Shown here piece by piece: positions 1-64,000 of a stretch of DNA of 64,000 nucleotides; position 1 is the stretch's first letter; each line of letters opens with the position of its first letter. The stretch is from Hyaloraphidium curvatum SAG 235-1 (taxonomy: Eukaryota > Fungi > Monoblepharomycota), in assembly GCA_025558095.1 (NCBI GenBank), contig JAIVFI010000024.1, positions 186,001-250,000 of the forward strand, given 5' to 3'. The notes under the pieces were generated by a model. It was not told the origin of the DNA, did not search any database, and saw only the letters and a program-made list of their open reading frames with translations. Position numbers and translations under genes: made by a program.

Positions 1-2
1 GC

Positions 3-3000
3 TGCTCGCTGGCCGCCAACGACGCGGCCGCGCTGACCGCGTGGGTCGCCGGGCTGTGCGACGGCAAGCAGTCCTGTTCGGGCCTGCCCGGCCAGTGGGA
101 CCTGCTCGCCGTGTTCGACGACCCGTGCGTCAACGTCGTCAAGCGCTCCGTCGTCACGTACGCGTGCCGTGACGCGACCCTGGACGCCCCCGCCATCCCG
201 GCCGCCGTGCCCACGGCGACACCCTGCGCCTGGCCAAGCCTGCAACCATCGTCGCACCCAAATGCCCCAAGTTCAGCGCCGCAACCACCTCGGCCATCAA
301 CAGCGCCTACGGCCTGCGCCAGCAGTTCAGCCCCTCGAGCGCGCCCTTTGGCAGCGTCGCGCTGTTCGTCGCCGACCTGGCCAGCACGGACCTCGACGCC
401 GCCGTGCGCTCCGTCACGGGCGGCGCCTACTCCCTCGACACCGTCTCCTCCCTAAACATCACCGCCTTCAACTTCGACCTGGGCAACACCACCGTCGTCC
501 TGGCCCGCAACAACACCGGGTTCACCACCCTGCGCATCTCGGCCTTCAACATCATCTCGGCCGGGGGCGCGCTCGACGTCCGCTCGCAGGGGCCCGACGC
601 TTCGGGACGCTTCGGCCCGGACATCACCGTGCACGCCGTGCGCACCTTTGGTCCGGTCAACATCATGCAGAACGGGCTGCCCGCGGCCTACAAGCCGGTC
701 GCCACCGGTAACCTGAACTACACCGGTAGGGTCGGCTTCCTTTCTCTCTGAGATGCCTACTCACTCTGTTTGCCTCTTCAGACTACCAGGACACTCCTGG
801 GGTCAACGACGACCTCCTCAAGCTCTTCCCCGCGGACGAGTGGGAGTGCTCCAGCGATCCCACCGCGTTCCGGCCCATCTGCTACCCCGCCGGCGCCGTG
901 ACGAGCTGCAACGGCCCCGCCAACACTCCCTTCCAGTGCTGGGCGCCCTTCACCTACTCCGACTACTTCGGGCAGTCGATCGCGAACCCGGGCCAGAACG
1001 ACGGGCTCAACGTGATCAGGATGCAGACGGACCGCTTCGTTTTCCCCGAGTTCAACACCACGCTCCCGCACCAGGCCAACGCCCCCGTGCCGGGCAAATC
1101 GGCGCTGTACGGGTCCATCGAGTCCTCGGCCCGGGCCTTCTTCGCGAGGGACGGCCGGCACGGTTCCGCTGTCGCTTCCCCCAACGCCTTCGGCATCATG
1201 GGCACCGCTGACTGTGAGCGAGACATCCGCAGCGCATGGGTGTGGCTTTCCTGACCCTTGCCCCCCCCCCCCCCCCACACAGACTCGATCAGCCTGCTCC
1301 GCAACCCCTCGACCGTCGCCTGGATCGAGAACTACTTCGGCAACTCCCCCCCCAACGGGCTCGCCGTCGAGCAGATCCTAGGCCTGTTCTGGCTCATGGG
1401 CGGCCCCGGCTCGGCTCTGTCGAAGCAGGCGCCCATGTACCTCGGCTGCGGCGGCGGCTACGAGGACCCCACGCGGTGCTGGTTCCTCAAGGCCTCGGAG
1501 TTTGCCCTCGGCAACGGCGTCGGCGGCGATTTTTTCAACCCCAACTGGCAGGGCATCTCGGGCACCGTCAGCAACAGCATCCCCGCCGCGGACCCCTCGG
1601 CCCCCGTGGACCCGATCCTCTCCCGCTTCGTCGCTGGATGCGCGGGCGAGATGGTCTCTGCCGGGCGCTTCTCTGACGCCCAGGCCTTCCTCGCCGACGC
1701 CCTCCCTGCGATCGCCGGCTCCGCCGACCCCTCCGCCAACCGCGCCTTCACCATCCTCGCCAACCTCCGCACCGCCCGCAAGGACAGCGCCGTGCGCGCG
1801 GTCCCCTTCCTCTCCGCCGCCACGCTGGAGCAGGCCGTGGAGCTGGAGCTCGGCGCCATGGCCAGCCTCGAGGGCAACCTGACTTCGCTGGCGGACCGCT
1901 CGACGACCGCCGCGGCGGCGCTCACCCTGCTGGCGGCATCCAACGCCACGATTCAGGCGGCCGTGGACTCCGCGTCGACGGAGCTGCAGGGGGACATCAA
2001 GAACGTGCAGCTGCTGCAGGTCGCCTTTGACACGATGAACTCGACCTACGCCGACCGCTACGCGGACGTCTCGGTCAAGCAGCAGGCATTCGAGGACGGC
2101 GTCAAGAAGGCCGAAACAGCCGAGATCGCCGAGATTGTCGTCGAATTTGTGCTGGACGTCGCATCGTGCATCGCCACTGAGGGCGCCAGCGCCGCGACCA
2201 TCATGGATACGGTCGAGAAGGCCGGCGGCACCGCCGCCAAAGTCTTTGCCAACCTGGAGAAGTTCGCCGCCACTCTGGCGCAGATCGGTGCCATGATCTA
2301 CAACGTCGACTCGCTCGTCAACCAGATCATCCCGATCGTCAACCAGATCGAGTCGCTCCCGAGCGCCCCCGACATCACCGTTCCCCCGGCCGCGATCGAC
2401 ATCGCCTCCGGCGGCAACACCACCATCGCCTCCCTCAGCACGGCCATGCTCAGCTTCCAGGACCTCCGCGACCAGGCCACCGTCTACCTGGGCCCCGCCA
2501 TCACCCAGAACATCGACGGCGCCTCGGACTACGCCCTCTCGCTCTCGGCGCTGGCCAACGCCGGCATCGATCTGGTCTCCCTGCAGACCCAGCTCGTCAC
2601 GGCCCAGCTCAAGATGCTGCAGTCGGCCATCAAGCTGCAGGCCGCGCAAGCCGCCCAGAGCAGCATCGGCAACCTCGTCACTGCCGCGCAGTCCTCCCAG
2701 GCCGCCCTGGTGGACGCCGCCGTCGCCGTGCAGCTGGACCTCCTTGACCGCAAGATGCTTGCACTGGACCTGCTCTACCAGGTCGGCGCCGCCTACGCCT
2801 TTGCGCGCACCGCGCCCGGCAGCCAGCCCTCCGCCATGCCCGATCCCTCGTCGCCCGTCGGCGCCTTCACCTCCGCAGTGCGCTCGGCCATCCAAGCCCT
2901 GGACAACCAGATCTCCATCTCGCAGCCCGTCTGCAACGCGAGCTGGATCGAGGAGGACCCGTACCTGATCGGCAACCTCTCGACCACCGGCATCGGGTAC

Positions 3001-3531
3001 CTGGACCTGCGCGACCCCACAAAGCCCGCGCTGGCCAACTTCTTTTCGGGCCTCGACGATGTTCACATGCTCCAGATCAACCTGAAGCCCTACGGCATCA
3101 AGTTCAACGGCACCGACATCCCCGGCCTCACCCCCGCGCTGCAGCTGGACATCGACCCGACCGGGGAGTACCGCAACACCTTCCACGCGGCCAACGCGCA
3201 GCGCTACGTCGAGAGCTTCCTGGCCACCCCCTGGAGCTTCGCCATGGTGGCCGAACCGACCAACGGCTGGCAGGTCACCACGCCCGGCAGCCTCACCACC
3301 GACGCCTCGGCCAAATACTACGTGCCTTCGGTCTACGGGAAGTACCGCGTCAGCGGCGACCCGGACATGACGGCCTCGTGGGACTGGAGCGGCGTGTGGG
3401 GCCTCCAGGTCGAGATCTGGGGCTACGCCACCAAGCCCGGCAACAACGCCGCGGCGACCGGGGGTGCGGCCAAGCTGGCGGCGTGCTCGAGCCTGTCCCG
3501 GGCCGTGCTCGCCGCCGTCACTGGCAACTGA
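3..3531 (+). CDS. Large, probably secreted protein (5' truncated by window): SUEL/Gal-lectin domain, helical coiled-coil with hydrophobic hairpin, C-terminal beta domain; possible Tc-toxin-A-like pore-forming protein
   Basis: Frame 3 from base 3 reads LCDGKQSC...FDDPCVNVVKRSVVTYAC (SUEL lectin pattern). Introns ~727-781 and ~1240-1282. Final exon lies in ORF 1258-3531 with strong GC3 bias. Frame change near 214 with no convincing intron. Confidence 0.75.
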
Positions 3532-3860
3532 AATACCCATCTGACGAAAAATGTAGACGCGATTCCCCGAATCGATACCAACATAGCTGTGTCACAACTC
3601 TTGTCTGTGCACCCGAGCCCGTCCGCCGTCCGAGATCGGAGGCGTCCTTGAGGCCCTTCTGCGACAGTCCTCTGATCGAGGATCTCGAGACGAGAGAAAG
3701 ACTCCTGGAGCCAATAGCCTCGTTCCGGTTGTTCGCACGGCGAGAGGGTGAGGCGTGGCAGGACGCGGGCGGCGCTGGCTGCGCGCGAAGACTTGTGGTC
3801 CACCACACTCCACCTCCTCCCGGCTCCCGAGGAAGGCGCCTCGGCGCCGCCACATCCAGG

Positions 3861-4905
3861 ATGCCGCGCTACTATTGCGGTACGCACTTTCCCGCCCCGC
3901 CGCGCCCGCTCCATCTAACTTCCTTCCCTGCCCCCGCTGCGCGCCTGCCTGCGTTTCAGACTACTGTGACATCTTCATGACGCACGACTCGGCGCCGGCG
4001 CGGAAGGCGCACAACGGCGGCTGGAAGCACAGGCAGTTCGTGCAGGAGTACTACTCGAGTGCGTTTCGCGCGATGCGGGGAGGGGATGGCGGGCGGGAAA
4101 CGGAGAGGGCAGTGAAACGCGCGCGGCGGGCCCGGATCGATTGAGGGAGGGCTGTTTCCCGGCCTGGGACGATGCAGCGGGGTCCTAAGATGCCGAGGAT
4201 GGAAGATGGGCGGCGCACCGCGGCAGGGTGGAAGCCGCGCAGCGCGTGGCACTTGCCCGGGTCACTGGGCGTTGTGGCCGCCGCTGGCACGGCAACGACC
4301 TTCTCGAAGCCATTCCTGCTATTCCTTCGTCCCGTTTGCCGTCGATCACCGCTTGACCGCCGCCTTTCACAGCCCTCCCCGCGACCAAGATCCAGGAAAT
4401 CATGGAGAATCTCACCTACGCCTACGCCTCGAACCCCCACGAGCTCCCCGAGTTCGCCCCTTTCATCCCCGGCCAACCGTACGGCCTCGGCGGCGTGCGC
4501 CCGCCCATGCCGCCCATGGGCATGCCGATGGGCATGCCCGGCCGGCCGTTCGCCCCGCCCGGGTTCCCGGGCGCGCCACCCGGATTTCCCGCCCCGCCGC
4601 CGGGGATGAGCCTGCCACCTGGGTTCCCGCCGCTGCCGCCGGGGATGCCGCCGCCGCCGCCGGGGATGCTGCCGCCGCCTGGGATGCCCGGGATGCCGGC
4701 GCCGCCGCCGGGAAGCGGGGCGTACCCGAGCGGGCCGCCGGGCGCGCCGCCGGGGTTCCCTGGATTCCCGCCACCGGGCATGCCGCTGAAGAGGGGGGCC
4801 GAGGACGACGGAGGTGGGCAAATCGAGTGATTTCGTTGAGGCGTCGGTTGCTGACTCGTCGTGGTTACAGACCCCGCAGCCAAAAGATTCCGCCAGGAAC
4901 CTTGA
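3861..4905 (+). CDS. SNRPC: U1 snRNP protein C (matrin-type zinc finger, Pro/Gly/Met-rich tail); 4 exons
   Basis: Spliced N-terminus [30 protein letters not shown]. Introns ~3880-3959, 4059-4372 and ~4814-4870. PPPGM repeats. Confidence 0.93.
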
Positions 4906-5208
4906 TTTTGGCGTGCTGGCGATTAAAGGGCGTGGAGAAATGGGACGGGATGCGACGCGCGGGGTGGTGGGAGACGAGTGGGACGATCGGGTGGCAGGTT
5001 CGGGACCGAGCGACGAGCCTACCTCGGAATCCGATATCTGTTTTTATGTGCATGGTCTGGAACGAGCTCAGCAGTTACCTTCAGTCATGATCGGCCTGTG
5101 AGAACGAAACTCCGTCGCTTGCGTCGATCGTGAGGGTCCTCGGTCCCACGGTCGGTTCGCGCCCGCTCATCGCGCGACACACGACAAAGACCGAAACCCG
5201 CCGCGGCC

Positions 5209-6495
5209 ATGTGGCGCCTCGCGGCCCCGCTCGTCTCGGGCGTGCGCTCGGCGTTTGCCGGCGCCACCGAGCTCGCGGCGCAGACGCGCGCGTACCCGCG
5301 GGCCGCCCGCAGCAAAGTCGACAAGCGTGGGACCGCCCGCGTCACGCGCCGGCCTGCCTAACTGCCCCGTCCCCTATCTCCGGGTTAAATCCGTGCTTAA
5401 ACGTGCCTGAACTCCGTTGGCGGAACAGCCCCGCCGGCCGAGGCCAAGCGGCTCCGCGCCGCGCTCCGCGAGCTGCCGGCCGTCAAGGCGCCGCCGTCGG
5501 CGCGCGGCTCGAGCGCCTACGGCCTGTTCGTCAAGGACAACTACGCGAATGCGCGAGCGCAGGTCGCCGGCGAGGGCAAGGCAGCCTTCGCGGCCACGAC
5601 GCGGGCGCTGGCTCAAAGGTGGAAGCAGGCGAGCGCAACGGTCAAGAAGGTTGGCGCCTTCCCGTGCGCACTCTCCCCTCTTGCCGCTCACGCCGCATTG
5701 CAGGACTACGAGTCGAAGGCCTCCGACTCGGCCGCCCGTGCCAAGCTCGCGCTCAGCAAGCACCTTGCCTCGCTTACCCCCTCGGACCACCTCGTGATGC
5801 AGAAGCGGCGCACCCTGCTCAAGAAGCTCGGCAAGAACGTGCCGAAGCACCTCGCGGTGCCCGCAGACATGCCCAAGCGCCCGCCGAACCCCGTGTTTGC
5901 CTTCATCTCGGACATGTACAAGCTCGACCGGGCGGAGCAGAGGCAGAAGCTGGGGAGGGCGCTCGAGGGAAGGCCGACGGAGCACGTCAGGTTCCTGAGG
6001 GACCAGTTCAATGCGTTGCCCGAGAGGGAGCAGGCGGTGGGATCCGAGCGCGGCCTTGCGGGTTGCATTGCTTGACCACCTCGTGGCCAGCGCTACGAGT
6101 CGGCCTACAAGGTCGGCATGGAAAAGTACAAGCGTGAGATGGCCGCGTGGAAGCAGAGCGAGGGCAAGCAGCTCGGCGATCTCAAGCGCTCGGTCGAGTC
6201 GGCCGTGCGCCGCGCGCTGAAGCCGCCCGCCCGAAAGCGCCGCGTCCGCCGTGCCGCGGCCAAGAAGAAGGGCACCAGGAAGCGGGCGACCAAGCGCAAG
6301 ACTACGACCAAGAAAAAGACCGCGGCCAAGAATAAGGCGCCCGCGAAGAAGAAGGCCCCCGCCAAGAAGCCTTCCGCCAAGAAGCCTGCGGCCAAGAAGG
6401 CGGCGGCGGCGCCCAAGGTGGGCAATTTTCTTAGCCAGCATTGCCACGCTGACTTATCGCCACAGGCCGCACCCAAGCGCCGCATGACCGTCTGA
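5209..6495 (+). CDS. HMG-box protein (TFAM/Abf2-like) with probable mitochondrial presequence and Lys/Ala-rich histone-H1-like tail
   Basis: MWRLAAPLVSGVRSAF presequence-like start. HMG-box motifs SAYGLFVKDNY and PKRPPNPVFAFISD...MEKYKREMAAW. KKAPAKK repeats. Several short introns. Confidence 0.75.
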
Positions 6496-6614
6496 TACCG
6501 CTCCCTCTCTCGTTTGCCATGTTTGGCCCGGCCGATACCTCCTTGTTTCGATGTGCAAATACAATAAATGTACGGAATTGGAGCTCTAAGAATCTACAAC
6601 GATGTCGCTCCGCC

Positions 6615-7845
6615 TCAGTGTGCAACGTAGCCGCCGTCCACTAGGTATTCACCGCCGGTGCCTGGGGGTTGTAAAGTGGTCAGGAGATGGTTGGGAGTCA
6701 CACCCGCGCATCAGACCCACAGAAGGAGCTTTCCTCGGACGCCAGGAACAGCAGGATGTTGGAGACCTCGTCGGCCGTCCCTGCAATTGCACATAGCACC
6801 GGTCAGACACGGATTTTGAGGACGGGCCGGCGGCAAGGGAGGCACACGAGCTACCCACCGAAGCGGTTCAGCGCGTGCTCCTTCGCAATCTGCTGGTAAA
6901 CCTGCGGATCGTTCAGCCAGCTGTCGGTCATTTGGCTCTCGATGAATCCCGGCTGGATAGCGGTTGAGGGTCAGACTTCAGCCGTCCCCCCGCAACGACG
7001 GCCAGCGATGCAACATACGTGCACGCTGGTGCAACGGATGCCGGTCCCCCGATCCGCGAGGTGCATCGCGACCGTCTTGGTCAGCGTCCTCACGGCGCCC
7101 TTGCTGGCCCCGTAGGCGAAGGCGTTCTTGCTCCCCACGATCCCAAGGATGGACGAGATGTTGATGATAGATTTATCGGCCTCCTTCGGCAGCTTGAGCA
7201 TGCTCCGCGTGCCGTACTTGCAGCCGAGCATGACGCCGTCGACGTTCTGGCCTCGCCGGGCAGCATGTTGGCGCCGAGGAAGACCACAGAGCGCGCCGAC
7301 CTACGATCGCGTTGCACTTGGCGAACGAAGCCATATCCAGGTCCTCGAGCGGCTGTGAGGTTCCCGTCACCCCGGCACCGTTTATCTGCGGCAAAACCTG
7401 AGCCCGTGCGCCCCGAAAGGAAGACGCGTGGTGCCCACGAGCACGGAAAGGGGCCCCAGCTCTGCTTCCGTCTTGGCGATCGCCGCATTCCATTGATCCT
7501 CCTTCGTAACGTCGAGTTCCACGAAGATAGCTTTGCTGCCGTTGCCCAGCGCCGATATCGATTTGATCACCTGGGCTGCTGCCTCGGCCTGTGCCGGGAG
7601 ATCTTCTGGACGTCGGCAGCAGCTCCCTCGCGGCCCAGAGCCCACGTACCCGCAATAACCACGTCGGCACCCTCCGCCGCGGCCCTCAAGCTGAATCTTG
7701 CTCCGATTCCGGAGGCTCCACCAGTAACTAAGACGACCTTTTTGGTCCCCGGGAAGCGCCGGCTCACGAGACGCTTCCCGACTTCGATTTCGGGGAGCTT
7801 CGTCTTGTTCTCGCCGACGGGGACGACGACGACTTCGTTCGTCAT
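6615..7845 (-). CDS. Short-chain dehydrogenase/reductase (classical SDR), multi-exon
   Basis: VVLVTGGASGIG, IINISSILG, catalytic YGASK, HPGFIES, C-terminal TGGEYLVDGG. Confidence 0.92.
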
Positions 7846-8089
7846 CGCGGAGGAAAATGCGAAACTGTAAATGCGGTGAACCCGGGGGAAACGGCGAGGC
7901 ACGCTGTCGGAGTAAATACGGTCTATCCCGCTTCCCGGCCGGTCGATCTGTCACCCAAATGGCCCGATCGCGCTGAAGTCAGCCGAAAAGTCCGAGCATG
8001 ATGAACGACGCAGTATATTTTGATCCAAACGTGAAAGATGACAAGAACCATCGAAAGCAACAAATGACCCAGAAGTCCCCCTCGGCGCC

Positions 8090-11000
8090 TCACCGACCTT
8101 TGCCACGCTTTCTCTTGGGCGACGCCCCACCATCCTCGTAAGCCGATCCCGCCGATCCCGAGCCCAGATCCTCCTCGCTGTCTGTTTCGATGACCACTCT
8201 CCGCCGCGGCTTGCGCGTCGACGTGCGCACAGGCTCAGAGTCCGAGTCCGATCCGTCGTCGCCGTCGACTTCTGGAGACTCCTGGCGCCGCTTCTTCTTG
8301 GGCGGCTTAGCGAGTGCCCCCTTCTTCGGCGTCCGCTTCGGGGGCTGAACCCTCGTGGACGGCGCAACGCCTCGGGCGGGCGCGACTCCGTCTGCGGGTG
8401 CTCCCTCCTCTGGCTCCCGGTAGAACCTGGCGCCCTCGATCGTGCGCTTTCCCTTGCGCTTCTCCTCGTTCTTCCGGCGCTCCGCCTCATCTTCGTCCCC
8501 AAAATCGAGGTCTTCCTCGAGCGAGTTGGAGGTCGCCCTTGCCCGCTTCCTCTCGGCAACCTCCTTCTGGGTAGCAATCTCCTCCTCGCGCTCGATCTGC
8601 TGCCAGCCCGCGATCCCCATCCCCTCGATCCGCTCGCGAACGACCTCGATCTCGATCTCTCCGTACGGTTCCAGCTGGTTGACCCTCACGCTGCCCCGAC
8701 CGCGGGTGGCTGCAACGAGGAGGTCGTGGAAGAGCTTCGAGGCCTCCTCCTTCCGCGTCGTCTTGGGTACGACATCCGAAAAGAACAGAGTGTCGAGAGG
8801 TTGGGCGAGCAGGATGGCGTGGAGATTGCCTCCCGCCGGGACAGGTTTAGGCTGGCTTCCGCTGGGCTCTCGCTGCGGATTCGGCGAGGGAACGATCGGG
8901 CCCAATGGCCCGTCATCGTCGCCACCCAATGAACCGCCGTCTGCAAAGTCGTCCCACGGCTGCGGCCCGTCATCAATGTCCATGCTGGCAGAATCGGCGG
9001 GGGGAAGGACCGCCTTCGGCCTCCTCTGGCTGTCCCTGCTCCGCTGACTGTCCCGGCCGCGCTGGCTCGCCTTCTGGCTATCCCTCTGGCTAGCCTGGCT
9101 CAGAATCTCTCGCACCTCGGCGGTCCGGCTCTTGATCGCCCGCAGCTGGCGCTCCTTGATCCGTCCGACGAGCTCCGTCCAAGCCGGGAAAGTGGCTTCC
9201 AATTCCCTGATAGTGTAGCCGGTCGCATCGGAAAGCCAGAACTCCGCGGGCGGATCCCAGATGGAACGAAACTCGCTTTCCTCGGCGTCACCGTGGCGCG
9301 CGGCGTCTTTCCTTAGCCCGCGCGCCGGAAGAGAAAAGTCCGTATTGGACATGGTCGGCGAAGTGTCGTTGAGCCATTCCTTCAGCTCGGCAGTGGTCAA
9401 CGAGATGCGATCATCGACCGTCATGAGCGGTCCGGTGCGCTTTGCTGGGAGCGGAGCGACGAAACCCGAGAGCCGAGGCTTCTGTTCCGACTGCTGAGCC
9501 TTCTTCTGCTCGCGCTCCAGCTTGTCCAGTTCCCTCTGGAATCTGACCAGCTCCGGCGTCCCCGGTCGGTCGTATATCCCCCGACGTTCGCGGAAGTCCT
9601 CGTCGCCCCAGCCAAAGTCGATCGCTTCGTCGTCGTCTGCCGATTGGGCTCTCTGGCGTTGCTGCAGCGGGGAGCCAGGATCCGCTAAAGGCTGTCCGTT
9701 CGGACCCCTCGACGAGCGGAGCTGGTCCCCATGCACAGTTCTGAACGGGGTTATTTGCGGTGTCGGCAGACCGGCCCGCTGCATCGCCAGCTCGACCACG
9801 TTCTTGGCTGGGGGAGCCTTCGGGGTCCGGAAGGCATCGAGCGCCGCCCTGTCCACCAGCGGAGCGCGTTGGGGGCTCGTTGCAGGCGTCGCCATGCCGT
9901 CGCGCACTTCGGTGCCGGACGCGACAATTTCCTCGGCCAAGTCGCCCGTGAGATCGAACTCGGGGCCAACATCGCCCGCTTCCGAGTCGCCGCCGTCAAT
10001 GTCCTCGGGGTGCCAGTCCATGTGAACGCCGGCCGCAGTCTCCCCGGCGAGAGACTCGTCGTCGGTGGCATATGCGAGGATCCTTCTCGGATCCAAGACC
10101 CTGCTTCCGTCCTCGGAAGGAGCATCGGGCGCATCCACAAAGGCCCCAATTGCATCGGATGAGGAACCCTTTTGCGCCCCCGCTTCCTTGGCGAGGTCAA
10201 ACGACCACCAATCGTCGCCCTCGCCGGCATCCGAACCGGCTCCGATTTGCTCCAGAAGATCCTGCGTCTGGCTCAGAGCTTCGATGAGCTTCCTTTCGGC
10301 CTCCGTGTTGGCGAGCCCAATCACGTCCTTGAGCGTGATCTCCTCGCGCCGTGCGGCAATGTGAGACTGCAGCGGGGGCTCGATGTTGAGCAGCGCCTCT
10401 CCGCCGGGAATGTTGGCCAGCCGCTCGCCCGTTATGGCGCGGCGGATGGCCGGGTCCGCCAGAAGAACGTCCAAGCCTCCAAACACGGCGGAGCCGCTCT
10501 CGGCCGTCCGCCGTTTCTTTGCAACAGGCTGCCCATCCCCGCCCTTTGGGGCATTGGCGTCCTCTCCCCGCTGGCGCTTTTCGACTTCCTCTTTCCACCC
10601 GAGAAACGCGAGCCGAAGCTTCTCAATGGCGGCGTTGCAGTCCTCAAGGAGGTAGCGCGCCGAGCGAGAGTAGAGCTTGCAAAGGCCCACAAGGAGGTGC
10701 GAGACCAGCCGAAGCGTCACCGAGACATTCGATACGGACCGCCGTGCTGTCACTGGGGCGTTCTTGCGAGATGGACCAGCTGGTGCTGGTGCTTCGGTCT
10801 GCTGGGGCCCAAAAAGTCAGTAGGAGTTCGGTGCAACCTGGGGTGCCTCCGCGCCCAAAGTCCAGAGATCTGCGACCTTCTCTAAATGTTCCATCATGTC
10901 TAAGAATCCAGATTCCTGAGTGCTCGCCGCACGGAGGTCCGAGTGCTCAATCCAGCCATGCCGCACGCGACTACAGCAGCACTCGTTCCGAGATGGCAAT

Positions 11001-11402
11001 GTGTCCACTCTCCTATCGTCCCACACCGGAAGATGTCCCAGCATCGCCCCACGCCCGCCAACACTCACATTTTCATCGGCGACACCGCCGATGACCTGTC
11101 GGACGCCATCCTCAATCCGAGCCCCGAGCACATCCTCCTTGGTCAGCCGTTTCTCGTAGTGGGCCGCAATCCAGACTTTTGAGAGCGCTCCGCTCTTGGA
11201 GAGGATCGAGTCGGTGGTGAAGCCCTGTTTAGCCGGGCCGGGAGGAGTCCGAGTTGACAAGTGCGCAGGCCGGGGTGGCAGGTCGCCGAAGTGCCCGGCG
11301 CAGGCCATGTGCATGCCGGCGGCAGCCACAAAAGCAGTGCAGAGGAGTGCGTATCGTCAGACTCCGCGTTCCCGGCGCTCCGGGAGGCGAAAGACGCACC
11401 AT
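8090..11402 (-). CDS. Rad21/Rec8-family cohesin kleisin with C-terminal extension
   Basis: N-terminal ILSKSGALSKVWIAAH and TLRLVSHLLVGLCKLYSRSARYLLEDC. Winged-helix ASKLFHDLLV...QLEPYGEIEI. Start inferred as a lone ATG exon at 11400-11402 (uncertain). Confidence 0.85.
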
Positions 11403-11658
11403 GCTCGAGCCGGGCGTTCTGTGTTTGGACCCGCCGCCCTATCCCAGGCGTGCGGGCAGGGGCCGCCGCACCGGCCTGACCGGTTTGCTTGGTGTGCAAC
11501 CAGTCGCGATGGCTGGGAGAACTGGTCGTCGGCGGCTCTGGAGAGACGGGGCAGCTATTGGGAGGTGGAGCTTTCGAGGGTCGTTGGTCCCAGTTCACTC
11601 TCAACCGAGGAGACGGTCTGATCTTCAAGACCAAAGTGCATTGCGTCTATTTACAAGA

Positions 11659-13686
11659 TCAGTCCGAATGTACTCGAACGTCCGGTTCCAAAGCCCGATC
11701 GCCGCCCTTTCCTTCCGGGGCACCGCCCGCGAAAGATCTCTCGTCCGCGCTCCTGCCCATAGCCAGAAGGTCCTCGTCGTCCGAAGCGGCGGGTTCCCAG
11801 CTCGCCGTTTCATCCAACAGCGGCGCTTCCTCGCTGCCGGGAGCACTGTTCTCCCGCCGATCGCCCCCGATCTCCTCGTCGCCGGCGGGAAGCTGCACGG
11901 GGCTGTCCGCGGTGCTCATCGCCCAGCTGACGGAGAAGGCGCAGAAGCAGAGGATGGAGCACACGTAGAATGCCCAGGACTCCCGTCCTGCCTTGACCAG
12001 GCCGGCGTAAAGGGGTCCGTAGATGAGCGGGGAGATGAGCGCAGCGACGGCCTCGACAAAGGCCACGACCGAAAGCACGCGGCCCTGCTGCGTGGCATGG
12101 GTGGATGTCGAGACGAGTGAGCGCATGGTGGGGCCCGCGAGAGCCGATCCAAACGAGTCGATGAAGGCCGTGACTGCAAAGCTTGTGTTAGCATCGTCTT
12201 GCACCTTCACGGCGACTATAGACCCACTAAGCAGGTAGGACCAGCCAAACGTCGTCGCTCCATAGAGGTACAGCGCGATGACGTACATGAACAGGCCGAA
12301 CCGGACCGCCCAGATCTCGTGTCCAGACACCCCGGCCGTCTTCAGGCGGGCCAACACGACAGGCAACACGAAGCTCAGCGAGGTGATCTTGGCGGCGCTG
12401 GAAACGAACGAGTAGATGCCGTCCTCGAATGCCTTCCAGCCGAAATGGGCACGCGTGTAGAGGACGAAGAAGAAGGAGGTGCCGCCGGAAACGAAGTTGA
12501 GGAGCAGCAGGATGAGGACCAAGAGGGTCCGGTTGCGGTTCTTGGGGGCGAAGACCGATTTGACGACCGGCCGATAGAACTCGGGATCCCGCCAGGAGCT
12601 GGTCCGCGATGGGCGCGGTCGGGGAATCGAAGGTTGGGCAGCCGCCTCGTTGGCCGACGCCGCGGGCTGCTCCTGAGCAGACCGCACGGGGCTCCCGTCG
12701 CTGTAGACCTCGTCCACGATCCCGTGAGAAGCAAGGACCGCCACGTTCTCCTCCGGCACGTCGGTGTCGGGCAGGCGGTCGTAGTCCTTGGGCTCCAACG
12801 GGGAGCCGCTTCGGTTCGTCTGGCGCACGGTCTCGGGAACGACGAAGAAAACCCAGGAGATGGTGAAGACGTCGAGGGCCACGGAAAAGTAGAGCGGCGG
12901 GATGTTGCTGCCGAAGACTTTGACCATGATGCCGCCAATCTGCCAACAGCGTCAGGATCGGCAAGGTCCTCAAGGGCCCACTGTACCAACCAAAGGGCCA
13001 AAGGTGAAGGCGCCGAGGATGATCGACTCGAACCTGGCGATGTAGGTCGTCCGCTCCGCCTTTGTCGTCACGTCCGCGACGAGGGCAAAGATGGACATGA
13101 TGATGACGTGCCGCCCGCCTCCCGCGCCGTGGACGAAGGAGGTCACCGCCAGCGCGGTCAGCAACGCGCCGGCTTCCACCAGCTTGTAGTGGTAGTTCGT
13201 GATGACGATCATCGACACGGTGTGTACGACTGGGAGGCGTTGGGCGTCAGGCTCGACCACCTCAACCCCTCGGAGCCGATGCGACATACCAGAGAACGCC
13301 ATGGCGAGGAGGATGATGTTTTTGCGGCTCCACCTGTCGATGAAGTACCCAAACAGCGGCACCAGCACCAGGCTCGGCACGTTGTAGCACAGCGAGAGCA
13401 CCGTGAACCACGCCGACGCGGTCGCCTGCACCTCCGGGGCATCGCACCGGTCGTACGGGAATATCGGGTGCCCGCCGGCGGCCAGCGTCGCGTTGGAGCC
13501 CGGCAGGGTCGAGTTGGCGCCCGGTTCCGGGCCCAGCACCTCGTCGCAGATCCACAGGATCTGCAGCTGCTTCAGGCAGGCCCAGGTGGCGCCGAGTCCG
13601 AGGAGGTGGGTGAAGAAGGGGATGCCGAGGGTCACGGCGCTCATCCGGACGCGCGGAGGCGGGTCGTCGGCCGGTGCGGAGGCCAT
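11659..13686 (-). CDS. MFS transporter (SLC46/tetracycline-efflux-like)
   Basis: Multiple transmembrane segments, motif A GYFIDRWSRKN, ALVADVT, QQGRVLS. Spans ORFs 12970-13728 and 11659-12927. Confidence 0.88.
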
Positions 13687-14049
13687 CGCGGCGGCTCCGG
13701 GAGAGGTGGGAACGAATCCGCCGGTCAAGGTCTTCTGGGGCCGGCCAGGGCGGGGAAACGGTCCGCGCTAGGGCAGGTCCGCCCGCCCAGGTGCCGTCGC
13801 CCGTGTCGGTGCGCGGTCGTTGCGGAGGCCACTGACGGCGTCCTAGCCAGCGGACATGGCACTGCGTTTCTAGGTCCGGAAGGCTGCCTCCGGCGGGACC
13901 CCGAAACCGGAGCTAGCGGGGCGCTTGCGCGATCACGCTTCGCGCAGACCGACCAGGGCTTCCGCACAGCCTGCCGGCACTTCGCAATCACCCGCGACAC
14001 CTCACAGAATGCGGGAAAACCATCGTTGCTGCCTACACCTGCAACTAGT

Positions 14050-15693
14050 TCACCGCATCCGATCCCGCTCCACGATCGCGCACACCTCCCCCGCCACCCC
14101 AAGCCTCTTCGGAACCGCCATCACCACCCTCAGCCCGCCCCTGGCGGGAAACACGATCGCGGCCCACGGAAACGGGGGGCTCTCGGGCACGCTGGCGAAC
14201 CCCACGACCCTGCCGAACCCGGGGTCGAGGATCCCGGCGCGCATCTTCGCCCACGAGTCGGCGGCCATGTCCGTCCTTGGCGGGCGGGGGACGAGGGCGG
14301 TGGGGAAGCGGGTGGTGCTGCGCTGCAGCGCGTAGAGTCCGAGGAAGGAGGTGGCGAACGCCTGCGGGGCCGCGGCGATTGATTCGCGGGAAAGGAGGGC
14401 CAGAGCGCGGAGGGGCGGGGCGATCGGGTCCGCCGGGAGCGTGCGCGAGACGGAGGGTACGGTGGCGTTGCCCACGTAGTCGTTCGTGAAGGGGGACAGG
14501 TACGGTTCCGGGGGCAGGGAGCCCCTGACGTCCGTGATCGTCACGATCCGGTCGGGGAGCGGCACGGCGGCGTCGAAAGAGACTGGTTCAGCGGAATAGC
14601 ACGCCAACTTGTCGGCGATGTAGCCGATGCCCGCCAAGAGCAGGCGTACCAGCTTCTGCGCGATAGTTTCCCGGCGCGCAATGTCCGAGTTGGCTTTCGC
14701 CACCGCCCGCCGCCCGACCCGCAGCAGGTGGCCGACCAGGGCATCGTGCGTCGATATCCACGCTCCCGAATCCGCATCGGACCCTGACGACGCCTCCGCT
14801 TTGAGCTTGGCCAGCTCCGCGTCCGTGAAAACGAGCTCCACGCGGTCGATGCCGAGCCCCAGGTGGTTGAAGGCCAGCTGCGAGGCGAAACGGTACACCG
14901 CGTAGGTCGGCTTGACGGCGAGCGACAGCAGGTCGTTCGCCGGGGCCGGCGGCGGGCCGATGTTCTTCGGCGGGGCCGGCCTCGCCGCGCTCGGCGCGGG
15001 CAGCTCCTTCAGGATTTGGTCCACGTCCAGCTTCTGTGCCAGTTTCCCCATGATCGTGCCGATGAGGGCGGCAAAGGCAAACACGGACGCGCCGTCGAAG
15101 AGGACGTGGCTGAAGTAGCCGCCCACGACGCCCACGGCAGGTTTGGTGCCGCGCAGGACGGTCGTCAGCTTGAATGTGACCAAAGGCGGGGGCAGGGGCC
15201 GCCCAGCTTCCGCGAGCTTCGGATCGTACGGTCCGGGCGGCGGCGTGAAAGGCGGGGTCGGCTCCAGGAAAGCCTCGGGGAAGGCTCTCACGTCCTCCAC
15301 GCCGAAGCCCGGCGCGCTCAGTTCCGCCACGGAGATCGGCACGGGCACCCAGGTGCCGCCGGCGACCAGGCCGTACCCGTGCCCGTCGTCCGAGCACGAG
15401 GAGTGCCACCGCCCGCATGCGAACCGGTACGCGCCCAGCGAGAGCGCCAGGGAAACGGCCCTCGAGAACACGTCCGCGTCCACCGGCCTGTCCACGGTCC
15501 ACAGGCACGCGGTGTATACGGGGAAGACGTCGTTTGGATGCAGCGAGAGCACGTCGGGGGCGTCGGCGTCGGGGACGGCGAGCCCGGGCGATACGGCCAG
15601 CCTGCGCCGCTCCGCCGGCCTCGGCCCGCGCGACAGCAGCGACGACAGGACGGACGGCAACACGCGGGATGAACTAGCGGCGTCGGCGGCCAT
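14050..15693 (-). CDS. BAHD/Tri101-type CoA-dependent acyltransferase (Transferase family), intronless
   Basis: HxxxD motif FSHVLFDG, STHDAL, YVGNA and the DFGWG-like DPGFG near the C-terminus. Confidence 0.85.
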   Translation of the reverse strand: MAADAASSSRVLPSVLSSLLSRGPRPAERRRLAVSPGLAVPDADAPDVLSLHPNDVFPVYTACLWTVDRPVDADVFSRAVSLALSLGAYRFACGRWHSSCSDDGHGYGLVAGGTWVPVPISVAELSAPGFGVEDVRAFPEAFLEPTPPFTPPPGPYDPKLAEAGRPLPPPLVTFKLTTVLRGTKPAVGVVGGYFSHVLFDGASVFAFAALIGTIMGKLAQKLDVDQILKELPAPSAARPAPPKNIGPPPAPANDLLSLAVKPTYAVYRFASQLAFNHLGLGIDRVELVFTDAELAKLKAEASSGSDADSGAWISTHDALVGHLLRVGRRAVAKANSDIARRETIAQKLVRLLLAGIGYIADKLACYSAEPVSFDAAVPLPDRIVTITDVRGSLPPEPYLSPFTNDYVGNATVPSVSRTLPADPIAPPLRALALLSRESIAAAPQAFATSFLGLYALQRSTTRFPTALVPRPPRTDMAADSWAKMRAGILDPGFGRVVGFASVPESPPFPWAAIVFPARGGLRVVMAVPKRLGVAGEVCAIVERDRMR

Positions 15694-15827
15694 ATTCAGC
15701 CTCGGGGAGATTCGTAGTGCCGTGCGGCGGAGTGTGATCGGTTGCGCGGTGATCGGCCACATTGTCTCTCCGCCCTAGCAGGCCACCCGCGACCGGTTCG
15801 CCGGCCATGGACGCGACTTAGGCGCGC

Positions 15828-18800
15828 ATGGCGGCGTCATCGGACAGCGGCGCGGGCGGCGCGGCCCCGGCGCCGGCCGCCGGCGGGCTGTTCGGCTTCC
15901 GCCGCGTGTCGCGCTCCGCCGCCGACGCGGACCCGGCCGGCCCGCGCCGCAGCTCGAACCCCGCCGCCGACCAGAGGGAGACCGAGAAGCGGCTGGCGAA
16001 GCTGCTGCGCAAGGCGAAGCCGTTCTTCGACGAGAAGCTGAAGCCCAAGGCGCGCCTGCTGGCCCTGTTCACCTTTGTCGGTGCGTGCCCCTGCTCGGGC
16101 TGCCGATGCGGCCCGCGGTGCGGCAGCCTCGTCCTGGAAACCGCTCCTGACGCGCCCCGGGCGAATGAATTGCAGACGCCGCGCAGGCTGCGCACGACTA
16201 CGACCTCCTGAAGCGCTTCGTCCTGGAACACGATGCCGCGGTCTACGCGGTCATGAGCGATGCCTTTTGGCACCAGGTCGACAAGATTCGAGGTATGCCG
16301 GGGTCGGTCGCCGCGTCGTCGGGCCCGGGGTGACGTTTCGGCAGCCCTCGTCCACAAGACGCCCGACCGGCCGCCGCACGTCGGCACCTCGTCCTCCGCG
16401 AAAGCCACCGACAAGGATTCCAAGGAGGTCGCCGACCTGTTCAAGATCCTCAACGTCCTGCGGACGGTTCTTCTCTACTCTCCCGACAAGATCCGCAAAG
16501 GCTGGCAGCGCGGCAGCTTGTGTTGGTTATGCCGTTCCCACCCTCCCTGAATGTCTGACATCCTGCGTCTCCCAGCAACCATCTTCCGTACCCTCCTCCA
16601 TTCCGGAAACCACATCCGCCTCCGCACAGAAGGCCTGCGCCTCCTCCTGCTGTGGCTCAACGACCAGGACCACGACGCCATCCTGTTCGCGCTCCTCCCC
16701 CGCGCGACCCCCTCCCCCGGCGGGGCCGCCGAGTCGGAGGCGGTCAGGGAGATGGTGCGGCTGTACCGGGACGCCATTTCGCTGGGGGTGTTTCTGCCGT
16801 GCTGGGAGCTGCCGGAGCCGAGGACCGCCGCGGTCGCGGACGGGGCGGGGGGCGTCTACGACGAGAAGGGGCTCGGGACGGTGGAGCAGATGCGCATTGG
16901 AGGTGAGCTATCCGACACGGAGCACCCGCCGATCTGACGCCCGCCGTGACAGCCAATGAGCCCCTGGGCCCGCTGATTCCGGCGCCGACGCCGCCGCCTG
17001 CCAGCAGGGTCACCCAGCAGCGCCAGGACTCGATCGATCTGCTCGAGGAGGTGCTCTTCAACATCGCGCTTCTGGCACGCGCCGCTGCCGACGGTACCCC
17101 GCCGCCTCCGGCGCCCGGTCCCGCAACTACCCGCGCCGACGAGCCCCTCGGTGCCCTCTCCCCTCCCCCTTCCATGCCCCCTTCGGGACCCACTTCGCCC
17201 AACCTCCTTCCCGCGGACTTCACCGAGATCGAGGACCGCATCCCCCCCTCCCACGCCTCGGCCCTCCGCACCCTCCGCAGCATGTGGGACCTCTTCGCGC
17301 GGACCTACCTCCGCCTGCTCTTCCCCGGCGCCGCGCGGCGCATCGGCCTCGCCGTCGCCGAGGGCGAAGGCTTCGCGCTGTGCCCCCCCGAGGCCATCGA
17401 AACCCTCCTCGTGTTCCTGCTCCGCGCCATGAGCGCCACCGTGCCCACCTCCAGGCCCGCGGACGCGCTGGTGGCCTCCGCGGGGCCGGATTCGCTGCCC
17501 TCGGGGTCGTTCAGGGTGGACCACGGGATCCCGGCGGCGGCGGGGGCGCTGCTCAGGAGAATCATGCTGGGGGAGACGCTGGAGGTGTTCCACGAGGCGG
17601 TGAGGCAGAGCATGATGGTGCCGTGGCGGTACCACGAGGCCGTGGCGCTGGGGCTCGGAACGCTCAAGAGCTGGATCTTTGTCGAGGTGGGCACGGGTGT
17701 CGGCTTTTCTCGCGATCGAGGGCCTGACGTGGGTGCTCCCCAGCCGCACGAGAGGCCGCCGCACCTGCGCAGTTCCCGCCGGACCTCGGGGCCACCGGAT
17801 GCCAAGCTGTCCCATCATCTGCCCAGGTACATCTACTTTGCCAGGCTGCTCTTCCTGGACCGCGCCGACCCCGGCGACACCGAGGCGCGGCTGCAAAAGT
17901 ACCGCGACGGCCTGGTCTTCTTCCGCGTGCTGGTCATGGAGACCTTTGCGGATCTGAACCCCGAAGCCTGGCAGACCCTGCTGCAGTGCCTGCTCGACGT
18001 GCACAGGCAGCTGGTCCTGTCGCGGCCGGACATGTACGCCCTGTTCGGGGGGCCCAAGGCCGGTGACGAGCTGGTGGGGATGGTGGTCGAGACGATGCTG
18101 GTCGCCTGGGTGCGGTCGAAGATCCAGGCGGCGTCCGTGTGGAAGGCGCTATTTGCGCAGCTGTCGCATCCCAACAGCACGCGGTACTCGAGGACGATCA
18201 CGGAATGGGCGGTGAGTTCTTTGCAGCAGGCCGCGATTGGATTTTGTGGATAATGGTCCCGTGCAGAGGATCATGGGCAAGCTGACCAAGGCCCTCGCGC
18301 TCCTCAAGCTCGGAGTCGACCTCGACGCGCCCGAGAACGAGGCCGGCCTGCCGAAGCGCCGCGCGTACGGGTCCGGCAACCAGCGCCTGGACGGAACGCC
18401 GTCGCCCGAGGCGGACGGCAGGCTGTCGAGGCCGCGCGGCACGTCGGGCGATCCCTCGAGCGAGAAGTGGGAGGCCGGGCATCCGTCATTCGAGTCGGAA
18501 CTGACGGCTGCTGCGCAGGTCTTCGCGGGCGCCGTCCGGTAGCAGCGCGACGGGCCAACCGTCGCGCCTGCAGGAGTTCACCTCCCCGCAGGCGCTCGAC
18601 CTTTCGGGGGAGAACGCCCTTTTCGCGTGGAAAAACGTGCTCGTGATCCTGGGGAACCCGAACGGCATCCAGTCCCCGGCCATCCAGGCCGAAGCCGTCA
18701 GGTCGGCCGTGGGGATCTACGACATGTTGGCTTGGGTGAGTTGCTTGCCCTGCTGGAAGAGCATTTCGGCCGCTAATCGCGTGCTTGCAGATTCGGGCGT

Positions 18801-21800
18801 GCCAGCCGTACCGAGGCGTCCCGTTGCCGCCGCTGTACGATTTCGTGACCTGGATCTTCCAAGCTTGTGGCCTATCGGCGTGAGTGCCGTGCTTCTCCGC
18901 GCCGTGAGCCGAAATGGGACTGATTCCGCGACCAGCGAGTACGTTGAGGGCAGGGCGGCGGCGTACGGGTGCATGTGCCGCATGATGTGCCGCCGGCACG
19001 ACCAGCGCCTCGGAAACGAGTACTTTGCCCACTTCTACCGGCTCGTGATAAAGGTTGGAACCGCGACGGCTGCCCAGCCTCGTGAATCTCACGCCTCTCC
19101 AGGGTCTCGCTGGCACGGACGTCAACGTCATTTTCGCCATCATCAACAACTCCACGAGGCTCTTCGGGCTGAACTTGCCGGGTTCCACGATCCTTATACC
19201 TGCTTTTCTCAAGTGCTTCAGGCAGCTGGTGGGTAGCCGCGATAGCCGAGCACAGATTTTCTCACCTGCGGCCCGACGCAGTTCTTCGGAGTTCCCAAAG
19301 GCTCGCCTTTTGCTTCCTTCGACGGGCTTCAGCGATCCACGGATGCGAGCCAGCTCGTCCCCGAATCCGTCAGGCAGAACATCGCCATCATGCTCTCGGC
19401 GATCGCCTCGACGTGCAACACCGTGCCGGATGGGACCTGCATCGTGCTGGATTTTGCCGATGGCGCGTTGGCCGCTGCTCCGCACCCGTCGGACCCGACC
19501 GCAGGGGAGAGCCTTGTGGGCCTCATCGAGCAAGTCGGGCGGGAGCGCCGTCCGCCGGAGCTGTCGATGGTGGAAGCCAAGACCCTCGCCAAGAGCCTTC
19601 TGTTGGCTCTGCTGCGCGACGACCTGGACTCGCAGAAGCTCGACGAGCGCGTGGCCAGCCACCGTTACCTTCTCAACGCCATTTGCGACATGGCGTACGA
19701 GGAGCTCGTTCTAGTCAGCAAGCTGGATCGCGCGGTCGTGGACGAGGGTTTCAGCGCGATCCTGGGTCACCTGCTCCAGCGGAACCTGCACGCCATCAAT
19801 GCCGCGGTGGATTGTCTGAATCTCTTTTCTCAGAGCTTTGCCAACCTCGATCGCTTGGACCAGGCAAGTCCGATGGAGTCTTGGTGGACTTGAGCTGATT
19901 TTCGCCCTCCATTACCCTAGAATGCCGCCTTTGGCATCATCGAGAAGATCGTTGGAGCAATCCAGGAGCACTTTGCTTGGGTTCCGGCAGGCCGGAATCA
20001 AGAGCTCGTCAGGGGTGAGAGGTTTTTGCGGCCCACTGTTCCAGCGGCACATACTAACGGGTCATCAGCCTGTGCTATTGCCCGTCTTTTCTATTGTCTG
20101 CTGGATTGGTTGCTCTGCATTCCGCCGGAATGGTTCCAGAACGCGCGCTTCCTTCATCTTGTCTTTGATACCATCGAAACGGGGCTCAACGAAGGCATGC
20201 CGCTCGTCGGCCCGGGGAGCAAACGTGGACGGGGTCCTCCCGAGTCGAGGCCCTCCAGGAGACCACCCGCCAGGGTCAACGAGGAATCGAGCACAGACAT
20301 TTCCAAGTCGGGGTCAATGGCTTCCATTGAAGAGGGCCAAGAACCGGGGGACCAGGAGCCTACGCTGATCCGGGACGCGGCGGAAAACGTGCTCATGCAT
20401 GTCTTGCACCACGTCAACAATTTCCCGCCCACAAACGGACCTGCAATGATGAACACGTAAGAAAGTGAACTCCGCGGAAAGCACAGAAACTGACTCTTCT
20501 CCGGCCAGGTCCATCCTCGATCCTGAGCTGGCGGACGACACGGATCGCTCCAAGACGCTCTACTTTTCTTACAACGAGAAGACACTTTTGACCTTCGTGG
20601 AGATGCAAGGCAGGACGCCACTTGGTTGGTTCTTTGAGATTGCAAGATCTGTGACGCTCACTGAACCTCCTCCTGAAGACTCGAAAGTGCGGGTCATTGT
20701 CCGCGACATTGCGGGCAAGTACTGTTGGGATTCCTGGCTGTTCTACGACTCTCTCGACAAGATGAGAGAGGTGCTTGTTGGAGGGGATCCGGCGTTGGAA
20801 GGGAAGCTCCCGCCGCTTTTGGGTGTACTGGATCGTATGGTGTTTGCGGACGACGTCACGATCGAATCGCGGACGAGAAAGGTCACGCCGTGGGTCCGTG
20901 TTTGCGATTCGCCGCTCGTCACCTGATTTTGCAACAGCGATCGGTCTTTCGATGGGGAACTCTGGAGCTCGGAGAACGCGGCTCGCGATCCGGATCGTCT
21001 GAAGGAGCTTTTGATCGCGTTGGTTGTGCTTTGCTTTCCGTTTCGTGCTTCGCTCACCACCTCTGTCCTTAGTATTGGTCAGCGAAGCCCCGATTGCCTT
21101 CGGATACCCGGTCATTCGTTGGTGGAACCGGAACCGGTGCCGGAAGATCAGGTCGCCGTCGTCTCGGAGGCGGCCCAGCGAATGAAGTTCCAGGTCGAGC
21201 AAGAGCGGCCCATCCTGGAGAAGCACGCGTACCCGCGCAAGGACGACGGTGGTGCTGACTCTGGAGACGAACTCTCGACTGCCTACTTTGTTCCCGCTCG
21301 TCCACCGGAGGCTGAAGCAACGATACCTCCGTACCATCGGACGCGCCTCCTTCTTTCGCACCTCGGCTTCGTCAACTTTGACAGCCTAAGGGAGAACAAT
21401 TTCTACATGCTGACCAAATCGCCGGCATTGTTTCGCGACATCAAGGGCCTCGACAAGACCGTGGGCCGCGAGACCATCAAAGTCGCCGTTATCTACGTGG
21501 GGCCCGGGCAGGAGGATGAAGCTAGCATCCTCCGCAACCAGCGGACGAGCGCGGACTATGTAGAGTTCGTGTCGAGCTTGGGCTGGGAGGTGGACCTGGC
21601 CAGTCACGCCGGATACCTCGGCGGCTTGGAGCGCAACCTCACCAGTGGGGCCCGCGCGACCTACTTCTGCAACAGCACCCTCGAAATCATTTACCACGAG
21701 GTTACCAAGCTTCCGACGGACCCGAACGACCCGAAGCAGGTCAAGAAGAAGCGCCACATTGGCAACGACCAGGTGCACGTCATCTGGAACGAGCACCCGC

Positions 21801-22156
21801 GCGACTACCGCCGCAACACCATCAGCGGCGACTATGCCAACGCGCAGATTGTGATAACCCCGCTCGCAAACGGCTTCTATGCCGTGGACATTTCGCGAGA
21901 TCCCAAGGTGTCCCCATTCGGCCCGCTGGAGCCGCACTCGATCGTCTCCAAAGCCAGCCTCGGTGCGCTGGTCCGGGCCACATGCGTGGCGGCGCACCGC
22001 TATTCCCTGCTCTCTCTCACGGACAAGCTGGACCTGTACAGGCATTCCTATACCCAGCGCGTTGCCAACCTCCGAATGATAAAGGAGCGGCACCAGACAA
22101 AGACGTGGACATTCGAACATTTCCTCAGATTCTTGGCCACGGGCGCCGACAGTTGA
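15828..22156 (+). CDS. RALGAPA: Ral GTPase-activating protein alpha subunit-like (C-terminal Rap/Ran-GAP domain), many exons
   Basis: N-terminal LLHSGNHIRLRTEGLRLLLLWL. VRVIVRDIAGKYCWD. GAP domain RETIKVAVIYVGPGQED...EFVSSLGWEVDL...KKRHIGNDQVHVIWNEH. Confidence 0.88.
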
Positions 22157-22206
22157 TTTGCGAGAAAGCTTCATGGGCTGTAATGCTGTCACGGAGAACA
22201 CGATAT

Positions 22207-23370
22207 TCAGAGTGGAAGCTCGGCAATCAGCACGTCCTGCTTGCCCCTGCCAAGGCACGCTTTGATCGCGATCTTGCCGCGGGCGATCCAAAGCGCACAG
22301 CTGGTCCCCAGGAAAGTCGTGCCCCGCTCCGTCCCGGTGCGATTGCAGATCACCACGCCGAACGGCTTGCCCTTCCTGCCTTCGCTGGCAAAGATAAGAG
22401 GGGCTAGGCGGTTTGCCCAGTACGAAACCGTGCTCATGGATGGGTCCGTAACCCCGTTCGGTGGCCACGGGCCGTGATCGGGCTCCGCCTCCGGGTCCAG
22501 CTTCGGAAACACCTTCTTCTCCGTCCAAGGATCCCGCGGAATCGGTTGGCTGATCTCATCTTCAGTCTGTGCGGAAGATTTCGATGCCTTTGCGGTGTCG
22601 TCCTCCGCACTGGAATCCTCTTCGCCGCCACCAGAGGCGGTGGACCAGGATCCCGAGGATTCAGGACTTGCGGCGACACCGCATTCCGCCAACTCGTCCC
22701 GAATGGTGTCTTTGGTGCCACACCACGCCATGGACCCGAAAAGCAGGTCCGAATTCCGCTCTAGATTGAACGTCGCGAGCTCGAACGAGGCCCAAGGTGC
22801 TTCGAAGCGGTACGGGTTGATGTCCATGCAGATGCCGAGTCCGACCCGGGTCTTTCGCTTCCCGAGGTCAAGGTCAACAGTCCGAAAGGAGGAGCCGGCC
22901 TCTGCCCATCGCGCGTCGGAGTAGTAGAGGTGGTGCTTGTCATAGACGGAAACGGTGTCTCCCTTGACCACGGCCACCGAGTTGAAAAGCTTTCCGTCGT
23001 CCGCCACCCTCGCAAAACCGACTTGAACCAAGCAGCTGAAATGCCGCGACAGTTTCCTGGCCCACTGGACCGTCTCTCCGCACCGGCACCCGCCGTATGG
23101 CGAAGCTATGCCATGCTCCTCCGCAGGCTCCGTGAACGGCATTATCTCCTCGCGAGACGCGAATTCGTAGCCTATCAATCCCATCTCCGGGAACAGAATC
23201 GCGTCCACGCCTTCCAGCTCGTCCGATTTGGCTGCCAGCAGTGCCTCCGCTGTCGCCATGTTCCGGGCCCGATTGCCGAGCACCGGCGTGAACTGGACAC
23301 AGGCTGCGGAAGAAGAGCAAGGTCACGAGACTGGTTCGAGCAACGGATCGTGCTCCGGACCTATCTTCAT
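22207..23370 (-). CDS. NTA1: Protein N-terminal amidase (carbon-nitrogen hydrolase family)
   Basis: LFPEMGLIGYEF, YDKHHLY, GICMDINPYRFEAPW, CNRTGTE. Short first exon. Confidence 0.9.
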
Positions 23371-23447
23371 CGCGGCACGACCCGCTCGATGCTTGTTGAC
23401 GTGAGACGTCACAGAGGCGGCAACTGCTTCGAGGTCCGCCTCGGTCG

Positions 23448-24743
23448 ATGGCTAGCGATTCGGACTCTCCAGACGCCTCATCGGAAGACCATGTCAAGTC
23501 ATCTTCGGATGCCGGGCCGGCAGACTTGCGCGAAGGCCTGTTTTCCGGCCCGCGCGACGTTTCCCCGTCGCCTTCGCCTCTGTCGTCTCCGGAAGTTGGA
23601 CCGTCGGATCCGCCTCTTTTCGACCAGCCACCATTTGCTCCGGATGATCTGCCCCTCGATGACCTCCTGGCAAAGCTCACGGACCTCTCCGTCCCGTTCT
23701 CGGATCTGGATCCGCCGCTCGCTCGTCTTGCCGAACCCGATTCGGGACCGCAGGACCCGCCACCGACATTTTCCTCCCCCGAGGAAGAGCTGGAGCACTA
23801 CATCTCCCTGCACGGCGCCACGCCGTCCGCGGAACCGGTCCCGGGGTTCCTCCGCGCCCTCGCCGAGTCGGCCCTAGTTGCGTGTCCACCTTGGACCGCT
23901 GGCGCGAGGGAGGGATGGCTGCTCGGTTCGGCGTTCTTCAGGCTCGGGAAGGGAACCATGGTGGCAGGCGAAAGCGCTTGGGAACTGGCCGGGGACTATG
24001 CGGAGGCGGGGTTGGAACGGGGGGCCGGAGAGGCCCAGAGGCAGTTCGTTCCCGGACTGGCGGCGCTGCTCTCCGTGGCACGGGGAAATGGCGGCGCGGA
24101 CAGGCATGTGGAGGTCCTCAAAAAGGCGGAGGAAGAGCTGCGGACCTCGGAGGATTACGGAACCTTGCTCTACGCGGCGCTGTTCTTGCGGTCGCGGGGC
24201 TTCCCGCCGCTTCCGTCGGCCGCGAGGGTCGAGGACGTCCTAGACGCCGTCGCCAAACTACCCCGCGAACAATGGACCCCTCTGACGCTGTGCGGGCTCC
24301 TCCAATGCCCGCCTGCTTTGTTGGATCCCGCGGGCATCGCGCCCGAACTCGAATCGGCCGTCGAGGCCGCCTTGTTCTCGCCTCCGAACGGTCTGCCGGC
24401 GCACGTCCGTTGCGCACTCCTGGACCTCGCCCGCCGTCGCCTCCCGTCCCTCGCAACGCGGTGCACCGAAGCCCTGGACGCCCTCGCCGACTCACTGCTC
24501 TCCGGCCACCCCCTTCCGAGCTCGGAAGCGGACCGCACCCCTTGGCAGACTCCGCAGGGGGCCCCGGACCCGTTCCACGCGATCGTATTCGCGCTTGCGG
24601 GGAGGGAGGAGGCCGCGGCGCGGCACGTGCTCGCGCACGCGGGCGGGGCGCGCGGTGCCGAAGCCGTGGCTGCGTGGATCATGGCCGGCACGGCCAAAGC
24701 GGGGGATGGGGTGCCGCTGGTATCGGATGCCGTGTGCAGCTGA
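23448..24743 (+). CDS. Hypothetical protein (acidic N-terminus, helical body)
   Basis: 431-aa ORF with protein-like composition, divergent from NTA1; no motif recognised. Confidence 0.6.
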   Translation: MASDSDSPDASSEDHVKSSSDAGPADLREGLFSGPRDVSPSPSPLSSPEVGPSDPPLFDQPPFAPDDLPLDDLLAKLTDLSVPFSDLDPPLARLAEPDSGPQDPPPTFSSPEEELEHYISLHGATPSAEPVPGFLRALAESALVACPPWTAGAREGWLLGSAFFRLGKGTMVAGESAWELAGDYAEAGLERGAGEAQRQFVPGLAALLSVARGNGGADRHVEVLKKAEEELRTSEDYGTLLYAALFLRSRGFPPLPSAARVEDVLDAVAKLPREQWTPLTLCGLLQCPPALLDPAGIAPELESAVEAALFSPPNGLPAHVRCALLDLARRRLPSLATRCTEALDALADSLLSGHPLPSSEADRTPWQTPQGAPDPFHAIVFALAGREEAAARHVLAHAGGARGAEAVAAWIMAGTAKAGDGVPLVSDAVCS

Positions 24744-24815
24744 GCCTGAAATGAACTAAGAAGAAAGCCAAGGTCCGAAGGGAGGTCCACGGGTAAAGCC
24801 GTCTATGGTATGGGA

Positions 24816-25546
24816 TCACATCCGAACGATGACCACGGGCACCTCGCAGTGGTGCAAAAGGTAGTTGCTGGAACGAAGTAGCCACATTAGCGCCTCATAG
24901 AGGAATGTCGTCCAGAATAACCCACCTGACGGACCCGACGAGGAACGACTGCACCTGCGTTTTCGAATGGCTCCCAACCACGACCAGGTTGAAGCCCTCC
25001 TGCACCGCCTTTTCGCAGATGGCCTCCCCCGGGTCCCCGACCTCGACCTCGACTTTTGCCGTGATTTTCTTCTCGGCCAGCAGCGTCTCCTTCACCATCG
25101 CAAGGAACTCCTCTCCCTCCTCCAATGCGGAGCGCAGACGTCCGTCGTCGATCGCGGACTGGTCGACCATCAGGCCTGCAGGGCAACGGGCCGGCGGTCA
25201 GCATTGCGACGCCGCGAGACACGCTCGGGCAACCGACCGGCGTCAAAGGCGTCGAAAGCGGGCATCTGGGGAATCATCGTCTTGAACATGACCAAGGTGT
25301 CGCCTTCCCGAAGGAGCCGCTCGCAGGCAAACTGGACGACCTGCAAGGAGACGCCTCAGCGCAATTCTCCGGCGGGCCGCAGCGGTGCGCACTTTGATGT
25401 TCTCCTTCGAGAAGTCGGTCGCGAGCAGGATCTTCCCGGGGGCGCGCATCTGCGGGCGCGTCAGCGCGGGCGCGGCGGGCGGGCGGGCCGCGCACCTCGG
25501 CCTTTGAGCGCGGGCTCGCCGGTGCGTCGGACGGTGCGTCGGCCAT
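24816..25546 (-). CDS. Universal stress protein (UspA family), multi-exon
   Basis: KILLATDFS, GDPGEAICEKA, LVVVGSH, FLVGSVSNYLLHHCEVPVVIVR. Confidence 0.9.
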
Positions 25547-25629
25547 TTTCGTGGTGAGTGTGGGGCGCGGAGGGAGCCGGACGATGAAGTGGCGGCGGCA
25601 GAGCCAAAAGTCGACGCGTGACAACAACA

Positions 25630-26340
25630 ATGAGGCAGCTGGTCAAGTGGGCGAATCGCGCCTGTTCCGCGTTGCAGATGGCTTATTGCGTCGTTCTTGC
25701 TCGGCTTCTCGCCGCGATGGCGCCCTCTTGCCGTTCCGCGCCCCTCCTGCCGCCCGGTCGGCACGGTCCTTGCTCCGCTCCCCTCGATCCAGGATCCGCC
25801 TCGCCCGCTGGGGCATCTCGAAGAATCCGTTCTACGGCATCGTGGCCTCGCACGTGCGGTGGTCCCGCGACGGGAAGCACATGGAGCGCCTGGGGAGCTA
25901 CAACCCGATACCGGACCGCGACGGGAAGAAACACCTCACGCTCAACATCGAGCGGATAAAGCACTGGCTCGTGAGCGGGGCGGTGCCTTCGGAACGGGTG
26001 TCGTGGTTGCTGGCCATCGTGGGTTGCTTTCGAACGAGGTGGTGGTCCTGTCGTGCCTGACGTGCCTGTCCCTGCTTCGCCGTGCCTGGGCGACAACTCC
26101 GATTCTACCTTCCATTTCATCTTCTCTTATCCCTCCTCACCCTCTTTTTCTACCGCACTGGTCATGTGCTTGCTTTTTTGTCCCGCTGTGCCTCGACAGG
26201 CCGGCATCCTTCCCCCGAGCCCGAAGCACCTCCGCAACATGGGCCAGGAACCCCCCGCACCGGACATGTCGGCGTACCTGAGCAGGCGCGCCGCGCCGAA
26301 ACCGAAGAAGGAGGAGCAGGCCAAGGGCCGGAAGAAGTGA
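25630..26340 (+). CDS. MRPS16: Mitochondrial ribosomal protein bS16m; 3 exons
   Basis: VKIRLARWG...PFYGIVA...RDGKHMERLGSYNP...LNIERIKHWLVSGAVPSERV. Confidence 0.92.
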
Positions 26341-26831
26341 GGCGGGCGGCGCGGCTGGGACTCAGGGGCGCGCTCTGCCCGCTCTCTGGGACGGCCAGTC
26401 GGGGTGCGGGCCCTGCAGGGAGCTGGTTGCGGATGAGGATGTGCTGGGATGGGGCCGGAACTGCGTCATGTATGGAGAGGTCACCCGCGATACCATTTTC
26501 TGTCGGAGCTGGCTTGGGCGGAGATCCGTTGCCTCAACATCTCGAATCTGACCGTCGCAGGGACCGGTGCGAATGGTCGATTTGAAAACACGTCGGAATC
26601 TCGCTGGAAGAGTCGTGGCCGCGTAGCAAGTCGTCTTATCCCCTTTGGGCGGCCGAGCGGAGCTGCATTTGGTGCGTTGGCCGGTTGGCCGCCGCCCGGC
26701 TCAGCTCTGCGCGCCTCCCACCAAACAGAGGTGGTTTCACCCGCCGGCTCTGCCGCAGACCCTGTTCGGCCAGCGAATCGCGCTTCTGGCTGCACTGCAG
26801 CAGCGCAGGTGGCCCCCTGGGCGCCGGAGCA

Positions 26832-28638
26832 ATGCCGCCGCGTGCGTCGCCGCTCCCTGCGGAACCCAGCAGCGCCTCCCTGCCGCCGTACGAGACCATT
26901 GACCTGGGTTCGCCGCACGCGCATGGAGCCGCGCCGCCGCAGCAGGGGCTTTCGGCCCGCGTCATGGGCTGGCTCGGAGGCACGGAGGACGAGAGCTCTG
27001 CTTACAGAAGCTTCAGTATGTTCGACCACGTACCGGCGCCGGCCCCGCAGCAGCAGCCGACCGCAGGTGAATTCATCTTCCTTGTTTGTGGAATGCTGCA
27101 GCGGAGGGGCTGACTCTGTCCGTAGTCGCCACCGTGGTCGTGGACGGCGACATTCCGTGGAACACGACCGCCATCGTCGAACCCCCGGCTCCGGAGCCCG
27201 TGGACGGCATTCCCCTCTGGCCCGTGCCCTCCCCAACCGGAGCCAGCAATCTCGCTGCGCCAGCCACTCCCCGCGGCGCGTCACTTCCTTCCTCCGGCCC
27301 CCGCGTCTCGGAAGACGCGCGGCTGGCGCAGACCCTCCAGCAGCAGGAGTACGCCCTGGCGCAGGCGTCGGGGATCGCAGCGCCCGCGGGTGCGTACCGC
27401 CGGACAGGCACCGCGGGCGACCCGCTGGCGGGGACCGCCACGGCACGGACCTACCCGCGCAACGCGCAGATCGCGGCCATGACGGCCGAGCCGCGGCCGC
27501 CGGGCATGCCGCCGCCGCAGGCGCCACAGCCACGGCCGGAGCAGAAGATGAAGAAGCACAGGCCGTGGTTCATCTGGACGGTGTCGCTGATCCAGGTCGG
27601 CACGCTCATTGCCAGCCTGTTCATAAACTTCAACATGACCGGGGAGTACATCCAAACGACGCCCGTCTGGAACTACATGAGTGGGTTTACAGCGTGCTTG
27701 TCATGTGGACTGCCTGGATTGTCTAACTTCTCGTCTTCTTCGCTAGTCGGACCGACTTCGGGCGCCCTCATCCGCATGGGCGCCCGCTTCACGCCCTGCA
27801 TCCGCACCATTCCCCAGTACACCACCAATGCAACCACTCCCTACCTTCCTGCCTGCCCGCTGGGCATCCCGGCACCCTGCAACATCCAGCAGGTCTGCGG
27901 TCTAGACGGCACCACGGACCAGTGGTACCGCTTCATCATGGCCATCTTCCTGCACGGCGGCGTGCTGCACCTGCTCTTCAACCTCATCTTCCAGCTGCGC
28001 GTGGGCGCCGCGATGGAGAAAGACTTTGGGAGCTTCCGGATCGGCGCCGTGTACCTCCTGTGCGGCGTCGCCGGGTTCGTCTTTGGCGCCAACATCAACG
28101 CCCTCATGCCGAGCGTCGGGTGCTCGGGGGCGCTGTTTGGGCTGGTCGCGTGCCTGCTTCTGGACCTGCTGCAGAACTGGAAGCTCATCGTGCGGCCGTG
28201 GATCGAGCTGATCAAGCTCGTGATCGTCATCCTGCTCAGCTTCGCGCTCGGGCTCCTTCCATACGTCGACAACTTCGCCCAGTACGTCGCCCAGGTTGTG
28301 CCGCTACCGAATCTCATTGGGGCTAACTCCACAACCTAGCGTCGGCGGCTTTGTCGTCGGTATCTTTGCCGGCCTCATCTTCATTCCCACACTGTCATTC
28401 GGCAAGTGGCAGCGGCGGCGAAAGTGGATCCTCATCGGCATTGCGGTTCCCTGCCTCATCGGCGTCTACTTTGCTCTCTTCTGGGTGTTCTACAACGCCA
28501 CGGATGCCAACTGCATCTGGTGCAGATACCTGGATTGTGGGTCTCTCGGTTCGCGGACCTGCTTGTGCCCATGGTAACCCTCCGTCCCGCGCAGGTATAC
28601 CCATCATGGGATGGTGCGACAGTGCGTACATATCCTGA
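26832..28638 (+). CDS. Rhomboid family intramembrane serine protease
   Basis: QWYRF...FLHGGVLHLLFN, catalytic GCSG, PYVDNFAH(spliced)VGGF. Start codon uncertain. Confidence 0.88.
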
Positions 28639-28713
28639 TCACTCAAAGCACGATATCACGGCATTATGTGTGACATTCATTTGGTATAGCACTGGTCTCT
28701 CCACCATGCTTGC

Positions 28714-30252
28714 TCAGTCTTCGAACCGGATACGCCGGCCGGCCTCGCCGAGGAACTGGTTCTCCGTGTCCCAGCCCTTTGCCCGCATGCTCTCGAGCAG
28801 CGCGGCGCCCAACTTCTCTTCAGTGATCCCCGACCTCGACACGGCTTCCTCCGGATCCACGCCCGCGTCGAGCAGTCCGCGCAGTAGCGCTGCTCTGAAG
28901 TATCCGCGAATCACACCTTCCGCCCGCGCATCCTGAAGGAACCACAAGCACACCCCTCCCGATCGAATCACAGCGACGGCGTGCTCAGTCCCGCGAACTG
29001 GGTTTTGAATGAGGACGTGCGACGAAATGGCAGGTTCAAGGTGCAGAGGAGCGCGGGAAAAGCATGCGGCGCGGGCGTTTTGCGCGGGAGGAAGGGAGAA
29101 CCGCTCCTTTCTCCCGACAGCAACGGGACTTTCGAGAGCATCGCACAGCTCTTTCGGCGACGGGTCGGATGCCCCGCGCAGGATCCGCTCGACGACCGGG
29201 GCAAGAAGAATCTCGGCCCTCTGCACGTCCAGAGTTGGGCTGGAAACGTACTTGCAGGAGGCGTGGATGGCGTACATGTTGAGCGCGGCCAGGGGTGCAA
29301 AGGCCGCGCAGAGCGCCAGCGGGTGCGACGATGGCATCGCGAGCGAGAGCAGAACCCCGAGGCCGGTGCCCATGAGGCCAGCGGCGGTAGCCTGGGCGCC
29401 GGACTTGCCGGTCAGATCTCCAAGGTTATCCCGCACGAGAAACGTCTTGTTGATGGCGGCGCGGGCGGCCCCGGTAGCCAACCACGAGATGTTCTTGCCC
29501 ACGTTCGAGAGGGAGGCGCTCAACACAAAGAGATGTGGAAACAAGGGTGTGAGGAGCTCCAAGAACACAGCAGCATTCAACAATGCCGCAGACGAGAAGC
29601 GGTAGTGTTTGGGCTGCGCGTCGAACTTGGATGACACGATAGAAGCGTAGATGACACCGCCGAGCTGGCCGGCGCCATCCTTGAGGACCCAGTTTATGCC
29701 CGCGGCCATCGGCACGGAGCCGGCACCCACGCCCACAGCGTACAGCAGCGCTTGGAGCGACAGCACGTTGCTCAGGGTTCCCGTGACATTGGAAACCATG
29801 TTCCACATAGTGAAAGGCAGGTACGACTCGGCCACGCTCGACGGATAACCTTTCGGAAGAAACCCGACCACGATGTACTCAGTCAGACGCTTGCGAAGGC
29901 GCTGAGCAGCCGGCAGATTCGAAGCCGAGTCGGAAGGCTCGCCAGCGGCTCCGGCGTCCGCCTCCGCTGTCCGAGCACGGACCTCCCAGCGGCCCGTCGA
30001 AGCATTCAGGACGAGTTCTTCCCAAGTCACATCTAGCCCCTGCCTTCGCACAATTTGCAGGATCCGCGGCTCATTCTGGGGCTTGTTGGAGCCAGAAGCC
30101 GCTGCGGAGCCCGATGTGAAGACCCGTCCGCGGGAAGTCCTTGGTACAAGGGTTGGGGTCCGCAAGAGTCCCGCTGCAAGGCGACTCGCATCGGTCCGTA
30201 GCAAAGTCGTCCGCAGGGCTCCAAGGACCTGCCCACATCGGGTGATTCTCAT
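28714..30252 (-). CDS. RUS1/C16orf58 (root-UVB-sensitive, DUF647) family protein
   Basis: FLPKGYPSSV...ALLYAVGVG...INWVLKDGAGQLG...FDAQPKHYR...DNLGDLTGKSGAQ. Confidence 0.9.
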   Translation of the reverse strand: MRITRCGQVLGALRTTLLRTDASRLAAGLLRTPTLVPRTSRGRVFTSGSAAASGSNKPQNEPRILQIVRRQGLDVTWEELVLNASTGRWEVRARTAEADAGAAGEPSDSASNLPAAQRLRKRLTEYIVVGFLPKGYPSSVAESYLPFTMWNMVSNVTGTLSNVLSLQALLYAVGVGAGSVPMAAGINWVLKDGAGQLGGVIYASIVSSKFDAQPKHYRFSSAALLNAAVFLELLTPLFPHLFVLSASLSNVGKNISWLATGAARAAINKTFLVRDNLGDLTGKSGAQATAAGLMGTGLGVLLSLAMPSSHPLALCAAFAPLAALNMYAIHASCKYVSSPTLDVQRAEILLAPVVERILRGASDPSPKELCDALESPVAVGRKERFSLPPAQNARAACFSRAPLHLEPAISSHVLIQNPVRGTEHAVAVIRSGGVCLWFLQDARAEGVIRGYFRAALLRGLLDAGVDPEEAVSRSGITEEKLGAALLESMRAKGWDTENQFLGEAGRRIRFED

Positions 30253-30494
30253 GCCGAACGACGAGGATATGTTGGTGAGTGATTTGTCGCGGATCGACGC
30301 GCCCCGTAAACAACGCATGCGGTGCCCCCGGAAAGATGCCCCATAAGTCGCCGTAGATGCTCACATAGCTGCTTTTCATCTCTATTGGACGCGTCACTCG
30401 CTCGTCGAACGGAGATTTGAGCTGGATTGGCCTATAGCTGCCTTTACTTCGGTCGAACGCGTCGGTCGCTCGTCGAGCGGAGACTTGAACTGGA

Positions 30495-31484
30495 ATGGCT
30501 CCGGCGGAGGATGAAGCGCCACGGAAAGGCGCCCTGTCGGAATCGACCAAATCGCTCATTGCAGGGGGAGCCGGGGGCCTTGGTCTCACGCTAGCTGGCT
30601 ATCCGTTTGACCTCGTAAAGGTCAAGATGCAGACGGCCCCGGCGTCAACATATTCCGGAATGTTGAACTGCGCGGCGAAGATTCTTCGTGCTGATGGACC
30701 GCTAGGCTTCTACAGAGGAGCAACACCGGTGTTTCTCGGCGTCGTGCCAATCTTTGCTACTCTGTTTTGGGCCTACGATCGGGCACAACACCTTGCCGTC
30801 AGGCTTTGGGGCGGGGAGAAGCGAGTCGATGTCGGACCAGCGGCTGCGAAAGCGCCGCTCGTGGATCGGCTTTCGTTGGACCAGATTGCCTTTGCGGGGG
30901 GACTCAGTGCCGTGCCAACAACGATCCTTATGGGTCCGGCCGAGAGGGTCAAGATCCTGCTGCAGATCCAGGAAAAGGGCTCCACAAAGTACTCCGGCGC
31001 TGTGTCCGCGGTCCTGGGCTTGCTGAAGCAGGGTGGATTGCCGCTGTTGTTCCGTGGAACCTGGATGACTCTGTTGCGGGACTCGTGGGGTTCGATCTTC
31101 TATTTTGGCATTTTCGAGGCCGCCAAGCGCGCTTTCCAACGACGCAACGGCGGAGGGGAGCTCGGGGCTGGAGTGGTTGTGTGCGGAGCCTTGGCTGGGG
31201 CTGCCAACTGGTGTGTTTCGTTGGCCTTGTCAATCACCGGGACCTGCTGACCAGTCTTCCTTCGCAGGATCGTTATCATGCCAATTGATGTTGCCAAAAG
31301 CAAAGCTCAGGCCGTGACGGGTCCTTCGAGGGGAATGATACCGATCCTGCGCGACGTATACCGGACAGAAGGCATCCGAGGCCTGTTTGCAGGGCTCGGA
31401 CCCGCTTTGGTCCGGGCGGTGCCGGCGAATGCGGCGGCTTTCACTTGCGTGGAATCCACACGTCACTTCCTCGATAGATTCTGA
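30495..31484 (+). CDS. Mitochondrial carrier, carnitine/acylcarnitine translocase-like (SLC25A20/CRC1)
   Basis: Three PxD/ExxK signatures: YPFDLVKVKMQ, GPAERVKILLQ, MPIDVAKSK. RAVPANAA. One intron ~31215-31268. Confidence 0.9.
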
Positions 31485-31612
31485 CGTTATGTAGTCCCAA
31501 TTATTCTATTGCCAATCCACAACAGTTCTCGACTAGCCTATGTCGTGCCGCCACGCGCCACGTCACCCGCAACTGCATTCATTCATTCATCCAACCCCGC
31601 CCCCAATCACCA

Positions 31613-32369
31613 ATGTCGCTCCTCAAGCACCCTCTCCTCCTCTCGGCCGCGCACGTAAACGGCCGAGCCGTGGTTCCCTTGAGCCTCCGCGGCGTGCCGG
31701 GATGCCTGCGGTTCCAAAGCGGAGGCGGCGGGCCTGGCAAAATCGCTGAGCAGGCCACAAAGAAGATGGGTGAAGGCACTGGCGGTGAGAAGTCGACATT
31801 CGCGTTCTCTTTGTGGGTCTTCGACGGTAGCATCGTCGGTTGCAGACGAAATGGGCGACGAGCTGCGCAAGAAGACGAAGGAAGCCGGACACAAGGTCTC
31901 CGAGACCATGAGCCACGCGAAGCAGACAATGTCGGAAACAGTAGGTGCGACTACTTGAGGCTGCGCTTCTTGTGTTTCTTTCGCCGATCGGCTGTCTTCC
32001 TTTCCAGACGATGTCTCGCGCAGGATGACGGGCACCGCCGGCGAACCTTCCATGTCGACCGATGGCATGATGGAAGGGGCCAAGGATATTTACGAGAAGG
32101 CCAAAAGCATGGCAAAGGGAGCCGCCGACACGCTCGTCAACGCTACTCGGGGAGACAAGATCGAGACGCGGCCGACAAGGTCGGGGAGATGATGATGGGG
32201 GCCAAGGACAAGGCAAAGAACGCGACGGGCATGCCGGATGATCCCATGGGCAAGGCAAAGGAGGCCGTCAAGTGGACGACGTAAGCTCATTTGCGTTTCG
32301 ACGACCTCGGCTCTAAACCGTGGCTGCAGGGACACGGGAGCAGAGAAAGAGAGGGCGGGGAAGAACTGA
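31613..32369 (+). CDS. LEA/hydrophilin-like protein with probable mitochondrial presequence, tandem copy 1 (apparent 1-nt frameshift near 32165)
   Basis: K/E/A/M-rich repeats (KDIYEKAKSMAKGAAD, MGAKDKAK). Shares IAEQATKKMGEG and ELRKKTKEAG with the next gene. Confidence 0.65.
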
Positions 32370-32490
32370 ATGTTTGTAGCTTTTCATTCGAAGATGTGTG
32401 GTGTCGAAGCACTTTCGGCCGAAAAGCGGCAGCTAGGGACCATCGACACGTCACTCCACTCGCTCGACACACTCGACACACGGACGAACG

Positions 32491-33234
32491 ATGTCGCACT
32501 CCGCTCTCTCTGACTTTTCGCGCTTTCCACTTGCCGGACTGGGCCGTCTCCGAGCCGTAGACGCGCGCCTTGTGACGGGTCAGGGACGCCTGCAGAGCGG
32601 CGGGCCGTCCAAGAACATTGCGGAGCAGGCGACCAAGAAGATGGGGGAAGGCGCTGGAGGTGAACAGGCTGGCGAAGACTTCCTGTCCAGCGTTGACTAA
32701 CCTTCTTGGCAGACGAAATCGGAAACGAGCTGCGGAAGAAGACCAAAGAAGCGGGCGAGAAGGTCTCGGAGGCCATCGGAACTGCCAGCCGCAAGATGTC
32801 CGACACTGCCGAGGCCTTCAGTGAGTTAATGCCACTATTGAGCTCCACTTTCGCGGCTCATGAAGCGCCAGCCGATACGACGCGTGGCTTCACCGACCGA
32901 CCCAACGATCCGCCGGCGTCGTCGAAGAACGTGGCTGGGGAAGCCAAGGATCTGTACGAGATGACATCTGATTTCACCAAGGAAGCGTACGAGAAGGCTA
33001 AAGACATGGCCATCGGGGCTGCTTCGGCGATCGGGATCAAGAGCAAGCGTGGGATCGAGGATGCGCCCGTCAGGTCCGGCGAAGTCGGCGAGATCGTGAA
33101 GGACAAGTCGGACAAGGTGGCCGGGCAGACTCGGTACGCCTTCTTTTGACTGTTTGTCTGAATCTGGTTGCTCACGACGCCTCAGGGACCCCAAGGCATC
33201 GGGGGATCCTGGAGCTTCCGGCCCTACCCAGTAA
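32491..33234 (+). CDS. LEA/hydrophilin-like protein, tandem copy 2
   Basis: Paralogous to 31613-32369 with the same first intron position; KEAYEKAKDMA. Confidence 0.7.
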
Positions 33235-33418
33235 TCGCCCTTATCCGCAGCGGCAGTTCCACTGTAATGAATGGAAACGTGGTTTTTTCGGTAACGAGCA
33301 AAGGCTGATCGATTCGAAGTGTGCCGGCGCCGTCTCGCGCAACTCCGCGGATTCAATCTACCCACAATTCTGACCCGCAACCGCCTTCCTTCACCCGACG
33401 ACCTGGTCTACGTCTTTG

Positions 33419-34159
33419 ATGCCGACTGTTCTGGCCTACGAGCCCAATTCCCCGTGCGTCCCGATGCTTTCCAGCCTCTCGAAGGTCCACTGAACTCGTC
33501 ATTGACCTGACTTTGCTCGCCCATGACAGCTGCACGAACCGGTACCTGAGGTACACGTGGGACCAGGCGGCGCTCAAGAGGCACCAGAAACGCGTAAAAA
33601 CCATGACCGCGGCGGTGGACGACCGGTTGGAGGATTCGTTCAAGCCGAAGGAGTTCAACGCGAGCGCGGCGTCGGCGCAGCGGCAGCGGCAGAGGGAAAT
33701 CATGTCTGCCAACGCAAAGGTCGTCGGAACTACTAGCTTTCGTGCTCCCATTGGGACTCATTTGCCCTTTGGACTTCCGCAGATCGTCGGAAAGCTGGAC
33801 TCCATCGCCGCGCGGCCCCGACTCACCATCTCGGCCCCGCCGGCCGTCCTCAACATCAAGAAGACGAGCCATAACCCTCAGGCTGCCCGGAAGCTCCTCC
33901 TGGAGAACGAGGTGGGCACAGTCGGGGGCATCCATTGGGTCATTGGCCGACCCGACTCCCATTCCAGCGAATCGTGAACCGGATCTCGGATATCCTGACC
34001 GACAAGTACCAGCGGTCGCCATACAGCCGTGGACGGCTTCTGCAGGAGGCCGAGACGCTCGAAAAGCGGATGAGGCACCTAACAAAGTACCCGCCGATCC
34101 CAAAGACCGAGCTCCAGCGGCCCGAGTGGAACTCCCGGTTCGCGGTCGCCTGCCAATGA
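33419..34159 (+). CDS. CFAP97/KIAA1430 (Hemingway)-family cilia-associated protein; 4 exons
   Basis: AYEPNSPCTNRYLRYTWD...HQKRVKTM...AVDD and two helical repeats (REIMSANAKIVGKL; LLLENERIVNRI), ending TKYP. Confidence 0.7.
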
Positions 34160-34377
34160 AACGAGTGCCGCAGCTTGTTTGCGGTAGTTATTTGCCACCA
34201 TGTAACACGTAGCACGCTGTCTATACTTGACTTTGAACGTCGTCTTCAGTCATTCGGCACGTCAGTCATTCGGCACGTCCCCGATGTCCCCGCACAAGAC
34301 CGGCCATGGAGCAGAATAGTTCCTCCCCAGCAAAACCCCAGCGTCCGCAAAACAGGCAATGAGCGGTCCACGGCAGA

Positions 34378-35004
34378 TCACTGGAGCGAGCAGCTCGACT
34401 CGTCCTTCTTCTTTGCCGGCGCGGCCCCGGGCTTTGCCGCGCCCGCCGCCGCCTTCTCCGCCGGCTTCTCCGCGGCGGCGGCGCCCGCGCCGCTAGCCTT
34501 CTCGATCTCCGAAATCATCATTTCGAAGACCTTGGTGATGTTCTGGTTGAGCCGCGCCGAACTCTCGATGGCGACGCAGTTCCACTCCTTTGCCACCTTC
34601 TGGGCCTCCTCCTGCGACACCTGGCGCTGCAGGTGGAGGTCACACTTGTTGCCCACGAGCACGATGGGCACAAAGTCCGTCCCCGTGTAGTTGAGGATCT
34701 TATCGCGGATGATGTTGCACATCTCGAACGAGGTGCGGGACGTGATGGCGTAGACGAGCACGTAGCCGTGGATCCCGATGCTGTGCTTCTGGTTCAGGAT
34801 CGAGTACTCGTCCTGGCCCGCCGTGTCGATGATCTCCAGGGCGTAGTCCTGCCCCTTGTACTTCAGCACCTTGGTGAAGGTGTTTTCGATGGTCGGGTAG
34901 TAGGACTCGACGTAGTGGTTCTCCACGAACTGAATCGTCAGCGACGACTTGCCGACGGCGCGGAAGCCGAGCACGGCTATCCGCCGCGTCTTTGGCGGCG
35001 CCAT
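34378..35004 (-). CDS. RHEB: Rheb small GTPase, intronless
   Basis: GFRAVGKSSL (Rheb-type Arg), YYPTIENTF effector loop, DTAGQDEYS, NKCD, CAAX box CSLQ. Confidence 0.96.
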   Translation of the reverse strand: MAPPKTRRIAVLGFRAVGKSSLTIQFVENHYVESYYPTIENTFTKVLKYKGQDYALEIIDTAGQDEYSILNQKHSIGIHGYVLVYAITSRTSFEMCNIIRDKILNYTGTDFVPIVLVGNKCDLHLQRQVSQEEAQKVAKEWNCVAIESSARLNQNITKVFEMMISEIEKASGAGAAAAEKPAEKAAAGAAKPGAAPAKKKDESSCSLQ

Positions 35005-35182
35005 TCCGGGCGGGGCGAGGCGGCCGGTCGCTCTGTTTGCGGTTGCGTTGGCGCGGGCGCCGCGACAGATCACTTCGGACGGGCATCTCCACTGGGTCCT
35101 CTTGACCTGAATCGCGTCTTTCGACCCTATTCTTGGTCGAAGAAGGCGTCTTGAACCTCATCGTCGAGATTTGGGCGGCCCG

Positions 35183-35666
35183 ATGGCGGCCGCGACGCCC
35201 GGCACCGATGCCACGCCCCTGGACTTCCTCGACGACGTGTCCTCGCTGGACGAGGGCCGAGTGCCGTACCAGCACTCGCACGACGACTCGCTACCCGACT
35301 CGGCAGTCTACTCGCAGGGCATCCTGGACCTGCTCGCGCCCGTCATGCAGGAGCTCGACATGCGCGTCGCGGCGACGCGGGACTCGCAGGCGGACCTGCA
35401 CAGGGAGATACAGAGGCTGCAGGCGGAGCTGCAGATGCTACTGACGGCCACGGCGGTGCCTCCGGGGCTGAATGCCGAGGTGGAGGCCGGGATGAAGAAG
35501 CTGGACTCGATGCGGAAGAGGCTCGCGGCGCTCAACTCGAACCTGGCCAGCTGTGGGTCCCCAAGGCCGTCCGGGCTTTGTTTCAGGTCACTAACGAGGT
35601 CGTGGTCTCGCAGATAAGACGAGGTTGGACAAATGTCTGACGATTATCGCGGCCCCACGACGATAG
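35183..35666 (+). CDS. SNAPIN/Snn1-like BLOC-1 subunit; 2 exons
   Basis: GILDLLAPVMQELDMRVAATRDSQADL coiled coil. Intron 35553-35613. Confidence 0.75.
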
Positions 35667-35948
35667 CAAAGCGCTCGCCGAACTTGGTTCATCATGGAAC
35701 ATTCGGGGTGTCGAAATCGCGCGCGAGAGGGCTGTTGGCTGCCGAGGACATTGCCATCGTTGGTTGCCGGCACCGCACCGGCCCCGAAACCTTGATTATG
35801 TGGGGATAAGCTACACCGCTTTGACGCCGCGCTTTTACGATTGCGCTCCTCCCTTCTGGCACATGGCCGGGTATCGTTCGATCTGCCAATCAGCCCGTCG
35901 GCCTCGGCTCCTGCTTCTCCCGCTCCGGCGGCACGTCGCGAGGACGGT

Positions 35949-36961
35949 CTACTTGCGCTTGAACAGCTGCTCGATGCTCTGCATCTCCTGCAGCACCCTG
36001 GCCTTGGCCTTCCTGAGGTCCTCGATCTCCTCCCCGATCTTGCCCCCCCTCGCCTCGACGACGCGGACCAGCTTGGCGTGAAGCTCCCTGCCGTCGCGGA
36101 GGCGGTCGGCCATCTTCTCGAACCCGGCGGATATCTCCGGCATCTTCTCTGCGGGATCGGGATAGTCAGCGTTGTAGGCCGGACTTTCCGCGGCTGGAAT
36201 GCATGCGCACCGGTTGCAAGCTTCTCGAGTGCGTCGAAGGCTTCCTCGGGGGTCATCTCGTCCGTGATTGGCACCTCGGCGTTGTTGTACGGGTCCCAGC
36301 CCTCGGCGACAGGCCCGGCGCCGTCGCTTTCGCGCTCGTAGTCGCCGTCCTGCTGTCCAGGCTCGCTGCCGTCCTTGTCCTGCGCCGATCGGAGTAAGAT
36401 CGCGAAAGCGAAGGGGGGGAAGGCGGGACCGACCTCGTTCTCCTCCCCCTCGGGCGACGCCTCGGGGCCATCCTGCTGCGCGTTGTCGATCGCTGTGGTC
36501 ACGTCTGCCCGCGGTTGGCGGCCGCGAAGGGGGGATCTCGCGCGGGGTGACTCACAGAACTCGTGCTGCTCGACGCGGACCAGCTGCTGCGGCGACGACC
36601 TTCCTTCCGCGCCGAGCGCGTCGCGCACTTCGGCAAACCTCGTGACGCGCTGGCTGCCCCCCACGAGCTCGCGGTCCGCGTCCAGGTACGCCTGCACGGC
36701 CGCGCACTCGTCGGGCCTGCCGGGGGCGAAGCGCGGCGCGGGCTGCGAGAAGGTGTGGCGAGGGCGCTTCGCGTCGAAGTCGGAGTCGGCGAAAGGCCTC
36801 TTGGCGGGCATCGGCATCGGCGTGGCGAGGAACGGGTTCGGGAGATCCTGCTGGCCGGGCACGTCGCGGTCCGTCGGCGGGCTCGGCGGGCGCTCGGCGC
36901 GGCGGGCCGGCAGGACCGCGCGCATGGCGTTGCCGAGGCTCAGGGTGGGGCGGGCTGCCAT
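35949..36961 (-). CDS. Hypothetical protein with C-terminal coiled coil, multi-exon
   Basis: GC3-biased exons in ORFs 35591-36961 and 35949-36143; no family confidently recognised. Confidence 0.6.
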
Positions 36962-37300
36962 TTTCCTGGTCGCGAAGGCTGCTGGCTGGAGTGCGGTCGC
37001 GGGGCGAGTTGGGAATCAGAAACGAGCGGTGAGGCGTTCACACGCGACTCCAACAGTCAACCTCCACACCATAATGCGTTACACGTCGTCCTCTGCCCTG
37101 CAAAACTGGTGCAGACTAGATCCTTTATGCTACGGTTAGCAGGGGGGATCTCATGAGTCAACGAAGGCCGGGACTTCCGATTGCCCGGCCGTGAGCGAGC
37201 CCGTGGGCGCAAAGCACGAAAGATGTTCCCATGCCGGAGCTGAGAATCATTCTATCATTCTCCTCTCATTACAGCACATTCGCGAGTCTGCACCACACGT

Positions 37301-38031
37301 TTACAATGCCATCGTCCCCGATTGAGATGCTGTCGATGCCGATGCGATCGCCGCTCCGCCAGCACCGCTACAACCGCTGTCTTCACCGCAGTCCTCGCTG
37401 CGGTCGCGCTTGTTTCCTCCGCTGCTCGGCTCTCTCACTGCCTCTGCCTCGCGCAACTGGTTTGCGACGACGCTCCGAGATTCGTGCGATCCCGTGTCGG
37501 GACTGTCGGGGCCTTCCACGGAGTCGTTCGAACTACCGCTGCAGGCTGCATGATGATCGACATCGTCGGAAAGCACGGTCATAGGTCCTTCGTTGTCGCC
37601 GCGAGCGCCTTGGCGGTGACGATTTTCTTCCTCGTAGTCGTCGCTGGAGCAGGTAGCTCAGAGCTCGAACTAATGTGACAGTGGGAAAGCTCGACAGCCC
37701 ACCCTCCGTAACTGTTGCTGTCATCTGTGTGCGTCGAGTCGGTGCCATCTGAATGCCAGAATGCTGAATCGGTTTCGCTCGACGCAGCGGGATCTGCGGT
37801 GACGTTGCTCCCGGTCCAGCTGTACGTCGTCGTCTCGGTTGCGGTGCTTGTACCATCTTGAAGCTCGTCGCTGTTGTATTCTCCATCTTCGGATTCCGTG
37901 TCCCCGAGCTCCGCTTGGGACTCGCGTGGCGAGCCCTGGGAAAGAGAACGCGGCGGCCCCGTGACACCGGCAACCGAGCCCGAGCTTGCTCCCGAAGCAG
38001 AGGTGGATCTCGAGGTTATGTTGCTGGACAT
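37301..38031 (-). CDS. Orphan Ser/Asp/Gly-rich disordered protein, paralog A; 2 exons
   Basis: Intron 37644-37702. Homologous to 50788-51512 (SPRESQxELGD, YSWT, DDVDHxAA, GNKxDRSE). Confidence 0.6.
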
Positions 38032-38292
38032 TTCAAGACCCGATTGATTTGGACCTTTGTGAAGTGGGGGTCGCACGAACTCGGAACCGTGCGACCCTCG
38101 TGGCTATGAGGGAGAAGGAGCCCGATCCGGCGCTCTGGCCCGCCAAGGTGCGATGACGGCAATTTGGCGGAAAGTAGCGACGGCGGACGCACTTGCAATG
38201 CTGCTTTGCTTTAGCTTGACCGGCGAGGCGGCGGGTAAACATTAAACGATTCGCCAAAGCACTCTTCCCCAGGCCTCCGCCCTCTAGCTAGC

Positions 38293-39171
38293 ATGACGTC
38301 CATATCCCACTCCTGCGCATCGTGCGCGCCGGAAACGCTCGCCCGCATCCTCCACCACCAGTACGCCGCGGCCACGCTGCCGACCGACGCCGCCGCCTCG
38401 GCGCGCCTGGCTGTCAACTTGGCGCTGCTGCCGGAAGACCTGCAGCTCCGCCTCGCCGCCGCGAACCGCGACGTCGCCCTCATCACCTCGCCCTCCTGCT
38501 CCATCGTCGCCGTCCGGGGCACGGACCTTGCCAGTTTGCACAACGGGTCGCGCGACGCGCTGAACGACGCGTTCCTCGCCGTCTGCGCCGTGCCCCCGCG
38601 CACCGACGCAGTCCGGACGCTGCTCGACCGTTCTTGGCCGGATCTGCTTGGCCCGTCTTGGGCGACAGAGAAACCGTGGATCATCACGGGGCACTCGCTG
38701 GGCGGCCGAATAGCGATCACGCTGGTGGAACACTACCCAAAGGCGACGGCGGTCGTGTTCAACCCGGCGTTCCCGACAAAGTGCCACATGGGGGAGCATT
38801 TCCGGAGGGTGGTCGCGTACATGGTCAACGGAGACTGGGTCTCCAAGTGGTATCCGGACTTGAACGGAATGAAGATGATGGAGGGAAGGGTGGGAATGAA
38901 CAAGCACGCGATCCTGAACTTTGTCACGGATGAGACTGTGGGGGTGACGAAACAGACCGTGGTGCAGGTTGCCGAGGTTTCGGACACGGGAACGGAAACG
39001 GAGGAAGATTCCGAGGTCCCGCGAAACGGCGAGCTCGCGGCGATAAAGACAGAGTCGTTTACCATTCGGCACGGAAGCTTTGGAGAGACCCTGCTCAAAC
39101 AAAGTCGGTTGCTGATGGACTCGCTTCACTTGTCACCACGCGTGCCGAGTCCCCGGCAGCATACTGCGTGA
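38293..39171 (+). CDS. Alpha/beta hydrolase (lipase class 3-like), intronless
   Basis: VAVRGTD, nucleophile elbow ITGHSLGG, VFNP, GDWVS, KHAI. Confidence 0.82.
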   Translation: MTSISHSCASCAPETLARILHHQYAAATLPTDAAASARLAVNLALLPEDLQLRLAAANRDVALITSPSCSIVAVRGTDLASLHNGSRDALNDAFLAVCAVPPRTDAVRTLLDRSWPDLLGPSWATEKPWIITGHSLGGRIAITLVEHYPKATAVVFNPAFPTKCHMGEHFRRVVAYMVNGDWVSKWYPDLNGMKMMEGRVGMNKHAILNFVTDETVGVTKQTVVQVAEVSDTGTETEEDSEVPRNGELAAIKTESFTIRHGSFGETLLKQSRLLMDSLHLSPRVPSPRQHTA

Positions 39172-39286
39172 GGTTGGAGCTTTCGAATTTGGAAATGTTG
39201 CTTACTGTTGGTCATTTGGAGGATTGATTTGATTTGGAATCGATCAAATTCAGCTCACGTTGAACATTCGAGTGTTCGACCAATCT

Positions 39287-40738
39287 TCAGTATTCCCTCC
39301 TCCTCTCCTTGCCCACCGCCACCACCGCCGCCCTCACCCTCCATAGCTCGTCCGCCCTCTTCCTGGCCTTTGCGGCGGTCTTTTCCAGCCCGAGCTCGCG
39401 AAGCACCCACTCCCTCGCCTTCCGGCCCTTTTCCGCCGCCTCCTCCGGGTGCTCGACGATCCGCTTCATGGCTTCCGCCGCGGCGTCGACTGAGGGTTCG
39501 GCCCACTTGTAACCCTTCTTGTACGCCCCCACGTCCTCGCTGTTTTCCTTCATCCCGTACGGTACGAGGTACGAAAAGTCCTCCCGCATGAAGTCCACGT
39601 TGCCCGAATAATTCGTGGCCACGACCGGCCTGCCGTGCGCGAGCATCTGCAGCATTCCCAGGCCGAACCCCTCGGCGCGGTGCAGGCTCGCGTAGGCGTC
39701 GGCGGCGGCAAAAAGCGCGCCGACCTTGTCCTCGGGCAGGTGCTTCGATATGAGCCTAATGCGGGGGTCCTTTTCCGCGATGGACGACACCTCATTCCAG
39801 TCCCGCGCGGCGGTGTGGTGCGCCGAGTCGCAGTGCGTGGATTTAAGGAGCAGCCGCGGGCGGCGGTCGGGGTCCTCGGGCGAGCCGGCCGGGAAGGCCT
39901 TCAAAAAGGCGCGGAGCACGGCGACGGGGTTCTTTCGCACCGTTGTCGAGTGGCAGTCGAAGGAATAGAGGAAATAGAAGCCGCGGTCCTCCAGGCCGAG
40001 CTCCTTCCGCGCGGCGAGGGTGCGCTCCGCCGTGACGGGGGGCTCGAAGCGCACGGGCAGCGGCGGGATGTGCACCGATACGGGGAGCTGCGAAGAGTGG
40101 CGGAAGGCCTGGGCAATGAAGGTGGTGGGAGCCCAGATTTCGTCGACCGAGTTGAAGATGTCGAGGATATTGGCGGGGAACTGTTCCATCTCCCAGAACC
40201 ACCAGGCGACGTTGATCCGGCCGTCCCGCGGGTCAAAGCCGAACTTATCGTAGAAAGTTTTGATCACGGGGCCGATCAGGTCGGGTCCGACCCCCCAGAG
40301 GTTGATAAAGTGCGGGTTTGGCTTCGTGCAGTCTGCCAACTCGAGCTTGCCCCCCGTGGCGGCCGACTCGTCGAGCACGGCCTGCAACGGGGCGTCCGAC
40401 GCCGTGTGCGGGATGCGAAACACGGTCTGGGCATCGCAGATGCGGGTGGGGATGCCCGACTTTGCCAGCGAGCGCAGGAACGAGCGGCCGGCGACGCCCA
40501 GGCCCAGCTCCGCCCGTGCCCACAAATAGAATGTAATGCCGTACGAGGCGTCGACCGGCGGCAGCAGCGGCGGCGGCGGCGGCGGGCACGCGGGGCATGC
40601 GGCACATGCGGGGCAGTCCGCGCACGCGGGACACGCGGGCGGCGGCGGCGGGGCCGGGCACGGCGGCGGCGGCCGCGCCTGCAGCGCGATCAGCGCGACG
40701 ACGGCCGCCAGCAGCAGCGTGCGAACCACCGGCGCCAT
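39287..40738 (-). CDS. GT4 (GT-B fold) glycosyltransferase with N-terminal signal/anchor and Cys-Pro stem, intronless
   Basis: WWFWEMEQFP, VDEIWAPTTF, YSFDCHSTTVRKNP, SLHRAEGFGL, VATNYSGNVDFM, WAEP. Confidence 0.9.
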   Translation of the reverse strand: MAPVVRTLLLAAVVALIALQARPPPPCPAPPPPPACPACADCPACAACPACPPPPPPLLPPVDASYGITFYLWARAELGLGVAGRSFLRSLAKSGIPTRICDAQTVFRIPHTASDAPLQAVLDESAATGGKLELADCTKPNPHFINLWGVGPDLIGPVIKTFYDKFGFDPRDGRINVAWWFWEMEQFPANILDIFNSVDEIWAPTTFIAQAFRHSSQLPVSVHIPPLPVRFEPPVTAERTLAARKELGLEDRGFYFLYSFDCHSTTVRKNPVAVLRAFLKAFPAGSPEDPDRRPRLLLKSTHCDSAHHTAARDWNEVSSIAEKDPRIRLISKHLPEDKVGALFAAADAYASLHRAEGFGLGMLQMLAHGRPVVATNYSGNVDFMREDFSYLVPYGMKENSEDVGAYKKGYKWAEPSVDAAAEAMKRIVEHPEEAAEKGRKAREWVLRELGLEKTAAKARKRADELWRVRAAVVAVGKERRREY

Positions 40739-41026
40739 CCCTAAAATCTTATCCGTTGGCAAGTGTCAACAAGCTAAGGACGCCGCAGGGGACGCCGGCC
40801 CCCATCCGCCGGCCGCAACAGAATGACGACAGCCTCGCGCCAGTTCAGCCACCCGTCCGCCGGCAACCTCGTACGTGCGAAAGACGCCCGATACATAAGA
40901 CCGGATAGCCGGCGCGCTGCTGCGTTGGCGGATCGGTCCGGTGGCGCGTCCCCAGCCGGTCGGGCGGCGGGGGCAACTTGCCGCCCGCGGATCTCCTCGG
41001 CACCGGCACCCGCCACCTGGATACGC

Positions 41027-41835
41027 CTATAAACAGGCATCTACCGATCTGCTCATTTTTGGGCCCCGCTGGAACAGCTCGGTCTTTATCCACTGCGGCG
41101 TGCGGTCGGGATTGCGGGGGCTTCCGTTGCTCGAAAATATCGCAGGCAACTGCGGACACGCCGTATGGGTCGTACGTTACTGACGACGGTGGGAAGCCGA
41201 TCGGCACCAAGGACTACATACATTCGGGACCACCATGGCGGGGCCAGTTCCGCCCGCCCCTACAAGTTCCAACTGCTTCCGGCAGCGATCGCGTTCCGCT
41301 GCAGCGTACTCTTCTAAGGCCACCAAGCACGACGTGCCGACGACCCAACTGCCCCCGAAGCAGGCTGTGACCTGGAACCACCACTCCTTCCCCGGGCTGG
41401 CGAAGATTTCGGCGCAGGTGCGGTCCCCCTCGCAGTTCTTGATGTAGAGCTCGAAGCACCGGACCCCGTACCACGCGGGCCCATTCTGCTCGCGGATGCC
41501 GAAATTCGCGTCGAGCCCGGTGTGGATGGACTGCCGGTGCGGGGCGTGGTCAGGCGGACCGCGTCAGCATCTCGCCCCCCCCGCCGGCACGGGGAGAGGA
41601 CGGCCCACAGAGTCCCTTGTACACCCTTTTCCGGCCCGGTCCCCTCCGTCCCTCTATCCCACGCCGCCCAGACCCGGCCGGCCGGCGACGGAATCTCGCC
41701 CACCGGCCGGATCAAGCCGGTCTTTAGTCGCCCGTCCGACCAGGCATCCGAAGAATCCGTGTGATCGGGCACTACGGACCGAGGGGGCTGGGGCGCGAGG
41801 TCTGGAGTCAGGATCCCCCACAACAGGGGCATCAT
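41027..41835 (-). CDS. Possible small multi-exon hypothetical protein
   Basis: GC3-biased segment SIHTGLDANFGIREQNGPAWYGVRCFELYIKNCEGDRTC (~41530-41350). ATG 80 bp from the GMD ATG. Boundaries uncertain. Confidence 0.4.
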
Positions 41836-41914
41836 CCCTCGAAACGTCGCAGAGCAGGCGCGCGCCCGACCGGCCCGCGGCCGCCGCAATCCGCACGGTG
41901 CTCGCGCGGCCGAA

Positions 41915-43282
41915 ATGACTGCGCTGGAGGCGTGGCCGCGGCCCGCCCCCCGGGCGGCGCCGGCGCCATTGTTTGTGCCGCGCCGCGCCCGCGCCCCCTC
42001 CCCCGAGCCGCCCCCGCGGGTGGCGCCGCCGCTGCGGCGAAAATCCGCGCTGATCACAGGTGGGAGATCCGCGGCAGTGCCGCCGCGGCGGCCCCTGACG
42101 CCCGCTCCGCCCCGACCCGCCCGCCCCACTTGGGCCGCGCAGGAATCACGGGCCAGGACGGCAAATACCTCGCGGAGCTCCTCCTCGCAAAGGGCTACGC
42201 CGTGCACGGCATCGTCCGCGCGTCGTCTTCGCCCGCAGCGGACCCGCAGCTGCCGTTCGAGGACGACCCTGCGGACGGCTTCAGCCCGCTCGAACCAAAG
42301 GTCGAGCTGCACGACGGCGACCTCGCCGACGCCTCGCGGCTCACGGCCATCCTCGCCCGCGTGCGGCCGGACGAGGTGTACCTGCTCGGCGCGCAGTCGC
42401 ACGTGCGGGCGTCGTTCGAGCTGGCAGAGTACACGGCGCAGGTGGACGCTATCGGGCCGCTGCGGATGCTCGAGGCGCTGCGGGCCACGGGGCTGGCCGG
42501 CTCGTCGAGGGTGTACCTGGCGTCGACGTCGGAGCTGTTTGGCAACGCCAAGGAGTCGCCGCAGAACGAACGCACGCTTTATCGGCCGCGGAATCCGTAC
42601 GGTGAGCGCAACGGCCCGCGCACTCTGGGTCCTGGATTGCTGATCTGCTTCCTCGGCCCGCTTGCCTCCCCCTATCGGTATCCCAGGAGTCGCAAAGCTG
42701 TTTGCCCACGAGTCGGTCCGCTCCTACCGCGAGGCCCACGGCATGCACGCCTCCTCGGGCATCCACTACAACCACGAATCCCCGCGCCGCGGGCGCTCCT
42801 TCGTCACCCGCAAGATCTCCTCCGGCGCCGCCGCCGTGCGACTCGGCCTGCTGGATTGCCTCGAATTGGGGGATTTGGACTCGCGGCGGGACTGGAGCCA
42901 CGCGCGGGACCACGTCCGGGGCATGTGGCTGGCCTTGCAGGAAAAGGAGGGCGGGGACTATGTGTTTGCGTCGGGGAGGGCGAGGACGGTGCGGGAGTTT
43001 TGCGCGGCGGCGTTCGCGGCCGCGGGCATCCCCCTGGTGTTCAAGGGCTCCGGGGTCGACGAGATCGGCGTGGATGCGGCCACGGGACGGGTGCGCGTGC
43101 GCGTGGACAAGGCGCTATACCGGCCAGAGACCGGTGCCGTGCTGGTCGGTGATGCCGCGAAGGCCCAGGTGGCGCTGGGGTGGAGCTGCGAGACGGGGTT
43201 CGAGGAGATGGTCCGGGAGATGGTGGAGCGGGACCTGGAGGAGCTGGCAAAGAGCGGGTGCGGATGGGCGTCCGGGCCGTGA
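41915..43282 (+). CDS. GMD: GDP-mannose 4,6-dehydratase; 3 exons
   Basis: ALITGITGQDG, AQSHVRASF, ASTSELFG, PYGVAK, NHESPRRG..FVTRKI, RDWSHARD. Confidence 0.95.
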
Positions 43283-43836
43283 TGTGCGGTGATGCGGACG
43301 GGAAGCCGGCGGCGGGCGGTGATCACTCTCGGACACGGTGCTGCGAGGGACATGGAGGCAGAGCGTTCGGGGGCGTGGCGCGATATTTTTCTTCCTTCTG
43401 GACATAATCATTGTATTTGACATTTCGCGGCATTGATTTCGACCTCATAATATACTGGCCTTCGTCGTTGGCAGGCCCGTGCGCCGTCTGCGGAGCTCGG
43501 CACGGAACTCCGCCTCGAACTCCGCTCCAGCTCACTCTAGCGAAGGCGATTTCGATCCCACTGCTGCGCGGACAATGCGGCGCAGTCGGAGACCCGCAAT
43601 CTCGATGCGGAAGTCGCGATTCGTGCCGGCCGGCATCGGCCGCGATGCCGCGCTGCTGCCCGTGCAGGGGCGGACATTGCCGGCGCGCACCGCGGGGCAG
43701 AGCTGGTGAGCCGCTGCCACCAGGATGCGGCAAAGTGCCTTCTGAGCATCCAGAATCGCACCCTGCGCCGCATCTGGGCTCGGCAGGCCGCGACGGCCGC
43801 CGGGCAGGGGTGCGAAGCGCGGTGCGAACCCCTGTG

Positions 43837-44560
43837 CGAAGCGCCCCTTGGCCCGCCCATTCCGCGGCAACCGACCGGCGCACTGGCTTCCGAGGGACAT
43901 GGAAACGATGGGAACTGGATCCGGAGGGCAGGATGGTGCACAGTGCGCGTGTTGGAACGCGCGGGGAGAGGGCTGACGGTGGCGCGGGCGGGATCCCCGA
44001 AAACCAAATGAGCTCCCCCGCGCTCTCGCCGCGTCCCCTGACCATCCGAAGCGGCGGAAAAGGAAGATAGGACGTTCTTTCAAAGTTGTGCTGGAACTGG
44101 AGTGCGGTGGAGCAGCAAAATCGGGGCCTCGCTAAGACCAACCAGCACCACCACCACCCAGGCCATCACACCGCCCCGAATCAAAACTTTGGTTCGATCC
44201 GGGTTCGAACCGGAGACCGTCTGTGGTCTCAAGCATCGCAATGCGACGCTTGTTAGACAGAAGTGATGGCCAACTACACCATCGAACCTTTCTGAATGGT
44301 GGGGAGGCCGTGGGACACTCGGACGGCAAACCTCCCGCGCTCGGGTGGTTCCCCCGCATGACCGACGCAGGCCATCGTTCCCCAATGCCTTGCGCTCCCG
44401 TTTGGACGGTTTTCCACTTCGCCAAGCATCTCCACGCCAGTCTCCCGGGTTCGGGACGCAGCGGAAACCCGCGATCGGCTTGCCCCTCGTAAAGCAAGGT
44501 GAAGGAGCGGCTGCTCAACCAGTTCGGGCCGAAATTGACCGCAGCGGGGCCAGGAGGAGA
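43837..44560. repeat. Copy 1 of duplicated tRNA-Val(AAC) unit (downstream flank + tRNA + upstream flank)
   Basis: 44213-44560 is directly repeated at 47233-47581. 43837-44212 is repeated in inverted orientation at 46808-47189. Confidence 0.93.
44190..44288 (-). tRNA. tRNA-Val(AAC) with 25-nt intron (44226-44250)
   Basis: GGTTCGA/TCGAACC acceptor stem, TGGTGTAGTTGG A box, TCTGT-CT-AAC-A^C-ACAGA anticodon arm, TCCGG-TTCGAAC-CCGGA T arm. T4 terminator at 44183-44186. Confidence 0.95.
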
Positions 44561-45305
44561 CCAGCAACGACGGTACGAATCAAAGTTATTGTTATGCCAT
44601 GCTATGCCAATAAGCAGCCAGCGAAACGTTACCGTGTAGAACCAGGCAAATCGAAGTACATATCGTGCAATTTTCGTCGTTCAAATCGCACATGAGGGCA
44701 TTGTTCATGACGTGTCACTTGGCCAAAGGCCACGCGTCGGAAACAAATAGCGTTTCATCCCGGATTCTCCTCGGGCTCAATTTTACCTTGGGCTCGGATC
44801 TGCAATCCAATCATTCATGCTAGGCTGCGCCGTCGCTCGAAGGGTTTCTAGGCAAGGGTATTGGGGTGAGACGAGAGGGAAAACGCCGATCCTCACCCAA
44901 CAGCTCGCCATGGCAGCAGCCATGGATTCCTGCAACAGATTCAGATGGTAGAGATGTCGCTCCCAGGTGATGGGGCACGTACAATCCTGTTGAATCGCTT
45001 ACGTGCGACACAGGATCTAGGGCCGTTGCTCGAGTCATATGCGATTCCTGGCGCTTGCTCCCGGCATCGATGCAGGATCTTTGTTCGTGACGAAGTGCAA
45101 ATAAGGTGCTCGCAGCGCTCGCTGGACTTTCCTCGCGAAAGTCACCTGGCGCCTCCAAGATGGGATCGTGCACAGGACGCGTCGACCAGACGCGTCGCCG
45201 CACACGTACACAGACACACCGCGTTGAGCGACAATTGTACCAGGCTCCCGTGGAACCAGAAACGCCAATCGTCTGTTGGAAGCAGGCCTCAGACCGCCAC
45301 CCGCC

Positions 45306-46649
45306 ATGGCCAGGATTGCGCGCAACGCCGACGAGATCGAAGCACTCCTGCGCTCGGGCGCCCTCGTCATCCGCCCGGACGCGATGATGTGCACGGAAGA
45401 ACGCGACCTGTGGATCAGAGCGGCGTGCCTCGCCTGCGGCCGCGCCGGCGTCCCGCTGCAGCGCTGCGGGGCCTGCCGCACCGCGCCGTACTGCTCGATC
45501 GCGTGCCAGCGCAGGAACTGGGCAGCGCACCGCGACGCCTGCGGTCTGCTGCGTCACCCGCTCGACTTCGCCTGGGCCGCGTTCGTCGTGGAGATGAGCC
45601 TGCGGCTGGGCTTCACGCACGGGCACCGCCCTCGTGCGCCGACGACCACGCAGTGCCCGGCGCTCCATGCCACCTTTGGGCACGATGGTGGCATGGTGAT
45701 CGCGGTATCCAACGCCGAATCCGATCGGACGCGCACGCTCCTGGCCGCCAGGCAGAGGGAAGGGAAGTTGTTCCCTCCCGACGCCTTTAACGCGCACGTC
45801 AGCTGGTCGCCGGACGGCGGCCTGATCACGCAGCTGGCCACGCCCGGTACCCCGGCCAGCGACGCGCAGCGCGACGCGAGGTACCTCTCTGCGAGCGAGG
45901 CCCGATCCAACGAGAGCGGGAGGATCGTGCTAGCGCTGGCTCGGGACCTGGGCATCGCGGCCGCGGCGGTGATCGCCCCGTGGTCCGTGCTCCCCGGTAC
46001 CGCGATTGCCGCTCTGCCCTGGCAGCCAGCCATCCTACCCGCCAATCTCTCGGCATGCAAGGTCAGGCGGATCGGGGACGGCCAGACGAAGCCCCAAGGG
46101 CCGGAGGAGTTCCTGCATCGCAAGGATGGCCCCGCGCCCGTTCTCAACCCCGAGGCGTTGGACCCTCGCAATCCCTCTTCCCCGCTGTACTTCCGGTCCG
46201 CTGCGCCGCCATCCGCGTACGATCCCGACGCGATTGAGGGACGCATCCCGATCTCCTCAGCGCACCCGGGCCCGTTCTTCGCCCTCCCCGGGGACGGCAC
46301 CGCCGCGCTGCTTCTCTGCACCGCGCTCCCCGACCCGTCGCCCAACCCCCTGGGGTTGGCCCCGGGGACCAGGGCGCCGATCGTCGAGGTCAACACCCAC
46401 ACCGGGGGTTTCCGCATCCTGGAGGCTGAAGGCTGGAGGTTCGGGACCGTGCCCGCCGCAGGGCTGGCAGGGTTCATGGAGGCCATGGGAGCAGTGTGCC
46501 TCGACTGCGCAAGTCCGCAGGGGCCGGCGGGGTGGAGATGGGGGAAGGGGAAGCGGGCGGTGACCGAAGAGCGCATACGGAGGTTTGGGGTCAAGAAGTG
46601 CGGCAGGAGCCCGGGAAGCCGAATCTACGAGCCGCTTCCGGTGGAGTAG
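45306..46649 (+). CDS. MYND-type zinc finger protein, intronless
   Basis: CLACG...LQRCGACRTAPYCSIACQRRNWAAHRDAC. Confidence 0.88.
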   Translation: MARIARNADEIEALLRSGALVIRPDAMMCTEERDLWIRAACLACGRAGVPLQRCGACRTAPYCSIACQRRNWAAHRDACGLLRHPLDFAWAAFVVEMSLRLGFTHGHRPRAPTTTQCPALHATFGHDGGMVIAVSNAESDRTRTLLAARQREGKLFPPDAFNAHVSWSPDGGLITQLATPGTPASDAQRDARYLSASEARSNESGRIVLALARDLGIAAAAVIAPWSVLPGTAIAALPWQPAILPANLSACKVRRIGDGQTKPQGPEEFLHRKDGPAPVLNPEALDPRNPSSPLYFRSAAPPSAYDPDAIEGRIPISSAHPGPFFALPGDGTAALLLCTALPDPSPNPLGLAPGTRAPIVEVNTHTGGFRILEAEGWRFGTVPAAGLAGFMEAMGAVCLDCASPQGPAGWRWGKGKRAVTEERIRRFGVKKCGRSPGSRIYEPLPVE

Positions 46650-46807
46650 CACACGCTGATGTAACCGGGAAGAATCCCCCAGTGGCCGCTGCACATCAAT
46701 CCAATTGACGAATCCCAAGAGCTCGAAAAGCAGCACACGACACGACTCAGATGAGCTTGTCCACCCCGACTGAGCAAAAAGAGCATATGATTGCCGACAG
46801 ACCTCTC

Positions 46808-46830
46808 CGGTTCGAACCCGGATCGAACCA
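46808..46830 (+). pseudogene. 3' fragment of tRNA-Val(AAC) (most of the T arm + 3' acceptor strand), inverted away from its 5' part
   Basis: CGGTTCGAACCCGGATCGAACCA is identical to the reverse complement of 44190-44212 and is followed by the same terminator and flank. Confidence 0.9.
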
Positions 46831-47232
46831 TAGTTTTGATTCGGGGCGGTGTGATGGCCTGGGTGGTGGTGGTGCTGGTTGGTCTTGGCGAGGCCCCGAT
46901 TTTGCTGCTCCACCGCACTCCAGTTCCAGCACAACTTTGAAAGAACCTCCTATCTTCCTTTTCCGCCGCTTCGGATCAGGTCGCGGCGGGTTGCGGCGGA
47001 AAGCACAGGGGAGCTCCATTTTGGTTTTTCGGGGATCCCGCCCGCCGCCAGTCAGCACCGCACCCCCGCGTTCCGGTAAGCGCTCCGTGCACCATCCCGC
47101 ACGCCCCGATAGAATTTCCTACGTCTTCATGTCCCTCGCAAGCCCGTGATTGGGTTAGTGGCCACGGGATTGGCCGGCGGGACGCTTCGACCGTTTCCGC
47201 AAAACGCGCCCGAACCTGGCTTCGGCCAAATC

Positions 47233-47308
47233 GAGACCGTCTGTGGTCTCAAGCATCGCAATGCGACGCTTGTTAGACAGAAGTGATGGCCAACTACACC
47301 ATCGAACC
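47233..47308 (-). pseudogene. 5' fragment of tRNA-Val(AAC), including the intron, ending at the start of the T arm
   Basis: 76 nt identical to 44213-44288; the sequence beyond is unrelated to the T arm. Confidence 0.9.
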
Positions 47309-47763
47309 TTTCTGGATGGTGGGGAGGCCGTGGGACACTCGGACGGCAAACCTCCCGCGCTCGGGTGGTTCCCCCGCACGACCGACGCAGGCCATCGTTC
47401 CCCAATGCCTTGCGCTAAGTTTGGACGGGTTTCCCACTTCGTCAAGCATCCTCCACGCCAGTCTGCCGGGTTCAGGACGCAGCGGAAACCCGCGATCGGC
47501 TTGCTCCTCGTAAAGCAAGGTGAAGGAGCGGCTGCTAAACCAGTTCGGGCCGGAATTGACCGCAACGGGGCCAGGAGGAGAGCGGAGGAGCTGCGGAAGA
47601 TGCGCCGTACTGTTGAGGGGCGCGATCCGCTTATCCACTTCGCCGCGAAAGTCTTGGTTGAAGAACCCCAAAAGCCGGAACAAGAGCGAAGAACGCCGCG
47701 AAATGGGGCAAGAAATAGCTTGACTCTAGTCCCCATTGAAACTCGCAGTCCCCTGCTAATACA

Positions 47764-48641
47764 CTAGTCGAGAGGTTGACAGTCCTCGCCTTGGCCATCC
47801 TCGATGTACTGTTTGACCGTCTGGCAAACCCACGACTTTCAGCCCCTCCCTCGAACCGTTTCCGCGCGGCACCCACCTTCATCGGACAGTACGGGTCGCA
47901 GGTCCCGTTGTGGAAGTGCAGCCAGCCCAGCTGCTTGTACGGATACGACACGTACTCCTGGTCCACGGTCTTTCCATTTTCCACCTTGTGAAGGTTTCTC
48001 ATGCTGGGTGTGAACCACCTCATGGTCTCCTTCGGGCCGCCGGGGCCGAGGTATCCCGCGCCGTTGGAGCAGCCGGGGTGGGCACGCGGGTTCAAGACGC
48101 ATTTGAAGTAGTAGTTGCCTGGGAGGGACGCTCAGTGGTGACAGACCATCACCTCCAGGTCACTTACAGTCGGTCGGCGGGTTGTCGCCGTTGCCATGGC
48201 ACTGGAGGACGCCGTTGTTCAGGCGCATCCACGCTACCTCATTACACCACGTATTCGGGAGCGTGATCCAGGTGGGTCCCTGGTTGGGCGAGAAGGGCTT
48301 GGCCGTGGTCTTCGGGGCGCCCTTGGCGGTAGTTTTTGCTGCGGCGCGCTTGCTGGTCGTCCTCTTCCGCTTCGTGGTCGTCTTCCGCTTCTTCGATGTG
48401 GTCTTCTTCGGCGCGTTCGGCTCGACGTCGGGTCCCCTGCGGTGCGCGCGTCATCGGGCGGCATCGGGAGGCAATCGAGCGGCGCGTACCGTCGACGGAG
48501 GTCGGAGAGCTCGGCGTCGGGCGCGGAGAGCTCCGTGGCGTCGCGCGGTTCGAGTTCGCCGCCGCGCGGCGCCGAAGCGACGAACGAGGCCATCGCGGCC
48601 AGCAGGGCCGCGAGGAGGACGGCGACGATGGTCGTCCGCAT
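47764..48641 (-). CDS. Small secreted Cys-rich protein with signal peptide and Lys/Thr-rich linker; 4 exons
   Basis: MRTTIVAVLLAALLAAMASFVASA signal, LRRR basic site, KKTTSKKRKTTTKRK linker, then a domain with about 8 Cys. Canonical splice sites. Confidence 0.75.
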
Positions 48642-49290
48642 TCTGCGGCGTTGTGCGGGGCGGGCACGCGAAGGCACAGGTTCTCGCGAGTGGTTCTCGC
48701 GGCGATGCCTAAATGAGGAGAGGGGACGTTGTGGTGGCTTGGCTTGGCTCGAGACCCAGGACCCGTTCTCGGTCAGACCGAATCCCCGCCCTTCAGACGC
48801 GCCCATTGGGCCATCCAGCTCTACAAATCCCGTCCCCTACGCCTCCATCTTCATCGGAAGGTCTTATGGCGGTCGATGGCCGCGGAATGGGATTTCGGAG
48901 TGGCGCCCCGCACGTGCTTCGGCATCTTTCGCCGGAACGGCGCCGGCCTCCCGCGGACCATGAAGCCTTCGCAGACTAGTTATGCGCTGATGATGTACAG
49001 TGACGCCGATGATGGTCGCCGTCTGCGACCGGGTCCCCTCGGCGCGAGACGGACTAGTTCGCTGACAGCGATCCAACTGAGGAACCACTTCCGGCAGCGG
49101 AGGTGAACTGGAAAAGAAGAAGAGAAGCAAACAAGGGTATCCTCGAGCGCTGTTGACGCAGAAAAGACATTCTTGTCCGCTCCCTGCATTGCCTGTCCCG
49201 TTGTGCCGGAAGTGCGCGACCCGTTCCGTCACCATCCATTTTCCAATCTCGGCCCGTTCTCGTCGCGTTCCACTCCATCCCTCAAGCCCG

Positions 49291-50550
49291 CTAGCCGAAA
49301 GTGCGGAAAAATCCGCGGGAGCCAAAGCCCTCCGTCCACGGTTGCGCACCACCCGGCTCGCCGCTTGGCCAGATCCTCCTCGACCGGCTCACGAAGGTGT
49401 TCAGTTCCAAGATGCCTTCCACCGCATCCACCGGGAGCTCGTCCGAGCAAATGCACCCTTGTAAGGCATCAGGACAATCGAACGTGCAGCCAAAGATGGT
49501 GAACGTGGGAACCTTGATGCAGAGGATTGCCGCAAGGTCGCGGCCGGGGTCTGACAGGGAGAAGGTGCACATGTGCAAAAGAAAACGGCAGCGATTGAAG
49601 TGCAAGGCATCGCCGACCACCGACTCGAAATCGCACTCCACAAAGATTGCTCCTGTGTCCACGTCTAGGATCGGCCCAAACCCGAGAGTATCAGGATCCT
49701 CTGGTTCGTTCGGGTCGGGGACGTGGTTTTCGAGGGTCCTGAGAACCAGGTTCTCGAGAACAAGGGGAGCGGAGACGTTAATCGCGGCAGGAGGAAAGGT
49801 CCCGTCGTAAGTAATAAAGCATTCGAAAGTCAGAACAGGCTTCTGCTCCCCCAAGCCGACCAAGCGCAGAGGTTTGTAGACTATCAGGGTCGGTTGAACG
49901 CCACCGTCCTCGTCGGTCATGGGGGGAAAGTCAAAGTCTCCGACGAGGCCAATCGTGGTGCCCCAGTAGTCGAAGTGACCGTCCTCGCCGCTCAGGATCT
50001 TCAGTAGCGCGTCGACTCCTTCGGGACCGCCATGCACGATGAAATTGGGGCGACGCGGAAAGCAGAACGCATTGAAGAGGTACGGCTCCGGTTCGGCGGC
50101 CTTGGCGGCTTCCGAATGGTGCTCTTCGCAAGACCTCACTTTCGCAACCATATCGAAGGTGTACGTGTCCATTTTTCCGCACACGCGGCAGTGGAACGTC
50201 GCCACCTGCGAGGCGAACTTCCTCCACCCGTCGCGCTCCGCGGCCGCGGCGATTCCGGCGGGTCCGAAGAAGGCGAGCGGGTCGAGCTCGGCGGCGAAGT
50301 CCTCCCAGAGCTCCGCGACGCGTTCGAAGATGGAGAGCGCGCGGCACGTTGAGCACAGTCGAACGAGCGAGACGAGGTCCATCTTCGAGGCCACCAGCTG
50401 GACGAGCTCGGGGGGCAGGCGCATGAGCTCGAAAACGGGAGCGGTTCCCGAGGCGGGGGCCGCGGCCTCCAACCGTCCGGCGTCGTCGAAAAGCGCATCG
50501 TTCGAAAGCAACGCAGAATGGCCAGGCACGGCTTCCGACGGCGTAGACAT
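49291..50550 (-). CDS. F-box protein with possible beta-helix-like C-terminal region
   Basis: LMRLPPELVQLVASKMDLVSLVRLCSTCRAL F-box. 3' end uncertain. Confidence 0.8.
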   Translation of the reverse strand: MSTPSEAVPGHSALLSNDALFDDAGRLEAAAPASGTAPVFELMRLPPELVQLVASKMDLVSLVRLCSTCRALSIFERVAELWEDFAAELDPLAFFGPAGIAAAAERDGWRKFASQVATFHCRVCGKMDTYTFDMVAKVRSCEEHHSEAAKAAEPEPYLFNAFCFPRRPNFIVHGGPEGVDALLKILSGEDGHFDYWGTTIGLVGDFDFPPMTDEDGGVQPTLIVYKPLRLVGLGEQKPVLTFECFITYDGTFPPAAINVSAPLVLENLVLRTLENHVPDPNEPEDPDTLGFGPILDVDTGAIFVECDFESVVGDALHFNRCRFLLHMCTFSLSDPGRDLAAILCIKVPTFTIFGCTFDCPDALQGCICSDELPVDAVEGILELNTFVSRSRRIWPSGEPGGAQPWTEGFGSRGFFRTFG

Positions 50551-50787
50551 GGTCGTGTTTGCAGGATATCGCGGGCGGGACAGCGGGACCAATCAACCAA
50601 GAAGCGTCGAGCGCAGACTCGAGATGCGTTGCATGTGCTGACCAACGAAAAGAGAAGCAAGAATGAGATGGTCGGGTATGGATGTCAATGTATTTAGTAA
50701 CTATTATACCTCCATTTCGCCCTCGTGCGACATCGTTACACAAGCGCCCAATCAAGGCCCTCAATCTTCCTGGGCCGTCAAAAGGGC

Positions 50788-51512
50788 ATGAGCTCCAGCT
50801 CAGCCGGTGCTCCGGGAGCAATAAGTTCGGGCCGCGGTGCAGCTGGTGGCGGGCCACCACGGCCACCTCCCGAGCTCTCTCCGCGCGAGTCCCAACCGGA
50901 GCTGGGAGACGCCGAAGCCGGCGATGAAGAGCGTGCGAGCGAGGAGTCCGACGATGCTTTCGATGGGATGAGCAGCGGAATCCGGACGCCTGCGTACAGC
51001 TGGACCGCGAGCGATGCTGGGACGAAATCGAGCGAGACGGGCTCTCCAGAATCGGACTCCATTGATTCGGAAGCTTCCGACGATAGCAGCTATTACGGGT
51101 GGGTCCTGCACTTGTCGTGTTGTATTTGCCGCTGAAGCCACTTTGCCGCAGCCCCCAGGGAGAGGAGGACACTCCACCCGAGAGCCCGGCGCATGATCAA
51201 GATGAAGTTGGCACTGGGAGCAAGAACGAAGGACCAGCTCACGCCCTTGGCGACGACGTCGATCATCCCGCAGCACGCAGCGGCGATCTGAAAGCCTCCG
51301 GAGAAGGCTCCGACTCGGAATCGCCCGCGGCATTGAGCGCGGTCGCAAGCGAGTTGCGGCAGGGAGCTGCGGTGACGGATCCGGGCAGCAGAGGAAACAA
51401 GCTCGATCGCAGCGAGAACCCCGAGGGAGATGCAGGGCCGGGCGGTGCTGGCAGAACGGCGATCGGAACGGCCCTGCCAGCTTTGGAGGCGGGGAAGCGG
51501 CGGAAGAGCTAA
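50788..51512 (+). CDS. Orphan Ser/Asp/Gly-rich disordered protein, paralog B; 2 exons
   Basis: Intron 51099-51151 at the equivalent position and same phase as in paralog A; ends in basic KRRKS. Confidence 0.6.
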
Positions 51513-51641
51513 GCTGCGCTTGCAACCACCCTTCCCGTGCTGCGCGCATGCTCGAACAAAAAGCTGGTCAATCGTTTCGAAGGTTCGAAGGCTCAATAGT
51601 CTCGAAGGCCTGCAGGTTCCAATCAAGATTGTTGCTATACT

Positions 51642-52525
51642 TCAACCCGTGCCATCCGCGGCGGCCCGCCCGACCCCGGCCTTCCGCCGCACGCGGTACA
51701 GAAACAGCGAGTCCTTCCTGAACGCGTCCATCCCGGGGAACGGCTCCACCTCGCGGTACTCGAACTTCTTGCCGAGCTTGGCCCAGAAGCGCTTGTCCGC
51801 TTTCCGGCGCTGCGTTTCCGGGCCGACGGAGAAAGATCAGGTTCTTTTGGTCGCGCATCAAGTGTGGCTCCCACCTTCTTGTACGCGATCCAGATTTCGG
51901 TTCCGGAGCGAGATGAACGCCCGTTTGCAGCCTCTTCCGCGACAGGATCCGTGAGATCGCACAGCGTGTCCACCAGGATGTCAAACAGCGACTCCAGGTA
52001 AATGCAGTCCGAAAGCAGGATCAGGTCGAACGGCAGCCTGCTTCGTATCGCGGCCGGCAGCGGTTCGCCCCAGTGCAGCGGTGCCGCCGTCACCCGATCG
52101 GCCTCGGCGGGGTCCAGGTTCAGCCGCACGTTGTGCTCCACGAGCGGCACAAAGATGTCCAGGTCCGTGATCGTGACCTGCGGCTCCCACGCCGCGCCGG
52201 TCCCGCCCAAAGAGGCGGCGACGATGCCCACGAACCCGGTGCCGCTGCCCAGCTCCAGGACGGTGCGGTACCCCGCCATCTCCCCCGGCGACGACGAGCA
52301 TTTGTGCTGCAGGTAGTCGCACATGAATATGGCCGCCTCCCAGGCCTTGCCGCCGCAGCCGCCGGCCGTGTCCTCGTCGAGCTCGATTGTCCGGCCGCCC
52401 ACGCGGTAGCTGAAGCGCGTGCCGATCCGGGGCGGCTCCTGGTCCGGCACTATGGACGACAGGTCGCCGATGGACGACGACTGCGACGACAGAGAGCTCC
52501 CCGAGGCGCTTCGGAAGATGTTCAT
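51642..52525 (-). CDS. METTL21/Efm6-like protein-lysine methyltransferase (Methyltransf_16); 2 exons
   Basis: GCGGKAWEAA, VLELGSGTG, ITDL, LHWGE, SDCIY, YKKRRKADKRFW. Confidence 0.9.
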
Positions 52526-52607
52526 GTCGAATGTTTACGGTCGCGTCTATAGGGCGCCGCGTCGATCACCCGCCGCTTCACCTCCTTCGGGCGCAGAGGT
52601 GCCGGCA

Positions 52608-55014
52608 ATGGAGGCCGGCGCCGCCAACGACGAAGACGCTCACATGGAGGACGCCGGCGTGGACAACCCGCGCGCGCCGGACCCGGGCTCCGTGCAGCCC
52701 GCCGACGGCAGCGACGCGCCAAAGGGCACCGCGCCCGCGGACGGCGACGACGAAGTGCCGCCGCCGCCGCCCGGCCCGCCGCCGCCCCTGAAGCCGCCGC
52801 AGTGGAAGGAGCACAAGACGCCCGAGGGCGTGCCGTACTGGTACAACACGGCCACGAAGGAGAGCGTGTGGGAGAAGCCGGCGGGCATGGACGTCCCTCC
52901 GCCTCCCCCGGGGCCGCCGCCAGGCCCGCCACCGGGGAGGCCGCCGAAGCACGGGAAAGGCGGGAAGCGGGATCGCGACCGAAAGCCGAAGGAACGCGTC
53001 GTGGGGTGGTGGGTTGGCGCGTACTCTCCTCCGAGAAAGGCAGTCGAAGCTGACAGCTCGGAAACCAGCAAGCGAATACCTTCGACTCCTTTTGCCGTGG
53101 TCATCACTCAGCCGTCGTCGTTCGAGTTCTTTTACAACGTGGAGACCAAGGAGTCGACCTGGGATGTGCCGGACGAGATCCGGGAAAAGCTGGGAGCTTT
53201 AATCGAGGAAGGCAAGCGCAGGATCGCCGAGGAGGAGGAGAACGAGCGCAAGAGGCAACGGGAGCGCGAAGAGGCGGAAAAGGCCGCGGAAGAGGAGGCC
53301 CGTAAGCGGCGCAAGGTCGAGTCCGAGGACGAGTCCTCGGAGGACGAGTCCTCGGAGGACGACGAGGTTGCCGCGCGGATCCGGGCGCTGCGCGGGGAAC
53401 CGGCCAAGGAAACGACCCCGGAAGCCGAGCGAAAGGAGAAGGACGGCGACGAAAAGGCCAAGAAGAAGGAGAAGGAGAAGCCGCCGCCGGACCCTCCCGA
53501 GGTGGTCGCCGCGCGGATCGAGGCCTACAAGCATCTGCTTTCCGAGCAGAAGCTCTCGGCCTTTTCCCTCTGGGAGGCTGTCGAGGCCTCCATCTCCGGC
53601 GACACACGCTACGCGGACCTGCCCGCGCCGGAGCGCCGCCGCCTGTTCGACGAGCACTGCGCGCAGCTCGCCCAGAGTAAGGCCGCCGCCAAGGAGGCCG
53701 CGGAGCCGGCGCCGCAGGCCGCCTTCCGCGCTTTCGTCGCCGAGCATGCCGGGCACCGGACCACGTTCGCCGAGTTTGTGCGGAAGCACGCGCGCGACAG
53801 GGACTTTCTTGCGCTCAAGGATCCGCGGCAGCGGGAGCGGGTGTTCGAGGAGGTGGTGGCGGACAAGAAGGAGCGCCACGAGGCCAACGTGCGGGAGTCC
53901 AGGCCCGGTTTCATGGAGCTGCTGAAGGAGACCAAGATCGGAGAACGGGAGGATTGGAAGGACGTGGGTTGAAGGCGTGGTCTGCCTCGCCAGCCGAACT
54001 TGTTGACCCCGGTTTCATCTGCAGGTCAAGAAGCGGATCGATAGGGATCCGCGCTACCGCGCCGTGTACTCGAGCACGGACAAGGAGGTCTGGTTCAAGG
54101 AGCACGTGGCCGCGCTCAAGGAGCAGCGCGCAAAGGAGGACTCAGAGAAGAACAAGGCGGACCGTAAATCCCGGGAGGAAGCCGCGCTGGCCGCCCGCGA
54201 GGCCGAGGCGGCGCGCAAACGGAAGGAGCTCGAGTACTCGCAGCGCCGCGCCGTCGGGGGATACCGCCGCGAGGAGGCGGAGCGGGAGCTGGCGGCGCTG
54301 CTGGTGGACCTGGTCCGGTCGCACGACGCGCGGTTCGTGGACATGCTGCCTCGCCTGCAGCGGGACGCGCGGTGGCGCCAGATCGCGGGCTCGCTGGACG
54401 AGCAGAAGATCGAGATGATCTACTCGGACCACCTGGACACGGTTTGGAAGAAGAGGCTCAGGGCGTTCCACGATCTTTTGAACTCGCTGGTCGGGCGGGG
54501 GACCCAGTTCGACGACGTATGGCCGTCGCTGAAGGGGGACCCGGTCGTTGCCCGCCTGGAAAAGACCGAGCCGGAAATCCGGACGCTTTTCCAGGAGTAC
54601 ATGGGCTCGCAGTCCCGCAAGGCGGAGCAGGACTTCATGGACGAGCTGCGGGAGAGCACGTTCCTGCAGTTCCACGTGCGCAATGCGGTCCAGGCCGTCG
54701 AGGCCGAGGTCAACGAGGAGCTGGAGAAGCGCGGGTCCAAGGCCGAGTCGACGGCCGGCGTCGCGGTGGACGACGGAAAGGTCTGGGAGCACATCGATCT
54801 GGACGAGGTGCACGCGGTGCTCAAGGAGGACAAGGCCTACCGCGGCGTGGAAAAGGCGGAGCGGGATCGGATGGTCCTTGCGTTCATCCGGAGGATGATC
54901 GCCGAGGTCAAGGCCGAAGCCGGCGGCACGCGGGACCTCCTGTTGGCGAAGCTTGCGGGAGGCAAGGTCGGAGGGGACGACGATGAGGCGCCGAAGCCGC
55001 CTATCAGGCGGTGA
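52608..55014 (+). CDS. TCERG1/Urn1-like WW + FF domain transcription-splicing factor
   Basis: WW domain WKEHKTPEGVPYWYNTATKESVWEKP, a second WW-like FFYNVETKESTWDVP, multiple FF repeats (ERRRLFDEH, RERVFEE). Confidence 0.88.
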
Positions 55015-55100
55015 ATAGAAACGGGTGCGTCGCAGCCCAGTTCACCTCGTCGGCCCCATCCGACCTCAACCACACATGCAAAGTGCGTCAGTGATTGTGC

Positions 55101-55132
55101 GGATACGTGATGACCAACTACACCATTCGGAC
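55101..55132 (-). pseudogene. 5' fragment (32 nt) of tRNA-Val(CAC)
   Basis: GTCCGAATGGTGTAGTTGGTCATCACGTATCC is identical to 63825-63856; no T arm or 3' acceptor strand follows. Confidence 0.88.
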
Positions 55133-55895
55133 GGGTCGTTGCCGTCTGAAGCTGCGGCGGACCCTCCGACCACTCGCCATCCTTGCGCCGGGCCCCCGGC
55201 GTGGTCCGACGGCCCACCCGCACCCGCTCCCCTCGGCGGCCCGGATAACTCTGACAGCTGGCCCTAGAGCTGAACATCCTTGGCAATTCATGGATCAATT
55301 GTTATCGGACATTTTGTCTGACCGGCTTGGGATCAGGGCGGCAAAAGCTGGCCGGCCACGCCAGGATCGGGACTCGCTGGGCAACGGGCTGGGCATTACG
55401 TTCCGTAATCCGGTGATACCAACAGGCTACCACGGCATCTGTGCCCTCGATTTGGTTCTCTCGTCTGCATTCCCGCGGGTCGGGGGCCTCTTTCGCCGCT
55501 TGGCCAACACGGCCCGGCATGGGGATGCACCTCTCCGGCTCCGGCCTCACGCATCCATGGCGCCATTGCCGCCCTAGCGCAAGCGAGCACAACCTCGATC
55601 GATGTGCAGGATGTCGGGCGAATCTGTTTGGGATCCCAGCGGTGCGGTGGGCGATGCGGCGGCAAGGGGATCAGCGCCGAACAGCGGATGCTCGCGCACG
55701 GTGGACCATCGGGGAGGCCTGGACCCCAAAGCAGCTTCAAATGCATCTTAAAACAGGAAAATGGGCATGAATTGGTGTTTAGCGGTCTTGGCCTTCGAGG
55801 TCGAAGGGCGCACGTGTATGGTCGAGATCGCCGAGGCCAATCCCGCCCAGGTCACACAGAGCAGGCCTGTTCGCCCATCCATCAGTCCTCGACGT
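55101..55895. repeat. Left arm of ~0.8-kb inverted repeat
   Basis: 55101-55746 is the gap-free reverse complement of 63211-63856 (about a dozen mismatches by eye); diverged similarity continues for ~150 bp. Confidence 0.95.
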
Positions 55896-56155
55896 AGCTT
55901 TACAGCTTTTGCGCGACGCAATCAAGCCATGGCGCTCTGGTCTCGAAGATCTCACGTCTGCTGGAGTGAGGTGTGGGCTGCTCCTCCATCTTCCGACCTC
56001 CCCTGCTCCTGGGAGTTTGCGGATCTCCCCCCAGTCGACGCCGGCGTAACGGCGTGGCACCGTCTGCTGTTGGGGCGGACTGTTTCAGCCCGCGCAGACC
56101 GGTTGGCGCACTGCACGACCTCCCAAACACCCAACTTCACGTCTGCTGCTTGATA

Positions 56156-57963
56156 ATGCCGCCGACGACCAACCTTCGCTACGTTTCGGCGGGCGATTCC
56201 TCCGTGGCATCCGCAAAATGCCGCGTCATTCTCGCCGAAAGGTCGCTCCTTGACGCGTCCTCGGCCGACATAGTCGCGTCGGCCGCCGGCACCCTCCCGG
56301 GGTCCGCAGAGCCTTTCCTCGACGGATCTGTCGACAGCCTCACGCTGTTCGGACCCGGAAAGAAGGGAGAGCGCGCGCAGGTCACCCTCGCGGCGTTTTC
56401 GGCGGAACGAAGCCGGCACTTGGGCGTCGTTCGCGGGGACGCGATCACGGATGCGGTCTCCAGGCTCGTTCCCAAGGCGGGAGACGCGTCAGTTACGGCA
56501 AGTTTCTCCCAGCGTCTCTTTCCACCTCAGCTGACGCTCATCGGTCACCCGGCGTTCCGCTTTCCTCTGACGTTCCGCGTTTTTGACCTGCGGCATTCCG
56601 CGGACGTTCCGCGTTCTTGTGACCTTGCCCGATCCTCAGCTCATTCTGGAGTCGGAGTCCCAGGCTTTTGCCGCCGGAATTGCCGTTGCCCGCGGCCTGC
56701 CGCAGTTCTCCCGAAAGACTACTTCAGCGGCCCCGGACCGGACCGTGACGGTCAACATCGTGACCCGCGATGGCAAGGCCGCCGACCTGGGCAGGATCGA
56801 GCGCGTTGCAAACGCGATCCGCTTTTGCGCGCGTCTGGTTGACACTCCTGCCGGCGATCTCCACACGGAGGCGTACCAGGCCGAAGTGGAGGCCGTGGCC
56901 GCCGAGCTGGCACCGAAGGGCGTCACTCTGACCATCATCAAGGGGGAAGAGCTCGAAAAGCAGGGCTACGGTGGCCTCTGGAATGTCGGAAAGGCGTCGG
57001 AACATCCTCCCGTCTTTTGCGTCCTCAAGTACACCCCCGCGGGAGCTACGAAGACAACGGCCTTCGTCGGCAAGGGAGTGGTCTTCGACACGGGCGGGCT
57101 TGACATCAAGACGAAAGAGTATATGGGAGGGATGAAGGATGACATGGGAGGCTCTGGAGCGTGCCTGGCCGCCTTTGCCGCCCTCGTTCGTGGATCGTAT
57201 TCCCAGAACCTCGCCTGCGTGATGGCGATCGTCGAGAACTCGGTGGACAGCAAGTCGTACCGACCGGACGACATCATCAAGCTCAAGAGCGGGCTCACGG
57301 TTGAGATCAACAACACGGATGGCAAGTTCGGGGTCGAACTCCAGCGACGGCGCTTTTGCTGATTCTGGTTCGACAGCCGAGGGGCGGCTCATTTTGGGCG
57401 ACGCTGTTGCTTTTGCTTCCGGGGAACTGGAACCCAAGCCGGACTACATCCTTGACTTGGCCACTCTGACAGGTACGCGGTCAAGATTTCATTTCGGCTA
57501 CACTGCCCCTAACGTGTTACCCCGCCAGGTGCTCAGAGTTATGCTACCGGCTTGAAGCACGCTGGTCTGCTGACCAAGGACGAGGAACTCGAGAGCCAGG
57601 TCGTCGCCTGCGGCAAGCGGAGTGGCGATCTCGTCTTCCCTCTGATCTACTGTCCCGAGCTCCTCGGAATCGACCGGCAGTTTGGCTCGGAGATTGCAGG
57701 TTCGCATCGGGCGGCGAAGACGTCGATGGCTCTCTCACTTGTTCGCGACAGACATGAAGAACAGCGTGAAGGACCGCGGAAATGCGGCGTCGAGTTGTGC
57801 CGGCCACTTCATCGAGGCTCACTTCTCTAAGGACTGGAAGGGGAAATGGGGCCACCTGGACATCGCAGCACCGGCCTCCCTCACGGGGCACAGCGGCGAT
57901 CGGGCAAGCGGGTATGGCGTGGCGCTGTTGGTCGAGTTCGCGGAATCTGTGGCCAAGGCTTGA
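56156..57963 (+). CDS. M17 leucyl aminopeptidase, NPEPL1-like, multi-exon
   Basis: RLVDTP, VGKGVVFDTGG, MKDDMGG, NNTDAEGRL (spliced), DLATLTG, HLDIA. Confidence 0.92.
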
Positions 57964-58024
57964 TCACAAATCGCGATTTTCTACCTCTGAGGTGCAAGAT
58001 CTGTACATCTACAGTTGAAGAAGC

Positions 58025-60347
58025 TCAAGCCCTGAGATGCCTCTTGCCCACAGCCCATCCCCTTCGCATCCGAGGCCACCATTCCTCCGGAACCCTTTCC
58101 ACGAGGCCGTCCCATCCCATCACCATCCCCTCCCTCAGCTCGACCACTCTCCTGCGCTCAAAGCCTGAGAGCCGGCAGGGGGCCTGGTCTGCGAATCCGT
58201 CGCGGCCGTAGGCGGCGGAAATCCAGAAGCCGACCGCTCCTATGAGTTCGGGGGTGTACAAGGAGGGGAACCTGGAAATGGAGAGGAGGAAGGCACGATA
58301 CCCATCCAAAGCGTCGCTTCCTTTGTCCGATGAGCTGGTCAGAAGACGTGATCAGCAACCTCGATCGCGTGTACCATCCGCGACGCTTACCAGTCCCTCG
58401 CAATCACCCTTCTCCACATGGCGCTGCTCGGCTCGCCCTCCGCCCCGCCGGCATAGTCCTGCAGAAGCATCCACATGTTCAAGAGCACGTCGCCTAGCCC
58501 CGTCGCATGCAGCTGCGGCACGAAAAAGTCCTGGAGCAGCACACCGTCGAGCTCGAGAAGGCGCCACGTTTCGATGCCGGACCTGGTGGAGAGACCGGCG
58601 ACCGCACTCGCCGACGGAGCGTGGTGCAGCATGGCCCGCTCGCCATCGGGCAGTGCGGCGTCTCGGAGCAGACGCTCGACGTAGTTGCGAGCCGCGATCT
58701 CGACGTTGGTGGGAATCTCCCACCGCGCCAAGGCCGCCGCCAGCGCCGAAGGACTGGCGGCCGGTGAAATCTGCTCGTAGATGGCCGCAACCCTCCTGGT
58801 GGCGGAGTCGAGCTCGGGCCTGAGCGTACGATCGGCGGCTGCCTGGAGTCGGGGCGAGACGGCTCGCGCCTCGTCGATCTGCGGCCCAGATTTACCAAGC
58901 CCGCCGTCCACGCACATCTCGTCATCGCTCAACCCCACGATCCAGTCCCGCACCACTTCGAGCTCCTCCCTGGTGAACACGCCAAACATCTTGCCTCCGT
59001 ACGCGCAAAGCTCCGAGAGCAGCGGACTTCCGTCCGGGTCGCCGGCCCGCACCCATCGCGATCTCGCCAAAGCATCGAGCGCGGCCGCGAAGGACTCATC
59101 CCGGTCGGAGTGCGGCGGAGCAAGGAGCTTGCGGATCGAACGACCGTGCATCTTGGCTTCCGGCCGGTGCATGTTGGCGCCGTGCAAGGACTTGCCGCGG
59201 AGGATACGGAGCATGCGCCTCCGAGCCAGATCGTGCCGATCGCGGGAGGCAGCGAGCAGATCTGGAGGCGCCGAAAGCTGTCGTGGGCCGACGGAGAGGG
59301 ACAGGTCGCGGATGCGGGCCAAGTCGGCCTTGGCGGGATCGATCGAGTTGACGTAGTAGCCGTCGACGATGCGCTGCCAATGAACCTTCATCCTGCAATT
59401 GCGAAAAGTGAGGACATGATCAATGAGCGAGCCATGCCGAAACCCACTCTTCCTCGCCTCGCGTCGTGCGGATGTGTTCGAGGTACTGGAAGGCGCACCG
59501 GGCTGCGAGATGAGCGTGGCCGGTCGAGTGGTTGTCTATCGAAACGTGGAGGAGGAAGTAGTACGGGTCGATTCCCAAGCTTTCGAGCTCGTTGGCCGAG
59601 ATCATGAGGTGGAGCGGCAGCTGTTCGTAGCCCCAGTTGTAGCCAATGATTTCGGGGAGGCGCGACTCGGGGAACAGGGAAACACAGAGCTGCACGAGCC
59701 CGCAATCGAACGCCGAATCAAGAAGACATGTCTGATCGACGAAAGCGCGGCTCTGGATCGGGGGCATGTGAAGCCTGAGGCGATCGCGTCAAATCCGAGT
59801 CGAAACAAATGCGGCCACAGAACCCTCACCCCACGCTCCCCAACGTCTCTCGGAAGGACGTGATGTGGTTCTGCTTGATCTGCCCCTCACCGAGCTCGTC
59901 GACAAAGACTCGGAACAGCATGGCGTGGAACCTGCGCAGCTCCTCGGGGACGGACACCTTGTGCGCGTGCTGCAGCCAGCTCCCGTCGACGAGCTTGGTC
60001 GGCGCGATGTTTGCGAGCCAGATCCGGGCGTATTCGAAGCTCGGCAGCATCTCGTTGCGCCGCTCCAGGGGTTGCCCAGCCGTCTCCGCGTCCCGCCACC
60101 TCGCAACGTAATTGTCGTAGCGCCGCACGGTGTCGGCGTACTCGCCGTCCAACAGCCTGCGCACGGCGTCTTCGTCGTAGCGGTGGTAGAAGGAGGCCAA
60201 CGACGGCGAGTTGACGCCGAGATCTCTGGCGACAAGGCTGCGCGCCGCCGCGAGCCGCGAGTCGAGGAACACCGCGGCCTCTTCCTTGGCGCGCGGGTCG
60301 CGTTCCGCGTTGAGCAGGCGGTGGTAGAGCTCCCGTGGCTGCGACAT
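58025..60347 (-). CDS. Heme-oxygenase-like (iron-containing redox enzyme/HDO family) protein; 4 exons
   Basis: LVDGSWLQ, DELGEG...NH, GYNWGYE, YYFLLHVSIDN...GH, MFGVFT. Confidence 0.85.
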
Positions 60348-60562
60348 GTTGTTGCTGGATGTCGGTGGGGGTTCCGAGATCCGTTGTCGTCGGGCGACGT
60401 TTGCGTTCGCTGGCCTTTTGTTTGTCGCCCTGGCCACGTCAGCACCTCCCCAGCCCGCTCACGTCGGATCTCCGGATGGTGCTTGGTGCCGTAAGGAACA
60501 TGGATCGGCATTCTCAGGAAGCATTCAATAAAATAATCACCCCGTACAGTCGAGCCGACCAT

Positions 60563-62860
60563 CTAGTTGAGCTCCGCCCAGCACCCATCGCACACCCTGC
60601 CCTCCTTCCCAACCGTCGCGTCGGGTGCCAGGCTGAAAAGCGCCAGCTTTGCCGACCGCGACGCATGGTCGTGGCAAAAGAGGCCACCGCATTTGCGGCA
60701 ATGGTGGCGCCTATGAAAGGCGTTGAAGCTCGACCGACACGTGCCGCATCGGTCGCCGGGCTGGTCGGGAACCCAGTGGCCTCCGGCGCGGGCCATGGCC
60801 TTGTGGGGGTCTGTGAGAGCATGCAAGACAGTCAATCAGGTGAATGGTTGCCGCAGAGATCGAAGCAACGCACCGCGGAGATGACCAAGCGCCGCGGCGA
60901 GCCTGGCGTCCAGATCGGCTGCCAACTTGGCAGCACCGGCCTCCTTGTCCACCAGCTCCGCCTTCAGTTCGTCCACCTCCACCTCGAGGGCCGCAATCTG
61001 TTCCGCGTACTGCCCGCGGACGATCTCGAGCTCGGTCTCGAGCGCCTCCGCGGCCTGTAGGGCGGAAAGATCAGCAATAGGTCGCACCCAAAGTCGGAGC
61101 GCAGCAACTCACCAACTTGCCGCGTCGCCTCTCGTCCGCAGCCTTCTTCTCGGCGGCAGCAATGGCTGCTTCTGAGCGGGCCGCTTCCGCCTTCCACCGT
61201 CCGGCTTCTGCTTCGACCGCCGCGAGCCCGTCCGCACCATCGTTGTTCGCCGACGCAAGGATGCTCTCCGTCCTGGCAATTTCCTGCTCGAGCAGGGCAA
61301 CGCGAGCCAGCACTGCATCCCTTTCCTCGCGCAGGCCGGCGGCGTCCGCTTCGTTCCGCTGCATGGTCTCGCGCAGGCCAGGAACCTGGTCCGCCAGCTC
61401 CTGTGCGGTGCGCAGCCTGTCTTGCAAGGACGCAGCATCCCCGCGAAGCGCATCCAGCTGGCCGCGCAGCACCCCTGTCTCCGAGTCCCTTTCCGCCAGC
61501 AGAGCGCGCAGTTCATTCGCCTCGGCCCGCAGCCGGCCAATTTCTTCTTCGAAGCTGTCGAGCTTGGCTTGTGCGCCGGCCAGCATGGTCATCGCTTCCG
61601 CCGTGCCGTCGACGATCGCTGCCTCTCGGCCGGCGAGCCGCCTCTCCCCTTCCTCAAGCAGGTCTTGCCGCTCGCGCACCATCTCCTCCCGGAGCAGCAG
61701 CGCACGCTCGCTGGCCTCCATCCGCGCACTCGAACTGCTGACGAGCCGATCGAACTCGGCGGCCGCGGCCATGAGATCGTCCTGGCCTTTCGCCAGCTCC
61801 TCGTGTGCTTCGCGGATGTCGCGCTCGGCTCCCGCTTCGGCCTCCCTGCGGCGTGCCTCCGAGGCCTCCAGGGCGGCAGCCAGGCGAGCAGATTCTGCAC
61901 CGGCGGCGGCAAGGTCCGATTGCGACTTGCGCAGGGCAGACTTGGCAACGTCGAGGGCGGTGCGGGTCCTGGCGAGTTCCGCCCGGGCCGCCTCAGCGTC
62001 GCTCCGGGCATCGCGGGCCTCGCCCTCCCTCTCCGTGGCCATTGCTTCTGCGGCCCTCACCCGCTCCTCCACCTCGGTCCTTCGTGCCTCCAATTCGCCC
62101 AGCTTGGTCTCCAAAGCAGCTCCGCGCTCCCTCTCCGCCTCCAGGTCCCTCTCCACTGCCTCTGACCCGTCCCTCGCAATCGCGGCCTCCCTCTTCAGCA
62201 CCCCGTTTGCCCTCTCCGCAAGCTCGAGCCGCGAGGCGAGCTCCGCAACGCGCTGTTTGAGGGCAGCGCGCTCCGCGGTGCGCGACGCGAGGTCCGATTC
62301 GAGTGCGGCCATGCGGCTCTGGTCCGGGGCGGGGGAGGGGTCCGTGTTGTGGGGCACGGAGCGGCGGGCATGGCGGGCTTTTTCCTCGGCCCGGGCGAGC
62401 TTGGCCTGGAGGCTGCGGACCGCTGGAATGTCGACAGATCAGCCGGGTATCGGGCACGAAGCAGGACGACGCGCGCACCCTCTCGCGTGACGGTCTGCTG
62501 TTTCTCCATCCGCTGAGCGGTCTCCTCCAGCAGTCCACGAAGCCGCCTGTTCTCCTCAGCCACGCCCGCAACTTCTTCGGCAAGCCGAGCTTGCACGGAA
62601 GGCGCGGTGCGAATGGGGCGCACGGCCTCTGTGACCTCGACCTCCTCGAGCGCGTCCCCCGCTTCTTGTGACCCCTTTGCCGGGCCTGCCGGGACCACGG
62701 CTTCAATTTGGGCGCCCTTGAGCGAAAGTGCAGGCTCCTCGGCGAGCGGCGAAAGCGGCGTGGGCTCGTAGTCGCCGTCCAGCGTGGCGGTCGAATCCGC
62801 CCGCGTCTCGCCCAGCCCGCGCGGCGAGCCGGGCTGAGGGGCGGCCGCAAAGGCCTCCAT
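60563..62860 (-). CDS. Long coiled-coil protein with C-terminal FYVE zinc finger (endosomal tether-like)
   Basis: WVPD, CGTC, RRHHCRKCG, RVCDGC; more than 400 aa of heptad-rich sequence. Confidence 0.88.
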
Positions 62861-63059
62861 TGGCAACGACGCGCGGAGACGAGGCCGCGGTGGCGGAGGA
62901 GAGTGTTGGAGCGCTGCGAATTCAAGGCCGGAAAATGGGCATGTGGTGCACGCGAACACGACGATCACACGCGTCCAGCTGCACGCGACGAAGGACTCTG
63001 CACGATGAGAAGCGAGTACCGCTTTTGCCAGGCTTTGCAAACTCCGATTGTGGCTGTTG

Positions 63060-63856
63060 CATCGCAGGATGATGGATGGATGGACGGAGCCTGCTCTCCG
63101 TGACCTGGGCGGGATTGGCCCCGCCGATCTCACCCGCGCACTTTCGCCCCTCGGACTTCGAAGGAGAAGACTGGGCTGGCACCAATCCATGTCCATTCTC
63201 ATTTTCTAGGATGCATTTGAAGCTGCTTTTGGGTCAAGGCCTCCCCGATGGTCCACCGTGCGCGAGCATCCGCTGTTCGGCGCTGATCCCCATGCCGCCG
63301 CATCGCCCACCGCACCGCTGGGATCCCAAACAGATTCGCCCGACATCCTGCACATCGATCGAGGTTGTGCTCGCTTGCGCTAGGGCGGCAATGGCGCCAT
63401 GGATGCGTGAGGCCGGAGCCGGAGAGGTGCATTCCCATGCCGGGCCGGGTTAGCCGAGCGGCGAAGGAGGCCCCCGACCCGCGGGAATGCAGACGAGAGA
63501 ACCAAATCTAGGGCACAGATGCCGTGGTAGCCTGTTGGTATCACCGGATTACGGAACGTAATGCCCAGCCCGTTGCCCAGCGAGTCCCGATCCTGGCGTG
63601 GCCGGCCAGCTTTTGCCGCCCTGATCCCAAGCCGGTCAGACAAAATGTCCGATAACAATTGATCCATGAATTGCCAAGGATGTTCAGCTCTAGGGCCAGC
63701 TGTCAGAGTTATCCGGGCCGCCGAGGGGAGCGGGTGCGGGTGGGCCGTCGGACCACGCCGGGGGCCCGGCGCAAGGATGGCGAGTGGTCGGAGGGTCCGC
63801 CGCAGCTTCAGACGGCAACGACAGGTCCGAATGGTGTAGTTGGTCATCACGTATCC
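63060..63856. repeat. Right arm of ~0.8-kb inverted repeat (upstream flank and 5' part of tRNA-Val(CAC))
   Basis: Reverse complement of 55101-55895. Confidence 0.95.
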
Positions 63857-63909
63857 TTCACAACTGGTGAAATCGGATAAGGTCCTGAGTTCGATCCTCA
63901 GTTTGGACA
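63825..63909 (+). tRNA. tRNA-Val(CAC) with 11-nt intron (63863-63873)
   Basis: GTCCGAA/TTTGGAC acceptor stem, TATCC-TT-CAC-A^C-GGATA anticodon arm, CTGAG-TTCGATC-CTCAG T arm. Intron GTGAA pairs with TTCAC. T5 terminator at 63918-63922. Confidence 0.95.
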
Positions 63910-64000
63910 CGGAATTGTTTTTCAACCACCAGGGGTAAGATCTTCCTTCTGGTTGACTTTGGGACCGATCCGACGGGAATTCGCCGAGGGATGGGGGTGG

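Follow-up and report, generated by a model that had tools for sequence, protein, structure and literature searches.

The stretch of DNA analysed here, in the following called the window, comprises 64,000 nt of a contig of Hyaloraphidium curvatum SAG 235-1. An intact gene for tRNA-Val(AAC), designated copy A, is located on the minus strand at 44190-44288. It was identified with ARAGORN with introns allowed and in whole-genome pattern searches, and comprises 74 nt of tRNA sequence plus an intron of 25 nt at the canonical position 37/38; the 5' exon is located at 44251-44288, the intron at 44226-44250, and the 3' exon at 44190-44225 (all minus strand). Copy A is missed by ARAGORN when run without the intron option. 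Furthermore, Rfam yielded no tRNA in the 64-kb window at its gathering threshold; tRNAs in the window are missed by Rfam because their introns break the model. Two additional genes were called by ARAGORN with introns allowed, namely tRNA-Gln(CTG) at 10214-10490 (minus strand, intron of 180 nt) and tRNA-Ala(GGC) at 46142-46430 (minus strand, intron of 196 nt). Both calls look like false positives, and the latter lies inside the reading frame of a gene encoding a MYND-finger protein. The longest open frame of this gene extends from 45276 to 46649 on the plus strand (Pfam zf-MYND, E = 7e-9), between copy A and a second copy of the tRNA gene, designated copy B, which sits 3 kb to the right of copy A.

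Copy B is present as two pieces on opposite strands. Its 5' piece of 76 nt at 47233-47308 (minus strand) consists of the 5' exon of 38 nt with the A box, the intron of 25 nt, and the initial 13 nt of the 3' exon. Its 3' piece at 46808-46830 (plus strand) represents the last 23 nt of the gene, with the remainder of the T-arm including the B box and with the 3' strand of the acceptor stem; a TTTT stretch lies downstream of it at 46834-46837. Relative to copy A, both pieces have 0 mismatches. Thus, the original prediction of a tRNA-Val(AAC) gene split into two parts, each identical to the intact gene, proved correct in its coordinates as well as in its sequences. The gene is broken in the 5' strand of the T-stem between tRNA positions 50 and 51, and not at the intron; as a consequence of this position, the A box was kept with the 5' piece and the B box was moved with the 3' piece. 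As copy B stands, ARAGORN calls no tRNA gene and Rfam gives no tRNA match there. Upon re-inversion of 46808-47232 in silico, a gene is obtained which is identical to copy A at 99 of 99 nt and is then called as a tRNA by ARAGORN, exactly as had been proposed. The 31.9-Mb genome was searched for this tRNA-Val(AAC) with up to 3 mismatches allowed; copy A and the two pieces of copy B were the only copies found, pieces included.

The segment between the two pieces was analyzed by blastn, local alignment and a repeat search. The inverted segment has a length of 425 nt (46808-47232). Its part 46808-47189, together with the adjoining repeat arm (46797-46807), shows homology in the opposite orientation to the DNA downstream of copy A, with 98% identity over the first 169 nt and about 75% thereafter; the last 43 nt of the segment have no counterpart at copy A by blastn and local alignment. 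On the other side of the break, the 5' piece and its upstream flank (47233-47581, minus strand) are collinear with 44213-44560 at copy A. Identity is 95.7% over this entire part and 98.9% in the 183 nt closest to the break. The duplicated unit at copy A, comprising upstream flank, gene and downstream flank, extends from 43837 to 44560 on the minus strand, and the collinearity of copy A with re-inverted copy B spans about 720 nt. Identity between the copies reaches 98.6% in a central tract of about 350 nt which contains the gene, and is lower in the flanks of this tract, with 92% upstream and 75% downstream. As the collinear alignment of about 720 nt includes the old, diverged distal part, it favours inversion of a copy that was once complete. 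This collinearity ends 43 nt short of the far breakpoint at 47232; the ancestral sequence at that breakpoint therefore cannot be read from the paralogue.

We also considered whether the inversion can be dated from the identity of the pieces. The copy B pieces show 0 changes in 99 nt relative to copy A as compared to 5 changes in 253 nt of the adjacent tract (about 2%), and this difference has a P-value of about 0.14, which makes the identity uninformative as a date. The perfect identity is only weakly unexpected, and it could reflect recency or equally continuing gene conversion.

Both junctions of the inverted segment are ambiguous by 4 nt (TCTC) and lie within an imperfect inverted repeat of 11/12 nt. 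The left arm, ACAGAC-C-TCTC (ACAGACCTCTC), is located outside the inverted segment at 46797-46807 (plus strand); the right arm, ACAGAC-GG-TCTC on the tRNA sense strand (ACAGACGGTCTC), is located within the tRNA 3' exon at 47233-47244 (minus strand). The rearrangement is thus a balanced inversion with short inverted homology exactly at both junctions. Flanks matching each other as well as these do were found for 0.06% of all position pairs 425 nt apart in the window (P about 6e-4), and for this reason we regard the repeat as belonging to the inversion event. The bounding repeats had been predicted as they are found here, and they are non-random. The accompanying claim that no base was lost or gained holds for the gene itself; it does not hold strictly for the locus, where both ends of the inverted segment carry about 12 nt of gene sequence in imperfect form. 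By chance, a 12-mer has a partner of such quality about once per 2 kb of surrounding sequence, so a chance repeat that existed beforehand suffices and no design is needed. As a variant, the left arm perhaps arose in the event itself, through staggered nicks or templated fill-in, as an imperfect copy of 12 nt of the gene. Two edits within 12 nt fit a pre-existing chance repeat better than an arm created in the event.

The gene breakpoint furthermore coincides with a predicted DNA structure. The right repeat arm forms the loop and the 3' arm of a local palindrome, GAGACC-N6-GGTCTC, located at 47233-47250 and also present in copy A at 44213-44230. Together with the neighbouring intron hairpin, this palindrome is predicted to fold into a double hairpin of single-stranded DNA with -11.6 kcal/mol (z = -3.9); none of 200 shuffled sequences was as stable. 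The breakpoint of copy B is located exactly at the foot of the second predicted hairpin, which is the one formed by the palindrome.

Three public sequencing runs, X1, X2 and X3, cover the locus in the form of assembled contigs, which were aligned to 46200-47900. Such contigs drop rare variants, and X2 and X3 are shallow; moreover, the three runs share one organism label and may represent the assembled strain, so their independence is limited. The left junction is bridged by an X1 contig of 1316 nt (608 nt and 54 nt on either side) with 0 differences, and again by a contig of 134 nt from X2, a second study, with 80 nt and 54 nt on either side and 0 differences. The right junction is crossed by an X1 contig at 47142-47262 (91 nt and 30 nt on either side, 0 differences), which falls one letter short under the bridging rule; its shortness would be in keeping with a contig end at the point from which the sequence is shared by copy A. 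With the left junction bridged by contigs of two studies and the right one nearly bridged by one contig, the inversion does not stem from misassembly. The join of 46804 to 47237 between opposite strands, representing the un-inverted form, was detected in X1, X2 and X3, and all of these contigs originate from copy A. They carry the letter of copy A (A) at position 47315, where copy B is marked by G, as it is by T at 46831; those of X2 show nine further A-type differences, and the loose ends of those of X3 read into copy A's own flanks. Among the contigs of the three runs, which as noted drop rare variants, no un-inverted copy B was found. Hence, the inversion is not a heterozygous allele either, and judged by contigs it is fixed in the cultures sampled.

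Some X1 contigs skip 47821-47876 (minus strand) and, in part of the material, 47076-47142 (plus strand). X1 therefore probably represents RNA, since the skipped stretches have GT..AG and CT..AC ends. The RNA-like X1 contig of 1316 nt is aligned at 46200-46861 and extends further left into the MYND-finger gene. As this contig is continuous across the left junction, the 3' piece of copy B is probably located in the 3' untranslated region of that gene. The stretch 47076-47142 appears as an intron of 67 nt (plus strand, GTAAGC...AG) inside the inverted segment and is partly spliced in X1; copy A has no such 5' splice site at the corresponding place. The intron at 47821-47876 belongs to a minus-strand gene to the right, and the contig concerned runs left into the upstream flank of copy B. 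With X1 contigs arriving from both sides, the dead tRNA copy appears to lie between convergent transcripts of RNA polymerase II.

The A box and the B box of copy B are located on opposite strands about 0.4 kb apart, which leaves copy A as the only working gene of this sequence. Copy B is no longer recognisable as a tRNA gene and its internal promoter is disrupted; on these features of its sequence, it is classified as a tRNA pseudogene. On the tRNA sense strand, 16 nt past the breakpoint (47201-47216, minus strand), the sequence GGTTCGGGCGC is found, followed by TTTT. As compared to the B-box consensus, the first six bases of GGTTCGGGCGC match, but the A and the final C do not, and GGTTCG has a probability of about 2% of occurring by chance within 40 nt on that strand. 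With GGTTCGGGCGC and TTTT in this position, a truncated and useless RNA polymerase III transcript may arise from the 5' piece of copy B.

Partial copies of tRNA genes are frequent elsewhere in this genome. In a sample of 20 tRNA loci on 12 contigs (L008-L027), 11 loci carry a partial copy of the tRNA gene within 5 kb at E<=1e-4 as compared to 5 of 100 control 90-mers, and all five positive controls fall in two repeat-bearing loci. The density of broken partial tRNA copies, found at 11 of 20 loci, is far above what is known from yeasts. The copies are direct or inverted and cover the 5' or the 3' part of the gene. Inverted copies include 78 nt of tRNA-Thr(AGT) at a distance of 0.6 kb (L017), 69 nt of tRNA-Lys(CTT) at 0.5 kb (L018), and 32 nt of tRNA-Met at 1 kb (L015). 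A copy of 109 nt of tRNA-Arg(ACG) which is 100% identical was found 4.1 kb away from the gene (L014), and L023, L024 and L013 contain short 5' or 3' tRNA pieces in tandem, about 140-150 nt apart.

A further example is present in the window itself. The gene for tRNA-Val(CAC), with an intron of 11 nt, at 63825-63910 (plus strand) has a broken 5' twin at 55101-55135 (minus strand), stopping in the anticodon loop. The twin is located at the end of an inverted repeat with arms at 55101-55777 and 63180-63856 (677 nt, 97% identity, plus a further 65 nt at 82%), which comprises the upstream flank and the first approximately 31 nt of the gene and encloses a gene block of 7.4 kb. Across the sampled loci, the boundaries of the partial copies are scattered along the tRNA body, namely the D-arm, the anticodon loop, the variable region and the T-arm. 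In this small sample, such scattering would argue against a single-site nuclease and fit a general fragility of the transcribed tRNA body. The inversion in tRNA-Val(AAC) is one instance of this genome's habit of breaking and rearranging at its tRNA genes.

Very probably, a short inverted repeat mediated a fixed inversion at this fragile tRNA gene, which left copy B as a pseudogene. Of the two readings offered originally, the one of a recent inversion through short homology is supported, and that of a reversible ON/OFF element found no support. The inversion is real in the data of two studies, balanced, flanked by a non-random short inverted repeat, and placed at a hairpin-prone spot; additionally, tRNA fragments are enriched around the 20 loci sampled. 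We infer the order of events and the molecular mechanism as follows. A unit of about 0.7 kb, consisting of the tRNA-Val(AAC) gene with its flanks, would have been duplicated 3 kb away. Later, the central 350 nt of copies A and B would have become homogenised, with gene conversion as the probable cause. As the tract is continuous in copy A and straddles the breakpoint in copy B, the simplest order places this conversion before the inversion. Copy B would then have undergone a single inversion of 425 nt, balanced and with one breakpoint inside the gene at the foot of the hairpin-prone T-stem palindrome and the other about 400 nt downstream, at a short sequence forming the imperfect 11/12-nt inverted repeat with the gene breakpoint. 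The likely mechanism is a template switch at a stalled replication fork, or the repair of two breaks, guided by the short inverted repeat, and the tRNA gene would have acted as the fragile site.

Two other explanations concern the origin of the arrangement. Copy B may never have been complete; the gene would have been broken at 50/51 and both sides copied separately into the B site, one of them reversed, in one complex replicative event or in two events. The many partial tRNA copies with flanking DNA, direct or inverted, beside intact genes speak for this possibility, as does the fact that the two parts of copy B overlap by an imperfect 12 nt in the coordinates of copy A, as templated repair could give. 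We nevertheless consider it unlikely, since one inversion of 425 nt restores collinearity over about 720 nt, the distal part with about 75% identity points to an old, complete copy which was later partly homogenised, and two independent partial copies meeting at the same nucleotide are less parsimonious. Still more improbable, to the point of being negligible, is that the genome holds an intact copy B in which the assembler flipped the segment. Small inversions beside repeats can in principle be assembly errors and nothing else was found in favour of this explanation; the left junction is present without a difference in short-read contigs of two studies, the right junction is nearly bridged in one of them, and no contig with an intact copy B exists among those aligned.

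The original prediction had also suggested a candidate switch, in which the segment of 425 nt flips back and forth, joins or separates the A and B boxes, and thereby toggles the dose of tRNA-Val(AAC) between one and two genes. Such a switch would be consistent with the exactness of the inversion, as flipping back would restore a perfect gene with its terminator, with the continued identity of both pieces to the working gene, with the non-random repeat at the junctions, and with the presence of serine recombinases encoded in the genome, though on other contigs. We regard it as very improbable, because the contigs of the three runs contain copy B in the inverted form only, no recombinase domain was found locally, and the repeat is not recurrent. 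When the ten longest frames from 43.3 to 49.0 kb were searched against Pfam, the MYND finger was the sole match; no dedicated recombinase, as expected for an invertible switch, was thus found in these frames in or beside the element, and the genome as a whole has no match to the tyrosine recombinase family PF00589. The serine recombinase (Resolvase) family PF00239 has nine matches in the genome, all in short open reading frames on other contigs. Broken tRNA copies for which no ON state is possible are common in this genome, and to our knowledge an imperfect repeat of 11/12 nt is far shorter than the sites of known recombinases, which also counts against a switch. As contigs alone were readable, rare flipping could have escaped; flipping of copy B at low frequency, for which the process behind the broken tRNA genes of this genome may be responsible, is given an equally small probability. 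If it did occur, some of the cells would once more possess two tRNA-Val(AAC) genes, representing a eukaryotic chromosomal inversion switch acting on an RNA polymerase III gene.

The repeat was also considered as a recurrent recombination site and rejected: the 31.9 Mb contain the 12-mer 3 times, including once each in copies A and B, as compared to 2 occurrences of the reversed control pattern, which corresponds to chance level, and the palindrome GAGACC-N6-GGTCTC is absent from the three recombinase loci examined. The PF00239 matches include C9:338229-339697, C22:421710-422132, C4:373085-373513 and C34:542991-543419, and further C46:168839-169267, C9:539598-540026 and C2:639991-640415. Four matches have equal scores, suggesting a multi-copy element. 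The open reading frames encode about 196-221 amino acids with an N-terminal extension and a C-terminal catalytic domain (L028-L030), and NCBIfam provided no clear name for the matches.

Taken alone, the formation of a tRNA pseudogene through a small inversion is an ordinary kind of event; copy A remains as the organism's one working gene of this tRNA-Val(AAC) sequence. The value of the locus lies in the unusually clean, base-precise break inside the body of a tRNA gene, at the foot of a hairpin and with a short inverted repeat at its junctions, and in the paralogue 3 kb away, from which the ancestral sequence can be inferred. Moreover, the genome around it stands out for the instability of its tRNA genes, over half of those sampled having broken copies nearby. 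If the genome-wide pattern reflects an active process such as conflict between RNA polymerase III and replication, R-loops, or a tRNA-targeting nuclease, junctions of this kind would help to work out its mechanism.

Site-specific invertible switches comprise bacterial Hin, Gin and fimS as well as FLP/FRT of the yeast 2-micron plasmid. Copy B resembles them in that inverted repeats flank a segment on whose orientation the completeness of a gene depends; it differs in that no recombinase was found at the locus, the repeat is not a recurrent site, its arms are imperfect with only 11/12 nt, and a single orientation was seen.

Copy B also shares with the split and permuted tRNA genes of Nanoarchaeum equitans and Caldivirga, and of Cyanidioschyzon merolae and other algae, that one tRNA is encoded in two discontinuous parts. 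Those genes are split at intron-type positions, have complementary or circularising flanks forming a bulge-helix-bulge, and are the sole source of their tRNA (PMC3218864, PMC3978253). Copy B, unlike them, is split in the T-stem with its pieces on opposite strands, its flanks are not complementary, and an intact gene is located 3 kb away; it shows neither the intron-type split with complementary flanks nor the role of sole source of the tRNA. Trans-splicing through complementary flanks was rejected, as the duplex of the trailer of the 5' piece with the leader of the 3' piece is weaker than 98% of shuffles.

In yeasts, tRNA genes pause replication forks and are about threefold enriched at evolutionary breakpoints (PMC2675101, PMC7990762). 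The present locus is similar in that a rearrangement broke at a tRNA gene and tRNA loci are enriched for scars. However, breakpoints in yeast are mostly located beside tRNA genes, or arise via recombination between whole tRNA or Ty copies, whereas the break in copy B is inside the tRNA body and the event spans 425 nt only. Template switching in yeast makes use of short inverted repeats, from a few to about 14 nt in length (PMC11790251, PMC10766183), and a staggered-break model accounts for inversions with inverted duplications at their ends (PMC7584159). ODIRA yields inverted triplications, whereas copy B represents a balanced inversion in which nothing was amplified. In agreement with both the ODIRA/fork-stalling and the staggered-break models, an inverted repeat of about 10 nt is located exactly at the novel inverted junctions, and hairpin-prone DNA and a highly transcribed gene adjoin them.
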